This document shows positions 1-64,000 of a stretch of 64,000 bases of DNA, one piece after another. The notes beneath the pieces were generated by a model. The model worked only from the letters and a program-made list of their open reading frames with translations. It made no database searches and was not told the DNA's origin. The DNA is from Macrostomum hystrix (Eukaryota > Animalia > Platyhelminthes), in assembly GCA_950097015.1 (NCBI GenBank), contig CATNEN010000030.1, positions 3,472,001-3,536,000 of the forward strand. The letters are read 5' to 3'. The stretch's first letter is position 1. Each line of letters begins with the position of its first letter. The position numbers were made by a program, and so were the translations under genes.

Positions 1-76
1 CATCATAATACTACACATAGTTCATATATACCACTTTAGGTTCAAGAATTCTAAATACAAAAGCTAAGTAGCCTTC

Positions 77-1490
77 CTTCAGGCTACTTCCTTCAGTTGC
101 TTAGTTGCTTCAGTTGCTTCAGGTCTTTCAGTTGCTTCAGTTGCTTCAGGTCTTTCAGCTGCTTCAGTTGCTTCAGTTGCTTCAGTTGCTTCAGTGGCTT
201 CAGTTGCTTCAGGTCTTTCAGTTGCTTCAGTTGCTTCAGGTCTTTCAATTGCTTCAGTTGCTTCAGGTCTTTTAATTGCTTCAGTTGCTTCAGGTCTTTT
301 AATTGCTTCAGTTGCTTCAGGTCTTTTAATTGCTTCAGTTGCTTCAGGTCTTTTAATTGCTTCAGTTGCTTCAGGTCTTTCAATTGCTTCAGTTGCTTCA
401 GGTCTTTCAGCTGCTTCAGGTCTTTCAGTTGCTTCAGTTGCTTCAGGTCTTTTAATTGCTTCAGTTGCTTCAGGTCTTTCAATTGCTTCAGTTGCTTCAG
501 GTCTTTCAGTTGCTTCAGTTGCTTCAGGTCTTTCAATTGCTTCAGTTGCTTCAGGTCTTTCAGTTGCTTCAGTTGCTTCAGGTCTTTTAATTGCTTCAGT
601 TGCTTCAGGTCTTTCAATTGCTTCAGTTGCTTCAGGTCTTTCAACTGCTTCAGTTGCTTCAGGTCTTTTAATTGCTTCAGTTGCTTCACTTGCTTCAGTT
701 GCTTCAGGTCTTTTAATTGCTTCAGTTGCTTCAGGTCTTTTAATTGCTTCAGTTGCTTCAGGTCTTTTAATTGCTTCAGTTGCTTCAGGTCTTTCAGCTG
801 CTTCAGGTCTTTCAGTTGCTTCAGTTGCTTCAGGTCTTTTAATTGCTTCAGTTGCTTCAGGTCTTTCAATTGCTTCAGTTGCTTCAGGTCTTTCAGTTGC
901 TTCAGTTGCTTCAGGTCTTTCAGTTGCTTCAGTTCCTTCAGGTCTTTTAATTGCTTCAGTTGCTTCAGGTCTTTCAATTGCTTCAGTTGCTTCAGGTCTT
1001 TCAATTGCTTCAGTTGCTTCAGGTCTTTCAATTGCTTCAGTTGCTTCAGGTCTTTCAATTGCTTCAGTTGCTTCAGGTCTTTCAATTGCTTCAGTTGCTT
1101 CAGGTCTTTCAATTGCTTCAGTTGCTTCAGGTCTTTTAATTGCTTCAGTTGCTTCAGGTCTTTTAATTGCTTCAGTTGCTTCAGGTCTTTCAGCTGCTTC
1201 AGGTCTTTCAGTTGCTTCAGTTGCTTCAGGTCTTTTAATTGCTTCAGTTGCTTCAGGTCTTTCAATTGCTTCAGTTGCTTCAGGTCTTTCAGTTGCTTCA
1301 GTTGCTTCAGGTCTTTCAATTGCTTCAGTTGCTTCAGGTCTTTCAATTGCTTCAGTTGCTTCAGGTCTTTCAATTGCTTCAGTTGCTTCAGGTCTTTCAA
1401 TTGCTTCAGTTGCTTCAGGTCTTTCAATTGCTTCAGTTGCTTCAGGTCTTTTAATTGCTTCAGTTGTTTCAGTTGCTTCAGTTGCTTCAG
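77..1490. repeat. Minisatellite built from 9-bp subunits (TTCAGTTGC / TTCAGGTCT / TTYAATTGC) with 27-bp higher-order periodicity
   Basis: Tandem units read directly from the sequence. They explain the overlapping low-complexity ORFs (LKQLKD, CFSCFRS, ASVASG). Confidence 0.97.
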
Positions 1491-3547
1491 CTCGTGGGCT
1501 AGCTGTTTTTTGACCCCTTTATTTTCTATAAAACCAATAAATACGCATTGCTAGCTAATTGACGCACTACAAGAGAAGGGCTGGATTCCTTCCTCTGACT
1601 TCCTTCCCTAATAATTATTTTCTGCTTACTTTCTTCCAGGTCAGTACACGCGCTTGCATTAGAATATAGAAAACACGACTCGATCTGTTACCTATTTCAC
1701 AGCTGGGCATCTTTCAAAAGCGTACTTGAAAATAATTGGTGAAATTTATTTTTATACAGTCGTCAAAACCTATTCAATATGTTGTTTTAAATGAAACAAA
1801 ACAAAAATACTCATAAACTAAAAATTGACTTTTTTCTGTCGATGTCCCTTGACATTTGTTGGTGCTAAATAGTTCCCTTTGCAACTGCAAGTAGAAAATT
1901 AACAGTCAATCAAAATTCACGATGAAAATTTTCACGGCCCAAGAAGCGGAATATTATGTTATTATTTGTTTTAATACCCGACACTTTTTAATCTACGAGC
2001 GTATGCTTCTGATACTAATATCCAGCCAGTCTGCCAGTTGTGCGCCATGGCTTGCATTCAACATGTTTGTCTATCGAATGAGTTTCTCTTTTTTATGGGC
2101 GCCTAGCTTATACTTTCGGTTCAAACCAGGTCGCTCGGGACACAGAAATATACAAAGGAATGCGCGAAGTCAATTCTGCGCAATATCGGATTTGCCAGCA
2201 ATAACTCAATGGGTAGTTTTAATAAAACGTTCATTGTTAGGAAAACTGGCTTTACAACTTCATTGGCAACCATTTTTAAGCTATGAGATACGGACTAACC
2301 ACGCATTGCTTGCGGAGCTATAGGAGTGAGGGCCGGAGTATATTACGTGAATTAGTCGCTACTCTAGTTGTCCATGGACACTTTGAGCTAGGTTGAGTCG
2401 TCTCTTGTAAAGGCTGAAAACAATATACGGCTGTTTTTCTATTTTATAGCTTTGACTCGTAAATATTTTGAAGCTATGTACTTTATTGTGCATAAAATGC
2501 TCAGAAAAAAAATTAAAAAATGACAAGGTTGCTATATAGTGACCATGAAGCAGTTTTGTAATATAGTAGTGCATGAAGTGGCGTCGCTTATAAATAAATC
2601 CAAAATCCAAAATTACCTGCATCTTTAGGTAAACCCTGTCGTTTTGTCAATCAGCATGAATCGACATGAATAGATATAGATATAAACTATTTATTTATTG
2701 AGATTCTCAAACCTATTTCGTACGAGATACTTGCAATGCAAACAATAGAGAAAAAAATTGTTGAATATATATCAACTGAATGGCTTCAATGGCATTGTGT
2801 AAATCATTCCATACAGTATTAGCTATCCGAACATGTATTTTCGCTGCTGCAGTCATAGTGTTTGCAATGCTTCATAATTATAATTGCCATTCGATCAAAA
2901 AAAATTCTGTGGCAATAAAAACGCGTTTGTTGCACATTTCCCTCTGCTTGTATGCTCGTTTTCTGAACTTATCTCGTTATGATATCTGCTAAAAAAGAAT
3001 CTTTACTTGTGTTGTCAAATATTTTCCTTCAGAGGTTATAACTGAAGGGTCAAATATACTGTAACACGCACAGTCAAGCTATGACGTAACCGAATGTGTG
3101 CTCTCGCATGTAAAGATGATTGACAAACAGTGCCGAGATAAGGCAGGCATAGGGCGTTTAGGCCATACCCAGCTGCCAGTTTCGGCAAAACTCCTGCAGC
3201 CAATGTAATGATATGTCAGCTTATCTTCTTCTCGGTCGTTTTTTTACTTGAAATAGCTATAGAAGCAACAGCTAAGCTGCATTGATTTCATGAATCCATA
3301 CCGATCACTTTCGGGACCAAAGTAACTCTTATGTTTTTCCGGCCGATTCATATACCAAATTCATAGGCAACTATGCAGTCGTTATTTTCTTTATTTCCTT
3401 TGTTGTCTCACCAAAGTTAAGCGTGAAAAATTGTTGACGAGAGCAGGCGTGAGCATACTTACCGTTCAGCGTGAGCAGACACGATTACTTGAAGCTTTGA
3501 AAGCTCCAGACCACAGAGGTCTGCCCATCGCTTATCAGTTTTCATGC

Positions 3548-3722
3548 ACTCCGTACCTGACTCCGTACCTCACTCCGTACCTCACTGCGTCCCTCACTCC
3601 GTACCTCACTCCGTACCTCCCTTTGTACTTCATTCTGTATCTCACTCCGTAATTTACTTCGGCCCTCACTCCGTCCCTGACTCCCAGCAGCGAAAGCAAT
3701 GCGTGTTTAGTCCGTATCTCAT
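3548..3722. repeat. Short 12-bp tandem repeat (CCTCACTCCGTA), degenerate
   Basis: Direct reading. Gives the LTPY repeats in the ORF track. Confidence 0.85.
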
Positions 3723-3857
3723 AGCTTAAAAATGGTTTCCGATGAGTAGTAGTAGTAGTAAATTTGGCTCTGGCAAAACGCCAGTGATGCCAGAAAAACG
3801 CGAATTTATTTTTGTAAAGTTTAGTGAAACAAATTCATTTACAATTGATAGGATTAC

Positions 3858-4170
3858 AGCCAGGAGCGAGACGGCGAGGAGCTGCCGCAGGCCTATGCCT
3901 CCAGAACGCTGAGCAAGGCCGAGCGCAACACAGCACCACGGATCGAGAGCTCCTGGCCGTGGTATGGAGTCTCAAGCAGTTTCCAATGTACCTGAGCAAT
4001 AGCAGTCGTATCCAGGTGTTCACCGACCACAAGCCGATCATCGGGCTGCTGATGAGCCGGCGGGACGGCTGGAGGCTGGCTGCAGCTGATTTAGGAGTTT
4101 CCGCTGGAGATCCTTTACCGGCCTGGCAAGGAGAACATCGTGCCGGACGCTCTCAGCCGAGCAGCCGCGG
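3858..4170 (+). mobile_element. Ty3/Gypsy LTR retrotransposon pol fragment (RNase H domain), frameshifted
   Basis: Translation across frameshifts: AYASRTLSKAERN/STTDRELLAVVWSLKQF..YL..FTDHKP ... EILYRPGKENIVPDALSR. These are canonical Gypsy RT-RNaseH motifs. No LTRs seen. Confidence 0.9.
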
Positions 4171-6296
4171 TGAAATTTAAGACTGCCAACGTGCGGAAGA
4201 GCAAGACCTGGACTGGATTCTAAACGCGGCCCGTCAGGCGATGCTACAGCCCGACTTTCAGGTTCCGGCGGCTGTGAGTTCCGCGGTTCACAGACAGAGT
4301 ACTAGACTTTTTACTTTTACTTGACTATACTACTGACTTTTAGTAGTGCATACTATACTAAAAACGCTTTCACAGCTAGCACGAAACATTCGCAATTTGA
4401 TTACATTTATATTTCATTACATCCACTTTATTACATACACACATACGAGAACCACATTCAGTTAAGCGAACTAAATAATTCGGGTTTAATATATTAAAAA
4501 ACTCAAAGTCAAAGCAAACTGAAAATCGTGGTCACGCTTTGCGCCTTGGCAACACAATAAACTAAAACAAGTATTTTATACAAGAATAATACATATATAT
4601 GGTTTTATGATTAAAATGCGCAAAAATTAGTTTAATATAAAAAAATAATGTAATTTAATTTATAGTGGAAAAAAATTACAGTTGTTTTTAACAGATATTA
4701 TTTGCAGCCATTCCGGACTTAAAAAAACTGATTGCTGGGCGATAAAGCTCGTTATTACCTATATTACAAAATATTCAGAAATATGAGGAAACAAGCTGGC
4801 GAAAAAGTGAATGCATTAAAAATCCTTCAATCAGGCATCGCTTTTTCATATTTTTAAAACGCCGAAACTATTGACTACTGTTTTGGTCATTGGCGAAAAG
4901 AAAGTATGATTTGTTGTTGAAATAAACACATTTTGCTTGGCACAGAAAATTTATCTTGCAACAGAAACAATAAATAATATGTTTAAATGTCTATAATTTT
5001 GCTCTACAGTAATTTTAAAACGGCGAAAGCTTTCCTATTAATCGTAAGGGCTTCTAAACCGCTCATAAACCCGTTATAAGCCGAGGTTGATTTTCTGGAT
5101 GATCACGTCGATCAGACCAAGTTCTAACCAGCCCAGACAATCGCTGCCTGTAACATAGGTTTATACATCGGTTTATACATCTAAAGTCACATCGAGATCT
5201 AGTAGAAAAATACTTTTCCGTTTGTGGCGAAGGCGTTAAAAAAGTGTGTTTATAGCGAGTCGCTAGTGAAACGCGAGTCTAACTTAGAAGTTGGCTGAAT
5301 CAACCCGCTACGGCGTGAGAGAAGCAATAAACTTGAACATATGAAATATTATTTATTGAACATAAACCCACTGGGAGAATAAATCCTGTAGTTAGATATT
5401 ACTGTGTATCATAAACCAACAGGGAGAATAGATCCTGTAATAGATATAAAAGTGAACAAAAATCAAAAGACGATTGTAAGACAGTAGGCCCTAAGATTAA
5501 AATCATAGTCACAAGAGCAGTTAGAACCACAACAGTAGCCACAAGCCAATTGACATGTTTACACTAGACACTAATAATAAAATATTAGGCAATGCTTATC
5601 CCCTCAGTCCATACACATAGATAATGGTACTGCCAATTTACAGATTATGCTGATTATAACACTAGGCATAGCTACTAATTTACACTGTATGCATTGTCAT
5701 GTCATTATGAAACCCTAGGCCTAGCTGATGCATTGTTACACATTGTTCTAGCTACTTGTGTAGGTAAAGTAACAGTAATTTTTTTGACTTTCCTAAATAT
5801 ACTTGTGTATTGACTGATCTTTTAGAAAAAAAATTTATTTAGGCCCCATTATAAACAGGCACATGGTTTCAAATTTTACTATTGATATTCACATTGATGC
5901 GATGGGCTTGTTTTGATGAAAAATCTGTCTATAGTCATATTTATAGATAGCAAAAAGAGAATGATACAAATTTTTATACATTTGTAGCATGACATACAAT
6001 GTAGGGTAAGGGTAGATATTTTATATTTTGGCAAAATGTCATCTCATGAGGATAAGCTGGACATTTATGATTTATTTGCAAAGAACAGTATAGATTTACA
6101 GATAATTTCAGAGGTATTAGGATAATATTGTCTATGGGGATATACATTGTCTAGCAATGTTCTACTTCCGTTCGCTATATTATTTTTTGTTTGCAAACGT
6201 CAGATAACGACAAAAAACAAGTTTAACAGTAACAAAAAGTCAGTAGGCCTAGTTTGGTCACACAGTTCTGAAAAGTCTTGGTCAGTCTTTCTTCTT

Positions 6297-6445
6297 TCAA
6301 AATGGGTAATAGTACTACCTAATCCAGTAGAGGATGTTACCGAAGCTATTCTTGGAGTATAGATGGTGCCATAAGAATTCTTTGAGGTGGCTTTCAAATA
6401 GAGCAGTACTCGTGCCATGCATTTGACGCAGCTTGGCCTTCGTGA
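6297..6445 (-). mobile_element. Merlin/ISXO2(IS1595)-like transposase C-terminal relic
   Basis: A minus-strand frame not in the ORF track reads KAKLRQMHGTSTALFESHLKEFLWHHLYSKNSFGNILYWIR*YYYPF*. This resembles the C-terminus of Merlin/ISXO2-type transposases (GTS..LF.SYL.EF.WR.....F.NIL..I...YP). Contains an internal stop. Confidence 0.6.
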
Positions 6446-7075
6446 AATTTTCAGCTGCAGAATTTCTGTGCTTTTGCTTCCTGTTCCCCCATATTTGCCA
6501 GATTTTGCCATAGACATAGATCCAAGTGTCAAGTCATGGCAAAGCCACGTCAACACAACTTTTTCAAACTCAGAATACACGTGTGGCATAAATACAAACA
6601 AAAAAATAATATAACGAATGGAAATAGAACATTGCCCATTGTCTTTATATACTGTTTAAAGACAATGAAAGAAAATATATTGTTTAATTTAAATAATCTC
6701 ATTTTAGGCTTGGACAATGCAGTGGACTAAAAATAGCTTCTTGATTGGCAAAGCAAATAAACAGTGCAGTAAATTCCACATAGTCCACCGCATAGTCTAC
6801 TGCATAGTCTACTGCATAGTCTAAGCCTGAAAGAGCTTTTTTAAACAGTGTGGTAAATTCTGCATAGTCCACCACATAATAAGGTTTGTTAAATAGGTTT
6901 TTTAACATGTTATAAGCAGTGCAGTAAAACCGCTAACTTCACTGCAGGGTAATGTTGACATTAGTATGCGGTAAAGTTAGCAGTTTTTACTGCGCGGTAA
7001 ATGTCGCTAACATTAAAACTGTAAATATAATCTGTAGACCATCTTCTTGATCTTGACTATTTTCAATTTTTTACT

Positions 7076-7400
7076 AGTAGCTAATGTACCTAGCCAGTAG
7101 CTAATTGTACCTAGCCAGTAGCTAATGTACCTAGCCAGTAGCTAATGTACCTAGCCAGTAGCTAATGTACCTAGCCAGTAGCTAATGTACCTAGCCAGTA
7201 GCTAATGTACCTAGCCAGTAGCTAATGTACCTAGCCAGTAGCTAATGTACCTAGACAGTAGCTAATGTACCTAGCCAGTAGCTAATGTACCTAGCCAGTA
7301 GCTAATGTACCTAGCCAGTAGCTAATGTACCTAGACAGTAGCTAATGTACCTAGCCAGTAGCTAATGTACCTAGCCAGTAGCTAATGTACCTAGCCAGTA
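7076..7400. repeat. 20-bp minisatellite (GCTAATGTACCTAGCCAGTA), ~16 copies
   Basis: Near-perfect tandem units. Confidence 0.97.
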
Positions 7401-8066
7401 GGTAACAAAAGCCTTACTATGATTGTTAGTTGGCCATTTGTTAGCTATGCAGATATTATTATTTTAACTGTAGACCTAAAAAACATAACTAGCTAATATA
7501 ACTTAGGCTAATAATAGAGTACTTAGCTACAAAAAATATAATAAAAAACAATATATGTATATATACATATACATATAAATTTGTTATGCAACAAATTTAG
7601 GTTCTTTTTACTGTTCCACCATAGGCATAGCTATGGATGCAGTTAAAAAAGTTACCTACAGCTATATAGAGCTATTTAAACAAAATTTACAGATATAGAT
7701 ATGGTTATGTAAACTTCTGTTTCCCATTTCTAGTTCCCATATTAAAAGTTTTCCCCAACTCAAATCATTCTGAAGCCCTGATGTTATTTTTACATTGTGA
7801 GGTGGGGTTTTTCCCGAGTTGGTTGCTAAAGAGATCTGGATTTCTAAAGCAAAATTGCAAACAAAAATATTTTTTTACCATTTTGATTTATCAAAATTGT
7901 GGATTTCAAAAGTCTTTTGAATGTTCCCTAACTTTTTTATACAAGATTAAAACAAAATAGGAAGCTAATATATTTATCTTAAGATTGATTTCAGTGTTCC
8001 AATTTAGCACATGTATAATTGTACCTCATTGAACTGCAGATTTTATACTCTACAAAAAGCCTTCCA

Positions 8067-11000
8067 ATGAGCAGCTGTCAGGCCAGTCATCATCAACCTG
8101 TGGTGCCAGCACCATTGCCGGAAACCTCTGCATCTAAAAAGCACCGACCAGCGACTGTAGAAAAGTCAAAGCAACAGCAGCAGCAGCATGATAGGCACAA
8201 TGGCTCAGCCGCCTGCTCAATGACAACTTGCTCATCTGCGGCTCTGCGCGATTTTCTCTTCAACACTAGCTGCGTTGGCGACGGCTTTTCAGCGACTTGC
8301 TCATCCACTATCGAACTCACCGCCACCACCTCCGCACCTGTCTCCACAAGCTGCTCTCCCAGCAAAACGGTGCCCACTGGCAGTTCAATTGCGTGCTCTA
8401 GGCTGGCCAATACTACTGCTGCCACTGCATCTTCTGGTTCATCGGCTGGCTCGGCTGATTCTTCCGGTTCACCAACACCAGAACTGCTGCTGTCGGATGA
8501 GGATTCTGAGGTGCGAGCCTTATTTTTCCCACCCTACTAAACTGCCACCCTACACACTCTAATCTGCCACACTGCCTTATTCTCTCATTCTAGCATCCTC
8601 CCCAACAGATTCTCTCATTCTAATCAGCCACCCTAACATTTCTCTCATTTTAATCTGCCAGCCTTCCAGATTCTGTCATTCTAATCTGCCAGCCTACCAG
8701 ATTCTGTCATTCTAATCTGCCAGCCTACCAGATTCTGTCATTCTAATCTGCCAGCCTACCAGATTCTCTCATTCTAATCTGCCAGCCTACCAGATTCTGT
8801 CATTCTAATCTGCCAGCCTACCAGATACTCTCATTCTAATCTGCCAGCCTACCAGATGCTCTCATTCTAACCTGCCACACTACCAGATTCTTTCATTCTA
8901 ACCTGCCACACTACCAGATTCTTTCATTCTAATCTGCCACACTACCAGATTCTCTCATTCTAATCTGCCACACTACCAGATTCTTTCATTCTAATCTGCC
9001 ACACTACCAGATTCTCTCATTCTAATCTGCCACACTACCAGATTCTCTCATTCTAATCTGCCACACTACCAGATTCTCTCATTCTAATCTGCCAGCCGTA
9101 CTATCTATCAACTCTGACCGTATGGGCAATTTCTCTTTTTAACCGAGGCCAATCTATCTGGTATTTTCTCTTGTCCACCTTTCAGCCTGATGAGGGTGTC
9201 AAGTCTTCCAAACAGCCGGGAGCAGCGGACGCCTGCCGCTGTCGGTCGTGCAGATCCCGTCGGGCAGCTCAGCAGGTTCGCCGCGGCCTCGCCAAGCCGA
9301 CTCTGGAGCCGGAGGCCGAGGCCCGCCTAGTCGCCCTAGCGGACTGGCTGGCCGAGCGGGATCCTGGCGCTCTCTATGCAGCCATGGAGGAGCTGGGCGT
9401 GCGTCAGGCGCGCGAAATTGGCGCCCGACTGTGCAGCGCGCTGCCAGACGCTCCGCTGTCCGATATTAAACGTGAATTCTGCCGCGTCCTAATGCTAACA
9501 ATGCGCGAGGAGCTGCAAATTATGCGCCGCAATGCGACACGCCAGGCCACTGTAGCACGACTGTTGGAGACTACACACCTGGCACCTCTGGGCATCACCT
9601 GGGTGCAGCTTTGCGAACACTGGTTCCAGAGCCTTGCCTACTCATGCAGCGATCTGCGCCAGGTGCACAGTATCATGATGGAGCGCCTGAAGCCGCGCCC
9701 AGAGGATCGTGAAACACCGTCGCCGTTGAAGCTCTACCTAGAGTTGGACGCTGCAATGTCTGACGCCGACAATCGCTGGCGCCAGGTTCGGCCACAGCTG
9801 CAGGCTTGGCGGGCCAGGCACTGCGCCAGCGGCTTCGGCGGCCTCGCGGAAGAACTGGCCGGCACGCTGCTCGCCGACCCGACTGTGGTTCAACAGCTGT
9901 ACAAACTGCATGTGGCGCAGTCAATGAGCGATACACCCGTACAGTCATACACTTGCACCAAGTGTAACAAAACCTTGTGCGGCTGCTATATGTGCTCCTT
10001 TTCGCATTGCGTCACGTGCGGTTTCGAAGAGCTGGACGCCGGCATCGAGACCCACGCTGGCGATGGTTGCGTTGGACGACAACGGAAGCGTCATAGCGAC
10101 GTCGCCCTCCGCGGCAGCTGCTCTTCCGACGACGAGGCCGAAATCGGCGCCTCCGCCTGCTTTAGGAAAGAGTCGACAGCGTTGAAGCAGCGCATCAAAG
10201 CCAACTACATCGCAGCGGCTATCGTGTCGACGTCGCTAAACCAACAGCCGACGTCGGAGGTAATCGTTGGCTGCTGCGGTGGCGGCTCCTCCGATGCAGC
10301 TGACGTAACGGCAGGTCGCCCTGGGGTTTGCCAGCACCAGCACCAGATGTTTGACGCGCACTACCAGCACCACCATCACCACGGGCACCAGCAGCAGCAC
10401 CACCAGCACAGTTTTGCGCCCACTGCGTCTGGCAGCTCGGCTGACAAATCGGCGGATTCGACAGCTAACAATGGCACTGGCAACAATGGCCGCTTCTGCG
10501 ACTGCTGCTACTGCGAGGTCTTCGGCCACAGCGGCGGACAGCAGCCGGCTGTGCCGCCGAAATTCTTTGAGAAGCGTGAACAACTGCGCCTGAAGCTGCG
10601 CCGAAAAAAACAGAAGCCGCAGTCGCAGCAGCGGGTTCACGGCGGCGAAGTCTCCCAGTCGGCAGCCACCGATATCGACGCCCTAGTCGAGTTCATCGAA
10701 GGCGCCAAGGCCAGCAATGCCAAGCCAGCGCCGCCGGCCGCTGCGTCTGCGGCTAAACGCGAGGCGAAGAAAACACGCCAAAAAGCGGCCAAGAAGGCGA
10801 CGGAGGCCTCCACACCAACTAGAGCGGATCGGAGTCCAGACTCGCGATCTGAGAAGCCCGAGTCTGATGCCAAGTTAGCTAACAAGAATTGTACTGACCA
10901 TTCTGGCAATGCCAACGGAAATGCCGGTAGCGTCGGCAGAGTGGCGGACAAGCGGGCGAACGGCAGTCCCGATCCAGGTACGGATTCCTGTGGCACCTTC

Positions 11001-11948
11001 TGATTATAAATATTTGCAAGTTCCTTTCACTAATATTCACAATCCATTGCAGAGGAAGTGTTTAAACCGCGTGACCAGATTCATAACGAAGGCAATCAGC
11101 AGACTTTTGAATGTCAAACCGACGAGGATAGCGATGTCGACCCGGTAGTTGAACAGTTTAAAAGGTGATTTTTTTGTTTAATTTTTTAGTTACTTCATCC
11201 CTAGCAAATTAGACAACTTTAGGCATAGAAAATTTCAAGCTACTATAGTCCATAATTTTCTAAAATCTGAAATTCGGTATTTATAAAGTCAGGAATTCAG
11301 TACTTCAAAATCAGGAATTCTGTAATTCAAAATCAGGAATTCAGTTATTCTAAGTCAGGAATTCGGTAATTCTAAATCAGGAATTCTGTAATTACAAATC
11401 AGGAATTCAGTAATTATAAATCAGGAATTCAGTAATTATAAATCAGGAACTCAGTAATTATAAATCAGAAATTCGGTAATTCTAAATCAGGAATTCGGTA
11501 ATTCTAAGTCAGGAATTCTGTAATTATAAATCAGGAATTCGGTAATTATAAATCAGGAATTCGGTAATTCTAAATCAGGAATTCTGTAATTATAAATCAG
11601 GAATTCGGTAATTCTAAATCAGGAATTCTGTAATTATAAATCAGGAATTCTGTAATTCTAAATCAGGAATTCGGTATTTATAAATTAGGAATTCTGTAAT
11701 TATAAATCAGGAATTCTGTAATTATATATCAGGAATTCTGTAATTCTAAGTCAGGAATTCGGTAATTCTGAATCAGGAATTCTGTAATTATAAATTTGGA
11801 ATTCGGAAAATTGAGAACTATGCACCCTGACATTAAGATGCGCGCATTAATTCCGCACCTCAGCTTCGTGATGAACTCGCACACGCCCAAGGAGAGGCAG
11901 AAGGTTCGACTTGACATCAACTCACTGTCTTTGTCGATGAAGAAGTGA
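8067..11948 (+). CDS. FAM193: FAM193-family protein (~810 aa), 4 exons
   Basis: Exons 8067-8510, 9186-10977, 11053-11164 and 11864-11948 have GT-AG junctions and consistent phases (2433 nt). Motifs: RFCDCCYCEVFGH...FFEKREQLRLKL, DIDALVEFIEG, and the FAM193 C-terminal domain EEVFKPRD...DVDPVVEQFKSFVMNSHTPKERQKVRLDINSLSL. The start codon is uncertain. Confidence 0.85.
8560..9100. repeat. 31-bp intronic minisatellite (TTCTAATCTGCCACACTACCAGATTCTCTCA) in FAM193 intron 1
   Basis: Tandem units; variants occur in blocks along the array. Confidence 0.95.
11270..11810. repeat. 22-bp intronic minisatellite (AAATCAGGAATTCGGTAATTCT) in FAM193 intron 3
   Basis: Tandem units between the donor at 11165 and the acceptor at 11863. 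Confidence 0.95.
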
Positions 11949-13318
11949 CCGCTATACAAAAGTAGCGACTCCACTACTTACAGTAGCGAAAACTTGTGTC
12001 TATTGTCATTAATTATTTCTTTTGTTTTCATTTTTGCTTTAAAATAAAAACTTCATCTCTCACCAATTCTACTAGTAGTTTTTTTACCTGTTTTTTTATT
12101 TATAATAGATTAAAATCTAATTAGCAAAAAAAGGTCCTACGCTATGCTATCACTCTGTTTTCCTGTACGGAGCTTCCTACTTTTAAAGATACCGCTGATA
12201 TTTTATTCTTTAATTTATTTTTAAAGCTATTTTTAGCACGTTGCCAGTTAAACAGTTAAACAATTGGCAAGAATGGGGAAAAGTTACTGATCTTGTTGAA
12301 TAAGGAAATGCGCGTAAAATATTATGCCCAGTGTTTTGCGTTTTATTCAATCCCTAAATTTTTAGATTTATCCATAAAGATGATCCCAGGCGCAACTATC
12401 ACAATACCCTAACTAATGTGCTACTAATCACAATGTTCAAACTGCTTGGTTGCGAGCAGGCTGCTCAATTAGATCTATCTGCATTGGTTAGAATATAGTT
12501 TTTAAATAATTATTTTTGCAGCTAACGTTTCACAATTGGGTCGCACGCCTAAGTCATTGCTCAGTTAGTTTTAGGCCCCTGTTCGATGCGTCAACCAGTT
12601 TTTTAACTCCATTTTTTACCAAGTCTACGCTTACTTCTCTACCCAGCTAGCAGTAGTATATGCGGTATGTTTGCATCAGCAATAGTGCAGAGCAACGCTG
12701 CCTTCTCTCATTTACAGTGGCCATCACAACTTTGCAGTACTAGTGCTATTTAGTTCAGCTATACATTAGTAAGCCTGTTTGCTCTAGCAGCTAATTCTCC
12801 ATATTTGCTGGCTTTATCCAACTGCTGTCGTGTGCGGAGTGAGTTGTGCTCCATTTTTAGATATATTTTGCTGTTTGGCGGTCGCTATTTTCTAGTTTAA
12901 TGTTCATTTGCTGGGCATTTGTTCGCATTGCTTATTTTCTAGTTGTAAATTGAAATTGATTCAGAATAACTTGGCACAGCTTCAGTAGCCACTTGTGTGT
13001 CGCTTGAAACCTCAAAACTGGGTAGCGTCCCGTTTTTGTTATTTTTTCAGCTTGGATTTTTACGCTATTTCGAAGTACGAGAAGTGTGCATGACAACTCT
13101 ATAATATACTTGTTCATGAATGGGCTTCAAATTATTAGGCTTTATCATAGCAAATTCATTAATAAGCGAAATCATCCATTTTGCTTGGAACAATGGGGAC
13201 TGTTTTTGCAACAAAGGTATCACCTGAATCTGTGAATTTTCGTATTTCCTTTTCCTTTAAATATTAAAATCACGCCTTCGTATTGCATAGCGCTGTGTGA
13301 CCTTTATGGTGTCATTAA

Positions 13319-13925
13319 CAGTAGGACTACCAAGCCATTTTGCCGCCCGTTTTTATACCAAAATTTTGGTATGTTTAAGTTAGGTTGCTGCCGTTCAAAA
13401 TAATTTTTTGACAGCACACGAACGCTTATGGGTGGTAACTGATTGGTTGACAGGCGATGGAGTCCTGTGGTTGAGCTGCGCCTAATATTTAGGCTTGATC
13501 AGTGAAATTGGAAAAATTCGCGTCAGGGTGTCCATAGTGACCTAGTTCCACCTGTTGTTGCCCTTGAAGGTCCAACAGTCCGTCTAGATAAAGGTAGGTG
13601 ACCACCAAAGACGGAGATGATGCAGGCAAATTCGCGTGAAATGCTGATAAATTTAGAAGGCCTGGTAAGGCTACACTGAGGCGCAGTGCTAATTCGTGTA
13701 TAGGGATTGAATGAAATACAATAGCGCTTATTGGAAAAATCAGACCTTCGACCAGAAACATAGAATATCTCGACGGTCTGAAGAGCCAGGAACTTGATTA
13801 CTGTTTCAGAAGATGCGCAAGCAAAAAGTTGGTCGGTGTTCTTGAGTTTCGTGTGCTTGCATTGCTCCGTTCGGGTGCAGCACAAGAAATTGTCAGGGGG
13901 GAAATCCCCCTTGGTAGTTCTACTG
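13319..13925. mobile_element. ~607-bp non-autonomous DNA transposon (MITE) flanked by TTAA
   Basis: 16-bp TIR CAGTAGGACTACCAAG / CTTGGTAGTTCTACTG (1 mismatch). TTAA at 13315-13318 and 13926-13929. An alternative reading is a TA TSD with termini ACAGT. Confidence 0.7.
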
Positions 13926-14187
13926 TTAATTTGAGATAGATATAATGATAATTAGATAATGATCGAGATAGACTTTATGTTCAAGATTGGTTGCTGCCCT
14001 TCGTAGTCACTTACATTACGTAATTTCATATTTTGTTATTCAATAAAAAGGTTAGCAGATTTGATTTGTATAAAATCATTTATAAAGAAGGCTTGCAGAC
14101 ATGTACTTAAAAATCCCCATCGATTCTAGGTGACAAAATCTCACGTTTTTATACGTTTTTAAAATGAAATGACTTTGTTTCACTAAG

Positions 14188-16080
14188 GTAGTAGTAGACG
14201 CTAGGACGAAGAGGCCTTAGCGCACCGACGGTCGCGAAACAGTTGTGACCGGCATACGACAGTCTTAATGGCGATCATGCGGGCCCATTGTCTCGAGGTC
14301 GTTCAGGTAGGTCTAAACGAGTGCGGAGGTTCTCCCGTGCCCAGGCCTAAGCGTGGCGCGGGGATGAAGAACAGTCATCGCCAGCGGGTTGGCCGCGCCT
14401 CGGCCATGTCTTCGGAGAACATGGCCAAGAAGCCGCTGGTAGTTGCAGGGTACGGTGTAGCGGATGAACATTTGTTTGCCGCTCAATCGCCTGTTTTTGA
14501 GATCGTCTCCGGGTACCGGATCCCCGGGGCATGCCTGATCATCGGCCTGTAGAGCGCGTCAAGAGCGTCCTCGCGCGTCTTCGTCATCGGAATCGTTTCG
14601 AGTCTGTAAAGCAATAGAGGCTCAACTGCTGTGCGAAAAATTCGTTGTTGGCTGCGGAGTTGAAGATGGCACTTAGTAATCGAGCAGGCCTGTGCTCTTC
14701 TGTCTGAATTAATGGCATCCAAATTAGCCACGAGGGAGCAAAGGTAGTGGAAGGCGTCGCATTCTGCAATCCGGTCTCCATTTGGCAGAGTCATGGATGT
14801 CAGTAGTTAGGCCTTCGTGCACGTCTTCAGTTTTCTTTGCGTTTGTCGTAAGCCCAACTTTAGCGCTTTCCTCACACAGTCTGGTCAGAGCATGCTGAGC
14901 CGCCTCTGGATTCTTGCAGACCACAGCGATGTCGGCGAAAGCTAGGGCAGCTAACGTGATACCCTGGTGCCGACTGCTTCTGCGGTGAGTGGTTTCGTAG
15001 CCGTCTATTTCTTGCAAGCTTCGGCGGAGTACGTAATCCAGAAGGATTATAAAAAGAAGTGGCGCTAGAGTGTCGCCTTGAAGAACGCAGAAACTGGTTT
15101 TGAAGACATTTGTTTGGTCTCCTATCATCTGGACAAATGCGTTGGTGATTTTGTAAATATCCATAATGGCGGCAATAAGAATTTGAGGAACTCCGTAGAA
15201 GGCAAGGATCCCTCTGAGAGCACGGCGGGAAACAGAATCGAATGTTTTTTAATCGATAAATATGATGATAACACACTTCTGGCGAGATTTGCAAGTCTCC
15301 ACAATATTGCGGACCGTTGCAATCTGCTCGAGCGTCGATCTACTTAGTCGGAAGCCGCTTTGGATGCTTAAGGAGCAGAGGGTCCAGTTTGGGCAGCAGA
15401 CTGTTTCTAAGAATGGAGTTTACGAGCTTCGGTAGAGCAGGAGCTCCAGAGCGATGCCGCGTGGGTTATCAAGGCTAGTAAATGGTCCCTTTTTGGTATA
15501 GACACGATTTTAAATAGCCTCCGATCAGGAAGTTTTTTTCAAGCTCGGAAAGCTTCAGGACGCTCGGTGGGACTCCGTCAAAGACAGCGGTAGCATCGGC
15601 CTTCATTTGATCAAGAGCAAATCGAACTTCCGATAGGGAAATTAGGCTAGTATTGAAACTGCCCGAATCGGCAGGGCAAAAGCCAGGAATTCCAGTTAGT
15701 TGAAGGTCGGGATTAGGGGCGTTTAAGACTTGGCTATAGTGCTCAACGAGTTTTGTTTTACAATCAGCTATTGGCTCGGCAGCTAAAACTATTCGGCCTG
15801 GGCTTCCGCCTCCTGAGGATATTGATCAAGCACCAGGATGCTCTGTGTTTGCAGTTGACAGATGCGGTCTGAATTCCACTGACGGCGTTTTCAATGAAGG
15901 CTTTAGTGCGATAATATCGGAATAAGCCTGCTGGAGCTCAGTTTGCAATTTGTTGGATAGTTCACTTTCGCGACCTTCCTTAGCGATTGCGCTCTGAAGA
16001 CTATTTCTGGTCTGAGTGATTAGCGGGTCAGAATCCCAGATAGTCTTTGGGGGATTCCGTGACGCTGCCACTGCATTGAA
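14188..16080 (-). mobile_element. 5'-truncated, degenerate non-LTR retrotransposon (LINE, RTE-like reverse transcriptase)
   Basis: Translation across frameshifts and stops: DGVPPSVLKL, IVSIPK, QSGFRLSRSTLEQI, FID*KTFDSVSR, VLQGDTLAPLLF, LAFAD(-)IAV, FHYLCS. Short (CTA)n 3' tail near 14188-14197. No endonuclease domain visible. Confidence 0.9.
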
Positions 16081-16704
16081 TAGTGCTATTGCGAGTCACG
16101 CACTTCTTCAAAAAACTTTGAAGATTCGATGATATTAACTCTACTATGCATCTCACAATTTTTAAAGCTAATTGAAAGGTATAGCTTATTTCTAAGACTA
16201 CTTACTTTTCATTGCGCATGTGGGCATTCAAACTAAGTTGCTTACATCCAGAGACTAATTTAGTGTCCTTTTTAACACAGAACTTACCTGTGATATAAGT
16301 GATAGAAGTAAGCTCTGTGGTTTGTTTAGGATCTTCCTACTGTACTCGTAAATTAGGTAGTCTGTACTTGCACTTTAAGATTTTTTTCCGGGAACTATCT
16401 TTTGGAAGAATTTTATATCATTGACTACAATTCATTTTGCACATTTTTGGTTGCAGCGATGGTTTAATCCACAGAAGTTATGGACATTTTTATGCAATCA
16501 TTCATGAAATATCCCTTTCAGGATCTAAACCATGAACATCTGGCGTCACAGTAAGTTATGCTTAATTCACCCGCATATGGTCGGATTATTAAAGCTACGT
16601 CTCTTGCAGTTCTTTATGCATGAATTTGACGTATATTATCTACCAGGAACTCTACCAAGAAAATTCTGTCTGACAATCGTACTGCGTCTGGATGGCATGC
16701 ATCG

Positions 16705-17135
16705 CACTTACTTACTTACTTTGCAGGGGGGCCTGGGGCACTTGACGCACAAACACAGGAACGGCATGCCCCCAGGCCGGCGAACTAGGCGAGAGCCGCC
16801 CATCGCGCCGCCTCCCCTGAGCAGGCACCTCACACACACAGCAGCAAGCCAAGCGGGAAAGGGGGCGGCAGCCGGAGTGCCTCTCACCCCAGGCCCGCAC
16901 ACGCACAGAGCAGACCAAGCCGGGGCGGGGCGGAAGGCTGATAGAAATCAGTCCTCAGGGGGGGCGGGTGACGAGTGTACACTTTATCCAATCGCGCTGA
17001 CGGAAATCCAGATGAGCGCGCGGCGGTGTACACCCGCCCCCCAGCCACCCCCCGCAAGGTCTAACGCCCCAGCGCCAACGCACATAACTCATACAACGCA
17101 GAACAGGCACACAGAAAGGTAGGAGCGAAGCTATT
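16705..17135 (-). mobile_element. Unclassified GC-rich insert ending in a (TAAG)n tail; possible retroposed element
   Basis: Sharp GC-rich block within AT-rich DNA. On the minus strand it ends ...CTGCAAAGTAAGTAAGTAAG. No recognisable protein. Confidence 0.35.
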
Positions 17136-17580
17136 TTTCAAGCTTTGATTGCACGAAATATGGTGCACCTCCACCGGTCGCTACTGTCCAAACCCCCCAA
17201 CAAGTACCGAAATTAATCGTGACCTGAAGGGTGAATCGAACTAGCGTCCTTTGGAGTGCGAGGCAGCGACGTTAGCCGCTGACCCCCCTCGCCCCTTATG
17301 CATCGCAGTTAGTCATTTGGTTTGTGGTGAAGTTTTTGTCTAGGATTTTTTGGCTGTCTATAGACGTTCATGCAACTGCCGAGTGCCAGATTCTCAAGAT
17401 ATTCTATGAGACTAAAGTGCATGATTTTAAAATGCACCGTAGAAGACCTATTAGTCATATAAGCAGACGAGTAGTCGAATACGTAAGTCCATTTCAGTTG
17501 GCCCGAACTTAACAGTTTATCAGCGCTTCACGAGCTATTATAAACATTGCTGGTACGTTTTTGGTCTCTAAATGTCTCGA

Positions 17581-18508
17581 TCAGGCCCAGCTGGCCAGGT
17601 TGCTGCTAATTAGCTTGCGCCAGGCCTTCATCTCTGCGTTGCTGTTGTATGGCAGGTTCACTGTAGCGTCAAAGTGCGGCAGAAGGATGCACTCTCGTCT
17701 CAGAGCGTTACTATAGAAACCGACACAGCCTAGGCGCCATTTGCAAGCCAGGGAGCAGGTGGCCTCGGTGGCCTCGAACATGCTGACTTCGATGTGCTGA
17801 CTGCAGCCGGGTCCGGTCTGTGAGTAGCCCAGGATGCTGGCTCGCTCGAAGGCGGCATTGTACCGCGGAGGGCAGCCAAGAGTGCTGGCGTCTCCCCCAA
17901 GGCACATTCCGGCCGGGTGCTCGCAGTGATATTTGGCTGGAGACAAGCACTCAATGTCGTGAAGCCGATTAGTTAAACTGTTGTGCGCTATGCAGTTTTG
18001 GCCATAGCCTTGGTTGCCAGGCTCATTGGTGGCCCACCAGGTGCTGCTGGTAAGATTCATGTCGCGCAGACCCGGTATGACCTTTACAGTTGGTAGGTTT
18101 TTAGTAAGAGATGATATTCATTTATATTCGAGCGTACAGCACTCTGCAGAAACTGTTAAACAGCCCCGTGGATATCACCTGCCAACCGTCGCGACTTCGA
18201 TTTCGCTCGCGCAGAGCGTCCGTAGCGCTGATGTAAATCATGCCACTGGCGAACTGCGGCTGCGACCGGACGCGCGCGTAAGTGCTCGGCGTCAGCAGCC
18301 GATGGCTCAGGGCGGCACACACATCCAGGGCGTCGCAGAGATTAGCGGTGCTGTTTGTCACCGGACTGAGGCAGGTGGGAGGCCCTAAGGAGTCGTTGAG
18401 CAGGGTGTAACCCGGACTGCAGGCCAGGTCGGTCGCGAGCGCCAGCAGCTGAGGCCACAGCACCATCAGCTGCAGCAGAGCAGAATGGACAGAAAGTCTG
18501 CAGCTCAT
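17581..18508 (-). CDS. Secreted C-type lectin domain + PAN/Apple-like domain protein (~276 aa), 2 exons
   Basis: Exons 18508-18179 and 18081-17581 (phase-0 GT-AG intron). N-terminal signal peptide. CTL motifs WWATNEPGN...C...LHDIEC....YHCE. PAN-like CSLACKWRLGCVGFYSN....C. Confidence 0.75.
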
Positions 18509-19749
18509 TTCTCTATAGGATGTTGCCTAAAATTTGATGTCTGGGCTCCGCAGTTTTAGGCTTGAATTAGCCGCTTTTGGATGCAATGAATTATGCAAAG
18601 TTGGCTTCTGTTGCAACTCTGAATACAGACATTTTTGCGCTCGTCTTTTAGGGCATCTGCAAATTAAGCATTTGCCTGTACGATCTGGTTGGCTGTAGCA
18701 TCTTGTTTCTCTTCTCGGCTGTGTTTGACAAGAACGGCTTTAGATTCCTTCCGCATTGTTGCCTGGTAACAAAAATTGGCTTTAGAGTTGCCTCACTCTC
18801 GTACTGTAAATTTTGGCATGGCGCCATCGGGCTAAAAAACTCAAATATTCAGTCTAATTTCTGCCCTGAATCAAACTTTTGTGATTCAGGTTAATGGCAG
18901 GTCGGATCAATACGTGCATCTGAAAGTGCTCGGACATCCTCAAATAGATTTATGTCATATGTAAAGAGCTACAGTACATGTAGCAAAAATTTTGTTATCT
19001 ATATCAGTTAAATTTTGATTTTTCGTTCATAATTACAGTTTACTTTTGCTTCGATTGTCTGAATTGTCCTTGATTCGTGCATGCACGCTTGTCAGCTGGT
19101 AAGAATCTGTATCCATCGAAGCGGTACCCAAGTTCACCCAGGAACTGAACTAAACAAGCTGCTAGTTTACTCTTTTGGCAGCTGCAGATCCACAGACTGT
19201 CGTGCCTTAGTGATTATATTTGACTTGTGTCAACGGCGTCGCCAGCTAAGGCTTGCGCGGCGACTAATGTGCAGGGTCGCATGATTAAGCGCGCATTTTA
19301 AAACTGCTCTCAGTGACACAAGCGTGCAACTTAAATGCATGTTTTGTGACGCAGCCCTCACCTCTGCCCTATCATTTTTCATCTCTTTCTCGTTCCCTGC
19401 CCCGCCAGTCGGCTAGCGTGCCCCACCCCACCCCAGCGTTTTATCGATCGCCCCAGCCTACCCCTGATTGTTGAATGTACATCTCACAGCCTTGCGCGCT
19501 CTCTTACTCCCCTGGTTGTTTTGTCGCTAAAGCCCCGAAGTTCTGTGTGTGCCTACCTAACTATATAGCAGTGCCCAGTTAGTTAAACCCCGCAAACCTC
19601 GTCTGTCCACCTGTTACGAGACTGTTCTACTATACTAGTGCAAATAAAACCCACCGGCCACTAACTATTGCATCAGCCGAGATACTGTGAGTCTGTTGTT
19701 TCTCTCTGTAACCCAACCTAGCTCTAGGCCTACCTGTACATGTGGTGAC

Positions 19750-20615
19750 TCACAAAAGATGCGTCTGGCGCAAGCGCGCATTATAAACGCATTAATACGA
19801 ATACTGCAGCTCGAAGTTAGACTACTAATAGACACAGGCTTATTCTTCTTGTGTGATGTGGCTGGTGGTGTGACAGAAGGAGACAAATCGCGACCAAACA
19901 GACAGGTTGGGGGCTGCAAATTCGCCAGCTGGCACCATTGCCTGCTTCACGCAGCAACCAAGCCAGGAGACGACGTGATGTCCAGCTTCAGTCTGCGTGG
20001 GCCGCCTATGCGGCAGGAACAATCACAAGCGCAGAATTACTGCAGCGCTGTGCAAATGTGGTGGCTCTACAGTAATATTTGTGCCGTTATAGTTATTTAC
20101 ACGTTTACACATTTGTGCCTTTTATATTTTACATTTGCGTGTTTTCGTCTACACTTTGTGCGCGATTTACAGTATGCCTTTGCGCTTTGTGCCTTTTATA
20201 TATTACATTTGTTACAGAAAAACGAAATAAGCATTTCAAATTATTCAACTTAAAATTCATTGGCAATAACAATTACATACTTTCCATACTTTATATACAT
20301 TGCAGACAGCTGGCTTCAAGCCGCAATACAATAATGCTATGAACGTAACTGATAAAAATGTGCAACATTATAACAAAAAGTATAGAAAATTATGGAATAT
20401 CTATTAAAACGTTTGTTCCACTATTTATATGTTCGTGCAATAGTGTTATTAAAGTAAAAAGACGTACACGAAATATTTGTATTATGTATAGTAAATTGAA
20501 CGTAGGACTAGGGCAGACGAAACGACCGCATCGTATATTGGCAGACGAACTGGCGGCCGACGAAAAGGCAGCAGACGAAAAGGCGGCAGACGAAACTATC
20601 GACCGTCAACCGTTT
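19750..20615 (+). mobile_element. Possible Mutator-like (MULE) transposon relic: degenerate transposase C-terminus and one end with subterminal GACGAAA repeats
   Basis: Fragments FASWHHCL and RRRDVQLQSAWAAYAAGTITSAELLQRC resemble animal MULE C-termini. A cluster of GACGAA(A) motifs at 20516-20596 precedes ACCGTCAACCG. Recognised from memory only; no matching left end found. Confidence 0.35.
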
Positions 20616-22110
20616 TAAGTCCGGCTAATTTACACGCGATAAAGCAAATTTATCATATGATAAGGATATCATATCCTAAGTGACCATTAATAGGTTGAAA
20701 AAGTGTTTTAATGTGTTTTACTTACTGTCAAATAGTTTGAAATGTAATCTGAAAGAGCATTTACTATATATCTATCCAAGCCATATTATTTAATGCTGTA
20801 TCGACAACATTTTTTAAAGTGAGCTTCAAGTTAATCTCTAGTGTAAAGTTTTCACGGTTAAAAGGATAACTTATTTAGAAACTTATAGCTATTTCCAAAG
20901 CCGTAAAAATATTCTTTTTTGATTCTTTTTGAAATAGAATAACTGTTATATGACTTAGAAAACTAACTTGACGAGAACGGAGTACGCAAGATGACCAACA
21001 TACACCGTAGTCCGTATACACGTCTATATAAGCCACCATGCCATGTGACTGATGCAGGAGCGTAACCAGGATTTTGTTTTGTCGAGACATACGATTTTTC
21101 ATTTCATTTTTGTTTTGGCTTTGCACTTTGACTTTTGACTTCGACGCTGCAGTTCATTCACTCTGAGAAATTTAGAAGGAAAAATTGACGAATGCCTACG
21201 GATGTAGGCATCCTTATGCCCACTCTTATGTCCGCGGGCAATACGACATTGGACTGATTTATACACTAAGACAGATTAATAAAATAATTTTGACGTGTTT
21301 TTGTGTTGGTCTGGAAACAGATATTACATATAGTGTGTATATCTAATATATTAATATAATTATTTTTTCTTTTTGACTTAAGCACTAAACACTTTTAATC
21401 ATTTATGAAGCACTTATAAATAAACAAATGAACTCTTTTATAGTTGCTTAAATTGGTTAATTAATTAATTAAAAATCAGGTATTGTGCATAAACACTAAA
21501 TTCTAAACTTACACTAGAGTTGAGATTTGAATATCTAAGTTTGTTTGGTTGTTTGTGAGTTTGTTCAGTTCTTATTAATATTAATTTCACCCACAGCATT
21601 TTTTTATAAATTAATTAATAGGTTTTATTTAAATATTCAAAATATACTAAAAACATAAAATAATATAGTAGTAAGAAATTACCAAAAATTAAATTAGATT
21701 AATCTAGAAATAAGTGAGACTAAATGATAATCATTTTTACCTTATTTACAAAATATCCTAAGCTTCGAAAACATGAGCTGTAGAACATGTATTTATTATC
21801 CTTAATGGCTTAAAGTTTACATGAAAATAAATTTAATTACAAGCTGAGAGAAACTTAACATACAGTCGCAATACATTGTGTTGGGTAGTTTAATGGTGTC
21901 CTCACCTTTCTTCACCGTAGCTTCCAACACTAGGAAGCTAAAAAATTGACTAAAAATGACTAAAAAAGGAAAGTGGCTGGCTTCACATATATTGATACTG
22001 AACCGTTAAATTTCGTAGTCAGCTTGTTGCTTTTTGTAAATCAGGTATTCCGTTAGATTTAGTATATTATTTTGCTAACTTTATAAAGAACTGATGATCC
22101 TCTTTAGTTA

Positions 22111-22393
22111 GGGAGGTTGAAGCCTTGTGGTTAGAGCTGCGGACTCACGACGTGAAGGTCGGGGTTCGATTCCCGACTCCACTCGAACAATTTGTGTCCT
22201 TTAGGAAGACACTTAACTCTGCATTGCTTCAGTTCACCCAGCTGTTAAATGGGTACCAGCATTAGCTGGGGTAATTGAGGGTGGGTGTGACGTCCATGCA
22301 CTGAACTTGTACGCAGCCTTCAGATTTGCCACGCAATAGCTGCGACTGTGCTGTCGGCTGCACATCTGCCCGATGGGGGCAGGTGTAATCAAT
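22111..22393 (+). mobile_element. tRNA-derived CORE-like SINE (family A)
   Basis: tRNA-like head with B box GGTTCGATTCC. Central GTGTCCTTTAGGAAGACACTTAACTCTGCATTGCTTCAGTTCACCCAGCTGTTAAATGGG resembles the CORE domain. The shared 3' tail ends GGTGTAATCAATT. Homologous copies elsewhere in the window. Confidence 0.85.
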
Positions 22394-22773
22394 TATTCTT
22401 ATCCTTATTAAAATTAGGATCAAAATATATTTTTAAAGACGAGCTGAATTTCTGAAAACTAAGTCTGAAATCTTTCTTTAACGTTCTTCTCGAAAGTAAA
22501 TAGTTTTAGAGGTATCGAATCGTTCAAAGCCCACCAGACAAACTGAGCGCCATATTCTCAATTTACAGTCCTATTGAATGCTGTAATTGCTGGCCTACTC
22601 AGCTCAGCCAATCGCCGTTCGGCAGGCCTGACATTGGTTGGTCTCGGCTGCAGGCAGTCTCTTGCTCACACGACAAACATATTTAGTGTACTCGTATGTG
22701 TGAATCGTCCTGAAATGTTCTCACTCTTCCTTTGTGATCTTGCGAGTCCAGCATTTCGCAATCCGTCTAGAAA

Positions 22774-24583
22774 ATGTCGGTGCTCATTCCCGAGGGCCTC
22801 ACGGAGCTGCTGCAGGAGTTCACGGTGGCCGCGTTGCGCACAAGACCGCCGAACCTCGTCCAGTTTGCAGCCGCGCATTTCCGTCGCCTAGAGCAGCAGC
22901 AGCAGCAACAACACCAGAAGCTCGCTACAAAGGTATGGCCCTTAGTTAGAGTCCATCAGGAATTTTTATAACCTTTCTAAACCTTCTTCGCTTCCTCTGA
23001 AATACAACAGGAGACGCATCCTAGTGGCGCACTGGCTGGCTCTTCTAAGGGCGTCCAGTTTCAGCAGCAACAGCTCAACTCGGACAGCAATGATGACGCA
23101 GACGAGCACTCAAACAATCGCAGCGACATTGACAATGAGGACGACGACGAAGAGAGCGACGCCTCTCCGCCGCCTCGACCAGCGGCCTGGGGCGCCGGCA
23201 GTCGGCGGGTGAGCGTCGCAGCGCCCTCCTTCGATCCGGAGCAGCACGAGGCCACCTACGAGCGCAGAGTTGTGCCCAAAAGTGACGAACAGCGCCGGCG
23301 CCTGATGGAGGCTGTGCGGCACATTCTGTTGTTCCGCAGTCTCGAACGAGACGATCTTGGTCACGTGATCGACGCCATGGAGGAGCTCTCGATAGCCGCC
23401 GGAACTCGTGTGATCGAGCAGGACCAGGAGGGCGACAATTTCTACGTTGTCGAAAGCGGCATCTTTGAAGCGTTCGTCCGCGACAAAGCCACCGGCTCCA
23501 GCCGTCACGTGCTGACCTACGAGCACGAGGGCTCCTTTGGCGAGCTGGCTCTGATGTACTACTGTCCTAGGGCGGCCACGATTGTGGCTAAAACTGACGG
23601 CGTCCTCTGGTCGTTAGACATGGAGACCTTTCAGCAGAAGGTGCTCATGGCGGCGTTCAAGCACCGCAAGAAGTACGAGGCATTCCTGGCTGCTGTGCCA
23701 CTGTTGGACGAGATGACCCAGTACGAGAGACAGAATGTGGCCGATGCTCTCAGGTGCGAGGAACTGTACTGCATTGACTTTTGCCTAATTATTGGGGGTG
23801 AGTGGCGGCGCGGGTTGAAGCACCCGAATCTCACACTAATGTCCCTAGGCTCGAATCCGCAGCGAGGTCACAGCACTTGTTTAATGAAATCTACTAGGCT
23901 ACAAGGGGTTTTAACTTTAGTAGTTAGAGCGTCGGACTTAAAGGTAAGGGTTTCGATTCTCGACTCCACTGGAACCATTTTTCTCATTTAGCTAGAAATG
24001 AACACTATTGCTTTAGTTCACCCAGCTGCTGAATGGGTAGCAGCATTAGCTGGATTAATTGAGGGTGAGTGTGCTGTCCCCCCAGTCCATGGACTGAATA
24101 TCCGTACGAAGCCTTTAGACGCGCCTCGCAATAGCTGTGGCTGTGCAGTCGGCTGCACATCTGGCCCGATTGGGGCAGGTGTAATCAATTTCTAAAACTC
24201 TCTAAAAATACAGAGAGCGGGAGTTTTCGGACGGCCAGAAAATCATTCTGCAAGACGAGGTCGGCGACGAGATGTTCTTCGTCGAGGACGGCTCAGTCAG
24301 GGTGATGCGCCGCAACTCAGACAACGGCACGGAGACGCAGGTCAACCTGCTGGGCAAGGGCGCCTACTTTGGCGAGCTGGCGCTGATCACCAAGCAGCCC
24401 CGATTGGCCAGCTGCTACGCTGTTGGCCCCACCCGAGTCTGCGTGCTGCACGTGACCGACTTCGAGCGCCTCCTCGGCCCCTGCCTCGGCGTGATGCGCC
24501 GAAACATCGACGCCTACAAGAGGCAGCTGAGCGACATCTTTGGAGACGCGGCCAGCGTTCCGCTGCCAAGGGCCGAGGCCTAG
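22774..24583 (+). CDS. PRKAR2: cAMP-dependent protein kinase regulatory subunit type II (~423 aa), 3 exons
   Basis: Exons 22774-22932, 23011-23753 and 24214-24583 (1272 nt, phases consistent). RIIa dimerisation/docking domain [32 protein letters not shown], autophosphorylation site RRVSV, and two CNB domains ([31 protein letters not shown]). Confidence 0.95.
23904..24191 (+). mobile_element. SINE family A copy in PKA-RII intron 2
   Basis: Aligns by eye to 22111-22393, with an internal deletion in the core. Confidence 0.85.
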
Positions 24584-25659
24584 ACAAACCGGAGTTTCAT
24601 GGACGCTGTTGCCATGGATACCAGAAATCACAGACTAATATATTTTTTTGCGTTTAAAAAGTTTCCGTCAATCGTGCATCGTTAAGCTACAAAATTAATT
24701 TCATCAATTTTTAAAGGATCAGCAAATCCTTTAAAAGTTCATTATTGTAGGACACGACACAGGCTTCTGCTTTGATTTAGATAATTTATTCTTATTTTAA
24801 CATTAGCCATAAAGTGTTTAGCTCAATATTAAAAACTCATTAATTAACTTTATTGTGTTTCCGCTAGATATTTTGTCCTGAAGTCTCCACCAATCCTTTT
24901 AAGTTCTTTTAACAAAGCTGTTGAGTTGTTTGTTGTCCAGAACATTGAGACATATCGTTGTGACTTAATATGCCTTTAGTATAGGAATAAAACAATGCGA
25001 AATATCCCCAAAACGTGTCTTGTACCCTCGTAGATTACACCAATAGAACCTGTAAGATTACTCTCCAATTCATGGTCATGACAATTTTGCTTCACTAACT
25101 CACAAAAGCTTGTTTCTGTTGTGTTTTTGTTGTTAAAAGAAAATTAAAAAATGCTTCTGTTGCTTGTTGAATGACTGGTCCATGGTAGATTTCGCACCCC
25201 CTTCTCAGGGGAGGGGAAGGAGAGATCGGGATGAGCATAGCTTGTGTGAGCAAGGCAGAGGAAATGGGCGAGGCTGTTTCTAAGCAGCTTCTATTCCGAT
25301 TTCTCCCCCCAACGCCGCGACTGTCGTCTAATTACCGGAGGACGCCTAATATCCGTTTCAGTCTACCTGCCCTCACCTGTGCCTGGGAGGGGGTGGGTGG
25401 CTGGCCAGTAGGCTGCCGTTGTTCTCGTCAGCCTTCTCAAATTAGGGAGCGAGCAGTGGGGGGCGCACTCGATAATCCCTTTGTGAAGCGGAACAGACTT
25501 GAGGTGGAGAATGAGAGGCCGTCTCTATACAGTCCTAATAATGCGATCTTCGTCAGTCTCTCCAAGTACTCTGTGCTCACTGTTAGACAGCGCGTGGCCG
25601 GAATTCTCCTGTAGTCAATAGGTTCTAAATATTTTTAGCACTCATCAATAGGGCCGATA

Positions 25660-27160
25660 AAGTGAGCAGAGGAAGTGAGGGGAGAAGAGGAAGTGAGGGG
25701 AGAAGAGGAAGTGAGGGGGGAAGAGGAAGGGAGGGGAGAAGAGGAAGTGAGGGGGAGAAGAGAAATTCACGAGGGTGGGGTGGAGAAGAGGAAGTGAGGT
25801 GGAGAAGAGGGAGTGAAGTGGAGAAGAGGAAGTGAGGTGGAGAAGAGGAAATGAGGTGGAGAAGAGGACGTGAGGTGGAGAAGAGGAAGTGAAGTGAAGT
25901 GGAGAAGAGAAAGTGAGGTGGAGAAGAGGAAGTGAGGGGGAGAAGAGGAAGTGAGGTGGAGAAGAGGAAAAGAGCGGGGCAAGAGAAATTCAGGAGGGTG
26001 AGGGGGAGAAGAGGAAATGAGGTGGAGAGGAGGAAGTGAGGTGGAGAAGAGGAAGTGAGGTGGAGAAGAGGAAGTGAGGTGGAGAAGAGGAAGTGAGGTA
26101 GGTAGAGAAGAGGAAGTGAGGTGGAGAAGAGGAAAAGAGCGGGACAAGAGAAATTCAGGAGGGTGAGGGGGAGAAGAGGAAATGAGGTGGAGAAGAGGAA
26201 GTGATGGGAGAAGAGGAAGTGAGGTGGAGAAGAGGAAGTGAGGTGGAGAACAGGAAGTGAGGGGGTGAGGTGGAGAAGAGGAAGTGAGGGGGTAAGGTGG
26301 AGAAGAGGAAGTGAGGGGGTAAGGTGGAGAAGAGGAAGTGAGGGGGTGAGGTGTAGAAGAGGAAGTGAGGGGGTGAGGTGTAGAAGAGGAAGTGAGGGGG
26401 TAAGGTGGAGAAGAGGAAGTGAGGGGGTGAAGTGGAGAAGAGGAAGTGAGGGGGTAAGGTGGAGAAGAGGAAGTGAGGGGGTGAAGTGGAGAAGAGGAAG
26501 TGAGGGGGTGAGGTGTAGAAGAGGAAGTGAGGGGGTGAGGTGGAGAAGAGGAAGTGAGGGGGTAAGGTGGAGAAGAGGAAGTGAGGGGGTGAAGTGGAGA
26601 AGAGGAAGTGAGGGGGTGAGGTGTAGAAGAGGAAGTGAGGGGGTGAGGTGGAGAAGAGGAAGTGAGGGGGTAAGGTGGAGAAGAGGAAGTGAGGGGGTAA
26701 GGTGGAGAAGAGGAAGTGAGGGGGTGAAGTGGAGAAGAGGAAGTGAGGGGGTGAGGTGTAGAAGAGGAAGTGAGGGGGTGAGGTGGAGAAGAGGAAGTGA
26801 GGGGGTAAGGTGGAGAAGAGGAAGTGAGGGGTGAAGTGGAGAAGAGGAAGTGAGGGGGTGAGGTGTAGAAGAGGAAGTGAGGGGGTAAGGTGGAGAAGAG
26901 GAAGTGAGGGGGTGAAGTGGAGAAGAGGAAGTGAGGGGGTGAGGTGTAGAAGAGGAAGTGAGGGGGTGAGGTGTAGAAGAGGAAGTGAGGGGGTAAGGTG
27001 GAGAAGAGGAAGTGAGGGGGTGAGGTGTAGAAGAGGAAGTGAGGGGGTGAGGTGTAGAAGAGGAAGTGAGGGGGTGAGGTGTAGAAGAGGAAGTGAGGGG
27101 GTAAGGTGGAGAAGAGGAAGTGAGGGGGTGAGGTGTAGAAGAGGAAGTGAGGGGGTAGGG
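25660..27160. repeat. Purine-rich minisatellite, 19-bp unit (GAGGTGGAGAAGAGGAAGT) shifting to a 27-bp unit
   Basis: Direct reading. Source of the LTSSSPP / RWRRGSEGV artefact ORFs. Confidence 0.97.
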
Positions 27161-28200
27161 GGGAAGCAATGAAAAAAGAAACAGGTATAAAATAGGACGA
27201 GAAAACTATGAAAAGAAATAGAAAGGCAAACAGCAAAGCAGAGAGCTGGACACCGATTGACGTGAATTTTCCATCCTCCAAAACTACTTTACTGTCTCGA
27301 TCGTGTCTCTGTGATAGAACTTGTTGGTCGAAATTTCTACATATCGGCAAAATCCCAATCTTCCCAATTTGCTTTCGCCAGTGAGGATAGAATGGGGGAT
27401 GGGATCGGCTATAGGGATGAGATGGTTATAATTTGGCCTCCCTTGTATCTCCTATCTTTTCTGCTCCTTTGCCCAGGCCCGCTGACTCCGCAGCAGCACT
27501 GATTTGATTCTCTCGCCGAACAGATGGGAAAATGACGAGGGAAATGAGAGAGTGAAGCATAGAAAACAGAGAGTGCCAAGGTATAGGATCCTCAGATCCT
27601 ATCTTTGACAGAGCATGTGAGCCTCAATTTGAGTGTATATGTGTTCGGACCAATAAATTTACATAGAAATTCAATTGTTGAGTCCATGAACTTGGCTAGT
27701 CTAACAGGCGCATTGTCTGCGTGATGAATTCGTGGATGCAATTTAAATCCTATTATTTTAAGTCGTAACGCGATTTGGCCCAACTCGAGTGCTTCTGTAG
27801 TGTTAATACGTGGTAAATTATTCTTAACTATGAATTGACGCTATCGACTTGAAGTGTGTCGTTTTTCTTCATTTATTTTATTTTAGACTCGATGATAAAC
27901 AGTCAGTCCTAGTCTTTCGGGTGTCGCAATAATGCCGCCTAGTAGTACTTTAGTCTGCTCCACACAGTAATTAATTTTCGAGTGGGCTTTAGTCTAGCTG
28001 ATAATGGGATTAAAATTGGCAGTCGGGTTTGTAAGGATCCTTAACTCAAACCTGGGGCTAGGTGGGTAGCAGGTGACAAAGCTGTGCCCAATTTGTCCAA
28101 TTAGCCATGGAAATACTGGCGGGTAACACGGAAGGCGAGTGCGAGATTCGGCGCAGATGGAGAGACCGGGTCCATCTATCACCCTTCAACGCCTCTCTGC

Positions 28201-28246
28201 GATCTGGGATCTGGGATCTGGGATCTGGGATCTGGGATCTGGGATC
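28201..28246. repeat. (GATCTGG)6 short tandem repeat
   Basis: Direct reading. Confidence 0.9.
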
Positions 28247-28865
28247 CGGATTGATATAGGCACGGTCCGCGCTGTTCGCATTTTCGAGCTTGATTAGGCA
28301 CCAAGGCTTCGCGTCCTTGTGTGTGCGTGTGCGTGAGAGAGAGAAGCGGTGATGAGGTGATGCGGTGCCAACAGAAGACTAAGGAAAACGCAGCCAACAA
28401 TTTCTCATCTATCTCGACCTATAGATAGATTTTTAGCGAAAATATAAATTCATCGTCACGTCGGGCCGGCGCGGGTTTGGGCCAACCATCTCAAATGCGA
28501 GCATAGTAAATGGCTATTGTTAGCGCGCCAAACAGCAATCTATGTCAGGTGTATGAGGATTGTGAAGCCAAGCAAACACTCCCAATTCTGGCTAGGCAAT
28601 TTGAGTTTTTTTAATGAGAAATACGTGTCACACAGTTTAACTACGAACCTGTATTTGTGAGCACTCACAATATATAACTCTAGAGTATTTGGCTTGCATC
28701 AAATAGCATTGTTCTCTTTTAGTTAGGCAAAAAGTTCGATTCCCAATATTTTTGTCCAAATATTTGTTAAGCTAAGTTGTAATTTCAAAACTACTTTTAG
28801 CATGCGCATAGTCCTCCTACTCACTCAGCAAATTATTTCTCTAGGCTTCATACTTCTATTTAGAG

Positions 28866-29510
28866 CAGGGGTCGGCAACCTTATATACCCCGCGGGCTAA
28901 AGAGAGAATCTTAAAGACGACGGCGGGCCGCATGAAGAAAGGGGAGAGATTAGACACATGAGAGATCAGACATGTCAGAGATCAGACAGGTGAGAGATGA
29001 GACAGGGGAGAGATGAGACAGGAGAGAGATGAGACGGGAGAGATGAGACACGGGAGTGGTGAGACAGGGGAGAGGTGAGACAGGGGAGAGATGAGACAGG
29101 GGAGAGGTGAGACAGGGGAGAGGTGAGACAGGGGAGTGGTAAGACAGGGGAGAGGTGAGACAGGGGAGAGGTGAGACAGGGGAGAGATGAGACAGGGGAG
29201 AGGTGAGACAGGGGAGAGGTGAGACAGGGGAGAGATGAGACAGGGGAGAGATGAGACGGGAAAGATGAGACGGGAGAGATGAGACAGGGGAGAGATGAGA
29301 CAGGGGAGAGATGAGACAGGGGAGAGGTGAGACAGGGGAGAGATGAGACAGGGGAGAGATGAGATAGGGGAGTGGTGAGACAGGGGAGAGATGAGATGGG
29401 AGAGATGAGACAGGGTGTACTGTAGAGTAGGTGTTAGGAGGAGCTAAGGGCCGGATTTGGGAGCTTCGAGGGCCGCATCTGGCCCGCGGGCCGGAGGTTG
29501 CCGACCCCTG
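28866..29510. mobile_element. hAT (Charlie/Buster-like) MITE carrying an internal 16-bp minisatellite
   Basis: Perfect 15-bp TIR CAGGGGTCGGCAACC / GGTTGCCGACCCCTG. Perfect 8-bp TSD ATTTAGAG at 28858-28865 and 29511-29518. Internal (GAGATGAGACAGGGGA)n at ~28950-29415. Confidence 0.93.
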
Positions 29511-30306
29511 ATTTAGAGTGTACAGAATATATAAGTTTCCGTCACTGATCCATCACGTGACGATCGACCTTGTTGCTAAAAATAGCACCGGACGAAATAG
29601 CATGGTGTAACTTTCCGTCACGTGACGATTGACCTTGTGGCTGAAAATACTACTTTACTAAATAAGTCTCCTTTACGGTTTACTTAAAGCTATTGCATAG
29701 AAATGATACATAAGGACTTGCTTCTCTTTACTCTTTACAAAACGCAGTGCCACCTCTAGTTATCTTCGAAATCAACCAAGTGAATTTAACATTTTTTTCA
29801 GTTGCTCTGAATCAAATCTGAAACATTCCTATGGCTGCTTTTTCTCACGATGCAACAAGTCTTTCCAATCCAGCAGTTTAATTAAAAAAATTATTGAATT
29901 TCTTTGATGTCTGTAGCCTTCGAGGAGGCATCAGTCAGGGGAGGGGGATTACCCTGACAGGACTTCGCGTCCCTTTCTTGTCCAGCAATGTCTCCTAAAA
30001 GAGACGGGAATGAAAAATTATGAATCTGATTTCTCGAAAATCTATCTGTCATCTGCGCCCCGAAAACCTTCAGTCCCTGCTTCACTAAAGGTCGTTAATC
30101 TGTCGACAAGAATTTTGGGATTATAGAAATGGCCCGCTCTAGTAAATTCAATCCGTTGATCTCGGCGCTAAATCTCATTGCCTAATCCGAAGATTAGATC
30201 AGCGGCCGGCGGTTCCTTTTAAGAATTTAGGCAAACAAATATTAAAAGATGAAGAAAAACATACTTTTTTCCACCGGAACTTTCAGTGCAACCGGCAAGC
30301 CAGCCA

Positions 30307-33300
30307 ATGAACATTGACGTGATCGGCCGGGTGCGGCCTTCGATTCGCAACGAGGGCCCGTGCACTCTAGCCATCGGCTCCGACAACCGAGTATCATCCA
30401 GGCCCGGCGGCCAGTCGTTTGTGTTCCAGCACCTGTACCAGCAGGGCGCCAGCAATCTTGACGTTTATAGTCGCCACGTGGAGCCGATGGTGGACATTTT
30501 CCTGGCTGGCTACAATGTCTGCTTCATGTGCTTCGGCGAGAGCGGCGCTGGCAAGAGCTTCACAATGGCCGGGGACTCGTCTATGAAAAATGGCCTTGTG
30601 CCGCTAGTGCTGGCTTCCCTGTTTGCCAAGCTGGATCCGGGTGAGCCCTGCGGCTGAGTCAGCCAGGCCAATGCTCATTGTCAGGGAGTGATTCCCCGAG
30701 AGTGACTCTCGCATAACGATTCTTAGAGATTCTTAGAGATTAGTGATTCTCGGAGAGTGATTCTCGGAGAGTGAGTGATTCTCGGAGAGTGATTCTCGGA
30801 GAGTGATTCTCGGAGAGTGAGTGATTCTCGGAGAGTGAGTGATTCTCGGAGAGTGAGTGATTCTCGGAGAGTGAGTGATTCTCGGAGAGTGAGTGATTCT
30901 CGAAGAGTGATTCTCGGAGAGTGAGTGATTCTCGGAGAGTGATTCTCGAAAAACGATTCTTAGAAAATTATTTTCGGAGAAGTGAGCGATTCTCAGAAGT
31001 GTGTCTAGAAGAGTTCTCATTAAAACGTTTCTTGAGTTCCCGCGATTATTTTTGAGATAAGGAATTCTAACTTAGTGATCATAAGCGCATTCAGACTTTA
31101 TTATTTTCTGCTTTTAAATCATTGCTTAATTTGTCGTGTGATTAATTTCATTTGTTATGAAGTAGATATCTCGACAACTGGCTTTGACCAATTAGCGAAG
31201 TCTAATTAACAAACATTTTGCGCTAACTCATATTGCCAATTACTTGTAGAAGTGATTAATGTAGGATTTTTCCAAGATCTAGTTAGTATTTTGCGCACGT
31301 GAGTTTTAACTAAGGCATGCCTTTGCACATTTCAGCCGATATCCTACCCGGTCGTAGTAAGTTTGACGAATAGCTTTTTGGCGCTACAATAAGCTCATTG
31401 GTTGCGGGAAAAATCCTTTCGAATTTTTAATTTAATTGTCTCCAAAGAGTCCCATGTTTGTCCCAGCTGGGTTGGGAACGCTGAATTTAAATCGTAAACC
31501 AATAGCCACTGATCTATTTGCTGATTGCTGCCACCTGCGAATTTTATTATGCATCTACATAAACTCGGACTCTTACCCACTGCCTCTCCTCTCTTCCTCT
31601 CCCCACTGCCTCTCCTCTCTTCCTCTCCCCACTGCCTCTCCTCTCTTCCTCTCCCCACTGCCTCTCCTCTCTTCCTCTCCCCACTGCCTCTCCTCTCTTC
31701 CTCTCCCCACTGCCTCTCCTCTCTTCCTCTCCCCACTGCCTCTCCTCTCTTCCTCTCCCCACTGCCTCTCCTCTCTTCCTCTCCCCACCGCCTCTCCTCT
31801 CTTCCTCTCCCCACTGCCTCTCCTCTCCTCCACTCCGCACTGCCTCTCCTCTCTTCCTCTCCCCACTGCCTCTCCTCTCTTCCTCTCCCCACTGCCTCTC
31901 CTCTCTTCCTCTCCCCACTGCCTCTCCTCTCTTCCTCTCCCCACTGCCTCTCCTCTCTTCCTCTCCCCACTGCCTCTCCTCTCTTCCTCTCCCCACTGCC
32001 TCTCCTCTCTTCCTCTCCCCACTGCCTCTCCTCTCTTCCTCTCCCCACTGCCTGTCCTCTCTTCCTCTCCCCACTGCCTCTCCTCTCTTCCTCTCCCCAC
32101 TGCCTGTCCTCTCTTCCTCTCCCCACTGCCTCTCCTCTCTTCCTCTCCCCACTGCCTCTCCTCTCTTCCTCTCCCCACTGCCTGTCCTCTCTTCCTCTCC
32201 CCACTGCCTGTCCTCTCTTCCTCTCCCCACTGCCTCTCCTCTCTTCCTCTCCCCACTGCCTCTCCTCTCTTCTTCTCCCCACTGCCTCTCCTCTCTTCCT
32301 CTCCCCACTGCCTCTCCTCTCTTCCTCTCCCCACTGCCTCTCCTCTCTTCTTCTCCCCACTGCCTCTCCTCTCTTCCTCTCCCTACTGCCTCTCCTCTCT
32401 TCCTCTCCCCACTGCCTCTCCTCTCTTCCTCTCCCCACTGCCTGTCCTCTCTTCTTCTCCCCACTGCCTGTCCTCTCTTCCTCTCCCCACTGCCTGTCCT
32501 CTCTTCCTCTCCCCACTGCCTGTCCTCTCTTCCTCTCCCCACTGCCTCTCCTCTCTTCTTCTCCCCACTGCCTCTCCTCTCTTCCTCTCCCTACTGCCTC
32601 TCCTCTCTTCCTCTCCCCACTGCCTCTCCTCTCTTCCTCTCCCCACTGCCTGTCCTCTCTTCTTCTCCCCACTGCCTGTCCTCTCTTCCTCTCCCCACTG
32701 CCTGTCCTCTCTTCCTCTCCCCACTGCCTCTCCTCTCTTCCTCTCCCCACTGCCTCTCCTCTCTTCTTCTCCCCACTGCCTCTCCTCTCTTCCTCTCCCC
32801 ACTGCCTCTCCTCTCTTCCTCTCCCCACTGCCTCTCCTCTCTTCTTCTCCCCACTGCCTCTCCTCTCTTCCTCTCCCTACTGCCTCTCCTCTCTTCCTCT
32901 CCCCACTGCCTCTCCTCTCTTCCTCTCCCCACTGCCTGTCCTCTCTTCTTCTCCCCACTGCCTGTCCTCTCTTCCTCTCCCCACTGCCTGTCCTCTCTTC
33001 CTCTCCCCACTGCCTCTCCTCTCTTCCTCTCCCCACTGCCTCTCCTCTCTTCCACTCCCCACTGCCTCTCCTCTCTTCCTCTCCCCACTGCCTCTCCTCT
33101 CTTCCTCTCCCCACTGCCTCTCCTCTCCTTCACCACTGCCTCTCCTCTCTTCCTCTCCCCACTGCCTCTCCTCTCCTTCACCACTGCCTCTCCTCTCTTC
33201 CTCTCCCCACTGCCTCTCCTCTCTTCCACTCCCCACTGCCTCTCCTCTCCTTCACCACTGCCTTACCTCTCTTCCTCGTCAAGAGCAATCCTCTTTCCTG

Positions 33301-36300
33301 TTCATGGTTTTTTTTCTGTTCATGGTCATTATTTGCGTGCATTATTAATTTATTTTTTCATCAATAGCAAAGTTTTACACTAATGACAGAAACAGATATT
33401 ACGAGACAATATTAATAGACTAAGTCCTCTCAACAATATGGTCATTGGTTTAAAATGGAAAATTTCTCCATTCGCAACTCATTATATCGAAGGAAACTAG
33501 AAAAAGTAGTTATTCTTTTATTACAGTTTTAAAGCGCATTATACTTCTGCCCGGTAAGACAGCTTTCACAGTCAAGTTCTATCGATAGAACATTTCACCC
33601 ATATATATATATATGCTGTAGATTGTGTATATATTTATGTACGATATATACGTACGAGTCCCTTTAATAATAGCACTCTGTAATAGAGTTTTCACCTTCA
33701 GAATCAGCGAATAGAACTGCAATTAATTTTGTCACGTGAGGAAGCACTTGAAATTGATTTCTGATATGATTTCGCAAACGTGACTTCTCACTGAATATTA
33801 TACATTCACTGCTGCTGTATTTTCTTAGAAGTTCCTTTTATAACTAATAACGCGTTCTTATAATGAATGAAACTAACAATTGATGAAGCTTTAAGGGCCA
33901 TTATTTCTTGAGTTTAATTTTAATCACATAAAAGTGAAAAGCCATCATACCCTACCTACCCCCTAGAGTGCAGAGTCATCACCCCATACCCCCTAGAGTG
34001 CAGAGCCATCACCCCATACCCCCTAGAGTGCAGAGCCATCACCCCTTACCCCCTTGAGTGCAGAGCCATCACCCCATACCCCCTAGAGTTCAGAGCCATC
34101 ACCCCATACCCCCTAGAGTGCAGAGCCATCACCCCATACCCCCTAGAGTGCAGAGCCATCACCCCATACCCCCTAGAGTGCAGAGCCATCACCCCATACC
34201 CCCTAGAGTGCAGAGCCATCACCCCATACCCCCTAGAGTGCAGAGCCATCACCCCATACCCCCTAGAGTGCAGAGCCATCACCCCTTACCCCCTTGAGTG
34301 CAGAGCCATCACCCCATACCCCCTAGAGTGCAGAGCCATCACCCCATACCCCTAGAGTGCAGAGCCATCACCCCTTACCCCCTTGAGTGCAGAGCCATCA
34401 CCCCATACCCCCTAGAGTGCAGAACCATCACCCCTTACCCCCTAGAGTGCAGAGCCATCACCCGTTACCCCCGAGAGTACAGAGCCACCACCCTACCCCC
34501 TAGAGTGCAGAGCCATCACCCCTTACCCCCTAGAGTGCCGAGCCAAGAGCCCTTACCACTTAATGTGCAGAGTAATCACACCTGTCTTAAAAATGCTGAG
34601 GCACCTTCTGTCACTTCGCCAATTACGCCCAATCAGCTAATTCAAAATATGCGCCGACATTGCTGAAACCTAGCACAACCATTTTTCTCACAGGTGACAA
34701 ATTTCTGTACAGCCAGGACGGTGGCAAGGAGAGCAGCAAGGTGACTCTGCGAATGGTGGAAATCTACCAGGAGAAGATCCGCGACCTGATGGTCATTCCC
34801 ACTACGTCTAATAGCGGCCTGCAACTACGGCACACAGCCGAAGGCGGTGTTGATGTTGATGGCGCAATTGTGACGCAAGTAAGGCTGATAAGCAACGGTT
34901 AACTTTGTGAATTTCGTTGAAAAAACAAAAGCAAGAATGTCCCTTAAAATCCCAACGCAGGTAAACAAAGCGTCTGAGGCCACCACTTTGTTCCGCGAGG
35001 GCTGGACCCGGCGCAATGAAGAGATGACCGACCAGGGCTTGGCTAGCAACCAAAGCGCTGTGGTGGTGCAGCTGGACCTCACCTACATTGCCAAGGAGAC
35101 CGGCCTGCCTAACAGGTCGCGATTTACCCTGGTGGACCTGCCTGGCTCGGAGAAGCTCATATTTGAGAGCACGCACATCCGCATGCGAGACGGACCACTG
35201 CTCAGTAGGGCCATTGTGGCCTTCGCCGGCACCGCCAAGGAGCTCAGCGGCAAGAGGAACGCCAATCGTGTCATCAACTACAAGTTTGTGCTTTGCCAAT
35301 CACCCAACCTGCTCAATCACCCAACCTACCCAATCACCCAACCTACCCAATCACCCAACCTACTCAATCACCCAACCTACCCAATCACCCAACCTACCCA
35401 ATCACCCTACCTACCCAATCACCCAACCTACTCAATCACCCAACCTACTCAATCACCCAACCTACTCAATCACCCAACCTACTCAATCACCCAACCTACC
35501 CAATCACCCAACCTACCCAATCACCCAACCTACCCAATCACGCAACCTACCCAATCACCCAAACTACTCAATCACCCAACCAACCGCCACCCAACGGCTC
35601 CCGCAGCCAGTCGGTGCTGACTCGGCTGCTCCAGGAGGAGCTGGGTGGCAACTGTCGCACTCGCTGCCTGGTGTGCATGAAGCCGCAGTCGGACTCTGAC
35701 GTGCTAGCTGGCACACTTCGCGTGGCGGAGCACCTGGCTCTGGTGAACACCTTCCCGATACTGAACGACCTTTACGCGCAATTCCTGCTGACCCAGACCA
35801 GAGCCAGGCTGCTGAAACTGGAGCTAGATCTCGGCAGCGATGTTGGCGGCCCCGGCAGGCCGGCGCTCTCCGACGTGAAGACGGAGCTGCAGCGGGTGCA
35901 GACGGAGAACCTCCAGCTGCGGGACAAATCTGAGCGGCTGCTGTACCGCCTCGAGCAGCTGCAGAGCAAGTACGGCACCCTGGCACACGCCAAGGCCGAC
36001 CTGAACTCCGAGCTTCTCAGCACAGAGGAGGAGAAACTCAAAGTTGGCAAGGCGCTAGTTGAGCTGGAGATTGAGAACAACAAGCTAAAGGAAGAGTTGG
36101 AAGCACAAAAATTTGAGATGGGAAACCGGGTAAGAAATTTCTGCTTCAAACCAACTCCGTAACTCCGTACCAGCCCCGTTAATCACCCTGACCCGATACT
36201 AGACCCATTTCATACAAAAACCATTCCACACGCCAATCCACCCAGCACCCTAATGTATCCCACACAATTATCTATCCCACACCCTTATCCATCCCACACC

Positions 36301-38887
36301 CTTATCAATCCCACACCCTTATCTATCCCACACCCTTATCCATCCCACACCCTTATCCATCCCACACCCTGATCCATCCCATACCCCGATCCATCCCACA
36401 CCCCGATCCATCCCACACCCCGATCCATCCTACACCCGATCTATCCCACACCCGATCCATTCCACACCCCGATCCATCCCACACCCATCCATCCCACACC
36501 CATCCATCCCACACCCGATCCATCCCACACCCCGATCCATCCCACACCCAATCCATCCATCACTCGATCCATCCCACACCCGATCTATCCCACACCCGAT
36601 CCATCCCACACGTCAACCCACCGCCGGCAGATCCTGGAGCTGGAGAACCAGCTGCTGGAGGCCAGCATGCGAGCCGAGCAGTGGCATGCTGACGCCATGA
36701 AGCTGCGCCAAACCGAGGACGAGCGCAAGCAGCTGGCAGACGAGTACGTCAGGATGAAGGAGCAGCTGCTGACTCAGACCAGAGACTACGACGCCTTGGT
36801 GGCAAAGAATGAGGAGCTCAGCATGGAGCTGCTGAACCTGGTGAACACCAAGAATGAGCTGCTGAAGCAGAGGGACAACATGTCCCTAGCCGGCATGCGG
36901 GGCCACGATCCACAGGCTGAGATGCAGCGCATCAAGGCCATGATAGCCAAGACTCCCGGCGACATGGTAGGCGGCCGCAGCTCCAGGCAGCAGCAGCTGC
37001 CGGGCGCCGGGGCCGAGAGGCGAATGCTGCGCACCGGCCAACTGGACCGCGAGCTGGAGGGACTTCGAGGCCAGTACGACAAGGATCAGGAGAAGCTCAG
37101 GGACCGAATGTGGGTTTGAGCACATTATTGGCAATCCCCTTCGATCCCCTTCCCAATCCTTAGTTAAATCCCCTTCCCAATCCTTAGTTCAATCCCCTTC
37201 CCAATCCTTAGTTAAATCCCCTTCCCAATCCTTAGTTCAATCCCCTCCCAAACCCTAGTTCGATCCCTTCCCAATCCTTAGTTCGATCCCCTTCCCAATC
37301 CTTATTTAGTTCGATCCCCTTCCCAATCCTTATTTAGTTCGATCCCCTTCCCAATCCTTATTTAGTTCGATCCCCTTCCCAATCCTTATTTAGTTCGATC
37401 CCCTTCCCAATCCTTATTTAGTTCGATCCCCTTCCCAATCCTTAGTTCGATCCCCTTCCCAATCCTTAGTTCGATCCCCTTCCCAATCCTTAGTTCGATC
37501 CCCTTCCCAATCCTTATTTAGTTCGATCCCCTTCCCAATCCCAAGTTCGATCCCCTTCCTAATCCTTACTTAGTTCGATCCCCTTCCCAATCCTTAGTTC
37601 AATCCTCATCCCTAAGAACCCTCATCCGATTTCTGTCCCCTCTCAGAAACTTCCTGCTTAAGGAGCTGCAGGACACGCGGCAGCTGGCCAAGTCGCGGCT
37701 TCGCGAAATCTCCGAAGCCAAGGCAGCATTGGTGACCGCGCGCAGCGACGCCCAGCAGCTGCAGCTGCAGTACAACCGCTGCCAGCACCGGCTCAAGGAC
37801 CTCCAGGAGGAGTACAAATCTCGTCTGGCCCGCTACGTCCAAGACATCGCCGAGCATGAAGATGGCCGCGGCGCCGGAGGCGACGGTGGCAGCCTTCGGG
37901 ATTACGTCACCTCCATGCTGGCCGACCTGCGCCGGGCGCACAAGGCTCGCGAGGAGCAGCTGGCCGCTGCAGCGCAGGAGTTCCGTGGCCGCATGATGGA
38001 CACGGCCAGGGAGCATGAGCGGCTCCTGGTGGCACACGAGAGCCTCCGCCAGCGGGTGCTGGAGAGCGCACCGGAGGTCGACCCGGGGCCGGCCATCGAC
38101 CAGCTGCGCCTCACGGACGAGGACCTGGTGAGTGGCACGCAGTCGGAGCTGCTGCGCCTGACAGAGGAGCTGGCCAGGGCACGCAAGGAGGCCGCGAACT
38201 TGAAGCTGCGCCTTGGCGGCCGGCCGGACACCGGCGAACGGCAACGGCTGGCCGACGGCGAGGCGCGTGACTTCCAGGACCTGCGGCGCCAGATTCGCGA
38301 CTTCAACAACTCGGTGCAGGCCGAGCTGGAGACTGAGAGGGCGGCCCTGATTGCAAGAAATCAGGTGGGCTTTGATTCTGAAGAGTTTTTACTGCCTGCG
38401 ATTGGTTCTGTGAGCCCAGAATACGCTGGGGCGTAGGGGCGCCCTGGCCTTTTCTAGTGTAATATCAGGTCCGATAATAGTAACAAGCGTTAGTTGCTTA
38501 CCGGCAATCTGCAGCATTTTTATTTCAATAATAATTGTATAGTTTTAGTAGTAATAATGTTATTATTCCTGACTCCTGAGCACACACGCACACAGATACC
38601 GTACGCAGGCACACACTCACACAAGGAGGTTGGCCCTTAAGGGCGTAAATTGCACGACAAACCCCAAAGCCATCGCTCGGCGGCTGCGCCCTAAATGTGG
38701 CCTCGCCGCGGAATCGAGCTCAGGGACCTTGGTGCGAGAGGCAAACGCTTTAACCGCTCACAGCTCCCCAAGTGACAGAGCACTTCTAATTTACTTACTC
38801 ATCTAAACGCATCCGCAGGCCCTGGAGGAGCAGCTGCGCGAAGCTCGTCGAAAACTAGACAAGCGGAGGCCGCTGCCGCCTACTTAG
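30307..38887 (+). CDS. CCDC78: Kinesin-like motor domain fused to a CCDC78-like coiled coil (~876 aa), 7 exons
   Basis: Exons 30307-30640, 34694-34878, 34961-35283, 35607-36129, 36631-37109, 37647-38364 and 38819-38887 (2631 nt, all GT-AG, phases consistent). Kinesin motifs: VIGRVRP, GESGAGKSFT, EIYQEKIRDL, LVDLPGSE, SVLTRLLQEELGGN. CCDC78-like blocks: EEEKLKVGKALVELEIENNKLKEELEAQKFEM, LADLRRAHKAREEQLAAAA, IRDFNNSVQAELETERAALIAR. Confidence 0.85.
30680..31020. repeat. 14/18-bp quasi-palindromic minisatellite (GAGTGATTCTCGGA) in kinesin/CCDC78 intron 1
   Basis: Direct reading. Confidence 0.9.
31575..33270. repeat. 26-bp pyrimidine-rich minisatellite (CCCCACTGCCTCTCCTCTCTTCCTCT), ~65 copies, intron 1
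   Basis: Direct reading. Explains the artefact ORFs of up to 643 aa on both strands. Confidence 0.97.
33950..34560. repeat. 30-bp minisatellite (CCCTAGAGTGCAGAGCCATCACCCCATACC), intron 1
   Basis: Direct reading. Confidence 0.95.
35298..35585. repeat. 17-bp minisatellite (AATCACCCAACCTACYC) filling intron 3 (35284-35606)
   Basis: Direct reading. The array occupies almost the whole 323-nt intron. Confidence 0.95.
36270..36610. repeat. 16-17-bp minisatellite (CCATCCCACACCCGAT) in intron 4
   Basis: Direct reading. Confidence 0.92.
37130..37610. repeat. 24/29-bp minisatellite (TAGTTCGATCCCCTTCCCAATCCT) filling intron 5
   Basis: Direct reading. Confidence 0.95.
38561..38769 (-). mobile_element. 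tRNA-derived SINE family B, short variant, in intron 6
   Basis: Minus-strand head GGGGAGCTGTGAGCGGTTAAAGCG...GGTCCCTGAGCTCGATTCCGCGGCGAGG, shared with the copies at 45015 and 62065. Ends GGAGTCAGG followed by an AAT-rich tail. Confidence 0.8.
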
Positions 38888-39261
38888 CAGTGGCATGTGA
38901 AGCAGTGACACATGCTTTCGAATTTATATTTTAATGCAGACTTCCAATTAATAGTTCTTTTCTTCCCGTAAGACGCTTATCTACATATGAATTGTTTATA
39001 AAATGTAGCTTTACTTCTTTCAATTGTCGAATTTTTTACTTGTAGCTTCCTAACTCTGTATATTTAATGTTTAATTAAAATTGAATAAGTCCAAATGAAT
39101 ATTTGATGCGTGACATCAGGTTCAGAGATGTGATGAGATGCTTCACAATTTTTTATGTAGCTCTTGGTAAAGTCGCAGAAAATACATACCTTCTACATAC
39201 ATTTTTATTTTTCTAGCTATTTGAGTTTCCAAAAAGTAATTACACAGCTGTTCATTCTTAC

Positions 39262-40580
39262 TCCCCATTATCCTCTATTCTCCCCATTATCCTCTATTCT
39301 CCCTATTATCCTCTATTCTCCCTATTATCCTCTATTCTCCCCATTATCCTCTATTCTCTACATTGTTATCTATTCTCCCAATTGTCCTCTATTCTCCCCA
39401 TTATCCTCTATTCTCCCCATTATCCTCTATTCTCCCTATTATCCTCTATTCTCCCCATTATCCTCTATTCTCCCCATTATCCTCTATTCTCTACATTATT
39501 ATCTATTCTCCCAATTATCCTCTATTCTCCCCATTATCCTCTATTCTCCCTATTATCCTCTATTCTCCCCATTATCCTCTATTCTCTACATTGTTATCTA
39601 TTCTCCCAATTGTCCTCTATTCTCCCCATTATCCTCTATTCTCCCTATTATCCTCTATTCTCCCAATTATCCTCTATTCTCCCCATTATCCTCTATTCTC
39701 CCCATTATCCTCTATTCTCCCTATTATCCTCTATTCTCCCCATTATCCTCTATTCTCCCCAATGTCCTCTATTCTCTACATTATTATCTATTCTCCCAAT
39801 TATCCTCTATTCTCCCCATTATCCTCTATTCTCCCTATTATCCTCTATTCTCCCCATTATCCTCTATTCTCTACATTGTCATCCATTCTCCCAATTATCC
39901 TCTATTCTCCCCATTATCCTCTATTCTCTACATTGTCATCTATTCTCCCAATTATCCTCTATTCTCCCCATTATCCTCTATTCTCCATATTATCCTCTAT
40001 TCTCCCCATTATCCTCTATTCTCCCCATTATCCTCTATTCTCTACATTGTTATCTATTCTCCCAATTATCCTCTATTCTCCCCATAATCCTCTATTCTCC
40101 CTATTATCCTCTATTCTCCCCATTATCCTCTATTCTCCCTATTATCCTCTATTCTCCCCATTATCCTCTATTGTCCCTATTATCCTCTATTCTCCCCATT
40201 ATCCACTATTCTCCCCATTATCCTCTATTCTCCCTATTATCCTCTATTCTCCCCATTATCCTCTATTCTCCCAATTATCCTCTAATCTCTACATTGTCAT
40301 CTATTCTCCCAATTATCCTCTATTCTCCCCATTATCCTCTATTCTCCCAATTATCCTCTAATCTCTACATTGTCATCTATTCTCCCAATTATCCTCTATT
40401 CTCCCCATTATCCTCTATTCTCCCTATTATCCTCTATTCTCGCCATTATCCTCTATTCTCTCCATTACCCTCTATTCTCCCCATTATCCTCTATTCTCCT
40501 CATTATCCTCTATTTTCCCTATTATGTTCTATTCTCCCTATTATCCTCTATTCTCCCCATTGTCATCTATTATCCTCATT
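39262..40580. repeat. 19-bp minisatellite (ATTATCCTCTATTCTCCCC) between two convergent genes
   Basis: Direct reading. Source of the SILPIILYSP artefact ORFs. Confidence 0.97.
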
Positions 40581-40686
40581 CACATCTATCTTCCCCATTC
40601 TTATTTTCTAGCAATACCATTTCTAAGAATTTAAGGAATTTTTACTGGAGCGAAATCACATCTGCAATGAGTAAACTTCCCACCCA

Positions 40687-43600
40687 TCAAGAACCCACAC
40701 GAAACAGCAGCAGCCAGTAGGCCGCATTAACTGCCACAAACGACACCGGGAACAGGCACCTGGCGGCCCGATCGATCTTGGACTCGGAGTTCGGCTGTCC
40801 GGCATTGGCCAGAGGTGGCCAGTTGCTGTCAGATCTTATCGGGGCATATCTGCGATCGCCGCGAAGGCAGTCAGTGAACATGCGCAGGCATGACTGGTTG
40901 CTATGGGCAACGCGGCTGGTTTGAAGCTTGGCGCCGTTGACAACAGCAGCGGAGTCTAGCGGTGCCTCACGGCGGGGAATCTCCACGTTGCCAGCCTTGG
41001 TGAAGTAGTTGACTCCAGCGTACTCCAGCAGGGCTGAGAACACAAAGAAGAAGCAGATGAGCAGGAAGATGTCCATGGCGGTGGCGTAGGGAACTTTTGG
41101 CAGACCCATTCGACCTGTCAGGCTGATGGTCACGCTAGTCAGCAGGGCTGTGATGCCTGCAATTGTTATTTATCATTCCTGGGTCCAGCAAAGTACATCA
41201 TCGGACAAGCTCTGGATGGGCTTGTTCTAATGTCATTGTTTTATCATTTTCATAGCCCGAAATCAATGAGACTCTCACCTAGAGTGACCCTAGCTGGTGT
41301 GGCCTCTCTATTAATCCAGAAGCTGACCCAGGACATGGCCACGGTCATGTAGGACGGCAGGTAAATCTGCAGCACGTAGAACCCTATCATGCGCTCCAGT
41401 GGAATGGTCATGCTCAGCATTTTGCGCTGTTCTAAAATTATCAACGGATCTCTAAAATATTACTCATATTGGGACTTTCTGTTTACGAAGAGTCTGCAGT
41501 AATCATGTGTCACACTCACCTGCGCCAAGCCGGGCTTCAATGTGTGAGAACTCAACCCGATCCGGTCTAAATAGGAACTGAGCCATGGCGGTCACTTCAA
41601 AGCCAAGATTCTTGATACTGGCGTTCACAATTTTGATCGGGATGTTGTACAGGTGCGAGCTGAACTTCGCCTCCTCCCACCACAGGTAGACCAGGTTTTG
41701 TGAGTCGTAGGCGACTGTTTTCATTTGAAGGAAATGGAAGATAGCAATGAGAGCTGTTATTTCGAGAAATCTTAGCTGATCATAAGAAAATAACTGCCCT
41801 TTTGTAATGCGTTAGGAGGGTTCTGAGATATTTTAAGTGGTTGTGGATCATTCTATGAATCGTTGAATATCTCGACGATGCGGACATCAGACGGCTTTGA
41901 AAGTTGGTTCATCGTGAAAGGAGGAAATTTTGAATTAGATTGCTGACTTCCACGAAAATCGGTCATTCGGTTTGGAAGCATTAAGTAGGCAGTGGGTGTT
42001 TCAAATACCGCCGTGTTCTTGCAGGAAAATAGCGTAAAATTACTCGCGAAATTAAGCTGCGCATACACGAGTTACTGCTGACGAATCTAAACCGGTAGCT
42101 TCCATAAAAACTCACAGCTGCCAATCATTAGCAGGCAGGTCTGACTGTCAACAGGAAACCTGCGAAAGTCCATGTGGCACAGCGCTTTCACCGTGAGTCT
42201 GAAATGGAAAGCAAGCTAATTATCGAAAGCTTGCTAGCTAAACAATTCTAAGAAGTAGGAAATTAGTGTCACCACATTGAGAAGAACACAGTGATTCTAA
42301 GAAATAGGAAATTAGTGTCACCACATTGAGTAGAACACAGTGATTCTAAGAAATAGGAAATTAGTGTCACCGCATTGGGAAGAACACAGTGATTCTAAGA
42401 AATAGGAAATTAGTGTCACCACATTGAGTAGAACACAGTGATTCTAAGAAATAGGAAATTAGTGTCACCGCATTGAGAAGAACACAGTGATTCTAAGAAA
42501 TAGGAAATTAGTGTCACCGCATTGAGAAGAACACAGTGATTCTAAGAAATAAGAAATTAGTCTCACCGCATTGAGAACAACACAGTGATTCTAAGAAATA
42601 GGAAATTAGTGTCACCACATTGAGTAGAACACAGTGATTCTAAGAAATAGGAAATTAGTGTCACCGCATTGAGAAGAACACAGTGATTCTAAGAAATATA
42701 GACGGTCATGTAGGACGGCAGGTAAATCTGCCGTTGGTGTCACCGCAATTGAGAAGAACACAGTGATTCTAAATAGGAAATTGGTGTCACCGCATTGAGA
42801 AGAACACAGTGATTCTAAGAAATAGGAAATTAGTGTCACCGCATTGAGAAGAACACAGTGATTCTAAGAAATAGGAAATTAGTGTCACCGCATTGAGAAG
42901 AACACAGTGATTCTAAGAAATAGGAAATTAGTGTCACCGCATTGAGAAGAACACAGTGCCATCAGACTGGATCCTCAGCAGCTTGTTTGGAGTCGTAATC
43001 TCGTGCAACCGGGAGCCCTTGCCGTTGAAGAAGTAGGTGTCCGGTCGCCAGATGCGGCGCAATATGCTGACGCTGACTTTGATCTCATTCTGGCTAGCGT
43101 AGTTTGCGTCAAACTGCAATCGCTTGTCAATCCAGCATTGACGAAAATAGATCTCCATGGCATACATCTGGATAGGAATTCCATTTATAGTGCGTAATAT
43201 TCTTCCTTACTACTCACACTGAGTGTTTCTGCTACTAGTGCATGCATTTTTAATTTCTTCTAGAAATGAAAAATTTTCTAGAAAAATCTAGGAATTTTCC
43301 ATACTTCATACGCTGTAAGTGTTTCAGTTGTTAGTTCTAGGAACTTTCCATACCTCATACTCTGTAAGTGTTTCTGTTGTTAATTCTAGGAATTTTCCAT
43401 ACTACATTCGCTGTAAGTGTTTCAGTTGTTAGTTCTAGGAATTTTCCATACTACATTCGCTGTAAGTGATTCTGTTGTTAGTTCTAGGAATTTTCCATAC
43501 TACATTCGCTGTAAGTGTTTCTGTTGTTAGTTCTAGGAATTTTCCATACTACATTCGCTGTAAGTGTTTCTGTTGTTAGTTCTAGGAATTTTCCATACTA

Positions 43601-45748
43601 CATTTGCTGTAAGTGTTTCAGTTGTTAGTTCTAGGAATTTTCCATACTACATTCGCTGTAAGTGTTTCTGTTGTTAGTTCTAGGAATTTTCCATACTACA
43701 TTCGCTGTAAGTGTTTCTGTTGTTAGTTCTAGGAATTTTCCATACTACATTTGCTGTAAGTGTTTCAGTTGTTAGTTCTAGGAATTTTCCATACTACATT
43801 CGCTGTAAGTGTTTCTGTTGTTAGTTCTAGGAATTTTCCATACTACATTCGCTGTAAGTGTTTCTGTTGTTAGTTCTAGGAATTTTCCATACTACATTTG
43901 CTGTAAGTGTTTCAGTTGTTAGTTCTAGGAATTTTCCATACTACATTCGCTGTAAGTGTTTCTGTTGTTAGTTCTAGGAATTTTCCATACTACATTTGCT
44001 GTAAGTGTTTCAGTTGTTAGTTCTAGGAATTTTCCATACTACATTCGCTGTAAGTGTTTCAGTTGTTAGTTCTAGGAATTTTCCATACTACATTCGCTGT
44101 AAGTGTTTCTGTTGTTAGTTCTAGGAATTTTCCATACTACATTCGCTGTAAGTGTTTCTGCAATAATAATGACATGTACAAATATATAAAGTGTTTTTAT
44201 AACTACGTATGTTACCACTACCTGCACTTTACCCCACACGCGTGCGCTAGAATATTAAAATGCTAATTGGTATTTTGCTGTGAGTAAAATTTATGACAAA
44301 GAATCGTGTCAACAAGCATTCGACTATCGCAAAAAGCACTCACCATTTGCTCTTCATCAATAGGACCAAGATTTTTTATGAGCATGTTGACCGACACAGC
44401 CACCGGATCGTTATCTGCCAAGTATTTTTCTTACTTAGATGATCACAAGCGTTACTATTACGCGAGTTTGTTTATTTTTGTTGTTATAATTGTACAAAAC
44501 AGCTTACATTCGTAAGGGCGAGAATTCAAGTGTAACATGAATACTAAAAAATCATGCTTCCGGTTCCCAACTTTCCTTCCTGAGTTTTCACACACCTGTG
44601 ATTGGAATATACAAGTATTAATAAGGAGTAAGGAGTCTTACTCCTTAGATTTCTAACCTGATTTATTGAGAATAATCTTTGATGTCAAACACTTTTTCAG
44701 TTTTTTCTGGATTTTTTTTGATGGCGTGACTTAACGGTTTAAATTTTCTATACTGTGTGATTTGTTCTGTGAAAGACCATACATGAAATATTCTTCTGTG
44801 GTCAGTCAGAACATCAAGAGATTGTTTTTTTGTTACTTCATACTAATTGAAGATAATTAAGGTTCAAAACCTGTGCTAATTTATCTCATTTCACTCGAGG
44901 ACGTTAGTAACTAGTTGTATCTTACAATTTAAATAGGCTACAATTAAATTTTAATGACTAAAAACAGAACTTTAATTGAAGAAATCATATATTGATGCAA
45001 ATAAAAGCAAAACTCGGGTTAATTCGTTCGCCTCTCGCACAAAGGTCCCTGAGCTCGATTCCGCGGCGAGGCCACATTTATTTGGGGAGCCATGGCTTGG
45101 GGGTTTGTCGTGTAATTTACGCCCTTGAGGGCCAAACTCCAAGGTACAGTGAAAGCGTACACTGCCTGACGAGGAATGAGAAAGTCAGGGCAGATGTACA
45201 CACCAGTGTGATTGTGTCTGCGTACGGTACGAGCTATCTATGTTCGTGTGCTCGGGAGTCAGCGAAATGGGCAGAATTGCCTCCTCGCTGGCTGCGGGTT
45301 GATCGAATGTCACCAAATGATGTGATGTGCCATTGCCCATGACAATTCTGCAAACATTATCATTTTGATTGTTACTTTTGCTTCTCGTATAGAAAATATA
45401 CTTGCTAGATCCATTATTAAAGAATCCCAGTGAATGAGGATGATTTCAGTTTTTGGAGTTTTGAGTAAGTACGGCAATTTCACTAAAAACGGTTCTCCAA
45501 ATTTTCGATTTCTCACCGACAACCTCCCGCTCGCCAGTGGCATTGTTCCACCGCATGTCCAGGCCGGGCCGCAGGTTGCTGTCGTATCGGGCCGCGGCCA
45601 AAATCCTGTCCAGCACGCGGGACACTCGCACAAGTTGGGACGCTGGATCAGCCTCATCTAGAGCTGGGCTGGAGGCAGCCCGGCAGATGAGCATTTTGAG
45701 TAGGCTACAAAGATTTTGGCATGTTCCACGAGTCATAAGAGTCGGCAT
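40687..45748 (-). CDS. Cys-loop ligand-gated anion channel subunit, GABA-A alpha/GRD-like; 5' end unresolved
   Basis: Exons ~45748-45517, 44414-44344, 43167-42938, 42198-42116, 41714-41520, 41431-41279 and 41156-40687, with consistent phases. Motifs: [20 protein letters not shown], Cys-loop [16 protein letters not shown]1 [20 protein letters not shown]2 [25 protein letters not shown]4 [12 protein letters not shown]. The 83- and 153-nt exons match vertebrate GABA-A exon sizes. Confidence 0.9.
42246..42958. repeat. 49-bp tandem array derived from an exon/intron junction of the GABA-receptor gene (~14 units)
   Basis: Unit on the sense (minus) strand: AATCACTGTGTTCTTCTCAATGCG|GTGACACTAATTTCCTATTTCTTAG. 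The first unit overlaps the real exon end at 42938. Confidence 0.95.
43285..44160. repeat. Second 49-bp intronic minisatellite (CTAGGAATTTTCCATACTACATTCGCTGTAAGTGTTTCTGTTGTTAGTT), ~18 copies
   Basis: Direct reading; period 49 verified (43337 to 43386). Confidence 0.96.
45015..45365 (+). mobile_element. SINE family B, long variant
   Basis: Shares its head and internal modules with the copies at 38561-38769 and 62065-62400. Confidence 0.8.
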
Positions 45749-46699
45749 ATTTTGTAACCCAAGTGTTTTAGCAGGGGTGAATTAAACAGTAGAAAGACAA
45801 CGGGGATATTTCAAATACACACATAAAACAGTCAGCCAATCGCCATGAAATTTTCCGCTCTGTCCGATGAAACAACTTCCAGAATCACAAAACATCGGCA
45901 TCGTCAAGATATTCAACGATTCTGCTCCGAAAAAACCACCAATATAGGCGATATGTAAACATGTCGGCTATCATCGTTTACTATTTTACTCGTAGATTAA
46001 ATAGATTGGTAATTTTTTTATTACAGAACTCATATCGATTCGCTATAGTGCTCTATACAGAGCTACTCATTGTTGTCCTTGTCACCAGGACAATCAGAAA
46101 ATAGCGTGGCATTTCTACTGTTAAAGGAAAAATTAAAAACTGCTTTTTCCGAATAAGGCGATCTGGTATTTTCTTACTAAATGAGAACTGCTCAATTACG
46201 GACAATCTGTGTGGGATATTAGGTTTAGGCTTGGAATTCCAATACCAGGATATTTTATCAGATGGACAAGAAAAGTCTGCTTTTAGGATAAGAGAAATTC
46301 ACCAACTGACATTTACTCGCAAAATCGCGTGCAAGGAGAAACAGAGAAATATCGGAAATTGTGTCTACACCCATTGGACTGGCTCATTAATAATGCATTG
46401 AATAATCCACATTTCGGCCTTCTCAAATCTCTGCGACTGAATGAACGGCTTCGATGGTTTCGATAGATCAATAGATCAGTTACTGCCTACGTGAGCTCGT
46501 CTGATCAATGCAATGTACAGGGCAGCCAAACCGTGCAGTGTTGACAATGCACTACAATTTTTTTAATGATAGCAGTTAATGCCTCGTTACTGGTGGCGAC
46601 TTGGGGTACACTTGAAAATTCACACCTTTGCGTTTAAAAGTTTGATTATTTAGTAAAAAACTATATCGAACTCGATAACTCTGTTTCAAATAAGAGAGA

Positions 46700-47205
46700 T
46701 GAGAGGGAGAGAGTTGTGGTGAGAGGGAGAGAGCTGTTGTGAGAGGGAGAGAGCTGTTGTGAGAGGGAGAGAGCTGTGGTGAGAGGGAGAGAGCTGTGGT
46801 GAGAGGGAGAGCTGTGGTGAGAGGGAGAGAGCTGTTGTGAGAGGGAGAGAGCTGTGGTGAGAGGGAGAGCTGTGGTGAGAGGGAGAGAGCTGTTGTGAGA
46901 GGGAGAGAGCTGTTGTGAGAGGGAGAGAGCTGTTGTGAGAGGGAGAGAGCTGTTGTGGGACGGAGAGAGCTGTTGTGAGAGGGAGAGAGCTGTTGTGAGA
47001 GGGAGAGAGCTGTTGTGAGAGGGAGAGAGCTGCGGTGAGAGGGAGAGAGCTGTTGTGAGAGGGAGAGAGCTGCGGTGAGAGGGAGAGAGCTGTTGTGAGA
47101 GGGAGAGAGCTGCGGTGAGAGGGAGAGAGCTGTTGTGAGAGGGAGAGAGCTGCGGTGAGAGGGAGAGAGCTGCGGTGAGAGGGAGAGAGCTGTTGTGGGA
47201 CGGAG
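46700..47205. repeat. 20-bp purine-rich minisatellite (GAGGGAGAGAGCTGTTGTGA)
   Basis: Direct reading. Confidence 0.96.
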
Positions 47206-47829
47206 ACTTATTATCAGCTATTTCTTCCAAATCGCATCCTTATTAAAACTGTGCTTTGTGAAATCCTCAAGGGTTGTGTACTTTAAACTCGAACTATCAA
47301 ATCAGGAACGCCTGGCTGCGTGATTTCCATCGTAAAAAAGATAACATCACGAGCCAGTGGTAGCAGCAATTTCTGGGGGGTCCATTCCGATGGCAGTGAG
47401 AAGGAGTCAGGTTATTAATTTATCCGAGTTATTCCGAGGTCGCTGTGTCAGTTTCTGCTCGCTCTGGGGAGACATCGCCGTGCTCCGCTTTGAAGTTGCA
47501 GCGCATACTAATTGAATGATGAGGCAGCGGATACTGGACCGCACTTGACTGAACTGCACCAGCGGCAATGCTATGGTACCTCTGGTCCTCTGTTTCTCAA
47601 ATATTCTGCTTGTGGTTTCTTGGATTTCTTAGAAAAGCCCTATTTTGAGCATAGATCTGAGTCAAGCTGGCTTTGACGGGAACAAGGTCTAAGCTTGACA
47701 AGGCAGCGCGTTTGCCTATAAGCTGCATTGCACACATTTGGATTTGAACACGTTGGGTTAACATGATGTCAGTAACAATTGAATCAGCATGGCTTTAGCA
47801 AATCAGAAGCATTTCGTTATCTTCAAGGT

Positions 47830-48730
47830 AGACTAGCAATCCATTCTATTCCTTCATCCGTAGGCTAGGCTAGCAATCCATTCTATTCCTTCATCCGTAG
47901 GCTAGACTAGCAATCCATTCTATTCCTTCATCCGTAGGCTAGGCTAGCAATCCATTCTATTCCTTCATCCGTAGGCTAGGCTAGCAATCCATTCTATTCC
48001 TTCATCCGTAGGCTAGGCTAGCAATCCATTCTATTCCTTCATCCATAAGCTAGGCTAGCATCCATTCTATTCCTTCATCCATGGGCTCGGCTAGCAATCT
48101 ATTCTATTCCTTCATCCACGAGATTAGACTAGCAATCCATTCTATTCCTTCATCCATGGGCTAGACTAGCAATCCATTCTATTCCTTCATCCGTAGGCTA
48201 GGCTAGCAATCCATTCTATTCCTTCATCCGTAGGCTAGGATAGCAATCCATTCTATTCCTTCATCCGTAGGCTAGGCTAGCAATCCATTCTATTCCTTCA
48301 TCCATAAGCTAGGCTAGCATCCATTCTATTCCTTCATCCATGGGCTAGGCTAGCAATCCATTCTATTCCTTCATCCATAAGCTAGGCTAGCATCCATTCT
48401 ATTCCTTCATCCATGGGCTCGGCTAGCAATCTATTCTATTCCTTCATCCACGAGATTAGACTAGCAATCCATTCTATTCCTTCATCCGTAGGCTAGGCTA
48501 GCAATCCATTCTATTCCTTCATCCGTAGGCTAGGCTAGCAATCCATTCTATTCCTTCATCCGTAGGCTAGTCTAGCAATCCATTCTATTCCTTCATCCGT
48601 AGGCTAGTCTAGCAATCTATTCTATTCCTTCATCCACGAGATTAGACTAGCAATCCATTCTATTCCTTCATCCACGAGATTAGACTAGCAATCCATTCTA
48701 TTCCTTCATCTGTAGGCTAGACTAGCAATC
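47830..48730. repeat. 37-bp minisatellite (CTAGCAATCCATTCTATTCCTTCATCCGTAGGCTAGG), ~24 copies
   Basis: Direct reading. Variant blocks recur, suggesting higher-order duplication. Confidence 0.96.
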
Positions 48731-49245
48731 ATAACGTTATAACTTAAAAACTTTTTCCAAGCCATGCCAATGTATTTTTTTCGAGAATTTTTCTGTACGG
48801 AAGTGACAGGAAAACTTTGACAGAATCAATAAATAGATTTGAGAAAGTTGTTTGAAAGAAAAAAGCTTTTTCAGCTTGGCGTGCGGAATAACTACTCCTT
48901 TTACATCAAGTATACATAGCTAACGAAGGATTGAAAGCTGAAGCACTCACAGAACTGAGACAAGTAGCATTGCTGTTAAGTCCAAATATGTTTATTTGAA
49001 TTTCGCTTTGCACAAGCTTCTACAGGTGGAAGAAAAATTGCTAGCCTATTTATGTAAAAAAAGCTGCGCACACTCCGAACCAATGGAATTTCACCAAGAG
49101 GAAGAAATTTTCTTGGAAACGCAATTTGCTTTTCTCTGGAAATCTTCCATTATCTCTTCTAGCTCTGCACATACTGCTTAAGGTAGCATGATTAGCGCAA
49201 ATCAATAAAACTATTTCCGTCTTAAGCAAAACTAGGGGGGATGCG

Positions 49246-51108
49246 TCACGGTAGAATAAATTCCCAAACACAGTCAGCTTCGGAGTCGGCGACGAACAGT
49301 CGAATAAGACCGTCGACCTCGCCAGTTTCATAGATGGCGAGGCCAACTGGACGGCGCATGTCCGGCCGCGCTAACCGATAGACGAGGTCGCCATTAGCTG
49401 AAATCGCAGTCAAGCATCCGCCATCGGAATCGGCGACGTACACAACGCCGCGGCTGTCCACCGCGCAGGCCGAGGGAGCACCAAGGCTGTAGCTGATGTC
49501 CCCAGATTTGGCTACGCCCGCTCTTGCGCCCCTTCCACCTCCGCTTCCGCCTCCGCTTCCGCCTCCGTTTCCGCCTCCGCTTCCGCCTCCGCATCCACCT
49601 CCGATTCCGCCTCCGCTTCCGCCTCCGCTTCCACCTCCGATTCCGCCTCCGCTTCCGCCTCCGCTTCCACCTCCGCTTCCGCCTCCGCTTCCGCCTCCGC
49701 TTCCACCTCCGCTTCCGCCTCCGCTTCCGCCTCCGTTTCCGCCTCCGCTTCCGCCTCCGCATCCACCTCCGATTCCGCCTCCGCTTCCGCCTCCGCTTCC
49801 ACCTCCGATTCCGCCTCCGCTTCCGCCTCCGCTTCCACCTCCGCTTCCGCCTCCGCTTCCGCCTCCGCTTCCACCTCCGCTTCCGCTTCCGCCTCCGCCT
49901 CCGGTTCCGCCCCCGCTTCCACCTCCGTCTCCTTTCCTCGCTCGACTTCCGCCACCGCCGGCTGGAGGAAAGACAGCCACAACTTGCTGCGTAAATTCAC
50001 ACAGCTTAGCCAGGCAGGTTGGCGAAGAAGAGCAGGCGTACAGATGAGGCCGTTGCCTAGCAACGCAGAATGCCATCTCAGTGCCGTCCCAGCGCCGCCT
50101 GAAAAGATGGCTAACATTTGTCGGCTTCCAGTTGGCGCGCGTCGAGATCAAAAGTGTTGAAGCTTCAACTCGGCCCGCAGCTTCGCCGACGAGCTCTTCT
50201 TTAACCACTTCCGGCGTGGCCACGGCGAAGGCAAACAGCTCTCCGGGCTCGTCGCCAAAGCACAGGCCGAAGCACATGCAGACTTCGTATTCAACACTAA
50301 AATCGGTTCCGATAAGGCGTCTAAGGACATTGCCAGCGAGGTCAATGAGCAGCACACAAGACCCGGCGCCGCCGCCCCTCGCCTTGATAACCGAAACTGC
50401 CAGCTTGACTTCACCATCGTAGTCCGCAGCAGCCAAGCCAGCGATGAAGTCGCCGACCTCCAGGCCGGCTGGACGCAGCGCCACCGTCAGGTGAGTCGCC
50501 GGCTGAGATATGACCAGCGACAGGCGGCAGACGGAGCCACCTTCGGCGTGCGCCACTGCCAGGCACGGCGGCTGCACGGGAATCCAGCCTTCGTCATCGG
50601 CCAATGACGACACTAGACGGCTCACTGAGCTCTGCAGCCGCTCGTCAGAATCCTGCAGGACGCGAACCCGAAGTTTGTGAGTTCGGGCGCACACGGCCAC
50701 ATGGCAGGGCGAGGCAACGCCCGTCGGTGCGATCGCCTGAGCCCGCTGAGAGGCCGCGTCGACGTCCAGACGGCCAATCCGCGGCGGCGGCGGCTCCCGA
50801 TTCTCGCCGAAATGAAGTCGCGGCAGCAGAGTGCCCAGACGGTGCCGCAGGTTGCCTAGGTAACCAATGACATCGCCCGGAGGAAGGCCGGCTTCGTGTT
50901 GATCGTCAGCCGACCGCCGACTGCTATCAAGGGCCAGTTGGCGATCAGCGATGTCCCGCTGCAGTCGACTGCGATACTTCTCTAGCAGGCCGTGAAGCCG
51001 GTCGAACTCGGCGTCCAGCAAGGCCGACTGGCAGTCGAGAAGGTCGCGCTGGCGACGCAGCTTCTGCGCATTCAGCTGGTCCCGATTCAGGGTCGCCTGA
51101 GGCTGCAT
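49246..51108 (-). CDS. Coiled-coil + NHL/beta-propeller-like protein (TRIM-C-terminal-like) with a ~130-aa Gly/Ser insert, 620 aa
   Basis: One uninterrupted GC-rich ORF. N-terminal coiled coil; NHL-like repeats [22 protein letters not shown] and [10 protein letters not shown]...RLFVAD. The GGGS block is encoded by a 12-bp repeat. Confidence 0.7.
49530..49930. repeat. Exonic 12-bp repeat (CCGCCTCCGCTT) encoding (GGGS)n, including a 168-bp internal duplication
   Basis: Direct reading. The duplicated marker CTCCGTTTCC occurs at 49563 and 49731. Confidence 0.92.
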
Positions 51109-51941
51109 TCGCTGGTTCGCTGTGAAGAAATTGCCTGCTTGCTCTTGGATAACTCATGCCTTAAGTTGCTCTCTGCTGTGCTGCTCTGCAACCCAGGCAA
51201 TCACCGATCCCATTCCTACAGGAAGCTCACGAAAGCGAAGCAAAGTACATTCTCTCTCTCTTTCTGTGTACACTTTCAGTGTGAGTTCCTGGTGGAAGAG
51301 AGGCCCCAGAGTAGAGCACGGGGCTAGCTTGAGGAGAGAAAATACGGAGACAAGTGTACTCGGACTGTACTCATGGGAAGAAATCCCATTCTTACCCAGC
51401 CTGACCAGACAGGAAATTAGCTGATGGTAGTATAGTCAAATTTAACTACTTTAACGTTTAACGTTGCTGCTTATTAAGTCAAATTATGAGTAAAAAATGT
51501 TTCATATTGGCAATTTACTTTAAGAATCGAACTGCGCAACAATTAACCTACGCAAAAGTGGCGAAATATAATTAGCAAATTATTATTAATTACAGTATTT
51601 CATAGGCCACTTTCTATAGCCAACTGCCAGGCATAGATTTCTCTCCCTTAGAAACCTCAAATTCGATGCCAGCGCTGCACCCGATAAGAGCAGTGTGCGA
51701 GTGTCAAGCTTTGATTTCAACAACACGGTTCGTTCGGCTCTGGTTGCCTATGGCAACGTTTGCGACTGGGCCCAACATGGGCGCTCACCCAGCTCTCTCC
51801 CTCAAAAATTTTATCTCTGCCCGGCTACCAACAAGGCGAGAGGCCACCGCAGAGGCGTAAAAGGCGTTAGCGAACAAGAATTACCTGAGCAGACTTCCAA
51901 TTCGAAACGCTAAACAAGCCGTGCAGCTGCCTTTCTTTGAA

Positions 51942-52589
51942 ATGTTGCAGCAGCAGCCGCCGCCACATCATCAGTTGACGACTATATCGGAGGCCGGCAT
52001 CGCGGCTAATGCTCAGACGCCGTTGCAACAGCCGCGTCGAAGTCTGCGTCTCGGGGCGGCGCCAACCGCTGCTTCGCTGCTGGCCGAACAGCCGCGGAGG
52101 CACACGCTGCAGCAGCCGGCAGCTAACGGCACCGTTCAGCGACGACGTTCCCGACGGACCAGTTCGATTCGCTCCTCGGAGCAGAACAACGGCAGCCGTC
52201 CCGCCGTAGGCGCCCAGCTAGAGAACACCTACCGCCTGGGACCATCGCAGTTGTTCCCATTTGAAAAGGCCGAAGCTCTGATGAATGATCGGCTGGCCAG
52301 GCAACTGAAAGGCTACGCGTACAATGCCCAGTCAGCCAAGATAATCACCGCCAACGTGGCACAGGAGATTAAGAACCAGATCAAGCATAAGCTTCTATCG
52401 GGGCCCAACTCGCGCTACAAGCTCGTCGTGCTGGTGACAGTGGCGGAGGCCGCCGCACCGATCGGTGAGATCACCTCCAGGACCCTCTGCCACACCGGCC
52501 CAGGCGGTGCAGACGGCTGCGCCAAGGCCGAATTTCGCGGCAGCCAATCGTCTGCCTGGGCGGCTGTGTTTGCCTTCTACTGCGAGTAG
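51942..52589 (+). CDS. Tctex1-domain-containing protein (dynein light chain family, TCTEX1D-like), single exon
   Basis: ENTYRLGP...AQEIKNQIK...RYKLVVLVTV...SRTL...D.CA.AEF...AWAAVFAFYCE matches the Tctex-1 domain. ATG at 51942; AATAAA at 52627. Confidence 0.85.
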   Translation: MLQQQPPPHHQLTTISEAGIAANAQTPLQQPRRSLRLGAAPTAASLLAEQPRRHTLQQPAANGTVQRRRSRRTSSIRSSEQNNGSRPAVGAQLENTYRLGPSQLFPFEKAEALMNDRLARQLKGYAYNAQSAKIITANVAQEIKNQIKHKLLSGPNSRYKLVVLVTVAEAAAPIGEITSRTLCHTGPGGADGCAKAEFRGSQSSAWAAVFAFYCE

Positions 52590-53234
52590 TAGGCTGCGAA
52601 TCAACGAGACACAATGGACTCTTGTAAATAAAAGTACGTGTTTAATTTTCTTAAAAACGGTGTGGAGCAATGTATGGAGCTAAACTTAAATGAAGAACTC
52701 TTTTCTAACTCCAAGTGTAATTTTTTTTACAAATAGACATTCTAGAACAAGAGCCAAAGACGAGAAAAATAATAGAGCCTAAAAGTCATCCAATTTCTCA
52801 AATCAAATTGCTGTAACTGAACTTTAAACTTAGATAGCCTCTGACTCACACATTGGTATTCCTAAATTGAGCACTTTTTTTTCTCGCGACAAATACAAGC
52901 TTTTCCAAAAACACGATGGTCTACGTGTAATCCTTGAACTTTTTCATGTGAATCGTATTTTGATGGAATTGTAAGCAAATACTCGTCCATCATAGTTTAT
53001 TTTTAGACTGTACAGGTAAAATCTTGTGCAAGACATGACAGAAGTTAACTCGCAGTAATTAGAGTCTCCAGTAACACTCGCACGCATCCACTTCTTAACA
53101 AAAATGAGGGACACGCTTAAGGATGTCAAAATTGCTTTTAAAAGCGGCTAAGGGTGACGGGATTGTCACTCTTAGTCATGCCATACACGACTCCGGCACA
53201 AAAAAGTTAAAAGGACATAACTTTGCGAAAAAAT

Positions 53235-54330
53235 ATGCATCACTGTCACAGCTGCGGCATGCACTGCCAGGCAACGGTGCAACTCACCTTTGCCATCTTC
53301 TGCCTCCTCGCTGCCACGCCACCGCTATTCTTATCAGTGACGAGGGCGGCGCTTCGCAATGGCGACGATTTTAACGGCAGAAGTTGTCACTCTGGTCGGT
53401 CTGATACTGAATCGTAAGCTACATTGTGTTACGACTTAATACCACAGACCACTTAAACAACAGGAAAGCAACAGCCACACAACACTGAATTGTCTGGAAG
53501 GCAACAGCCATAGAACACTGAATAATCTGGAAGGATATTAGCCACAGAACACTGGACAATCTGGAAGGATATTAGCCACAGAACACTGGACAATCTGGAA
53601 GGATGTTAGCCACAGAACACTGGACAATCTGGAAGGATATTAGCCACAGAACACTGGACAATCTGGAAGGATATTAGCCACAGAACACTGGACAATCTGG
53701 AAGGATATTAGCCACAGAACACTGGACAATCTGGAAGGATATTAGCCACAGAACACTGGACAATCTGGAAGGATATTTGCAACATAACACTGAATAATCT
53801 GGAAGGATATTAGCCACAGAACACTGAATAATTTAAACAGTTTCGAGTCCTTGAAGCCCTTGTTATTTCCGAATTCTCCCCAAAGGCAAGATACAGTGTA
53901 TTGCTTCCTGAGCTTTTGCTTTGCCAGCGTGAACGCAGCTGCAGGGGCAGCAGCGGTAGCTTTATCAGCTCAGTCCGTCTATCAGCCGGTGCATTCGAGT
54001 GTCGATGACCAATCTTTAATGTCAATGCGGCGCGGGCGAGTGCAAAAACTGGCACTGCGAGCTGCTCTGCTAAATGCCTGCGTTCTGCCTTGCGCCGCGG
54101 CCCAGGCCCTGCTGGGCTTCTCGCGGCACTGGCCGGACATGGTGTCGACCGCGGCGGCTACGACTGGGACGGCAGCCGCGTCCGGCCGATTCTGTGCCAA
54201 TCTGGCAGCCTGCGCAATAGCTGCCTGCCTTGCCATGTGCAGCCTGGGCCGCTCTCTGAGCCAGCTGGCGCTGAACAATGAGACAACCGAGTCTGACTGC
54301 TACACAATGTACCCGCTAAGTAGCGTGTAG
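53235..54330 (+). CDS. Orphan 2-exon hydrophobic membrane protein (~193 aa, ~3 TM), possibly the TM5-TM7 half of a divergent GPCR
   Basis: Exons 53235-53413 and 53928-54330 are joined by a phase-2 GTAAG...TTTGCCAG intron that preserves the frame (582 nt). The exons are GC-rich like neighbouring exons. No family recognised. Confidence 0.5.
53470..53830. repeat. 34-bp minisatellite (GATATTAGCCACAGAACACTGGACAATCTGGAAG) filling the intron of the orphan gene
   Basis: Direct reading; period 34 verified. Confidence 0.95.
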
Positions 54331-55509
54331 CCAAGGTCATTTAGCTGCCGACAATTGAAAATTTCACATGCGATAGAATTCTTTTATATAAATTAGTACT
54401 GTTTAAATTGGAGACAGCACTCAACCTGGATTGCGGAAATATTTACTTTTGTTGTTGCTATTTTTAGCAACACAATCGCAGACCTACTTTCAGCAGCATC
54501 TATTTTTAGAAATACTGTTGCAGATCTATTTTTAGAAACACCATTGGAGACCATTTTTCAAAATTGCAGGTTATTTTAGTAATATTGGTCTGCAATGCAT
54601 GCCTTGTTTATTAAATAAATTAACACACTATCGGGAGACTTAAATTAGCGACACTTTACTAAACTTTGAAAACTTTGAAAAGTTAAGAAAATCAAATTTT
54701 AAATGGCGATTTCATTCAAACCACAACTGTTTGTGCTCTGAGAATTCGAAATTCTTGCTCCTACTTTAGTGCTTTACGTGGAATAAGTTGTCTTGCACAT
54801 AGACTACCACTTTCATCTAAATGACAAATACGGATTGAAAGAATTGAAGCCTTAAAAAACACAGCGGTATTTGATGCCAGTACAAACGAAATGACAATGA
54901 AAAGATAAATAACAGAAGTTTGAAGACATATGCATTTGCATTCAAAAGTACACGGAAAGATGGAGCAACAATGGAAAGTAGAAAAAATAGCGACGCACTT
55001 GGAAATTCGAATAATAGAAAAACTAGCGCAAAAGACACGCCGTAGGGCATTCTTTACAGTAAAGTAAACAAGATACTACTACTAGTAACAGATAAAGTAA
55101 ATAGAGGCCTCTGTAAACAATGTGCTTGGTCGAAACTGTCATGAATAATTACGCGTGTGCAGTAGTCTAGAAAACAATAGCAGCTAGCTTTAACAAATGA
55201 GTGGCATTAATTAAACAAAATCATAATTCTATTCGTCAATTACCAGATATGGAAAACAATTCCTTATAAACCAGCAAAATATGATAAAATCATAAACCAC
55301 ATTTATTTACTTTAATTCGAAAAAATTTCAGCTACGATGTCAAATTAACAAAAGAAGAATTAAATATTTACAAAAATCTTACGTTCGGACTTTTTGGGGT
55401 TTAAGTGCTTTATAACAACGACAGGGTGCTTACGTTTAATAATACCGTATACATGGATGTGCTAATTATTCTTAATGACCTTGGGGTAATGGGTAGAGTT
55501 TTAAGTCCA

Positions 55510-56020
55510 GTCCTACCTGTTAGACATGCTAGTCTAAAGCTACCTGTTAGACATGCTAGTCTAGTCCTACCTGTTAGACATGCTAGTCTAAAGCTACCTG
55601 TTAGACATGCTAGTCTAGTCCTACCTGTTAGACATGCTAGTCTAAAGCTACCTGTTAGACATGCTAGTCTAGTCCTACCTGTTAGACATGCTAGTCTAAA
55701 GCTACCTGTTAGACATGCTAGTCTAGTCCTACCTGTTAGACATGCTAGTCTAGTCCCACCTGTTAGACATGCTAGTCTAGTCCTACCTGTTAGACATGCT
55801 AGTCTAGTCCTACCTGTTAGACATGCTAGTCTAGTCCCACCTGTTAGACATGCTAGTCTAGTCCTACCTGTTAGACATGCTAGTCTAGTCCTACCTGTTA
55901 GACATGCTAGTCTAGTCCTACCTGTTAGACATGCTAGTCTAGTCCTACCTGTTAGACATGCTAGTCTAGTCCCACCTGTTAGACATGCTAGTCTAGTCCC
56001 ACCTGTTAGACATGCTAGCT
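55510..56020. repeat. 27-bp minisatellite (CTACCTGTTAGACATGCTAGTCTAGTC) just downstream of MOB3
   Basis: Direct reading. Confidence 0.96.
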
Positions 56021-56131
56021 AGCTAGAAGATTTAGCATTAATTTAATGCAAGCAGTTTGTAAACAATAGAGCAGACTTGGTCCAAAACAACCGAAATACA
56101 ATTAGAAACACCAATGACTGCCTGCGGGGCG

Positions 56132-58422
56132 CTAGCGGCAGAGTCGCATAGTCATCTCCTTCTGCAAAAGAAATCAATTTGACAGGACAAGTTAGCAGCC
56201 GAGTATATTATTTGAATGAAATAGCACAGGCAGTAAGTTTGAGAGCAACTTACCAGGGGCTCCAGTTCCTTCTTGTCAACTAGCCCGAATTCGGTGACAA
56301 AATAGTAGAAATGCTTGTAGCAAGTGTTCACATGCGCCTCCTGTCAGGTTAAACGCGAGTTTGTTTAATTAAAATTAAACACAGATATAACTACTAACAG
56401 TAGAAAGACCACGGCAGCGGTTCGGATAGGCACATTTCTCTTATTTTCTATCTCCCAGAATTTTCAACCAATCTCCATAGCTCAATCCGATGAAAAAACT
56501 TCCATAATCAGAAAACATCGGCATCGAATATACGAGGGTTGTGTCATAAATTCGCTGACAAACTACTTTAGCTCCTGTTAAGTAGGCAGTTGGAATTTTA
56601 ATTACCCAATTTAAATTTTCCAATGGGAAAAGTAACGTGCTTATTCTACTATTAAGAGTAGAATATTGGTTAAAATCGACTTAAGATACGCAAATCTTGC
56701 TATATATAGGGGGGATTAATTCTCTGGAATTGACATGTCTGTATGGAATAATTTCTTCTGTAACACGAGTAAGGAGTACATTTCAATGCTAATTTTATGG
56801 CCCGTCATCTAATTAGTACGAATCATTTGGTCCTAGATGCTTCTGGGTTATGGCGAAATGTCACTTATTCCGATAGGAAGCAATTCTTGAAGTCTTCGCT
56901 CTTCAAGTCTTTGTCTGGTAATGCCCTGAGCGGGGGCTGTAGGCCTCTGGCTAGACTTAGAAAGTTGGATCATGAATAAAAGGTCGGGGGTTCGATCCCG
57001 ACTTCACTGGAACAATTTGTGTTCATAACCAAGAGACTTAACTCTGGATTGCTTCTGTTCAACCTGATGTTAAACGGGTATCAGCATCAGCTGGGGTAAT
57101 TGGGGGTGGGTGTGGTGTCCCCCAGTCCATGGACTGAACAGCCGTACGCAGCCTTCAGATGCGCCGCGCAATAGGGACAGGTGTAATCGATTATTAAATA
57201 ATTTTTTTATTTGCTCCTTAAAATGGGGGAGCTTTTAGCTAGTAGTTAGAGATTTTGGCTTCTTGACTGAGAGGTCGGGAGTTCGAATCTCAGCCCAAGG
57301 GAGACAATGTGTCCATAAGCAAGACACTCGGTTCCCTTGTGCTTCAGATCATCCAGTGGTAAAGTATGCACCAGCATACAGCCTGTCGCTTGGACAACAA
57401 ACTAATTAGCAGTTTGGATAGAGTTTATTTAGTGGCAGTGGAAGCAAAAGGTGAGGCAGATAGAAAGGAACATGGACACGCTTGAGGGCATGCTTACACG
57501 CTAAGAGAACCTGTAACGGAGAGGTGGTCTTGTACATAGATATAAAAGTGGTAAGCGCAAATGGATGAGGTCACAGACAATAAATAAGGTTAGCTGCAAC
57601 TAATGTGTTAAGGAGACTAAAAGTACATGAAAACGTAAGACGAAGGCGAAGGCCCAAAAGAGGCGAAGAATTGGAGGATTATAATCCGACACAGCCGGAG
57701 TAGAAATTTGAGTAGGCAGGTGCCAGTCCATGGACAGAATAACTGTACACAGCCTTTGGAAGCGCCGCGCAATAGCTGCGGCTGGGCCACTGGCTGTACA
57801 TCTTGCCCCCACTGTGCTAGGTGTAACTCTTATCTATATTTATAATCATATTTTTAGAGCCTGTGGGTGCACTAAATACCACTAGGAACAACAAGACTGT
57901 GCAATTTTGCCAAGAACTCACAGCTCCAATGGTTCTCAGCCGGTCAAAGTGATGAATATAGACGTGGACAAAGACGCGAAACAATCTAGTTAAAATCTTT
58001 TTAACGCTGGCGGTGTAGTTCTTAGGAAATGGAGTCTGCGAGTCGCTAGGAAACAAGCGATCATCGTTAATCTGCTCCTCCACCCAGTCCATTAGTAGGC
58101 CGATGTAAACTGGCGCTGGCAGAGAAGTCGGCTTCTTGTACTGGACCTTGTCTGCCCACTGATATTCATACTTGGCACCGCCGCTCATCTTTGGACAGGC
58201 GATCTCTGTGCAGTCCTCGGACACTGTGCCATAGATGAGGCTGATGCGATTGTAAAAGTCCACCACATGGACGGCTAGCCAATCATTGTAGTCTTCACCA
58301 GCTGGCAACTTGACAGCCTCCTTCAGATCGATGCCTGCGCTTAGCGAGGCCATGGCATTCTTGTGCATCTGGTGGCGCATCGTGCCAGGAGTGTACTTCT
58401 TCTGCGGCTTGAATGTCTGCAT
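56132..58422 (-). CDS. MOB3: MOB kinase activator 3 (205 aa), 3 coding exons
   Basis: Exons 58422-57922, 56340-56254 and 56161-56132 (all phase 0). Sequence TFKPQKK...[34 protein letters not shown]...[14 protein letters not shown]...[14 protein letters not shown] / [29 protein letters not shown] / KEMTMRLCR*. Confidence 0.95.
56932..57192 (+). mobile_element. SINE family A copy in MOB3 intron 1 (antisense to the gene)
   Basis: B box GGTTCGATCCC, CORE-like centre and shared tail. Confidence 0.85.
57225..57395 (+). mobile_element. Diverged SINE with tRNA head and CORE-like domain, directly after the previous copy
   Basis: GAGGTCGGGAGTTCGAATCTC, then GTGTCCATAAGCAAGACACTC...CTTCAGATCATCCAG. 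Confidence 0.65.
57715..57827 (+). mobile_element. 3' fragment of SINE family A
   Basis: CAGTCCATGGAC...GCGCCGCGCAATAGCTGCGGCTG...GGTGTAA matches the family A tail. Confidence 0.7.
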
Positions 58423-61400
58423 TTTGATTGCACAGAGTAAGGTCCATATTTAATACTGTCTCAACTTAACTTGCGAGTAGCTAGCTAAGCTATTTTTTTA
58501 TCACTTATGGACTAAACTTATTGTATTGGTGTGAAACATTTAGAAACATGTAAGTGTAAGTAGGGTAAAATTGGCAGCCAGTATTACCTAGGGTAAAAAT
58601 GTGGGTTCGTGAAGCACATAGAAGATCTAAAGACAAAATTGCACATTTCCTTAATGCATTTAGATGTGCACAATATAACAGATCTGGCTGAACATGAGAG
58701 AATAATAATTTTTGCTTACTCTCCAAGAGATGCATTAGGGTTGTATTGAATTTTAATCAATGTCCTAAGACAATATAACTTCAAGTTTGACCATTAAATG
58801 CAAAGTAAAAAAATTAGCTAAAAATCTGTATTTTCTTAATAGAATTGCTTTTTAAAGCTAAATTAAATATACATAGACTATATTATAAATAAAGAGTCCC
58901 AATTCAGTGATATAGTTAGACTTATCTGGGCATCATAGGTAATAGCCTTATAGCCAATTCCAGACCCTTTGATATAGCATCAACCCTAAACAACTAGGCA
59001 CCTGGGGATTCATGGTCCTTTTGATGCCCCCTTGGCTATGCCACTGTCACAATTTATATTTTCTTGTTATGAACCATAGAATAGCTAGTATTAGGAAATT
59101 TAATGGTAAGAAACAAGTGAATCCTAGTCTAGATGACATTATGGCATTAGCCAGAAGAAAAATGCAGTAGAATTGATGCAGATTTTTGTCATTTGTGCTA
59201 TCAATAAAATTAAAATTGTTAGCATATTTAGCTAAGTTTAAAATAGCCACATAAAACTTTTTCTATTAAATTTATGGTAAAAAATTTGTTAAAAAAATGA
59301 GCATAACCCACACTTTCCAGACTATGGTAAGCAAGGTATTTTATTTATAATTAATATGCTCAAACTTTAAGAACAATTCAGTTTTGGGACTAGAAGGCTT
59401 GAAATTCTCAAATCCAAAAATTTAGAAACACAATTTCTACGTTTAAAGTTTGTCTTTGTCTAGCTTTGTCATTTGTCTGTGCATAGCTTAGCTTACACAG
59501 TCTACATGTTAATAACTCCAACTATAGTACAGCTAATATTATAGACCAGCACTTTGGTTTGTATTAATAGGTCCGCACAATTTAAATTTAAGTATATAAA
59601 TTCAAGTTAACTAAAATAACTAAGCAAGCAAGTTTTTGAAATGCAGTGCAAATATAACTTATAATTAAATTATAATTATGAATAATAACTTCTTATTTGA
59701 ATTGGTAGCTATGGTACTACATAACAATAAAATACTATAGGCCTAATAGCAGTTAAGAAGCTCGAGATTTAGACAGGCCTAGGCCAGGCTGAATAAAGTT
59801 ACGAAACAATTGCAAGCCTAGTGATTGGGATTGAAAATAGTATCTAACTTGCCTTCTCGCGATTGAAAAAGTCAATAAAGCCTCCGAAAGCCATTTTTGG
59901 TATGTGTTAATGTGATCTCGATATGCTTTTTTGAGCTGTTTCGGTTTTGTGTACTTCACTATCTTGACGCTTAATTAGTAATTGGCTGGAACAACAACTT
60001 CCTTCGTTTCGTCTATCTCCTTTATGTTCACGTACAACAAATAAGAATATATTTCTACGAATTGATGCAAACTGCAATCATTTGAAAATATGTATGAATA
60101 AAACAGCGGCATTCAACTTTTATAATGTCGTATAGGTAAGAATCGCAAAAGTGTGCTTGTCAAAAGTTAGAAAATGTTTTATTATTATTTTAGCGTTTCT
60201 GAAACTGCGAAACCAATGAAATTGTCTGTCGTTACAGGTCATGTGCTCTTTAGCATGTTACAAGGTTATATAACAGATGAATTATCTTTTTCATTCTTCA
60301 AGCCAAATGGGCTTGGAATACCCGCAAGTTGCATGATGTCTTAATTTTTTTGCATTTTCATAATTCATTTCACTTTCATTTTTCATAATTTTTTTATTCA
60401 TCTGAATTTTTCATTTTATTACAATCACTAAATCCCCCTAGACGTTTTAGCATCTTTGGTTGCCTAAATGCTGACTTAGCTATACATATTCGATCGACTG
60501 TTTTAGTAAAATACACGCAGATCGCAACACTTTCTTAATCTTCGTTTAAGGGATTTAGCTGTCCCCATTATTTAATCGAATAGCCGCCCATGTACATGCA
60601 AAAAAGGCATAGGTCATTTATCGTTAAGTATACTTCTTGGTGAATGGAATTTATAGTTACTGTATGTGGGCCAGCGCACAGAATATATAAGTGCAATTTT
60701 TCCCGAAACTTACTCTCACCTCTTGAGTCTTAACTTCATTGGCTTTACTCACCATGCAGGGAAAACGATCCCGGCCACTACAAACTGTCGAAGCGTTGAA
60801 ATTGAGTGCTCTGCAGCTAGCAGAGTGAGAGAGAGGGTCGAGATCTTCGCGGAGCCTATTGAAAGTCCCATTTCGTGTTGATTCGTTCTTCCGTCCTAGC
60901 GGAATCGTAAATTGGCATTCTCACCAGCTTTCAAGCCGCGTTTTGAGACCTTGATGTGCGGTTTGAGAGTGGTAATTGGGAGGCCCAGGCTGCATGTGAG
61001 ATGGGTTTGAACAGCCAATGCCAAACCACGCTGTCGCAGTGGCGCAGTGCTCTTCATATTCTGTGAAGAGCCACCCAGCTCGTTTGCAATTATCCCGTTA
61101 AAGTCAAGCGTACGATCGCGCTCTTACGCCCAGAAAAATCCCCTCGACCTCACGCTACTGTAGCTACTCATTCATTAAAACGCACAGATTTGTTGTAGAT
61201 CTTTTCTATGTGTTTTTCTACTCCGAGTAACTTGCCGAGTAAATTCTAATTCTTCTGTAAATTAATTCCTCTGTCCAAAAGCCCGTGACAAAAAATGTCG
61301 AAAAAATTAATTTTTTGGCTCACTCGTTTTTAAGCTTGAGGTGCCTGCATACACGCGCTTAAAAAATGTGCAAAATGATTTTTAAGAGAATATATGCATT

Positions 61401-61429
61401 GGCGTATTTGAAATTGCATTACATTTTTC

Positions 61430-61925
61430 CAGTGGAAAGGAATGTGGGATAAGGGAATGAGTGGAGTGTGGGATAATTGGGATTGGGAATAAGTGTGGGA
61501 TAAGGGATTGGGAATAAGTGTGGGATAAGGGATTGGGAATAAGTGTAGGATAAGGGATTGGGAATAAGTGTAGGATAAGAGAATGGGAATAAGTGTAGGA
61601 TAAGGGATTGGGAATAAGTGTGGGATAAGGGATTGGGAATAAGTGTAGGATAAGGGATTGGGAATAAGTGTAGGATAAGAGAATGGGAATAAGTGTAGGA
61701 TAAGGGATTGGGAATAAGTGTGGGATAAGGGATTGGGAATAAGTGTGGGATAAGGGATTGGGAATAAGTGTGGGATAAGAGAATGGGAATAAGTGTAGGA
61801 TAAGGGATTGGGAATAAGTGTGGGATAAGGGATTGGGAATAAGTGTAGAATAAGGGATTGGGAATATGTGTAGGATAAGAGAATGGGAATAAGTGTAGGA
61901 TAAGGGATTGGGAAGGGATTGGGGT
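61430..61925. repeat. 25-bp minisatellite (GGGATTGGGAATAAGTGTGGGATAA)
   Basis: Direct reading. Confidence 0.96.
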
Positions 61926-62064
61926 GGGATTATACTGGCAGAAGAAGAATAGAGAAGATGAATAACACACCGCATTACCCAGTTGGGCCAGATGTTCAGT
62001 CAGTGACAGAGCAGCCGAAAGTAAGAGCATTGTGTACAGTTGTTCAGTCCATGGACTGGGTAGT

Positions 62065-62400
62065 GGGGGTGACTGGCAGAGCGGTTAACGCGTTAGCGGT
62101 CCCTGAGCTCGATTCCGCGTCAAGGCAATGCGTTCATTTGGGGCGCAGCCGCGGAGAGAAGGCTTGGTGGCTAGAGTGTAGAGTGCAGTGAGTGTACAGC
62201 GAGAGTGTACACTGCCTGACGATGAGAAAGTCAGGCCAGGTGTACAAACCTGTGTGAGCGCATGCCTGCGTACAGTATCAGAGTGTGCGTGTGCTCAGGA
62301 GTCAGCGAATCGGGTAGAACTGCCTCCTCGCTGGCTGCGGGTCTAGTGTCATATGATGATGTGCCATTGCCCGCAGCCCTCCTGCAATTATTGTTATAAC
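62065..62400 (+). mobile_element. SINE family B, long variant
   Basis: tRNA-like head and modules shared with 45015-45365. Confidence 0.8.
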
Positions 62401-62414
62401 TCGTATTACTATGG

Positions 62415-62490
62415 ACCGGGGAACCGAATCGCCGACCGATTCGAACTCACGACCTCTCGGTTTAAAGTCTGAAGCTTTAACAACTGGGAT
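62415..62490 (-). mobile_element. Isolated tRNA-like SINE head
   Basis: Minus strand AGTTGTTAAAGCTTCAGACTTTAAACCGAGAGGTCGTGAGTTCGAATC. No acceptor stem, so not a functional tRNA. Confidence 0.5.
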
Positions 62491-62884
62491 TGTGGAATTG
62501 GAATGAGTTTGGGATTAGGGAATGAACATTAATTCCCCGTTTCCCTGGATGCAGATTTGTGTCCTCCAGGTTAATTATTTCCTACATACTATCCAGAGCC
62601 TCCACGTAGGACTGAGTGGCGACGACTAGCAATCCATTCTATTCCTTCATCCATGGGCCATCGGCACGAAATTAGCATTTATATTGTTTCTCTAGGATTA
62701 TTCTTTGGCACGAAGACAAATTCTGGCAATTCCTTGCTGACCCAGGTCGGAGCCGGTTAAGATATAAAATTTATTTTGCTTTTTTAGCAGTTTCTTGTTT
62801 GTTTGTGTTAATTTGTTACGAATTTCAGCAGTTTATATAAAATTGAGCAAATTTTCACAAACTTGAGTAGTTTCTAACAAACCT

Positions 62885-64000
62885 GGGCAGTTTCTCACTA
62901 ACTTGAGCAGTTTCTCACTAACTTGAGCAGTTTCTCACTAACTTGAGCAGTTTCTATTGATGTTGACCAGTTTCTCACTAACTTAAGCAGTTTCTCACTA
63001 ACTTGAGCAGTTTCTATTGATGTTGAGCAGTTTCTCACTAACTTGAGCAGTTTCTATTGATGTTGACCAGTTTCTCACTAACTTAAGCAGTTTCTCACTA
63101 ACTTGAGCAGTTTCTATTGATGTTGACCAGTTTCTCACTAACTTGAGCAGTTTCTATTGATGTTGACCAGTTTCTCACTAACTTAAGCAGTTTCTCACTA
63201 ACTTGAGCAGTTTCTATTGATGTTGACCAGTTTCTCACTAACTTGAGCAGTTTCTCACTAACTTGAGCAGTTTCTCACTAACTTGAGCAGTTTCTCACTA
63301 ACTTGAGCAGTTTCTCACTAACTTGAGCAGTTTCTCACTAACTTGAGCAGTTTCTCACTAACTTGAGCAGTTTCTCACTAACTTGAGCAGTTTCTCACTA
63401 ACTTGAGCAGTTTCTCACTAACTTGAGCAGTTTCTCACTAACTTGAGCAGTTTCTCACTAACTTGAGCAGTTTCTCACTAACTTGAGCAGTTTCTCACTA
63501 ACTTGAGCAGTTTCTCACTAACTTGAGCAGTTTCTATTGATGTTGACCAGTTTCTCACTAACTTGAGCAGTTTCTATTGATGTTGACCAGTTTCTCACTA
63601 ACTTGAGCAGTTTCTATTGATGTTGACCAGTTTCTCACTAACTTGAGCAGTTTCTATTGATGTTGACCAGTTTCTCACTAACTTAAGCAGTTTCTCACTA
63701 ACTTGAGCAGTTTCTATTGATGTTGACCAGTTTCTCACTAACTTGAGCAGTTTCTCACTAACTTGAGCAGTTTCTCACTAACTTGAGCAGTTTCTCACTA
63801 ACTTGAGCAGTTTCTCACTAACTTGAGCAGTTTCTCACTAACTTGAGCAGTTTCTCACTAACTTGAGCAGTTTCTCACTAACTTGAGCAGTTTCTCACTA
63901 ACTTGAGCAGTTTCTCACTAACTTGAGCAGTTTCTCACTAACTTGAGCAGTTTCTCACTAACTTGAGCAGTTTCTCACTAACTTGAGCAGTTTCTCACTA
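62885..64000. repeat. 20-bp two-variant minisatellite (TTCTCACTAACTTGAGCAGT / TTCTATTGATGTTGACCAGT), running off the window end
   Basis: Direct reading. Confidence 0.97.

Follow-up and report, generated by a model that had tools for sequence, protein, structure and literature searches.

Minisatellites in which the first monomer lies across an exon-intron boundary are known from a group of genes comprising human F7 (the 37-bp VNTR of intron 7), IFI6 (6-16), CBS (IVS13), LMNB2, and PDGF (Borensztajn et al., 2006; PMC1557585). In F7, LMNB2, and PDGF, only the first donor of the repeat is used. The pseudo-sites of F7 work if the first donor is mutated, and they lose to the 5'-to-3' first-site rule even when strengthened; in IFI6 and CBS, splicing also takes place at the two pseudo-donors closest to the authentic site (PMC1557585). 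Similar structures, termed "mirages", were found in amphioxus as minisatellite duplications of exon/intron boundaries in the Adh3 and globin genes (Ebner et al., 2010; PMC3087553, citing Canestro et al., 2002); they leave regular splicing undisturbed and have been proposed as raw material for intron gain. A related process is intron gain in which an exon segment containing AGGT is duplicated in tandem (Hellsten et al., 2011, PMC3265369; Ma et al., 2016, PMC4974935).

We analyzed a 64,000-nucleotide window of the flatworm Macrostomum hystrix (contig CATNEN010000030.1), which harbors a 49-bp splice-junction minisatellite within a gene for a GABA-A-like receptor subunit. The kind of structure is already known, and what is unusual here is that a donor and a strong acceptor-like site occur together in one repeat unit. 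The array resembles the F7 type in the series of identical pseudo-donors that comes after the authentic one. In contrast to F7, the flatworm unit also contains a strong acceptor-like pyrimidine tract with an AG, and because each unit thus holds a donor and an acceptor-like site, 24-nt in-frame pseudo-exons are delimited; furthermore, the copied exon part amounts to 21 nt, compared with 4 nt in F7. Relative to the amphioxus mirages, the array belongs to another phylum and has a unit of 49 bp instead of up to ~160 bp. Its host, unlike those of the F7 group, is a flatworm with short introns. As in AGGT-type intron gain, tandem duplication has made extra donor/acceptor pairs from existing sequence. 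However, AGGT duplication takes place within an exon and produces a new intron, whereas the flatworm duplication straddles an old intron and merely lengthens it.

The array occupies positions 42958-42245 of the window on the minus strand, to which all features described below belong, and is composed of 14 head-to-tail units when read in register, with a total length of 714 bp. Tandem Repeats Finder reported a 49-bp period in two blocks, at 42245-42698 (9.3 copies, 95% matches, score 824) and at 42737-42958 (4.6 copies, 97% matches, score 407). Twelve of the 14 units are 49 bp long, the exceptions being unit 4 (46 bp) and unit 5 (80 bp). Unit 1 is itself the genuine junction of exon 3 and intron 3, with 21 nt from the end of the exon followed by 28 nt of intron, and units 2-14 are 13 extra copies, all of them intronic. 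The locus therefore has the hallmarks of a splice-junction minisatellite, namely a tandem unit in the range of 10-160 bp, a first monomer lying across a real boundary, and a donor repeated in the intron. A search of the whole 220-Mb assembly placed the array at this single locus.

The individual units record the history of the array. Units 1, 2, 3, 6, 9, and 10 are identical to each other. Units 7 (42588-42636), 11 (42392-42440), and 13 (42294-42342) form a second identical set with two substitutions in common, and the ATGTG variant that they carry is also present in unit 14 (42245-42293). Private changes are found in units 8 (42539-42587), 12, and 14. Unit 4 (42766-42811) has a shorter pyrimidine tract through the loss of CTT, and CCAAT in place of CTAAT. 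Unit 5 (42686-42765) has an extra T, which gives a 25-nt pseudo-exon and a frameshift, and an insertion in its pseudo-intron. This insertion of 30 nt (42702-42731) is an exact copy (30/30) of part of exon 6 that encodes TM1 (QIYLPSYMT), in the same orientation; its source at 41341-41370 lies ~1.3 kb downstream of unit 5. We infer that the insertion is the signature of a templated event in break or fork repair. The self-identity of the array is highest at a lag of 196 bp, which, together with the identity of the non-adjacent units 7, 11, and 13, suggests growth by multi-unit exchange rather than in a single burst. A DNA hairpin was considered as a driver of slippage and discarded, since the predicted fold of a pseudo-unit as DNA is weak (-3.7 kcal/mol, z -1.6) and the other strand gave nothing.

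The host gene extends over 40687-45745 and is modeled with seven exons at 45745-45517, 44414-44344, 43167-42938, 42198-42116, 41714-41520, 41431-41279, and 41156-40687. The model is based on exon-wise matches and on exon lengths: with canonical GT-AG boundaries, the exons measure 229, 71, 230, 83, 195, 153, and 470 nt, and their sum of 1431 nt is divisible by three. Exon 3 (42938-43167, 230 nt) encodes part of the ligand-binding domain and ends in phase 2 with ...DGTVFFSMR. It matches Pfam Neur_chan_LBD (E 1.8e-16), its top matches among solved structures in the PDB are GABA-A alpha chains (E ~2e-17), and by tblastn it corresponds to residues 1-77 of P0002, the orthologue from Macrostomum lignano. 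Exon 4 (42116-42198, 83 nt, 27 protein letters) encodes the Cys-x13-Cys loop, and is likewise supported by Neur_chan_LBD and by tblastn. Exons 6 and 7 match Pfam Neur_chan_memb, and a PAR motif (...TPARVTLG) precedes TM2 in exon 6. The nearest proteins in a large library are three M. lignano entries, with 88%, 82%, and 79% identity over exon 3, and the next-nearest named relatives are nemertean and arthropod proteins called "GABA receptor alpha-like".

When P0002 was compared with the window by tblastn, collinear exon matches were obtained with 73-88% identity (88% for exon 3), and the junction of exons 3 and 4 was contiguous at residues 77/78 of P0002. All real splice sites are canonical, and the seven exons are intact and in frame. 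By these matches, the host gene is a Cys-loop ligand-gated anion channel gene for a GABA-A-alpha-like subunit. A search with P0002 returned only four UniRef entries, all from M. lignano, and neither contigs nor proteins of the flatworm's own species. A word search for transcripts and proteins with exon 3 alone gave one unrelated match (48%), and exact look-ups of P0002 and of the exon 3 open reading frame found no record.

On the sense strand, each regular unit is split into a 24-nt pseudo-exon and a 25-nt pseudo-intron. Together, units 2-14 contain 13 pseudo-donors, and 14 pseudo-acceptor AGs are present, one at the end of each unit including unit 1. If a 24-nt pseudo-exon were included in phase 2, the product would gain eight residues, ITVFFSMR. 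Eight of the 13 pseudo-exons are open and in frame, four (in units 7, 11, 13, and 14) end in a TG|A stop, and the one in unit 5 shifts the frame. A first-pass annotation of this DNA had reported an amplified exon/intron junction inside a GABA-receptor gene, with about 13 in-frame units split into 24 nt and 25 nt, an added peptide of eight residues per included unit, and four ATGTG units that would give a stop. The amplified junction, with unit 1 as the real one, the split in register, the peptide (for the 24-nt pseudo-exons), and the four stop-bearing units are all borne out by our analysis. Two points need correction: the pseudo-exon of unit 5 shifts the frame, so that only eight of the 13 are open, and the exon-derived part, given there as 20 nt, is 21 nt by comparison of the units.

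The changes accumulated in the pseudo-exons do not respect the peptide. All five distinct changes (F>Y, F>L, S>P, the stop-creating C>T, and the +1 frameshift) alter or break it, with F>L and S>P occurring in units 8 and 12, and ~6 changes are present in the equally long pseudo-introns. As judged from these substitutions, the pseudo-exons are free of any sign of coding constraint or selection. Judging by alignment to GABA-A structures, an ITVFFSMR insert would repeat half of the core beta-strand that immediately precedes the Cys-loop, which would probably be disruptive.

The splice signals within the array are strong enough to merit a separate comparison with those of the host gene. The authentic donor of intron 3 is GCG|GTGACA, and among the 13 repeated donors, eight are identical to it, four read TG|GTGACA, and one (unit 8) reads GTGAGA. 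GTGACA is the sole donor among the six of the gene that lacks a G at position +5, whereas the GTGAGA of unit 8, a donor form also found at other introns of the gene, has it. The pseudo-acceptors have 11 pyrimidines among the 12 positions before the AG, compared with 4-10 of 12 in the six real acceptors, and a CTAAT motif lies ~15 nt upstream; acceptor-like sites of comparable quality occur outside arrays at 0.28 per kb. A donor joined to the acceptor of the next unit would define an intron of 74 nt, which is a normal size here. If exon 3 were instead extended past its authentic donor, it would read CGG TGA, an immediate stop. Given the strong pseudo-acceptor tract, the authentic donor without +5 G, and the GTGAGA of unit 8, cryptic splicing is conceivable when sequence signals alone are considered. 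Against this stand the dimensions of the unit. Exons of 24 nt are poorly defined without special enhancers and are normally skipped, and an intron of 25 nt is, to our knowledge, below any workable metazoan size.

The history of intron 3 was assessed from related genes. Intron 3 (42199-42937, 739 nt) begins with the donor GTGACA and ends with the acceptor ...TTTCAG, and between unit 14 and the real acceptor (TTTCAG|A) it has a unique tail of 46 nt (42199-42244). With the 13 extra units removed, it would be 74 nt long. At the identical codon position and in the identical phase, two paralogues from this genome also carry an intron, which measures 85 nt in L004 and is long in L005; neither contains the array. 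Since these introns share position and phase and are without the array, intron 3 is old, or ancestral, and the array private to this gene copy. By the same comparison, intron 3 was formerly short, and the array is a recent private expansion of it. The orthologue P0002 and two paralogue families of M. lignano (P0003 and P0004) all read ...TVFFSMRLT(V/I)KA, with no ITVFFSMR insert. Intron gain by tandem duplication was rejected for this locus, as L004 and L005 have the intron at the same position and phase. The two wider proposals of the first-pass annotation, a snapshot of exon or intron birth and a tunable source of splice isoforms or NMD, find no support here, and the unconstrained pseudo-exons and the orthologue and paralogues without an insert speak against them.

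RNA folding predictions indicate a hairpin at each duplicated junction, in which the UUAG of the pseudo-acceptor is paired to the CUAA that follows it, with a 10-bp G-U-rich stem enclosing the pseudo-donor. In single-sequence predictions, made without covariation support, the sense RNA of a consensus pseudo-unit folds at -12.1 kcal/mol (z -3.7, with none of 200 shuffles as good) and that of unit 8 at -16.5 kcal/mol (z -5.0), the most stable hairpin of the array. The sense RNA of the authentic junction, predicted in the same way, reaches only -8.7 kcal/mol (z -1.0) and lacks the outer stem, and the antisense RNA of a pseudo-unit gives -6.9 kcal/mol (z -0.7). The corresponding donor hairpin in the two paralogues was no better than in shuffled sequences (z -0.9 and -0.5). 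The predicted folds suggest that the array copies are less accessible through the hairpin than the authentic donor.

The explanation that we consider probable is that the array is a splice-junction minisatellite of the "mirage" or F7 type, neutral in effect and removed whole by splicing. A 49-bp segment across the boundary, with 21 nt of exon 3 and 28 nt of the intron, would have been duplicated in tandem, and slippage or unequal exchange would then have raised the number to 14 copies and the length of the intron from 74 to 739 nt. Tandem duplication leaves the exon attached to the first copy, so that every additional copy falls within the intron and the coding sequence stays as it was. The first donor (42938|42937) would be joined to the last acceptor (42199|42198) to give the protein ...FFSMR|LTVKA.... 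Three factors may combine to silence the copies. The donor that stands beside a properly defined exon would be chosen first in the 5'-to-3' direction, as experiments have demonstrated for human F7. The 24-nt pseudo-exons would be too short for exon definition, and the 25-nt intron too short for splicing. Finally, the hairpin of each unit would bury the pseudo-donors, and the hairpin around the authentic donor would be weaker, with no advantage over shuffled sequences. On the evidence from the sequence, splicing most likely removes the array in one piece, without producing new protein variants, and we regard the array as neutral or slightly deleterious.

Removal of the whole array has to be weighed against the possibility that the array is used, the 24-nt micro-exons adding ITVFFSMR or a stop and so generating isoforms or NMD substrates at a level set by the number of repeats. 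The GT and AG kept in every unit, the 11/12 pyrimidine tract with CTAAT, and the 74-nt introns that neighboring units could form are all consistent with such use, as are the eight open and four TG|A-bearing pseudo-exons, an authentic donor that is the weakest of the gene, and the active proximal pseudo-donors of IFI6 and CBS (PMC1557585). However, the five pseudo-exon changes all alter the peptide, by a frameshift and stops among other ways, and the orthologue and paralogues have no insert at the junction. The insert would also double half of a core beta-strand before the Cys-loop, exons of this size are generally passed over, the pseudo-sites fall within the predicted hairpin, and the units of the array, which is young and private, are 95-100% identical. 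Comparable arrays are silent elsewhere (PMC1557585, PMC3087553), and taken with the preceding points this makes use of the array unlikely. A more elaborate version, which we regard as very unlikely, would make the array a structure-gated splicing device dependent on repeat length. The hairpin would normally mask the pseudo-sites, and its opening by temperature, helicases, or transcription speed would then lead to poison micro-exons (from the ATGTG units) or to CGG-TGA read-through and tune the level of this receptor subunit; Macrostomum arrays in general could serve as a pool for new exons and introns.

The array could also be mildly harmful, with part of the pre-mRNA diverted to transcripts with a premature stop in a gene copy that is decaying while buffered by two paralogues. 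The stop that directly follows an extended exon 3 (CGG TGA), the unit 8 donor that is stronger than the authentic one, and the two close paralogues in the genome would fit this scenario. Yet the seven exons are intact and in frame, with 73-88% identity to the M. lignano orthologue (88% in exon 3), and the real splice sites are all canonical. Decay might not be visible because the array is too young, and we judge this scenario improbable. Assemblies can mis-size tandem repeats, and the copy number or even the whole array might in principle have come from repeat mis-assembly. This is extremely unlikely for an array of only 714 bp whose variants are ordered and non-periodic and include one unit of only 46 bp and another of 80 bp that bears a unique insertion; in addition, 42 contigs for 220 Mb imply a long-read assembly, and the window is full of similar arrays. 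A neutral minisatellite that is spliced out with its intron is the preferred reading.

The locus represents a natural cis-competition experiment, in which 14 near-identical donors stand in a row with 14 acceptor-like sites and the host is a receptor gene that looks essential. RNA data from it could reveal how the spliceosome of a flatworm with short introns chooses among identical sites, whether the mammalian first-site rule holds outside vertebrates, and whether RNA structure contributes to the silencing. As a single locus, it adds little beyond F7, IFI6, CBS, and the amphioxus mirages, and its value lies mainly in being an entry for a genome-wide Macrostomum catalogue of intron-inflating junction minisatellites.

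The surroundings of the array are rich in such repeats. Minisatellites make up 24.7% of the window in 23 arrays, and three of these are in or beside the receptor gene; in M. lignano, simple and tandem repeats reportedly account for 15% of the genome (PMC5730564). In so minisatellite-rich a genome, an array that starts a few bases within an exon is not surprising. A second 49-bp minisatellite (43287-44160, 17.8 copies by Tandem Repeats Finder) is located in intron 2 of the same gene, and its unit continues in degenerate form to 43199 (score 30, compared with a shuffle maximum of 24). A common origin of the two 49-bp arrays was dismissed, as they have no similarity (score 13, compared with a shuffle mean of 13.9), and so was the idea that the intron 2 array derives from the acceptor side of the intron 2/exon 3 junction, since 28 of 500 shuffles match the acceptor as well. 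The third array, with a 19-bp unit, lies just beyond the stop codon of the gene. A neighboring open reading frame of 620 amino acids is rich in low-complexity Gly/Ser words.

The junction array, a 49-bp minisatellite whose first unit is the authentic exon 3/intron 3 junction of the receptor gene, carries in its 80-bp unit 5 (42686-42765) a 30-nt insertion (42702-42731) that exactly matches, in the same orientation, a stretch of the TM1 coding sequence in exon 6 (41341-41370). The copy lies 1.3 kb upstream of its source, and looks like a templated insertion, in which an exon 6 piece was placed into unit 5 during break or replication repair. Unit 8 (42539-42587) is alone among the junction-array units in having acquired GTGAGA, the usual donor form of the gene, in place of the authentic GTGACA. 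A second substitution in the same unit extends a predicted RNA hairpin covering the improved donor (-16.5 kcal/mol, z -5.0). The coupling of the donor gain with the longer predicted hairpin may be a coincidence, or masking by the hairpin may allow a stronger pseudo-donor to be tolerated.

The receptor gene has two close paralogues elsewhere in the M. hystrix genome, L004 (G000:C15:925458-925688) and L005 (G000:C33:3791785-3792015), with 84% and 82% identity over exon 3, respectively, and with the intron at the same position as in the receptor gene. Their counterparts in M. lignano are the proteins P0003 and P0004, and this GABA-A-alpha-like subfamily therefore comprises three or more members within the genus.

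Intron 2, which neighbors the intron of the junction array, contains a second minisatellite (43287-44160; 17.8 copies) that shares the 49-bp period; the units of the two arrays are not similar. A degenerate copy extends it to about 43199, ~30 nt short of the exon 3 acceptor. On the downstream side, about 90 bp separate the receptor stop codon (40689-40687, minus strand) from the end, at 40599, of a 19-bp minisatellite of about 70 copies (39261-40599), located in the presumed 3' UTR or flank of the gene.

Minisatellites make up 24.7% of the 64-kb window, in 23 separate arrays whose periods range from 12 to 62 bp. A 12/30-bp array (49532-49959) encodes the long Gly/Ser repeat of a 620-aa open frame on the minus strand (49246-51108), for which a word search, dominated by low-complexity words, returned no relatives. 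Several arrays in the window, e.g., 25668-27156 and 31576-33277, are strongly strand-asymmetric in composition.
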